Positions 1 through 20,000 of a stretch of DNA of 20,000 nt are shown here, piece by piece. This stretch comes from an uncultured virus (IMG/VR IMGVR_UViG_3300047550_002736) (Duplodnaviria > Heunggongvirae > Uroviricota > Caudoviricetes): the IMG/VR virus record IMGVR_UViG_3300047550_002736, one strand, 5' to 3'. Under the pieces are notes generated by a model, which saw only the letters and a list, made by a program, of their open reading frames with translations, did not search any database and had not been told where the DNA came from. The translations under genes and the position numbers were made by a program. Numbering within the stretch: the first letter of the stretch is position 1; every line of letters starts with the position of its first letter.

Positions 1-734
1 TCTTCCGCATCACTCCAGTCACGTTTTGCATATACATTACCAAGTTCAATTGGTTGAAATACTTCTTCATTTTGAATTGCTTTTTTGATTCGTGCAACAC
101 CCTTAGTAATCTTGCGAGTAACAAACTCTTCACCTCTGCGGGTTCCCTCATGATTGAACAAAAGGCCTTGAACAGCATATAGGTTATAAGATTCTCTGTA
201 GACCTTGACCAATTGTCGAGCTGCGCTTTTACTTGCCCCATATGGACTACGTGGACGAGCTGGATGATTTTCGTCTTGTGGTGTATAGGCTACGTTACCA
301 TACTCTTCTGATGAACCAGCATTATAAAATCTACATGTTGGTCTTTTTTGACGAATGGCTTCTAAAATATGAATTACACCTGTAGTATTACATTCCCAAG
401 TTTGTGCCGGAAAGTCCCAACTACTACCAACAAATGTTTGTGCGGCCAGATTAATAAAATAATCTGGTTGAATTTGTTCGATTGTCTTTGAGATACTGTG
501 TGCGTCACTCAAATCAAAGTTGATCAATTGAAAACGTGGTTCATTTTCAAGATGTTTGATGTTTTCATGATTTTTTATACTAAGTCTACGTGCTCCACCA
601 AAAATAGTGTAATCCGTATTTTTTAATAGATAGTCAACCATGTGGCTACCATCTTGACCAGTAACTCCGGTCACAAAAACAGTTTTTTTGCCATTCATAA
701 ATTTTTTAGCATCTGATATGTTGTATATTTCCAT
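1..734 (-). CDS. gmd: GDP-mannose 4,6-dehydratase, partial (runs off window start; not in ORF track)
   Basis: Manual translation from ATG at 734: MEIYNISDAKKFMNGKKTVFVTGVTGQDGSHMVDYLL...INLAAQTFVGSSW...FYNAGSSEEYG...PRSPYGASK...LFNHEGTRRGEEFVTRKIT...LGNVYAKRDW. Contains the GxxGxxG (TGQDG), YxxxK and FNHE..RRG..FVTRKI signatures of Gmd. Confidence 0.95.
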   Translation of the reverse strand, partial: MEIYNISDAKKFMNGKKTVFVTGVTGQDGSHMVDYLLKNTDYTIFGGARRLSIKNHENIKHLENEPRFQLINFDLSDAHSISKTIEQIQPDYFINLAAQTFVGSSWDFPAQTWECNTTGVIHILEAIRQKRPTCRFYNAGSSEEYGNVAYTPQDENHPARPRSPYGASKSAARQLVKVYRESYNLYAVQGLLFNHEGTRRGEEFVTRKITKGVARIKKAIQNEEVFQPIELGNVYAKRDWSDAE

Positions 735-745
735 AAAACAGTTAG

Positions 746-1228
746 TTAGAGTTTATCGTCGTCGGTTTCGTCGTCGTCCTCTTCATCTAAATAGTTAGAA
801 TCATCGTCTGACCTAAATTTATATTTTTTATTAAAGTCAATGATGTCTTGATTGTTTATTTTATTGTTCATCATCACAAGCTGTATGATAATTAATATTA
901 GTTCAGTATTAAATTTTTCTTGTGATAAAATGTTGTTGAACATCATTGATATAGTGACCAACTTTTGTTTAAGTTTCTCTGGTATATGATCGAATGGTTC
1001 ATTTGAATTTTTATTTATTATTAACCCAGGTATTTTTTCATTATTGATAGTATTTTTCATTTGAAGCACTATCATCTGCTCTAATTTTTTATTCATTTCT
1101 TCTGGCGAATCACATGTTTTTTCCAATTTAGATTTTAATGTTTCTATATCAGCAGGATTTACTTTTTTAGCTACATTAAATGCTACCAATATTCCATGTT
1201 TTGCCAAAAGATGTGTAAATTTGTTCAT
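746..1228 (-). CDS. hypothetical protein with acidic C-terminal tail
   Basis: 160-aa ORF packed between neighbours (2-nt and 11-nt gaps); ends DDDSNYLDEEDDDETDDDKL; no recognised domain. Confidence 0.7.
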   Translation of the reverse strand: MNKFTHLLAKHGILVAFNVAKKVNPADIETLKSKLEKTCDSPEEMNKKLEQMIVLQMKNTINNEKIPGLIINKNSNEPFDHIPEKLKQKLVTISMMFNNILSQEKFNTELILIIIQLVMMNNKINNQDIIDFNKKYKFRSDDDSNYLDEEDDDETDDDKL

Positions 1229-1230
1229 TA

Positions 1231-1989
1231 TTAGAATCTTTGTTTCAATATCTTTTTACTATCTTGCAATATATCTGGATCAAAAAATTTTGGCCCTCTA
1301 TTTATATATCCTTTACCAGATGTAAATGTGCAGTTATAACAAAGTAATCTCATGTTTTCCATTTTATGGTTTTTGTTGTTACCATCTTCAAAGTTTAATA
1401 ATAAAGGTAATTTTCCATCCGTAAGTCTTCTTTCTCCAAACCCACATTGTTCACACTCAGGTTTTTTAAGGCCAGATCGTATTAATTTATCTTTGAGTCT
1501 ATGAACTGGAAATTCAGGATACATACCCTGCACAATATCTGTTACTGGATACTTTCCCTTGTATGGATCTATTGGACCTCTATATTTTCTTGTGGGATCA
1601 TTTGGATCTTTTTTCTGTATTGGCCAGCCTGGGGTTTTATGAATACCATATAATCGAGCATATTTTTTAAATGTGGGATAACTTACACCTAATCTGCGTG
1701 CTGCTTTACGAGCAGACGTGGATTTTTGTAATGCTTCTTCTACCTCACTTTGCATCAGAGGTTTTGTTTTGGGCCCAGACGATCCTCTTTTTGGATACAA
1801 TTGATCGCCGAGTTCTTTGTCTAAATGAGCAATTTCTACACCTTTTTCTTTTAAAATTCTATATTGGTCTACTTCTTTTCTAACATCATCACCAATATTA
1901 TTAAGTGTATATAACTCTTCAACCTTAGCTTTTAGAGACTCTAATTCAGCCAATTTTTTATTAATTTCACTTATGTCAAAATTTTCCAT
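1231..1989 (-). CDS. Fis-like HTH plus degenerate HNH-like Zn-finger protein
   Basis: HTH-like EEALQKSTSARKAARRLGVSYPTFKKYARLYGI; C-terminal CEQCG...LLLNFEDGNNKNHKMENMRLLCYNC resembles an HNH fold without the usual His residues. ATG at 1989 preferred over TTG at 1995. Confidence 0.7.
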   Translation of the reverse strand: MENFDISEINKKLAELESLKAKVEELYTLNNIGDDVRKEVDQYRILKEKGVEIAHLDKELGDQLYPKRGSSGPKTKPLMQSEVEEALQKSTSARKAARRLGVSYPTFKKYARLYGIHKTPGWPIQKKDPNDPTRKYRGPIDPYKGKYPVTDIVQGMYPEFPVHRLKDKLIRSGLKKPECEQCGFGERRLTDGKLPLLLNFEDGNNKNHKMENMRLLCYNCTFTSGKGYINRGPKFFDPDILQDSKKILKQRF

Positions 1990-1991
1990 AA

Positions 1992-2348
1992 TCAAGGTTT
2001 TAATGATGCTGATAGTGGTTCGTGAGCTAAATCTACCTGAACATTTTTCATGAAAATAGACCTAAGTGTTTCTGCTCTTTTGGGCATACTCGCATTTAGT
2101 AATACTTTGTATGTGTTAATATAACGTTCTTTTTCTTGTTCATTTGTTAGGTTATGACAAACCATAATAGGATTAACAAGCAAGTTTCCATCTGTTTCTT
2201 TCATGCTTTCAATCTTCATCTCCATGGCTCTAGTGCAGGCCTCAACATAACCATCATCAAATATACTACCATCGACTTCAACAATTGATGACCAATCGGC
2301 AGTTAAAACTTTAAATTTTTTAATATTATTATTCTTTTTCTTTGACAT
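1992..2348 (-). CDS. hypothetical protein, apparent paralog of 11888..12349
   Basis: 118-aa ORF in operon order; shares W..V, EAxTRxxE and TxxxLxNA motifs with the 11888..12349 product. Confidence 0.7.
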   Translation of the reverse strand: MSKKKNNNIKKFKVLTADWSSIVEVDGSIFDDGYVEACTRAMEMKIESMKETDGNLLVNPIMVCHNLTNEQEKERYINTYKVLLNASMPKRAETLRSIFMKNVQVDLAHEPLSASLKP

Positions 2349-3951
2349 AAGTTAAATCTCCATCATTCAATAAATCTAAATTTTCTAGTTTTTGATTAAC
2401 GACTTTACATACTTCCTCTTCAACTGTATTTGCTACGAATACAATCTTTTGTATGCTTTTACTTTTGGCACTGTCACGCCATACTCTACCAGTTGATTGT
2501 CTCATCAATACCGCAGAATAAGACGGACATATAAGTGACATTCTTGGATACTTTCCGTTCAAATCATGTAAACTTAAACCAGCACCACCAGCTGCAATAT
2601 TTACCAAAATAACACGTTCTTTATCTGATTGAAAATCATCAACTGCTTGTTGACGTTTCTTATCACTAACTACACCATTAACAATACACTTGGTGTTAAG
2701 GCGATCACTGAGTGCAGATATGGTCTCAGTAAAGTTACAAAATATTACTACACTCATACCATTTTCGAGTGCTTCCTCTGTCATTTCAATAATCAGCGGA
2801 ACTTTAAACATCTCAACTTTCTGTCTGGCTCTAAGAATTGCAGTCATCTTGGTTTGACCTTTGTCTTTCTTGAGAAGTTTTTCTATCTTGAGAAGTTCCA
2901 AACGCATTTCATCATAAACCGTATTAATTCGATCAACATCTTCTTTATCCATTTCATAAGTTTCAGCGGATATTTGACTCTCTGGGAAATTGGGAATTGT
3001 ATCACGGGTAAGTCTGACTCCACGATTCACAAAAATATCTTCATGTAGTTTCATTAAAGATTTTTTGTCACCAGTAAATTCTAATCCAAATCTACCTTTG
3101 ACTACACCATGTTCATATACCCAGTTATAATATTGTTGATTGTTTTTAAATAACTGTATACCTTGACCAACAGTTCGCAACTCAAGAGGATTGGTTGCCA
3201 TAGTAGCCGAACAAAATAACATTTTATATCCAGCTTTTAATGCGGCCAAACATGTTTCACTATTTTTGGTCTTGGCATTTTTTAATTTTTGTGCTTCATC
3301 CCAAACAATCAAAGTTGACTTGGGTATCTTCCATACAAATTCTTTACGACGTGTATCTCTGCGTTTTACATAGGACGCAATCATACTATCCGTCTTACCT
3401 ATACGTAATGATTCATAATTAACAATACCAACACATCTACTCCACATCTTAAAATGGTTTTTGATGACACGTTTCCAACTTTCTTTGACTGCTTTTGGAC
3501 ATACCACTAAAATATCCATATCTAACTCTCTCGCAACACCACAAGCAGTATAAGTTTTGCCAACGCCCACATCGCTACCATCAACTCCAGCACCCCATTT
3601 GGTTATGGATGACACCAATTTACTTACTGCATTAACTTGCCATGGTCGTAATCCATCTTGTTGTTTTACGTCATAATTTGGAAGTGGTTCTACCTTTTTG
3701 GATTTGACATCCGATTTTGATTTCTTTTCGGTAAATTCTTCAAGAGTATCTTTGGCTTCAATCAATACCCAATTTTCATCACGTTTTAATACACCAAAAC
3801 CTTTATCTTTCATGGAAAATTTATTGACTTTCCACCAAGAAAAAAAATGAGGTCTATATTGTATCGGAATTATCCATTCACGAACATAATATGATTTATC
3901 GTCTGCTTCTATTTTTATTGGATCAGACCACTTGATATCCAAATTGATCAT
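2329..3951 (-). CDS. superfamily 2 helicase/translocase, SNF2-like
   Basis: Q-motif LRPWQ, Walker A GSDVGVGKT, Ia VVCP, II WDEAQ, III SAT, IV VIFCNF, V AGGAGLSL, VI QSTGRVWR, followed by the TVEE motif typical of SNF2-like proteins. Confidence 0.9.
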   Translation of the reverse strand: MINLDIKWSDPIKIEADDKSYYVREWIIPIQYRPHFFSWWKVNKFSMKDKGFGVLKRDENWVLIEAKDTLEEFTEKKSKSDVKSKKVEPLPNYDVKQQDGLRPWQVNAVSKLVSSITKWGAGVDGSDVGVGKTYTACGVARELDMDILVVCPKAVKESWKRVIKNHFKMWSRCVGIVNYESLRIGKTDSMIASYVKRRDTRRKEFVWKIPKSTLIVWDEAQKLKNAKTKNSETCLAALKAGYKMLFCSATMATNPLELRTVGQGIQLFKNNQQYYNWVYEHGVVKGRFGLEFTGDKKSLMKLHEDIFVNRGVRLTRDTIPNFPESQISAETYEMDKEDVDRINTVYDEMRLELLKIEKLLKKDKGQTKMTAILRARQKVEMFKVPLIIEMTEEALENGMSVVIFCNFTETISALSDRLNTKCIVNGVVSDKKRQQAVDDFQSDKERVILVNIAAGGAGLSLHDLNGKYPRMSLICPSYSAVLMRQSTGRVWRDSAKSKSIQKIVFVANTVEEEVCKVVNQKLENLDLLNDGDLTYVKEKE

Positions 3952-3953
3952 AC

Positions 3954-4256
3954 TTAATCACCCATTTCGTTTTTGTAACGTGAATTACGTTCATGTTCAT
4001 GTATATTACAACGCTTTAAACGACCTCCCTTAGTTACAATACCAACATCAACTGTCTTCGACATCAATTCAGTAAAATACGCACCGTTGTCATCATCATA
4101 ACCATGTCCCAAACTAACCATTTCAATCATAAATTCTTTTCTTGAAACTTTGTTTATTTGTTGACACATATTTTCCAGATAATTGACAATTTCTGGAACG
4201 GAGTTTTTGAATATCATCTTTTTTGCGATATCATCTTTTATATAATAGTTGTTCAT
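3954..4256 (-). CDS. hypothetical protein
   Basis: 100-aa ORF ending 2 nt before the helicase start; TATTTATA motif 18 nt upstream. Confidence 0.7.
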   Translation of the reverse strand: MNNYYIKDDIAKKMIFKNSVPEIVNYLENMCQQINKVSRKEFMIEMVSLGHGYDDDNGAYFTELMSKTVDVGIVTKGGRLKRCNIHEHERNSRYKNEMGD

Positions 4257-4325
4257 ATAGAATCTTGTTTACCATATAAATAGGCAAATATCAAGAACTA
4301 TTAATATTATAATTTACGGATGTTA

Positions 4326-4922
4326 TCAATCTTTACTGATAGTGACGGGGGAATACATGTCACGATCAGTTTGTCCACGTAGTGTTTCAAAATACTTGAC
4401 AAGTTTATTAACCATATCATCTGCGATTGGTTCTATCCAATCAGATGGATTAAATTCAGTTGTGCTTATACCAATGTGTGATTGTTGCAAATTGCCTTTT
4501 TGAAATTCATCGTATAGAAATTTAGCTAAATCTTTTTTAAGATCTTCGGCATGATGTATAGTAAATATTTCACTCAATGCCTCTTTATAACTAACTCTTA
4601 CAGGCGACTGTCCTTTGCCTCCACTGCCTTTTTCACCTCTACCCGCTGATCTTTGAGCTGCTTTCTTTCTTCTCACCCAATTAGCAATAGCTTTTTTACC
4701 ACCTTTTGCTCTTAGTCTAGCAGCATATTTTTTACCCAAACAAGCACTATAACTAGCTCCCTTTTTTGCATCTCCACATTTACCAGCCTTTTTACCACTA
4801 CTATCATATCTATCCCAACCACCACCAGTTGAACTACCTACCGATCCTTTACCAAACCACGCACGTAAACCACCACGGTAGGTTTCATTGATTTGTTTTT
4901 CGTATTTGGAATAAACATCCAT
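4326..4922 (-). CDS. hypothetical protein with Lys/Gly/Arg-rich basic N-terminal domain (possible virion internal protein)
   Basis: 198 aa; basic segment GGLRAWF...GGWDR...GKCG...ACL...WVRRKKAAQR bounded by INE and LSE tripeptides; acidic C-terminal half. Confidence 0.6.
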   Translation of the reverse strand: MDVYSKYEKQINETYRGGLRAWFGKGSVGSSTGGGWDRYDSSGKKAGKCGDAKKGASYSACLGKKYAARLRAKGGKKAIANWVRRKKAAQRSAGRGEKGSGGKGQSPVRVSYKEALSEIFTIHHAEDLKKDLAKFLYDEFQKGNLQQSHIGISTTEFNPSDWIEPIADDMVNKLVKYFETLRGQTDRDMYSPVTISKD

Positions 4923-5016
4923 ATTCTATTATAAATATGAAATGTCAAACAAATCTATTGGTTTATTTTTGATGGATATTCAACGCAATTACATATTTAT
5001 ATTTATAATTTGAAGT

Positions 5017-5427
5017 ATGCCAAACAAATATGACATAGTATTTCAACAAAGAGATCCGTTAAATACAAAATTTATAGAACGTGTAGTCTCTGGATCTAGT
5101 TTAATTATCCAAACAAATGCTCAAGGCGTATTGGTTGGTAGTGATAATCTTCCACCATTTAATATTTCTGGAAGTGTAATATCCGCATCAGGTCTATTTG
5201 TTGACGGGCCATCCAATTTGGGAGGTGGCGGCGGATCAACAGTAATTGTCAATCTTATATCGCCAACCGGATCTTTTGATAACCTATATTTAAATCCAAA
5301 TAATTCTGTTCCAGCTCCACTTAGTAGCAGTGATTCTGGAACTGAAGGTGAATTGAGAACAGATAATAATTTCTTATATTTATATTTGAATGGTGCATGG
5401 AGACGTTCGCCTTTTACTTTGTTCTAA
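5017..5427 (+). CDS. small virion-fibre-like/structural protein (tentative)
   Basis: Gly/Ser/Asn-rich; C-terminus PLSSSDSGTEGELRTDNNFLYLYLNGAWRR resembles the P..S...G..G....D...LY....W.R module seen at the ends of phage fibre proteins. Confidence 0.5.
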   Translation: MPNKYDIVFQQRDPLNTKFIERVVSGSSLIIQTNAQGVLVGSDNLPPFNISGSVISASGLFVDGPSNLGGGGGSTVIVNLISPTGSFDNLYLNPNNSVPAPLSSSDSGTEGELRTDNNFLYLYLNGAWRRSPFTLF

Positions 5428-5437
5428 GAACTTTTCA

Positions 5438-5453
5438 AAAGACGAACGTCTTT
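5438..5453. terminator. short hairpin between convergent genes, possible bidirectional terminator
   Basis: AAAGAC-GAAC-GTCTTT perfect inverted repeat between the stops at 5427 (+) and 5455 (-). Confidence 0.45.
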
Positions 5454-5454
5454 G

Positions 5455-6099
5455 TTATGTTTTAATCAAGAAATGATGCCAATCAATGTGTTTCGCATCT
5501 TTAATTAGAGCATATACTGGAACAGGTTGAGGAGCTATTGGTTGTTTGAGCAACTTCAAACCTACCTCACTATTCATACGATTACCCTTCTTAGAATTGA
5601 TATCTTTTGAACACAACACAAGATTGGTCCAAGTATCAGCACCACCCTTACTACGAGGAACAATGTGGTCAATAGTAGCAGAATTACGATCAATCTTTTT
5701 ACCAGAATATTGACACACACCACCGTCACGGGTATAGATTGCATCTTTACTAGGCTTGCCTCTAAAGTGTTTTACAGGCATTTTATTAAAGTTGGTAGCT
5801 ATGATAACAGTGGGAACACGAATTATCATAGTAGGAGTGTTGATACTCAAATCCCAACTACGAACTGGTAGCTTCATCCACTCAGTCCATGACACGGGAT
5901 TCATGCTCTTAGGATCGTCTAAGATAGGATCACCATTGTTATCAATATCATAGTCGATATCTAATGCTAATGAAGAGGGCTTTCCATTGGCATCACAACC
6001 ACAAAGATCCACAATAGCATCCTTGACGGTCTTGAAACCAACTGGCTGCCAGTTAGCATTAAGATTCAAACAGATTAACTTGTTTACAACACTATTCAT
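5455..6099 (-). CDS. HNH endonuclease (McrA/HNH_5-like)
   Basis: LNANWQP N-terminal motif, RVPTVI, then RDGGVCQYSG...TIDHIVPRSKGGADTWTNLVLCSKDINSKKGN with intact DH, N and N. Confidence 0.9.
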   Translation of the reverse strand: MNSVVNKLICLNLNANWQPVGFKTVKDAIVDLCGCDANGKPSSLALDIDYDIDNNGDPILDDPKSMNPVSWTEWMKLPVRSWDLSINTPTMIIRVPTVIIATNFNKMPVKHFRGKPSKDAIYTRDGGVCQYSGKKIDRNSATIDHIVPRSKGGADTWTNLVLCSKDINSKKGNRMNSEVGLKLLKQPIAPQPVPVYALIKDAKHIDWHHFLIKT

Positions 6100-6108
6100 A
6101 ACTTCTCC

Positions 6109-6136
6109 ATAATACTCTACTTTTTATAAATGTCAA
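6109..6136 (-). promoter_or_regulatory. sigma70-type promoter for the HNH gene
   Basis: Minus strand TTGACA (6136-6131), 16 nt, TATTAT (6114-6109), then 9 nt (GGAGAAGTT) to ATG at 6099. Confidence 0.65.
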
Positions 6137-6446
6137 TAGGAAATTTTTCATATGGATCTAAAGTTTCATCTAACCTCGATTTTGCTATATTTAAATCAAC
6201 TTTAAACCATTCATTTCGCATTTCCAACGCAAAATGTTTCATCATATCTTTAATCTTTTGTTCTGCCACATAACAATCTGGATGTTTTATGTAATATTCT
6301 ATACGATAATTACGATGTGGAGATGATGTTTGATATGAACGCAGACGATTATTTATATCATTTGTTACCCCAATCTTGTAAAAATTGGGGAAAGCAGTAT
6401 TGCTTATAATATAAATAAACCCTTCTTTTGACCGTTGTTTACCCAT
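6117..6446 (-). CDS. T5orf172/MUG113-type GIY-YIG nuclease domain protein
   Basis: GFIYIISNTAFPNFYKIGVT...RLRSYQTSSP...AEQKIK...NEWF matches the GxIY..KIGxT..R..E..EWF pattern. Confidence 0.85.
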   Translation of the reverse strand: MGKQRSKEGFIYIISNTAFPNFYKIGVTNDINNRLRSYQTSSPHRNYRIEYYIKHPDCYVAEQKIKDMMKHFALEMRNEWFKVDLNIAKSRLDETLDPYEKFPIDIYKK

Positions 6447-6499
6447 ACTAATAAGTAGTCAACGGAACAGAAGAAGGGTCTGGGTGAGTCAATTATCTA

Positions 6500-7588
6500 T
6501 TACATGGTTACTTTTCTCAAAACATAGGCAATCAAGAATGTAGCTGGAATTGTCAATACCCAAGCAAACAATATTCTACCCGCTGTTCCAAAACAAAGTG
6601 ACTTGCCTTCTTTCTTTGCCAAACCTACACCCATAATACTGGTTGTAATTGCATGTGTGGTTGACACTGGCATACCCAACTTAGCTGCCAACAACAAAAT
6701 AGAAGCACCAGTTGTTTCAGCTGCAAAACCGTGAGCTGGTTTCAAATCGACCAACTTGTTTCCAAGTGTATCAATAATCTTCCATCCACCAGCAGCAGTT
6801 CCAGCAGCCATGACCAAAGCACATGTAATCTTAATCCAAAGTGCAATAGTTTGTGTTCCATCAGCAGCAGTCACCATTGGGTGTTTCAAGAACTCCAACC
6901 AAGATGGAGCATTTTGAAGATCGCCCGCCTTTGTAGCAGCCAACAGTGACAATGCAATGATCCCCATGATCTTTTGAGCGTCATTACTACCATGAGCAAA
7001 TCCCATATAAGCTGAACTGATCAATTGTAACTTACCAAAGGTCTTTTGAACGATTTCTAACTCATACACCTTCTTCAACATAAAGTATAAAAATGCCATG
7101 AACAAAAATCCACAAATTAATCCCAATACTGGTGAACTGATCATTGGGATGAATACCTTGTAGAACACACCATCGTTCTTGAACCAAACTCCACCCTTGT
7201 CTTTCATCCAAATGATTGAATTCCAATTGTCATGTGCAGATGCTACAGTAGCACCCAATAGTCCACCAATCATTGCGTGACTTGAACTACTTGGAAGTCC
7301 ATACCACCAAGTAACAAGATTCCACACAATACCACCCAATAGTGCGCAAATGATTGTGGTTGAAGTTACAAAGGTTGCATCAACCAATCCACTAGTTATG
7401 GTCTTGGCAACTGCGGTTCCTACCAATGCACCAATCAAGTTTGTTACTGTTGCTAGAATAATGGCATTTCTTGGACTTAGTGCTTTTGTTGCAACTGTTG
7501 TAGCAATTGAATTGGCGGTGTCATGAAAGCCGTTGATATATTCAAATATCAAGGCAACGATTATTACGGTTAATGCGAGTGTTAACAT
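6500..7588 (-). CDS. pit: inorganic phosphate transporter, PiT family
   Basis: Both PiT signatures present: FEYINGFHDTANSIAT and FAHGSNDAQKIMG; also GLPSSSSHA and GMPVSTTH; many hydrophobic helices. Confidence 0.95.
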   Translation of the reverse strand: MLTLALTVIIVALIFEYINGFHDTANSIATTVATKALSPRNAIILATVTNLIGALVGTAVAKTITSGLVDATFVTSTTIICALLGGIVWNLVTWWYGLPSSSSHAMIGGLLGATVASAHDNWNSIIWMKDKGGVWFKNDGVFYKVFIPMISSPVLGLICGFLFMAFLYFMLKKVYELEIVQKTFGKLQLISSAYMGFAHGSNDAQKIMGIIALSLLAATKAGDLQNAPSWLEFLKHPMVTAADGTQTIALWIKITCALVMAAGTAAGGWKIIDTLGNKLVDLKPAHGFAAETTGASILLLAAKLGMPVSTTHAITTSIMGVGLAKKEGKSLCFGTAGRILFAWVLTIPATFLIAYVLRKVTM

Positions 7589-7594
7589 ATGTTT

Positions 7595-8203
7595 TTAGAA
7601 TTTGTATCTTATAATTAGTGCTGCAATGTCCGCATCTACCCAACGCGAACCAGATAGTTTTGTTTCATGAAAATAATATATGTCACCATAAATGTGTTTG
7701 GTTATGGTATATCCTATACCGCCACCAACACGGTTTCTATTAAACTCAAAACCACTATCCAAATCAAAGAAAATTTCGTCATACACAAACGGAGTTATTT
7801 TGAATCTAGTCCAACTATATGGCAAGTCATATTTGAATCGTTCACGAACTCTGTAATCATTAGCCGTGTTAAGGTCTCCCAATTCATGACCTGGTATAAA
7901 TTCAAATCGTGTTCTTAATGCTAATTTACCCCATTCTCCTTTTTCAGTATAATGAGTTCCCAACATAAAACGACTAGCAAATCTATAACCAGTTTTGCCA
8001 CCCTTGTCTTCGTAAATAAAACGATAAGCAGCAAACGGAGTCCACTTCTTGGTTAAGTTGTAACTATATGATATATCAGTGTGTTCATAGTATGGTTCGC
8101 CATCTTTTGTTCTACCTTCTTGTTCTAATATAAAGTAAGATTTTTCGTCAGCTTTAACCAAAGATGATAAACACAGTAAAAGTAATAGTATATATTTAGT
8201 CAT
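7595..8203 (-). CDS. outer-membrane beta-barrel protein, DUF2490-like
   Basis: Sec signal peptide MTKYILLLLLCLSSLVKA; alternating aromatic/hydrophobic strands; RTRFEF, YRVRER, PFVYDEIFF and FNRNRVGGGIGY motifs as in DUF2490; C-terminal IIRYKF fits the BAM beta-signal. Confidence 0.8.
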   Translation of the reverse strand: MTKYILLLLLCLSSLVKADEKSYFILEQEGRTKDGEPYYEHTDISYSYNLTKKWTPFAAYRFIYEDKGGKTGYRFASRFMLGTHYTEKGEWGKLALRTRFEFIPGHELGDLNTANDYRVRERFKYDLPYSWTRFKITPFVYDEIFFDLDSGFEFNRNRVGGGIGYTITKHIYGDIYYFHETKLSGSRWVDADIAALIIRYKF

Positions 8204-8225
8204 AGTCGTGTGAGAGACTATAACT

Positions 8226-8293
8226 ATGACGTATTCGTGACTGTTCTAAGACTTTATAGTGACAATCCTGTTACAGTGACAATCCTGTTACAG
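8226..8293 (-). promoter_or_regulatory. tandem Pho-box-like array upstream of the barrel-pit operon
   Basis: Minus-strand heptamers in exact 11-bp phase: CTGTAAC (8276-8270), TTGTCAC (8265-8259), AAGTCTT (8254-8248), CAGTCAC (8243-8237), ACGTCAT (8232-8226); a second CTGTAAC-AGGA-TTGTCAC at 8293-8276; PhoB consensus is CTGTCAT-N4-CTGTCAC. A -10-like TATAGT lies at 8222-8217. Confidence 0.75.
8258..8291. repeat. exact 17-bp tandem duplication
   Basis: AGTGACAATCCTGTTAC at 8258-8274 and 8275-8291; overlaps the palindrome AATCCTGT-T-ACAGGATT (8281-8297). Confidence 0.95.
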
Positions 8294-8899
8294 GATTTCA
8301 TCTACCAGACCATACTTGACACACTCTTCAGCACTCAAATAAATGTCATGCTTTAGAATTTCATCAAGATCAGCCTTGGTAAACTTTGTATGTTCCAGAT
8401 AAATTTTGATGATCTTTTCTGATAACATCTCAAGGTTTTTTGCTTCATCCTTGAAATTTTCGTGAGTGCCACCGCACCAACTACGTAGTTGATGAACCAA
8501 CATGACTGCATTTTTACCAATAAATCTACGTTTGCCACATACACTGATCAACGTTGCAGCACTAGCAGCAATACCTTCAACGTAAGTATGAATAGGAACC
8601 TTACAACTATTAATACGATCAATTGTTGTCAAAGCACTAAATATTTCGCCACCATCGCTGTTGATGAATAATTTGACATGTCCAGGCTTTGGCATACCCA
8701 ATTGAATTTGGGTGATCAACATTTGTTTTTCAAGATCTGAGATAGCTTTGTTCAAAGAAAAAATACTTCCAAGTGAGACATCACTGTAGAAGTATATTTC
8801 GTTACCGTGAACTTGACTTTGACCTCTGGATGGTTTTGTTATAATAATTTCTTCATCGTCGAAGTCTGCACTTGGTCTTTGATTTTTGTATTTATACAT
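8288..8899 (-). CDS. clpP: ClpP-like serine protease (peptidase S14)
   Basis: FINSDGG, catalytic Ser in GIAASAAT, His in MLVHQ, Asp in HDIYLSAEECVKYGLVDEI. Confidence 0.9.
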   Translation of the reverse strand: MYKYKNQRPSADFDDEEIIITKPSRGQSQVHGNEIYFYSDVSLGSIFSLNKAISDLEKQMLITQIQLGMPKPGHVKLFINSDGGEIFSALTTIDRINSCKVPIHTYVEGIAASAATLISVCGKRRFIGKNAVMLVHQLRSWCGGTHENFKDEAKNLEMLSEKIIKIYLEHTKFTKADLDEILKHDIYLSAEECVKYGLVDEIL

Positions 8900-8916
8900 A
8901 ACTTATACAATACATA

Positions 8917-9414
8917 TCAATTATTTTTCGAGTCAAACTTAAATTCTTCTTGACGATTTAAAATTTTACGAAGTTCTTCATCATCAATATATTTGAAGTC
9001 TGTTCCTTTTGCTAAACTTACATGATGAGTTTTTATCCAACCTTTTCTATTATAACCAATATCTTCAACTTTACCAGATGATTCACAAATAAATCCACTG
9101 ATATATTCAGCAAATTGGATTGAAGCTCTCGTTTGTTCATCGCCGCCATCTGTATAAAACCTAAGAGTTCCAAATTTCTCTTTGCACTGAACTACTTTTA
9201 TTTGTTCAACCTTTTGATATGTGTCTGGAAATTTCTCAGCCATGCTATTTTGTTGATCAATATACTGTTGAAGATATCGACTCAACCACAAAATAAGTCT
9301 AAACCATCCATCATCACATTCAAATTGATACAATGCAAATGGACGATTTGAATCTACTTCAGTATATAATTTAGGAAACTTTTTGATCAAATACGATTGT
9401 AACTGTGGACTCAT
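8917..9414 (-). CDS. conserved phage-type hypothetical protein (GW...QxKEKFGxLRFY family)
   Basis: FECDDGWFRLI...VQCKEKFGTLRFY...ICESSG...GWIKT; GGAGGT Shine-Dalgarno-like sequence just upstream of the ATG. Confidence 0.75.
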   Translation of the reverse strand: MSPQLQSYLIKKFPKLYTEVDSNRPFALYQFECDDGWFRLILWLSRYLQQYIDQQNSMAEKFPDTYQKVEQIKVVQCKEKFGTLRFYTDGGDEQTRASIQFAEYISGFICESSGKVEDIGYNRKGWIKTHHVSLAKGTDFKYIDDEELRKILNRQEEFKFDSKNN

Positions 9415-9607
9415 TATTACCTCCGAAATTATAGGTGGGAATTGCTGTAGGGAAAACTTGGGTATAACTAATAAAAGTAATTTCGTTTATGTCTTTGACA
9501 AACTGTATAACATCAATCGGATATTCCGGTCTCAGATTATGCTTTTGAAAAACTTTTTGTAGTGATTGTGAATCAACGTGATATTCTCTATTTGTAAATG
9601 TAGTCAT
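9371..9607 (-). CDS. hypothetical protein
   Basis: 78 aa; starts 6 nt after a sigma70-type -10; overlaps the next gene by 44 nt. Confidence 0.6.
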   Translation of the reverse strand: MTTFTNREYHVDSQSLQKVFQKHNLRPEYPIDVIQFVKDINEITFISYTQVFPTAIPTYNFGGNNESTVTIVFDQKVS

Positions 9608-9613
9608 ATTAAT

Positions 9614-9642
9614 AGACTACAACACTTAATCTTGATTGTCAA
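9614..9642 (-). promoter_or_regulatory. sigma70-type promoter, leaderless geometry
   Basis: TTGACA (9642-9637), 17 nt, TAGTCT (9619-9614), 6 nt to ATG at 9607. Confidence 0.65.
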
Positions 9643-10012
9643 CTCCAAAAGTATTAGCATATATTGCTAGTTCTGGATTGGCATATCCAAATTTTTTGAC
9701 TAGTTGACCAGCAACAGCGTTTGCTTCATCTTCTATCTTTCCACCAACGTCTGGATGTTGAACATCTAGTTCTTGACGTTGATTTTGTAGATGATGAACC
9801 AATTCATGAGCTATACTTCTCAAAACATCAGCAACACCTCTATTTTTACAATACACTTTTATCAACCCACTGGATTTGTCGTAATAAGCATATGTTCGTA
9901 AATCATCATCACGTTGTGTAGCTAGTTTGACTTTAAATGGACGATTAATATTAAGTTCGTCATTTACAAACTTTAAAAATTTAGCAACCAATAATTTTTT
10001 ATTGCCTATCAT
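9626..10012 (-). CDS. HExxH zincin-like metallopeptidase-domain protein
   Basis: DVLRSIAHELVHHLQ plus downstream EDEANAVAG. ATG at 10012 (MIGNKK) preferred over 10081 because an ATATTTATA motif lies 9 nt upstream of it. Confidence 0.75.
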   Translation of the reverse strand: MIGNKKLLVAKFLKFVNDELNINRPFKVKLATQRDDDLRTYAYYDKSSGLIKVYCKNRGVADVLRSIAHELVHHLQNQRQELDVQHPDVGGKIEDEANAVAGQLVKKFGYANPELAIYANTFGVDNQD

Positions 10013-10074
10013 ATCAATACTTATAAATATCCATACGTTATTGTTATGTATGGTTTTTAACCAAATAATTAAAT

Positions 10075-10164
10075 ATGACAACTACTCCTATTAAAACGAC
10101 TTCAAATCCTCCAATTGGATCATCAAGTCCACAGCAAAAATACTATACGACTACAAAGAAGTAA
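10075..10164 (+). CDS. candidate 29-aa small protein (not in ORF track)
   Basis: ATG..TAA encoding MTTTPIKTTSNPPIGSSSPQQKYYTTTKK; fills an otherwise empty gap and is followed directly by a terminator. Confidence 0.4.
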   Translation: MTTTPIKTTSNPPIGSSSPQQKYYTTTKK

Positions 10165-10174
10165 GTATTAACAC

Positions 10175-10200
10175 AAAAGGCTCCTACCGGAGTCTTTTTT
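10175..10200. terminator. intrinsic terminator, probably bidirectional
   Basis: AAAAGGCTCC-TACC-GGAGTCTTTTTT stem-loop with an A-run before and T-run after, abutting the SNase stop at 10199. Confidence 0.75.
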
Positions 10201-10660
10201 ATTTTACACCAGCTTGTTCGTAAGTGAGTTTGACATCACCACGATCAATCAATATCTTACGGTTAGCTAAATGTAAATCACGAACATTATCTTTGTTTTC
10301 TCCCATATACTTCACCGCAAAATTCTTACTCACCAACTCCTCGTTCAATATAGCTTTGGTATCGGGATTCACAACTTCTCCTAATATACGACCAAACTTC
10401 TCCTTCTCTACATCACTAGCAATCTTGGTTCGTATAACCACATGTTTCTTACATGCATCAACAAATTTCTTACAGTAATCTTTGCTCGCTAATCCAAACA
10501 CCTTCTCAACTTTATCGCTAGTTCTACTCTCAGGTGTATCAACTCCCAATAAACGAACTTTCTGATTTGCCAATACAACATCAAAACCCAAATCAATGTC
10601 TACTACAACTGTATCTCCGTCTACCACTTCAGTGACTGTCGCATGATATTCATAAGGCAT
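10199..10660 (-). CDS. thermonuclease (SNase/micrococcal nuclease family)
   Basis: VVDGDT, VRLLGVDTPE and KFGRILG catalytic motifs; YEY..DIDLGF N-terminus; no signal peptide. Confidence 0.9.
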   Translation of the reverse strand: MPYEYHATVTEVVDGDTVVVDIDLGFDVVLANQKVRLLGVDTPESRTSDKVEKVFGLASKDYCKKFVDACKKHVVIRTKIASDVEKEKFGRILGEVVNPDTKAILNEELVSKNFAVKYMGENKDNVRDLHLANRKILIDRGDVKLTYEQAGVK

Positions 10661-10661
10661 A

Positions 10662-11027
10662 TTATTCTAGTGTTAACAAATACTTTAGTTTATTTAACTG
10701 ACCCAACATTTCATCACGGATATTCAATAGATCTGTATCTTTCTTTTGATCTAATTCTTTTGGAAGATCGTCAATCAAATATGATATGGAACTATCAACA
10801 AATTTCGAAACAGCTGATGCATCATAGTTACCCAACTCTATCGTGAATGGTCCTTGAACTCTACCATACTTACCCATAAAGACTTCCACAAATTCGTCAA
10901 TCATATCAGTGAATTCATCATATGCCCCACCTAAAGCTTGATGTTGAGCATAACTACCTTTACCTTTGGTTTGCCAATGGTAAATTTTAAGTTGATTTTG
11001 TATGGTTAATAATTTTGTGACTAACAT
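10662..11027 (-). CDS. Dps/ferritin-like protein (DUF5856-like)
   Basis: KIYHWQT...YAQHQAL...YD...IDEFVE...LLNIRDEM...KYLLTL four-helix-bundle pattern with His/Asp/Glu ligands. Confidence 0.75.
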   Translation of the reverse strand: MLVTKLLTIQNQLKIYHWQTKGKGSYAQHQALGGAYDEFTDMIDEFVEVFMGKYGRVQGPFTIELGNYDASAVSKFVDSSISYLIDDLPKELDQKKDTDLLNIRDEMLGQLNKLKYLLTLE

Positions 11028-11078
11028 ATCTTATAAATATAATTAAAATAACTGAAAACAATTTCTATAATTCTATAT

Positions 11079-11885
11079 ATGGCTGTTATGTCACTATTCG
11101 ATAAAAAAGCAAAATGTTATATACATATTCCTTGGCCAAACGAAGACTTTTTAACAGATGAAGTAAAACGTAAAACCATCATTCTGGTTCCAGTAGGTTC
11201 ACATATTGAACCAGCATGTGATGATGCACTTCGTCAATTGGAAAAAGAAGGAATAAAGGTATATCGAAAATACGGTTTTAGTGCTATTGATCAAGGTCGA
11301 TGTGTCATGGCTCAACAAGCAATTGATGAAGATTATGAACATTTGTTTTGGATTGATAGTGATATTGCTTTTCATCCAACTGATGTATATAAGATTATCA
11401 ATAGAAACATAAACACTAAAGGTGCATATCCCTTTACAACAGGAGCGTATACTGTAAAAGGTTGGCCTGCATTAACTACAAAATTTCATGATGACTTTGA
11501 TCAAGTATTTTTTGGTAGACATGGTGGTTTATATGAAGTAGAGTATGCGGCAACTGGATTTATGTATACTCATGTAAGTGTTTATGAAAATATTAAGTTG
11601 CAGTATGGCATGAATCCAGTTAGAATATGGGGAGGACAATATACTGTTCATCCATGGTTTTTGCCTATGATTATAGGTGATGAATATGTAGGCGAAGATT
11701 TTGCTTTTTGTCACAGAGCTAAACAATCTGGTATTGAAATTTTTTGTGATACAACAATAAGATTGGCACATATAGGAAAATATAGCTACAGTTTTGATTT
11801 TCTTTCTAGAGAGCCTAAACTAAATGAACCTGAAAGTATTATATTTTATAATGAATCCGAACCAAAGCCGGCAACTATTTATTGA
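11079..11885 (+). CDS. GT-A-fold glycosyltransferase-like protein
   Basis: R...LFWIDSDIAF (DxD), AATGFM, GEDFAFC and LAHIG motifs. Confidence 0.75.
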   Translation: MAVMSLFDKKAKCYIHIPWPNEDFLTDEVKRKTIILVPVGSHIEPACDDALRQLEKEGIKVYRKYGFSAIDQGRCVMAQQAIDEDYEHLFWIDSDIAFHPTDVYKIINRNINTKGAYPFTTGAYTVKGWPALTTKFHDDFDQVFFGRHGGLYEVEYAATGFMYTHVSVYENIKLQYGMNPVRIWGGQYTVHPWFLPMIIGDEYVGEDFAFCHRAKQSGIEIFCDTTIRLAHIGKYSYSFDFLSREPKLNEPESIIFYNESEPKPATIY

Positions 11886-11887
11886 TA

Positions 11888-12349
11888 ATGAAATTTGACA
11901 CTTACATTGTTGAAGGAACAAATTGGAAATGTAAGGTGGATTTAGAAAAAAATACTGGTCTAAATAAAGAGTATCAGTTAATTGAAGCAGCAACTAGATC
12001 GTTAGAACATTTATTTGGTAATTATGATCACATGGATTCTGTAGAAGTTTTTGAACTACGAGATACAGATGGCATAGATTATTTTAAACAAATAAATTAT
12101 GAAGATGTTCCAGAACCAGCATTGGGATTATTGACAAAAATATACAGTCTTAAAGATGTCAAAAAAACTAACAATCACTACGTAATAAAAACCAAGAATT
12201 TATTGGAAAATGCTGGTATAAATTATGCTTTAACTTTGGTTGATATATTAGAAAAAGAAATTCATTTAAAAAATCCAAAGTTGATAGAAACCATACAAGA
12301 TTTAATGAAAGATAAAATTATAATCAAGTATGGAGATTTGCCTGACTGA
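11888..12349 (+). CDS. hypothetical protein, apparent paralog of 1992..2348
   Basis: ATG at 11888 preferred over TTG at 11882; shares NW..V, IEAATRSLE and TKNLLENAG motifs with the 1992..2348 product. Confidence 0.7.
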   Translation: MKFDTYIVEGTNWKCKVDLEKNTGLNKEYQLIEAATRSLEHLFGNYDHMDSVEVFELRDTDGIDYFKQINYEDVPEPALGLLTKIYSLKDVKKTNNHYVIKTKNLLENAGINYALTLVDILEKEIHLKNPKLIETIQDLMKDKIIIKYGDLPD

Positions 12350-12851
12350 TATATTGTTTTGATAAATATTCTTTGGCTTGTTTGTTGTGAATCCAACCTT
12401 TAATTTTTATAGGGTTGGGTTTTTTATTTACTTTTTTGTATATTCTAAAAAAATTTTCAGCTACTGTTAAAAACATAGGATCAATATCATCTATATCTTG
12501 ATAATTGTTCGGATTAAATAGAGGCACACCTACCAACTTATAATCTTTTTTTCCATGATCATAGGTCATCAATGCTCCCAGTATTCTAAGTTCAACCAAA
12601 GTCAACGGAAGTAATGGAACACTATTGTATACCAATATATCAACAGGATCACCGTCATCAGCTAAAGTGCTTGGTATAAATCCATAACTAGCAGGATACT
12701 GAATAGAACTCATTAAACACCTATCCATCTTCATAAGACCACTTTCTGGGTCATATTCATATTTGGCATTTGTGTCTTTTGGTATTTCTATAATTGACTT
12801 TACTATATTTGGAAACTCACTATGTTGTTTGATATATAACAAATTTTGCAT
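12324..12851 (-). CDS. ppa: soluble inorganic pyrophosphatase, family I
   Basis: IEIPK..KYEYD, DR, YPASYGFIP, DDGDPVD, D....DYK and FF..YK: the family I active-site residues appear intact. Confidence 0.95.
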   Translation of the reverse strand: MQNLLYIKQHSEFPNIVKSIIEIPKDTNAKYEYDPESGLMKMDRCLMSSIQYPASYGFIPSTLADDGDPVDILVYNSVPLLPLTLVELRILGALMTYDHGKKDYKLVGVPLFNPNNYQDIDDIDPMFLTVAENFFRIYKKVNKKPNPIKIKGWIHNKQAKEYLSKQYISQANLHT

Positions 12852-12854
12852 ATT

Positions 12855-13043
12855 TTAAAAAACTATTTCAACCTTACAACTTTTTCTAGTATAGAATCCT
12901 TCATCGATAATATATTTCACAACTAAATCACATTGAGGTCTAAAATCTTCCAGAGGCATATTAGCAGGCTTCCAAATTCTGACGGTTCTATCGTCTTTGA
13001 TTAGAAACTTTACACCTCGGATTTTACCCTCAAAATTTTCCAT
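12855..13043 (-). CDS. small hypothetical protein
   Basis: 62 aa; ATATTTATA motif 9 nt upstream; stops 3 nt before the ppa start. Confidence 0.6.
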   Translation of the reverse strand: MENFEGKIRGVKFLIKDDRTVRIWKPANMPLEDFRPQCDLVVKYIIDEGFYTRKSCKVEIVF

Positions 13044-13100
13044 ACTTCTGTGTATAAATATACAACTGTTTGCAACAAAAGTAAAAACAAAATTTTAGTG

Positions 13101-13128
13101 TTGACTTTTTTATTTTTAGATGTATGAT
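13101..13128 (+). promoter_or_regulatory. sigma70-type promoter, leaderless or near-leaderless geometry
   Basis: TTGACT (13101-13106), 16 nt, TATGAT (13123-13128), 8 nt to ATG at 13137. Confidence 0.65.
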
Positions 13129-13136
13129 ATAAAAAT

Positions 13137-13700
13137 ATGGTTGATACAGTCAAGAAAATTAACAAACGTCTAGAAAATTCAGAATTAACTGATTTGGAAC
13201 CTTGGTATAAAACCAACAAATACGGCGATTGGATATTGGATCATGTTGCATATGGATGGCGTATTTATTACAAGTATTATGATGTAAAACGTTGGATTAT
13301 TAGCACATATCAACGCATGCGTTATGGTGTTAGTGACAGTGAATGTTGGAGTTTGGATTGGACATTTACAAAGTTTATTCTTCCAAGACTAAAACATTTC
13401 AAGAAGATTAATGTTCATACCCATCCACCTGATATTACGCCTGAACGATGGGAAGAAATTTTGGATGAATTGATTTGGACATTTGAATATATGCTTGATG
13501 AAGAAAAGTTTAATCCAATTCCTTCGTATACATATGAACGTGGTAATATGGATGATTACTTTAAAAAGGTCGAACGTGAAAAAACTCCAGAACAAAAACA
13601 AGCTTGGGACAATTATATTAAAAAATCCCAAGAACTGGAAGAACGTCGTAAAAAGGGAATGTTATTGTTTGCTGAATACTATCAACAACTATGGGATTAA
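13137..13700 (+). CDS. conserved phage-type hypothetical protein
   Basis: WSLDWTF..ILPRLKHFK...P...W..ILDELIWTFE...GMLLFAEYYQQLWD pattern; first gene of an operon with dCMP deaminase. Confidence 0.75.
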   Translation: MVDTVKKINKRLENSELTDLEPWYKTNKYGDWILDHVAYGWRIYYKYYDVKRWIISTYQRMRYGVSDSECWSLDWTFTKFILPRLKHFKKINVHTHPPDITPERWEEILDELIWTFEYMLDEEKFNPIPSYTYERGNMDDYFKKVEREKTPEQKQAWDNYIKKSQELEERRKKGMLLFAEYYQQLWD

Positions 13701-14209
13701 ATTATACACCACCAGATTGGAACGAATGGTTTTTACAAGGAGTTTATTGGGTTGCTAGTAAATCCAAAGATCCCAAGACTAAGATTGGCGCTCTTATTGT
13801 AAAAGATAAAAGAATTATTTCTACTGGTTATAATGGAATTCCAATTTGTGTAAATGACGAGGATGGAACCAGACATTCACGGCCAGAAAAATACAAGTGG
13901 TATGAACATGGTGAACGTAATGCTATTTACGCAGCTGCCAAGTATGGTATCAACACTGATGGCGCAATTCTTTATACCAATGCTTTACCATGTGCTGATT
14001 GTGCTAGAGGTATAATTCAAAGCGGTATTAAAGAAGTATACGTTCATAAACAATATAATGATATGTGTGAACTGACACAACGAGAACAATGGAAGGGTCA
14101 TGATAATGTCACATTCACAATGTTTAATGAAGCTGGAGTTAGAATTCATAATATTGACAAAATTATTGGATGTAAAGCATACTTCGATGGCAAACAGTTT
14201 GATATATAA
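13691..14209 (+). CDS. dCMP deaminase (ComEB/T4 cd family)
   Basis: SKDP..KIGA, TGYNG, HGERNAI (HxE) and PCADCA (PCxxC) zinc-deaminase motifs. Confidence 0.93.
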   Translation: MGLNYTPPDWNEWFLQGVYWVASKSKDPKTKIGALIVKDKRIISTGYNGIPICVNDEDGTRHSRPEKYKWYEHGERNAIYAAAKYGINTDGAILYTNALPCADCARGIIQSGIKEVYVHKQYNDMCELTQREQWKGHDNVTFTMFNEAGVRIHNIDKIIGCKAYFDGKQFDI

Positions 14210-14214
14210 AAGAT

Positions 14215-14481
14215 ATGACATATAAACCTGTTTTCAAATTTGTATATCCGTGTTTCCAACTTAATTTCGAAAAATCTTGGTGGGACTATTATAGTGTAAG
14301 TTTTTTCTTTCCATTTTTTGAATCATCTAAATTTAGAGAAGAAATGGATATATCAGAAAATACAATTTATGCTATTAATGCGCCTACAACATTAAGTGTT
14401 GTAAACTCTAATATTCATCGTGGGTTTAAAATTCAATTATTAGGGTTTGGTATTGGTCTTCTTAGACAAGATGGTTACTGA
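14215..14481 (+). CDS. hypothetical protein
   Basis: 88-aa aromatic-rich ORF starting 5 nt after the deaminase. Confidence 0.55.
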   Translation: MTYKPVFKFVYPCFQLNFEKSWWDYYSVSFFFPFFESSKFREEMDISENTIYAINAPTTLSVVNSNIHRGFKIQLLGFGIGLLRQDGY

Positions 14482-14861
14482 TAATAACCCTCTTTTTTAA
14501 TATTATCAAAAAATTTTGTGTTAGAATTATTTGTTCTATAAACTAATATTTCTTTATCTTTGAGTCTAAAGAATTTTTTGGCACGTTTATATAAATTAGT
14601 TCCAATTTTTTGACGACGGTATAGTTGTTTAACATATACCATAAATTGCCATTTTCGTTTTTTGTCAAATTTTATAATAGCCCATCCGATAAATTTATCA
14701 CCCTCTTTTGCTATAAAAACTTGATTGTTTGGAGGATTTTCTGGCTTACAACATTCAACAAAAACATTATAAATAGCGCCACTTGATACCATTTTGGCAC
14801 AAGCCTTTTCTTCTAAAAGTGTCAAATCTTTAGCAAATTTAGAATAAATCCTAACGGACAC
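14475..14861 (-). CDS. GNAT-family acetyltransferase
   Basis: VFIA....IGWA strands and acetyl-CoA motif A VYVKQLYRRQKIGTNL; GTG start 4 nt after an ATATTTATA motif. Confidence 0.7.
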   Translation of the reverse strand: MSVRIYSKFAKDLTLLEEKACAKMVSSGAIYNVFVECCKPENPPNNQVFIAKEGDKFIGWAIIKFDKKRKWQFMVYVKQLYRRQKIGTNLYKRAKKFFRLKDKEILVYRTNNSNTKFFDNIKKEGYYQ

Positions 14862-14864
14862 ATA

Positions 14865-15824
14865 TTATAAATATGATTTAATTGTGTCAGAAAGTGATTC
14901 TCTAAAGTCTGTCAATTCAAGTTTGGAAAATTCTAATTTAAAATCAGTTATATCAATTGAGTAACGGTAGTCATGACCTTTTCTATCTTCGACATATTTA
15001 AACCATTCCCAATCACTCGGGTCTATACCTGTTAATAATTTATATGTATCTTTAATACAATGAATTAACTCAAAATTGGTTATTTCATTTTCACCACCAA
15101 TAAGATATTGTTTACCTATGGTTCCCTCCCGTAATACTGTCCATAAAGCTCTGACGTGATCTTTTACATAAATCCAATCTCTTATATTTTGTCCAGTTCC
15201 ATATAAAGGTATTGGTTCTTTATTTTTTAGTCTTTCAATACAAAGAGGAATCATTTTTTCAGTGAATTGTCGTGATCCAAAATTATTACTACAATTTGTG
15301 ATAATTGCGGGTAATTTATATGTCCTCACAAATGATCGAACCAAAAGATCACTAGCAGCTTTACTAGCGGCATATGGACTATTTGGTTTATAAGGAGTAT
15401 CAACATTAAATGCAGATTCTTTGTAAGATAATGAACCATAAACTTCATCTGTTGATACATGAACAAATCTAAAGTTTTTTTGTTGTTTATATTCTAATAA
15501 ATCACTTAATATTTTATGAGTGCCAATGATATTTGTTTGAATAAATGGTGTCGAATCACTGATACTATTGTCCACATGACTTTCAGCAGCAAAATGAATT
15601 ATATAATCAATATTATAACTTTTTAATAATGTCAAAATAGAATCTTTTGATATATCATAATTATAATGGTGGTATTTTGCATTTGACTCAAATGGTAAAT
15701 TTTTGTTGGCTGCATACGTCATACAGTCAACATTTACAATATTTTCTACATCTGGTCTATCAATAAATTCTTCTATGAAGTGTGATCCTATAAATCCACA
15801 CCCTCCAGTAACTAATATATTCAT
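14865..15824 (-). CDS. rmlB: dTDP-glucose 4,6-dehydratase
   Basis: MNILVTGGCGFIGS, HFAAESHVDNSI, HVSTDEVYG, PNSPYAASK, RDWIYVKDH, DRKGHD.RY; ATG at 15824 preferred. Confidence 0.96.
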   Translation of the reverse strand: MNILVTGGCGFIGSHFIEEFIDRPDVENIVNVDCMTYAANKNLPFESNAKYHHYNYDISKDSILTLLKSYNIDYIIHFAAESHVDNSISDSTPFIQTNIIGTHKILSDLLEYKQQKNFRFVHVSTDEVYGSLSYKESAFNVDTPYKPNSPYAASKAASDLLVRSFVRTYKLPAIITNCSNNFGSRQFTEKMIPLCIERLKNKEPIPLYGTGQNIRDWIYVKDHVRALWTVLREGTIGKQYLIGGENEITNFELIHCIKDTYKLLTGIDPSDWEWFKYVEDRKGHDYRYSIDITDFKLEFSKLELTDFRESLSDTIKSYL

Positions 15825-15825
15825 A

Positions 15826-16692
15826 TTATTGTTTCCAGTTATTAACACAGTAATGTAAAGCTTCTTCAGTTGTTCTCATTTTGATACCAGTTGATAGTAA
15901 CTTTTCATTACTCATTACACAATTAGATCTTGGCGTCTTTGCAAGTGTCTTATAGAATTCATATTCTTCGACAAACTCAAAATTATGATCTTTAGCAATT
16001 GTTGATTTTAACAAATTTACAACTTGTTCAGTGCTGGTATGTCCAGTATTGGTGACATTGTAGATTCCATATGGAACTTTCTTTTTCATAGTCTCTATAC
16101 AAGCACTTACAAACTCTTGTTTGTTTGAAATAGAATTTTCAGCATTTAAAAGTTTCTTATAATTTAACATCTTGGAAAGATAGTTTCTAGAATTATTATT
16201 TTCTTCAAATGGAATTCTCAGTCTCCAAATGTATGATTTATCCCATTTGGATACAATATTTTCTGAAATTGCTTTGGTTCCACTATAAAAACTACAATTG
16301 TTATGTTTAAATGTAAAATTTGGCTCATCTTCTTCTGTGAATGGTTTTCCATCTGGACGAGTTCCTGTATAAATACACCCGCTTGATACGTGACCTAGTG
16401 GTATATCATTTAACATACACCAATCGGTTAGTATTTGAGGCCACGAAATATTACCGTGCAAAGTATCTTCTTTATGTAATTCACACGCATCAACATTTGG
16501 CTTACCAGTATATCCCGCAGCATTTATTACACCACCAACTAGTGGATATCCAGCCTCGTCATACCAATCTTCTAAATCTTGAAATGTTGTAGTTCTAGTA
16601 TTAGGCCATAGAAATACAGGAACTTTTTGTAGTTCAAGTTGTCTTTTAAATTCATGTCCTATATATCCGTTAGATCCAAATAGTATAATCAT
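15826..16692 (-). CDS. RmlD-like NDP-4-keto-6-deoxyhexose reductase, possibly bifunctional 3,5-epimerase/4-reductase (NRS/ER type)
   Basis: GSNGYIG, NAAGYTGKPNVDACE, SSGCIY, SFYSGTK (YxxxK), RLRIP, RNYLSK, PRSNC; lies between rmlA and rmlB. Confidence 0.8.
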   Translation of the reverse strand: MIILFGSNGYIGHEFKRQLELQKVPVFLWPNTRTTTFQDLEDWYDEAGYPLVGGVINAAGYTGKPNVDACELHKEDTLHGNISWPQILTDWCMLNDIPLGHVSSGCIYTGTRPDGKPFTEEDEPNFTFKHNNCSFYSGTKAISENIVSKWDKSYIWRLRIPFEENNNSRNYLSKMLNYKKLLNAENSISNKQEFVSACIETMKKKVPYGIYNVTNTGHTSTEQVVNLLKSTIAKDHNFEFVEEYEFYKTLAKTPRSNCVMSNEKLLSTGIKMRTTEEALHYCVNNWKQ

Positions 16693-17531
16693 AATAATTT
16701 TTCCAAATATTGTTTGTAATCTGATGTTGGCATGTTTTGAATTATCTTTTCAAGTTGTTGTTGTGTTATATATTTGTGTCTAAAACAATCTTCTTCAACA
16801 CAACCTACTTTTATTCCTTGACGTTCTTGAATAGATTGAATATACATTCCACTTTGAAATAATGTTTCAGGTGTTCCAGCATCCAGCCAAGCTGTGCCTC
16901 TAGGAAATTTTATAACATTAAGTTTCTTTTCTTCAAGGTATAAGTTGTTGAGATCAGTTATTTCTAGCTCACCACGTTTTGATGGCTTTAATCTTTTTAC
17001 TTTTTCTAAAACTGTATTGTCATAAAAATACAGACCCGGCACCGCATAATTACTTTTTGGTTTTTTAGGTTTTTCTTCAATAGATAATACATGTCCTTCA
17101 TCATCAAAATCTACAACCCCATATGATGATGGATTATTGACATGATAAGCAAATATGACAGCACCCTCAAGTGTTGGTTTCATTCGTGCCATACCATGAA
17201 ATATATTGTCACCTAATATTAATCCAACACAATCATCCCCAATAAAATCTTCAGCAATTATGAATGCCTCGGCAATACCTTTTGGTTTATATTGAACTCT
17301 ATAACAAATATCAAGTCCTAAATGTTTTCCATCACCAAATAATTTTTCATATGAAGGCAAATACTCTGGCGTGCTTATAATACACAACTCTTTTATATTA
17401 CAATTTATCATCGTGGATAGTGGATAATAAATCATTGGTTTGTCATATACTGGCAAAAGTTGTTTATTCAAGGTTTGATTTAATGGATATAACCTTGATC
17501 CTGTTCCACCTGATAAAATAATGCCTTTCAT
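16689..17531 (-). CDS. rmlA: glucose-1-phosphate thymidylyltransferase
   Basis: MKGIILSGGTGSRLYP, KQLLPVYDKPMIYYPL, LILGDNIF, EEKP, RGELEITD, AWLDAGT. Confidence 0.97.
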   Translation of the reverse strand: MKGIILSGGTGSRLYPLNQTLNKQLLPVYDKPMIYYPLSTMINCNIKELCIISTPEYLPSYEKLFGDGKHLGLDICYRVQYKPKGIAEAFIIAEDFIGDDCVGLILGDNIFHGMARMKPTLEGAVIFAYHVNNPSSYGVVDFDDEGHVLSIEEKPKKPKSNYAVPGLYFYDNTVLEKVKRLKPSKRGELEITDLNNLYLEEKKLNVIKFPRGTAWLDAGTPETLFQSGMYIQSIQERQGIKVGCVEEDCFRHKYITQQQLEKIIQNMPTSDYKQYLEKLL

Positions 17532-17603
17532 AACCTATTATACATATCTGAACAATTCTTAAATTACAACACACTTTGTTTTTATAATTAACTAGTTAGA
17601 ATT

Positions 17604-18593
17604 ATGAACGTAGAGTATGTAGGTCAATATGGAACTTCTGGTTATGCTGTCGCTGCTAAAGGTAATATTTTATATTTAGATTCACAAGGTCATAATGTTA
17701 CATTTAGTCCACTGATGTTTGATGATTCTAAAGTTGACACAGACAGTGATATTGATAAAAAAGTATGTTCAAAAATAAAGACCTTAGATTATTACGATGT
17801 TCAGATAATTCATACTCTTCCAAATTTATGGCCCATTGTTAAAGAAAGAATCAAAAAAAAGTTTCCAGTGAAACAGATAGGATTTTGCACATGGGAAAAT
17901 GACTCAATACCAAAAAACTGGATTTATGAAATTAATAAAATGGATGAGTTATGGGTTCCATCACAATTCAACAAATTATCATTCGAATTTGCTGGTGTGT
18001 CTGTGCCTATCACCGTTTTTCCACATATATTTTTAAATCAAAAACTACCTGATAAATCTTCAACGTGGATACGTGACTTTAATGGTAATAGTATTCCTCA
18101 TGACAAATTTACATATTATTGCATAGCGGAATATTCAGACAGAAAAGGAATTGATGATTTAATTGAGTGTTTTAATGTGGTAAATGATAGTCTTCCAGAA
18201 ACACAATTACTTCTTAAATTACACGATAAAGGTTATTCGTCAGATAATAAACGATCTGTAATTAATAGAATAAAAACTAAAACCAGAAAATTAGAAAAAT
18301 CAATATATCTTATAACAGATAATCTTAAAATATCCGATATACAAAATATTCATGCTTTGGGTGATTGTTATGTTAGTTTACATAAGGGAGAAGGATTTGG
18401 ATTATGTTTATATGATGCGTTTAATTATAAAAAACAAATAATATCCACAAACTACGGTGGTCCACTTGATTATTTAACTGAGAATGAAAATATCAAATTG
18501 ATAAATTATCACAAAATTGGTTCATGGGCATATCCAGATTTGGGTAATGCAATCAACAACATGAAACATTTTTATAAATTGAAAAACAGTTGA
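17604..18593 (+). CDS. GT-B glycosyltransferase (GT4-like)
   Basis: SGYA N-terminus, WE...P..W...D..WVPS, RKG, and GEGFGL nucleotide-sugar-binding motif. Confidence 0.85.
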   Translation: MNVEYVGQYGTSGYAVAAKGNILYLDSQGHNVTFSPLMFDDSKVDTDSDIDKKVCSKIKTLDYYDVQIIHTLPNLWPIVKERIKKKFPVKQIGFCTWENDSIPKNWIYEINKMDELWVPSQFNKLSFEFAGVSVPITVFPHIFLNQKLPDKSSTWIRDFNGNSIPHDKFTYYCIAEYSDRKGIDDLIECFNVVNDSLPETQLLLKLHDKGYSSDNKRSVINRIKTKTRKLEKSIYLITDNLKISDIQNIHALGDCYVSLHKGEGFGLCLYDAFNYKKQIISTNYGGPLDYLTENENIKLINYHKIGSWAYPDLGNAINNMKHFYKLKNS

Positions 18594-18618
18594 CGTAAAC
18601 ATTTTATCATTGTAGGAT
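18590..18618 (+). promoter_or_regulatory. sigma70-type promoter, leaderless geometry
   Basis: TTGACG (18590-18595), 17 nt, TAGGAT (18613-18618), 7 nt to ATG at 18626. Confidence 0.65.
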
Positions 18619-18625
18619 ACAAACT

Positions 18626-18811
18626 ATGAATCCGAGTGAATTTGAAAGAACAAAACCAACAGTTACAATGCAAAAAATCAATGACTTAATTCGTTTGATC
18701 GATGAAGAGCGAGTCAAGACAGAGATATTGTATCGTGATCGACAACGTAGTTTGGATGACATCAGTATCTTACTCAAGGATATGAAAAACAGTTTTAAGA
18801 AAGGCGAATAA
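18626..18811 (+). CDS. small hypothetical protein
   Basis: 61 aa, helical/coiled-coil-like, directly after a promoter. Confidence 0.6.
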   Translation: MNPSEFERTKPTVTMQKINDLIRLIDEERVKTEILYRDRQRSLDDISILLKDMKNSFKKGE

Positions 18812-18815
18812 TATT

Positions 18816-19277
18816 ATGGAGTATCAAGACAGACATACCGAAATCATTGTTGAATGTGCAAAAAAGATTAGACGTATTCAAGAAACTCAAATTGAACCTC
18901 TATTTAGAATCATTGAAAATGAACTATCAAATAAGTTTCCATCACTCAACGGAAAACAAAGTGATGGTGTAAGTGATTGGGCATGCGACATTCAGAATTG
19001 CGATACTGATGATGAAGTAATCAGAACTTTAAATCGTATTGATAATATTGAAAATGATTCGTGGAAGTGTTCATTCTGTGGCAAAGACACATTTGAGGTT
19101 GACTCTGATTATCTATGTGGATATAACCACTTGGAGTGTCAACTTAAACATGAGATGAAACCAAAGCAATCTGTTGAAGACCTCAAGAGACAATTTGATG
19201 ATATTTTGATTCGTATGAAAGACATTCAAAGTCATATTGAACGTATGGATTCAATTCACGAAGAACCTACGAATTAA
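18816..19277 (+). CDS. hypothetical protein with possible Zn site
   Basis: 153 aa with CSFCG...HLEC; tightly packed in the operon. Confidence 0.65.
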   Translation: MEYQDRHTEIIVECAKKIRRIQETQIEPLFRIIENELSNKFPSLNGKQSDGVSDWACDIQNCDTDDEVIRTLNRIDNIENDSWKCSFCGKDTFEVDSDYLCGYNHLECQLKHEMKPKQSVEDLKRQFDDILIRMKDIQSHIERMDSIHEEPTN

Positions 19278-19772
19278 ATGAAGGCGATAGTAGCAATGGC
19301 CCAAAATAGGGTTATAGGCAAAAATGGTGGATTGCCATGGCCTAGTATCAAAGAGGATTTTAAATGGTTCAAAGAGTTTACAATGGGTAAAAAACTTATT
19401 GTAGGCAAAAATACATTTGATACTCTTCCTATGCTCAAGAATAGAGAATGTCTTGTATTAACCAGACCAATAGAACAATTTGATGCTTATATAACAAATC
19501 AATATCTAGTAAACAATAACTCTATGAGTGGTCAGATGATTACTATGGAGGATGTTGAACTATATAGCAAAGGTAATACCGAAGATTTAATTGTTGCGGG
19601 TGGAGCTAAAACATATGTTAGACTATTACCATATATTACAGAATTTTATGTTACGCATGTAAATGGTAGTTATGATGGTGATACATTTATGCCACCATTT
19701 GAAGATTTGTTTACTAAATTTGAGTTGGTAAAAGAATTTGACGGGCACAAAGTTGTGAAGTATAGTAGGTGA
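19278..19772 (+). CDS. folA: dihydrofolate reductase
   Basis: IVAMAQNRVIGKNGGLPW...EDFKWFK..T...VGKNTF..L..L.NR...VLTR, AGGA..Y, GDTFMP. Confidence 0.95.
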   Translation: MKAIVAMAQNRVIGKNGGLPWPSIKEDFKWFKEFTMGKKLIVGKNTFDTLPMLKNRECLVLTRPIEQFDAYITNQYLVNNNSMSGQMITMEDVELYSKGNTEDLIVAGGAKTYVRLLPYITEFYVTHVNGSYDGDTFMPPFEDLFTKFELVKEFDGHKVVKYSR

Positions 19773-19773
19773 T

Positions 19774-19995
19774 ATGAACACAATTTGGAAATCAAAGGTG
19801 GATGAAAAATATGAAGTTTATGTGGAACAAAGTGAACCATATAAAGGTGAACTTGTAATCAAAGAAGGTGATAAAGAACTCACACGCAAGTTTGTTACAA
19901 TATCATATGATGCTAAGTTTGGACCCGATATAAGTGATGTAACTGATTGGGAAAGAGTGTGCATTGATTTCATTGACAATACATTAAATAAGTAA
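19774..19995 (+). CDS. hypothetical protein
   Basis: 73 aa starting 1 nt after the DHFR stop; another ATG follows at 19997. Confidence 0.65.
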   Translation: MNTIWKSKVDEKYEVYVEQSEPYKGELVIKEGDKELTRKFVTISYDAKFGPDISDVTDWERVCIDFIDNTLNK

Positions 19996-20000
19996 TATGA

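Follow-up and report, generated by a model that had tools for sequence, protein, structure and literature searches.

In cyanophages, the accessory genes pstS and phoA are controlled by the host PhoR/PhoB system (Zeng and Chisholm, cited in PMC6359870 and PMC10976474), and in one cyanophage some predicted Pho boxes were not bound by PhoB (PMC10976474). The phosphate transporter gene pit has also been described as a phage auxiliary gene, in a report whose accessible sections mention no porin, promoter or Verrucomicrobia (PMC10987575). The outer-membrane phosphate porins OprP/OprO (PF07396) and PhoE are 16-stranded trimers (PMC4849052). The DUF2490 family of putative porins (PF10677; TCDB 1.B.81) counts more than 4,000 UniProt members (10.64898/2026.07.29.741452), and its function is stated as not established (PMC4827864; 10.64898/2026.07.29.741452). 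A literature search of main texts, mostly outside subscription journals, returned neither a link between DUF2490 and phosphate nor a phage phosphate porin.

Here, a 20,000-nt stretch of viral DNA (hereafter the window) was analysed, in which a phased promoter array, a DUF2490 barrel gene and a PiT gene follow one another on the minus strand. It is probable that this locus represents an optional cassette for phosphate acquisition in a T4-like jumbo phage, controlled by host PhoB, with the barrel acting as a phosphate or oxyanion pore that feeds PiT. Control by host PhoB is proposed because the promoter geometry recurs before three pairs of pore and phosphate gene, the repeat occurs in candidate hosts and DUF2490 is found in cellular phosphate contexts. 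The cassette is a variant within the known phage phosphate modules. With the cyanophage modules it shares the placement of accessory phosphate genes behind a putative host Pho box, and a relative of the window phage carries pstS behind the same array; it differs in its probable Verrucomicrobiota host, in having an outer-membrane pore as first gene and in using PiT for the inner step. From the phage pit genes described earlier it differs in that pit is tied to a barrel and belongs to a cassette whose empty site has been mapped.

Judged from gene content, the source DNA is a member of a T4-like jumbo phage family from a freshwater lake. Homologs of 27 of the 28 window ORFs were found in IMG/VR record G410 and of 15 in G1410, a complete relative of 368,758 bp with portal, major head, head protease and baseplate genes; none of the 28 ORFs of the 20,000-nt window is itself a virion gene. 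The phage origin assumed in the preliminary description is thereby upheld, and a cellular origin is ruled out by the homologs in G410 and in the virion-gene-bearing G1410. The diderm host proposed there can be specified as probably Verrucomicrobiota, since the pit product is 62-68% identical to Verrucomicrobiota PiTs and nests among them in the PiT tree.

The whole cassette (6500..8287, minus strand, 1,788 bp) has a ClpP-like gene on one side and a T5orf172 gene on the other, and its edges are marked by a 5-bp direct repeat within which the clpP-like gene and pit have their stop codons. The corresponding empty site was recovered in run X13, on a contig of 5,346 nt that jumps from 6499 to 8288, with 5 letters fitting either side, and that differs from the window flanks at only 4 and 5 positions, as in a near-identical strain. 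Array, barrel and pit therefore form a discrete optional cassette, and the alleles present at this locus in natural populations are empty, barrel, and barrel with pit. Its two genes (7595..8203 and 6500..7588, minus strand) are indeed same-strand neighbours with a 6-nt gap (7589-7594), as first described. They are not a fixed pair: pit follows the barrel in four of the seven close relatives in which the next gene is visible, and L003, L005 and L006 carry the barrel under the array without pit, which rules out obligate coupling. Purifying selection acts on both the barrel gene (dN/dS 0.05-0.15 against six relatives) and pit (0.03-0.07 against three). The locus thus has the hallmarks of a phage auxiliary metabolic module, namely phage gene surroundings, host derivation, purifying selection and, from the empty site, dispensability.

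The first gene (7595..8203) encodes a predicted DUF2490 outer-membrane beta-barrel of 202 aa, a candidate phosphate channel. Profile search and structure prediction, both proposed in the preliminary description, returned a Pfam DUF2490 match of 76.5 bits against a cut-off of 29.8 (E 2.8e-21, profile 12-180 of 186) and an AlphaFold2 model of ten strands with a mean pLDDT of 94.6. All ESM Atlas neighbours are DUF2490 (0.97), and the conserved family residues R97, E143, R158 and W188 are present. A signal peptide is predicted from sequence and model (hydrophobic helix 2-14 followed by VKA), the C-terminus reads IRYKF, and the modelled strands are amphipathic, with a mean hydropathy of +0.6 outward and -1.3 inward; the signal-bearing, Phe-terminated barrel seen earlier is thus predicted to be an outer-membrane barrel. 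What sets it apart from the DUF2490 family at large is its clade, all placed members of which lie on phage-like contigs.

With OprP/OprO and PhoE the barrel would share its proposed role, an arginine-lined path and a place in Pho-controlled operons, whereas it is a 183-residue barrel of ten predicted strands. It gave no PF07396 match at E 0.01 and, with 202 aa and ten modelled strands, lies outside the OprP/OprO family, although it may work like a phosphate-selective porin without being a member. KdgM/NanC (12 strands) and PcoB (10 strands) resemble it as small monomeric barrels, but their substrates differ and neither is a close solved relative; with ten strands and no KdgM Pfam match, it does not belong to KdgM/NanC. 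Profile search found no solved relative at E 0.001. The fold matches amount to generic barrel likeness at 11-13% identity: the adhesin OpcA is the best natural match (Z 12.2), with BrkA, PcoB (Z 11.8, rmsd 4.6, 157 aligned) and KdgM (Z 11.8, rmsd 3.4, 140 aligned) within 1 of it, and NanC at Z 10.8. OprP and PhoE are not among the listed matches, which carries no weight either way.

The inward face, assigned by alternation, holds 17 K/R against 11 D/E among 61 positions (net +6) and is arginine-rich, while the mature protein taken as a whole is neutral (27 versus 26). The Arg/Lys-rich strands noted earlier were therefore confirmed, but a basic lumen is common to the whole family, including members without a phosphate neighbour, and net inward charge did not separate phosphate-linked from other DUF2490 members. 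A set of eight inward basic positions, picked after the alignment had been viewed, is complete in 9 of the 12 phage barrels and in 12 of the 14 from the pst-linked clade, but in none of the 56 remaining cellular ones. L197, the phage barrel paired with PstS, is without R118/R120/R122.

The second gene (6500..7588) encodes an intact, Verrucomicrobiota-derived PiT (PHO4, PF01384) of 362 aa, free of internal stops and matching the entire profile (309 bits, 1-350 of 350). The motifs NGFHDTAN (19), PSSSSH (99), HGSNDAQ (199) and PVSTTH (307) were located, and alignment with 6L85 matched the signature aspartates D23 and D203 and the two S/T-H motifs. Among NCBIfam models PitA scored 137.3 bits and the sulfate permease CysP, more weakly, 67.9, both below cut-off. 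By these sequence features the protein belongs to PiT/PHO4, with cation-coupled phosphate transport as its predicted activity. All 19 Verrucomicrobiota cellular loci have DUF47 ahead of pit, whereas tblastn found no DUF47/PhoU in the window or in five related phage records, in agreement with the earlier remark that this regulator is missing. The escape from feedback control suggested there is conjectural, and a DUF47 supplied by the host may work in trans. The cellular DUF47-pit operon of Verrucomicrobiota is the source of the phage pit and in some cases has the same phased repeat upstream, but in the phage the barrel occupies the position of DUF47. None of 80 cellular pit loci had DUF2490 nearby.

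Upstream of the barrel lies a probable PhoB-binding array (8226..8276, minus strand), identified by period search and by a host-derived matrix. Its five half-sites (CTGTAAC, TTGTCAC, AAGTCTT, CAGTCAC and ACGTCAT) have GT-cores at 8274, 8263, 8252, 8241 and 8230, at an exact 11-bp spacing, which corresponds to a Pho box as 11-bp direct repeats of a GTCA-type heptamer upstream of a promoter. It is the sole chain longer than 3 at any period from 8 to 15 within the window; all 200 whole-window dinucleotide shuffles had a longest chain of 2 or 3, and none of 10,000 shuffles of the 90-nt spacer exceeded 3. The repeat array first reported therefore stands for five half-sites in exact register, but two further ones (8293 and 8282) stem from a strain-specific 17-bp tandem duplication (8259..8293, minus strand), lie 6 bp off register and are missing in L003 and in public run X4, where 17 letters are omitted at 8254. 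In relatives the array register is preserved despite diverging spacers.

Half-site 5 is overlapped by a conserved CATAGTTAT block (8217..8228, minus strand), which probably contains the -10 element, either CATAGT (8228-8223) or TATAGT (8222-8217). The block occurs in the same register in L002, L004-L006, L008, L010, L197 and L251 and is changed in L003 and L007. A scan for sigma-70 promoters and terminators gave nothing above chance and did not pick up this candidate. The distance from half-site 4 is 8 bp to CATAGT and 14 bp to TATAGT; in the E. coli Pho box, the -10 hexamer canonically follows the last half-site at a distance of 10 bp.

The matrix, built from 19 cellular half-sites, gave the array the top score in the window (20.3, against 10.4 for the best site elsewhere) and also ranked the pre-barrel site first within 65 kb of G410 and across the full 369 kb of G1410 (18.3, against 15.4 for the runner-up). 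On the host side, triple GTMAC-N6 arrays in five genomes of candidate Verrucomicrobiota hosts gave six matches against one in the reversed control; four of the six lie upstream of phoB/phoR-like, phoU-linked or DUF47-pit genes and two upstream of genes without a known phosphate role. The PhoB matches score below the equivalog cut-off (238 and 252 versus 296). The repeat was likewise found upstream of cellular Verrucomicrobiota DUF47-pit in 8 of the 18 loci in which the DUF47 start was located, and a phased pair within 420 nt upstream in only 1 of 32 cellular DUF2490 loci. Reading the array as a host-type Pho box, as proposed earlier, is consistent with these sequence matches, and the array becomes a candidate Pho box for Verrucomicrobiota.

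It is highly improbable that the array instead serves a different OmpR-family regulator or a protein of the phage, or that PhoB represses from it through the overlap of half-site 5 with the probable -10. Several OmpR-family proteins use 11-bp GTxA repeats, some cellular DUF47-pit promoters have the repeat in opposite orientation, and a literature search of main texts, mainly beyond subscription journals, found no published Verrucomicrobiota Pho box. Such readings are opposed by the position of the repeat directly upstream of phoB/phoR-like and phoU-linked genes in candidate hosts and, in phages, upstream of pstS and an OprO/P porin, genes which to our knowledge are phosphate-starvation-induced wherever studied.

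The same promoter geometry precedes a barrel with PstS in G1410 and an OprO/P-family porin with PstS in G1413/L251 (PF07396, 37.9 bits against a cut-off of 20.9). The cassette is hence one variant in a series rather than the alternative to PstS-based designs first supposed. By analogy, the OprO/P pore in the equivalent slot of a related phage suggests that the DUF2490 barrel admits phosphate, because a known phosphate pore fills that slot. It also weighs against a sealed barrel that masks or competes with a starvation-induced receptor (superinfection exclusion) or stabilises the envelope, and shares regulation with pit only as both matter under starvation. This reading is unlikely, though ten-strand barrels are narrow, the best natural fold match is an adhesin, a buried Arg/Glu/Tyr network is described in 238 DUF2490 models from part of the family (10.64898/2026.07.29.741452), and freshwater phages carry many small barrels of unassigned role. 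By analogy, the 11 inward acidic residues could close the ten-strand lumen by salt bridges. Phage exclusion would, however, not explain why cellular DUF2490 genes occur within transporter operons, flanked by the binding-protein and permease genes.

Those cellular contexts were surveyed directly. Of 41 Verrucomicrobiota loci inspected, 9 have DUF2490 beside pstS/pstC or a Na/Pi symporter; five gene orders were seen among them, one being pstS-DUF2490-pstC-pstA. An order-level search placed it ahead of a PhoD-like phosphatase in 4 of 15 loci. The remaining 32 of the 41 are without a phosphate-transport neighbour (modAB instead in 5 of 41), as are all 19 loci sampled from Pseudomonadota, Planctomycetota, Desulfobacterota and Bdellovibrionota; Bacteroidota contexts such as BT3498-99 lie outside the sampled loci. 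The neighbourhood search thus linked DUF2490 to phosphate in those nine cellular loci and in the phage array relatives, but array and phosphate neighbour are both lacking in L012, L013, L196 and L199, four of the five more distant phage barrels that share the clade of the window barrel, which is a point for a sealed barrel. Cellular pst and Na/Pi loci, the phage barrel with PstS and the OprO/P porin in the equivalent slot are independent contexts that bear out the phosphate link.

The mixed neighbours also raise another reading, in which the cassette answers to the Pho system while its barrel, instead of supplying PiT with orthophosphate, conducts a wider range of oxyanions or organophosphates (phosphate esters, pyrophosphate, molybdate, sulfate, dicarboxylates). 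We regard this as rather unlikely, yet the best placed of the alternatives: DUF2490 adjoins modAB, DASS and AspT carriers, Sox/TauE, arsH, cysA and PhoD, the closest solved channel by profile is, weakly, the acidic-sugar porin KdgM (E 0.047), and the barrel persists under the array where pit is lacking. Against it, PiT and PstS, both orthophosphate proteins, are the only partners observed in array-bearing phages, and the eight-basic signature common to pst-linked barrels is absent in mod-, DASS- and PhoD-linked ones.

Returning to the phosphate cassette under host PhoB, an infected cell low in phosphate would have its PhoR phosphorylate PhoB, and PhoB~P dimers would bind the 11-bp-phased array and turn on a single transcript. 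The ten-stranded barrel would, as gene context and model suggest, pass phosphate or a similar oxyanion along its arginine-lined face into the periplasm, from where PiT, by its family's activity, would carry phosphate over the inner membrane. PiT being a complete single-gene symporter, the pair would span both membranes without host Pst parts. The constant part would be array and outer-membrane pore, with PiT, PstS or none as partner; retention of the pore where pit is lost suggests that outer-membrane passage is the step that it pays these phages to provide. A wider proposal, for which we hold the balance to be about even, would make this DUF2490 subfamily a third structural class of phosphate porin (small, monomeric, ten-stranded). 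In it, a family of freshwater T4-like jumbo phages would carry a set of Pho-controlled "pore plus capture" cassettes, exchangeable for one another (DUF2490+PiT, DUF2490+PstS, OprO/P+PstS, DUF2490 alone), and thereby restore phosphate entry through the outer membrane; in the present phage, two genes would achieve this for both membranes in the absence of the host DUF47 regulator. If true, a small ten-stranded barrel would join the known 16-stranded phosphate porins, a family of unassigned role would gain a testable function, and hijacking of host PhoB, known from cyanophages, would extend to jumbo phages that probably infect Verrucomicrobiota. Occurring as presence and absence alleles at one locus, the cassette lends itself to a direct ecological test against phosphate levels in lakes.

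An origin of the phage barrel within the pst-linked cellular clade is unsupported, as the phage clade is not nested there and both fall in an unstarred group (94/76); no close cellular relative was found in 401 genomes of G002's order (15 with matches, best E 4.9e-18). DUF2490 had no match in the 50,697 phage records of INPHARED, and neither barrel nor pit matched a PHROG at 1e-8. The initial array pattern had no match in three phage records, the triple-core pattern matched once in G1410, and a relaxed promoter scan gave 55 stretches with no additional phosphate cassette, its in-register intergenic matches falling only in three known contigs. A single-sequence barrel scan of viral contigs yielded one spurious locus (L001), which was discarded. 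A pit-like match at 40% was seen in the 735-kb phage LR756501.

The preliminary description placed an intact PiT gene 6 nt from a barrel gene on the same strand, and this was confirmed: both are intact minus-strand ORFs separated by 6 nt, the barrel gene at 7595-8203 (202 aa; Pfam DUF2490, PF10677, 76.5 bits against a cut-off of 29.8) and pit at 6500-7588 (362 aa; Pfam PHO4, 309 bits over the whole profile). The GTCA-type repeats reported upstream at an exact 11-bp period comprise five such half-sites, with GT-cores at 8274, 8263, 8252, 8241 and 8230, but the two further ones (8293 and 8282) are an out-of-phase 17-bp duplication that is absent from the close phage relative L003 and from public sequencing run X4. 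The array lies between the stop codon (8288-8290) of a ClpP-like protease gene (8288-8899, minus strand) and the barrel ATG; the longest phased chain in the rest of the window is at most three (periods 8-15 checked), and no chain above three arose in shuffled controls (200 whole-window and 10,000 spacer shuffles). The first half-site takes in bases of the protease stop codon; L002, L003 and apparently L004 likewise have a first half-site overlapping the stop codon of the upstream gene.

Array, barrel and pit constitute a discrete, optional cassette. In public run X13, a contig of 5,346 nt aligns to the two flanks at over 99% and jumps from 6499 to 8288, the joint showing a 5-letter repeat. L003 retains the gene order of the window and a 95% identical barrel without pit, the junction being clean. 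Among seven close relatives with the next gene visible (L003-L008 together with L002, which also stands for L009 and L011; L010 ends inside the barrel), pit adjoins the barrel in four and does not in three, L003 included; an obligate pairing of the two genes was not borne out. The empty site, the barrel-only relatives and the barrel-pit relatives together define three alleles at one locus: empty, array with barrel, and array with barrel and pit. The array register is kept in all eight close relatives despite diverging spacers (the L007 sequence is truncated on the upstream side). For pit and the barrel, dN/dS is 0.03-0.07 and 0.05-0.15, respectively; relative to L002, the dS of pit is 0.76 against 1.7 to saturated for neighbouring genes, a sign of pit exchange between phage lineages. 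Three genes past its barrel-only cassette, the phage-like contig L006 encodes a prepilin-type N-methylation protein (PF07963; 1650-2111).

By homology the DNA is that of a phage, as had been claimed, and not a cellular contig. The window holds no virion genes; of its 28 ORFs of at least 100 aa, 27 have homologs in G410 (an IMG/VR record of 65 kb with an estimated completeness of 19%) and 15 in G1410, a complete IMG/VR record of 368,758 bp with direct terminal repeats. Among its products are portal, major head, head protease and baseplate proteins of T4-type families, and it carries many transposases and homing endonucleases. Public runs sharing at least half of sampled words with the window come, by their labels, from freshwater, lake, aquatic or marine samples (13 rows, of which two may be the source itself). 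An inorganic pyrophosphatase gene (PF00719; 12324-12851, minus strand) is syntenic in L002 and L003, and the matrix scan of the window described below gave no high-scoring Pho site ahead of it. A DUF5856 protein (10662-11027, minus strand) matches a PHROG annotated as starvation-inducible regulator and is, by our reading, Dps/ferritin-like; a nucleotide-sugar cluster (nucleotidyl transferase, RmlD-like, dehydratase) with a group 1 glycosyltransferase (14865-18593) points to glycosylation of the virion, of DNA or of the host surface.

A phased pair or triple precedes pit and its usual PhoU-like regulator gene DUF47 in 8 of 18 loci with a located start (22 examined), and the exact triple pattern gave 6 matches in five Verrucomicrobiota genomes versus 1 in the reversed control. 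Behind these triples stand two phoB/phoR-like pairs, a receiver gene after phoU and DUF47-pit. The proposed Pho-box control is supported by the match of the array to repeats ahead of host phoB/phoR-like genes and tempered by the other two triples, one ahead of a DUF6531 gene and one ahead of nothing recognised. PhoB is the best match of the host PhoB-like proteins, yet scores under the cut-off. In a matrix built from 19 cellular half-sites, with a core taken from the phage-suggested pattern so that only the location of top matches is an independent test, the top site lies ahead of the barrel in the window (20.3; best elsewhere 10.4), in G410 and throughout G1410 (18.3, with 15.4 for the runner-up). 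The phage array matches the likely Pho box of the host. Phased GT(C/A)AC repeats ahead of phoB/phoR-like and DUF47-pit genes (L150, L152, L155, L029, L041, L016, L048) provide a candidate Pho-box consensus for Verrucomicrobiota, of which our literature search found no description. A cyanophage study reports that not every predicted box was bound by PhoB (PMC10976474).

In G1410 (L197:4850-6536), a barrel of the window's clade lies 6 nt ahead of PstS (TIGR02136 at 229 bits, above cut-off). Upstream of the barrel stand two perfect half-sites and the CATAGTTAT block of the window, its register unchanged; no pit was found in G1410, and the cassette sits inside the terminal repeat, hence in two copies. 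A promoter-geometry scan of IMG/VR returned 5 stretches on 4 contigs: the expected G410 and G1410, a chance match inside a gene, and one new locus, L251. There, three perfect phased half-sites stand ahead of a porin of the OprO/P family (PF07396 score above the cut-off), which is followed by PstS (2501-4783; IMGVR_UViG_3300010885_031536). The cassette is inserted downstream of a ribonucleotide reductase gene, and 15 of the phage's 28 ORFs have homologs in G1410; this phage-borne classical phosphate porin operon is worth study in itself. A looser scan (55 stretches) yielded no further cassette. Repression, or a regulator other than PhoB, is very improbable, the shared geometry with pstS and OprO/P promoters favouring activation.

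The proposed search of DUF2490 neighbourhoods linked the family to phosphate in part. Among 401 sampled Verrucomicrobiota genomes, 52 carry DUF2490, and pstS/pstC or a Na/Pi symporter adjoins it in 9 of 41 cellular loci inspected among 61 places listed, in five arrangements, among them pstS-DUF2490-pstC-pstA and DUF2490-pstSCAB-phoU-phoB-phoR-like; all nine barrels fall within a single clade and hence do not count as nine independent cases. A PhoD-like phosphatase lies directly downstream in 4 of 15 loci of an order-level sample. A set of eight inward basic positions, chosen post hoc, is kept in full in 9/12 phage barrels, 12/14 of the pst-linked clade and 0/56 other cellular barrels. Against this, of the five distant phage barrels, four (L012, L013, L196, L199, all fragmentary records) lack both array and phosphate neighbour, no phosphate-transport neighbour occurs in 19 loci from four other phyla, and just one of the 32 cellular barrel loci has a phased pair immediately upstream. 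The careful tree (54 of about 115 rows) separates the phage clade (100/100) from the pst-linked clade (100/100), the two joining only in an unstarred group (94/76), and the PstS-linked phage barrel lacks three of the strand-6 arginines. A broader oxyanion channel rather than a phosphate pore is rather unlikely; modAB adjoins DUF2490 in 5 of the 41 cellular loci, with DASS, Sox and TauE as single cases. In L202-L205, from four genomes belonging to the G002 order, a Tat-type PhoD-like alkaline phosphatase comes just after DUF2490; L137:4418-6718 has a chemotaxis receptor gene followed by three tandem DUF2490 paralogs; and a distinct DUF2490 clade directly ahead of modA-modB (L104, L109, L118, L138, L141), twice or more in nif clusters, is a candidate molybdate porin.

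The barrel is predicted to have ten strands (AlphaFold2, 141 sequences, pLDDT 94.6), and its best fold match is a designed 10-strand barrel (Z 14.3; rmsd 2.8 with 143 aligned), followed by OpcA, BrkA, PcoB and KdgM (Z 11.8-12.2); as modelled, it is a generic small barrel without close solved relative. OprP and PhoE, by contrast, form trimers of 16-stranded barrels, and a porin classification of 2016 left its 10-strand class empty (PMC4849052). The expected basic strands were found, with 17 K/R and 11 D/E facing inward by strand alternation and R61, R97, R99, R120, R158, E101 and E143 conserved at 88-95%, but a net basic lumen is common to the whole DUF2490 family, whose function is stated as not established in part of one report (PMC4827864). 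Portions of a 2026 preprint (10.64898/2026.07.29.741452) describe a network of buried Arg, Glu and Tyr in 238 of 2,789 family models, so the lumen might be gated or sealed; a sealed barrel or exclusion role is unlikely.

With genes, boundaries, conservation and motif identity with host sites established, we consider it fairly probable that this is a host-PhoB-controlled phosphate module whose barrel passes phosphate and whose PiT imports it. Host PhoB~P would bind the array and activate one transcript under phosphate shortage; the barrel would reach the outer membrane through Sec and BAM, phosphate would pass along its arginine face, and PiT would then import it. Host PhoB control of cyanophage pstS/phoA is known (excerpts of PMC6359870, PMC10976474), pit is listed as a phage gene (a section of PMC10987575), and BFVD holds a phage OprO/P entry. 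Our literature search, with supplements and subscription journals outside its scope, found neither a DUF2490-phosphate link nor a phage pore-plus-importer cassette. The main value lies in a functional handle on DUF2490 and in the interchangeable cassette series.

The phage probably infects Verrucomicrobiota, from which its pit gene derives. The closest named relatives of pit are from Verrucomicrobiota (Pedosphaera, Limisphaerales, Prosthecobacter; 60-66%), and a 12-row clade with phage copies (100*) nests among Verrucomicrobiota branches (FastTree, 102 rows). The two signature aspartates align with the solved transporter 6L85. DUF47 precedes pit in all 19 Verrucomicrobiota or Kiritimatiellota loci checked and, as originally noted, was not found beside the phage gene, neither in the window nor in five related phage records; its loss may free PiT from control, and a host copy could act in trans. 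DUF2490 is near none of 80 cellular pit loci, and therefore the pairing of barrel and pit probably arose in phage. L019, titled Patescibacteria, is a 66% GC contig, probably misbinned, whose pit groups with Lysobacteraceae/Methylococcaceae; its pit promoter carries three half-sites and a terminal block almost identical to that of the phage.
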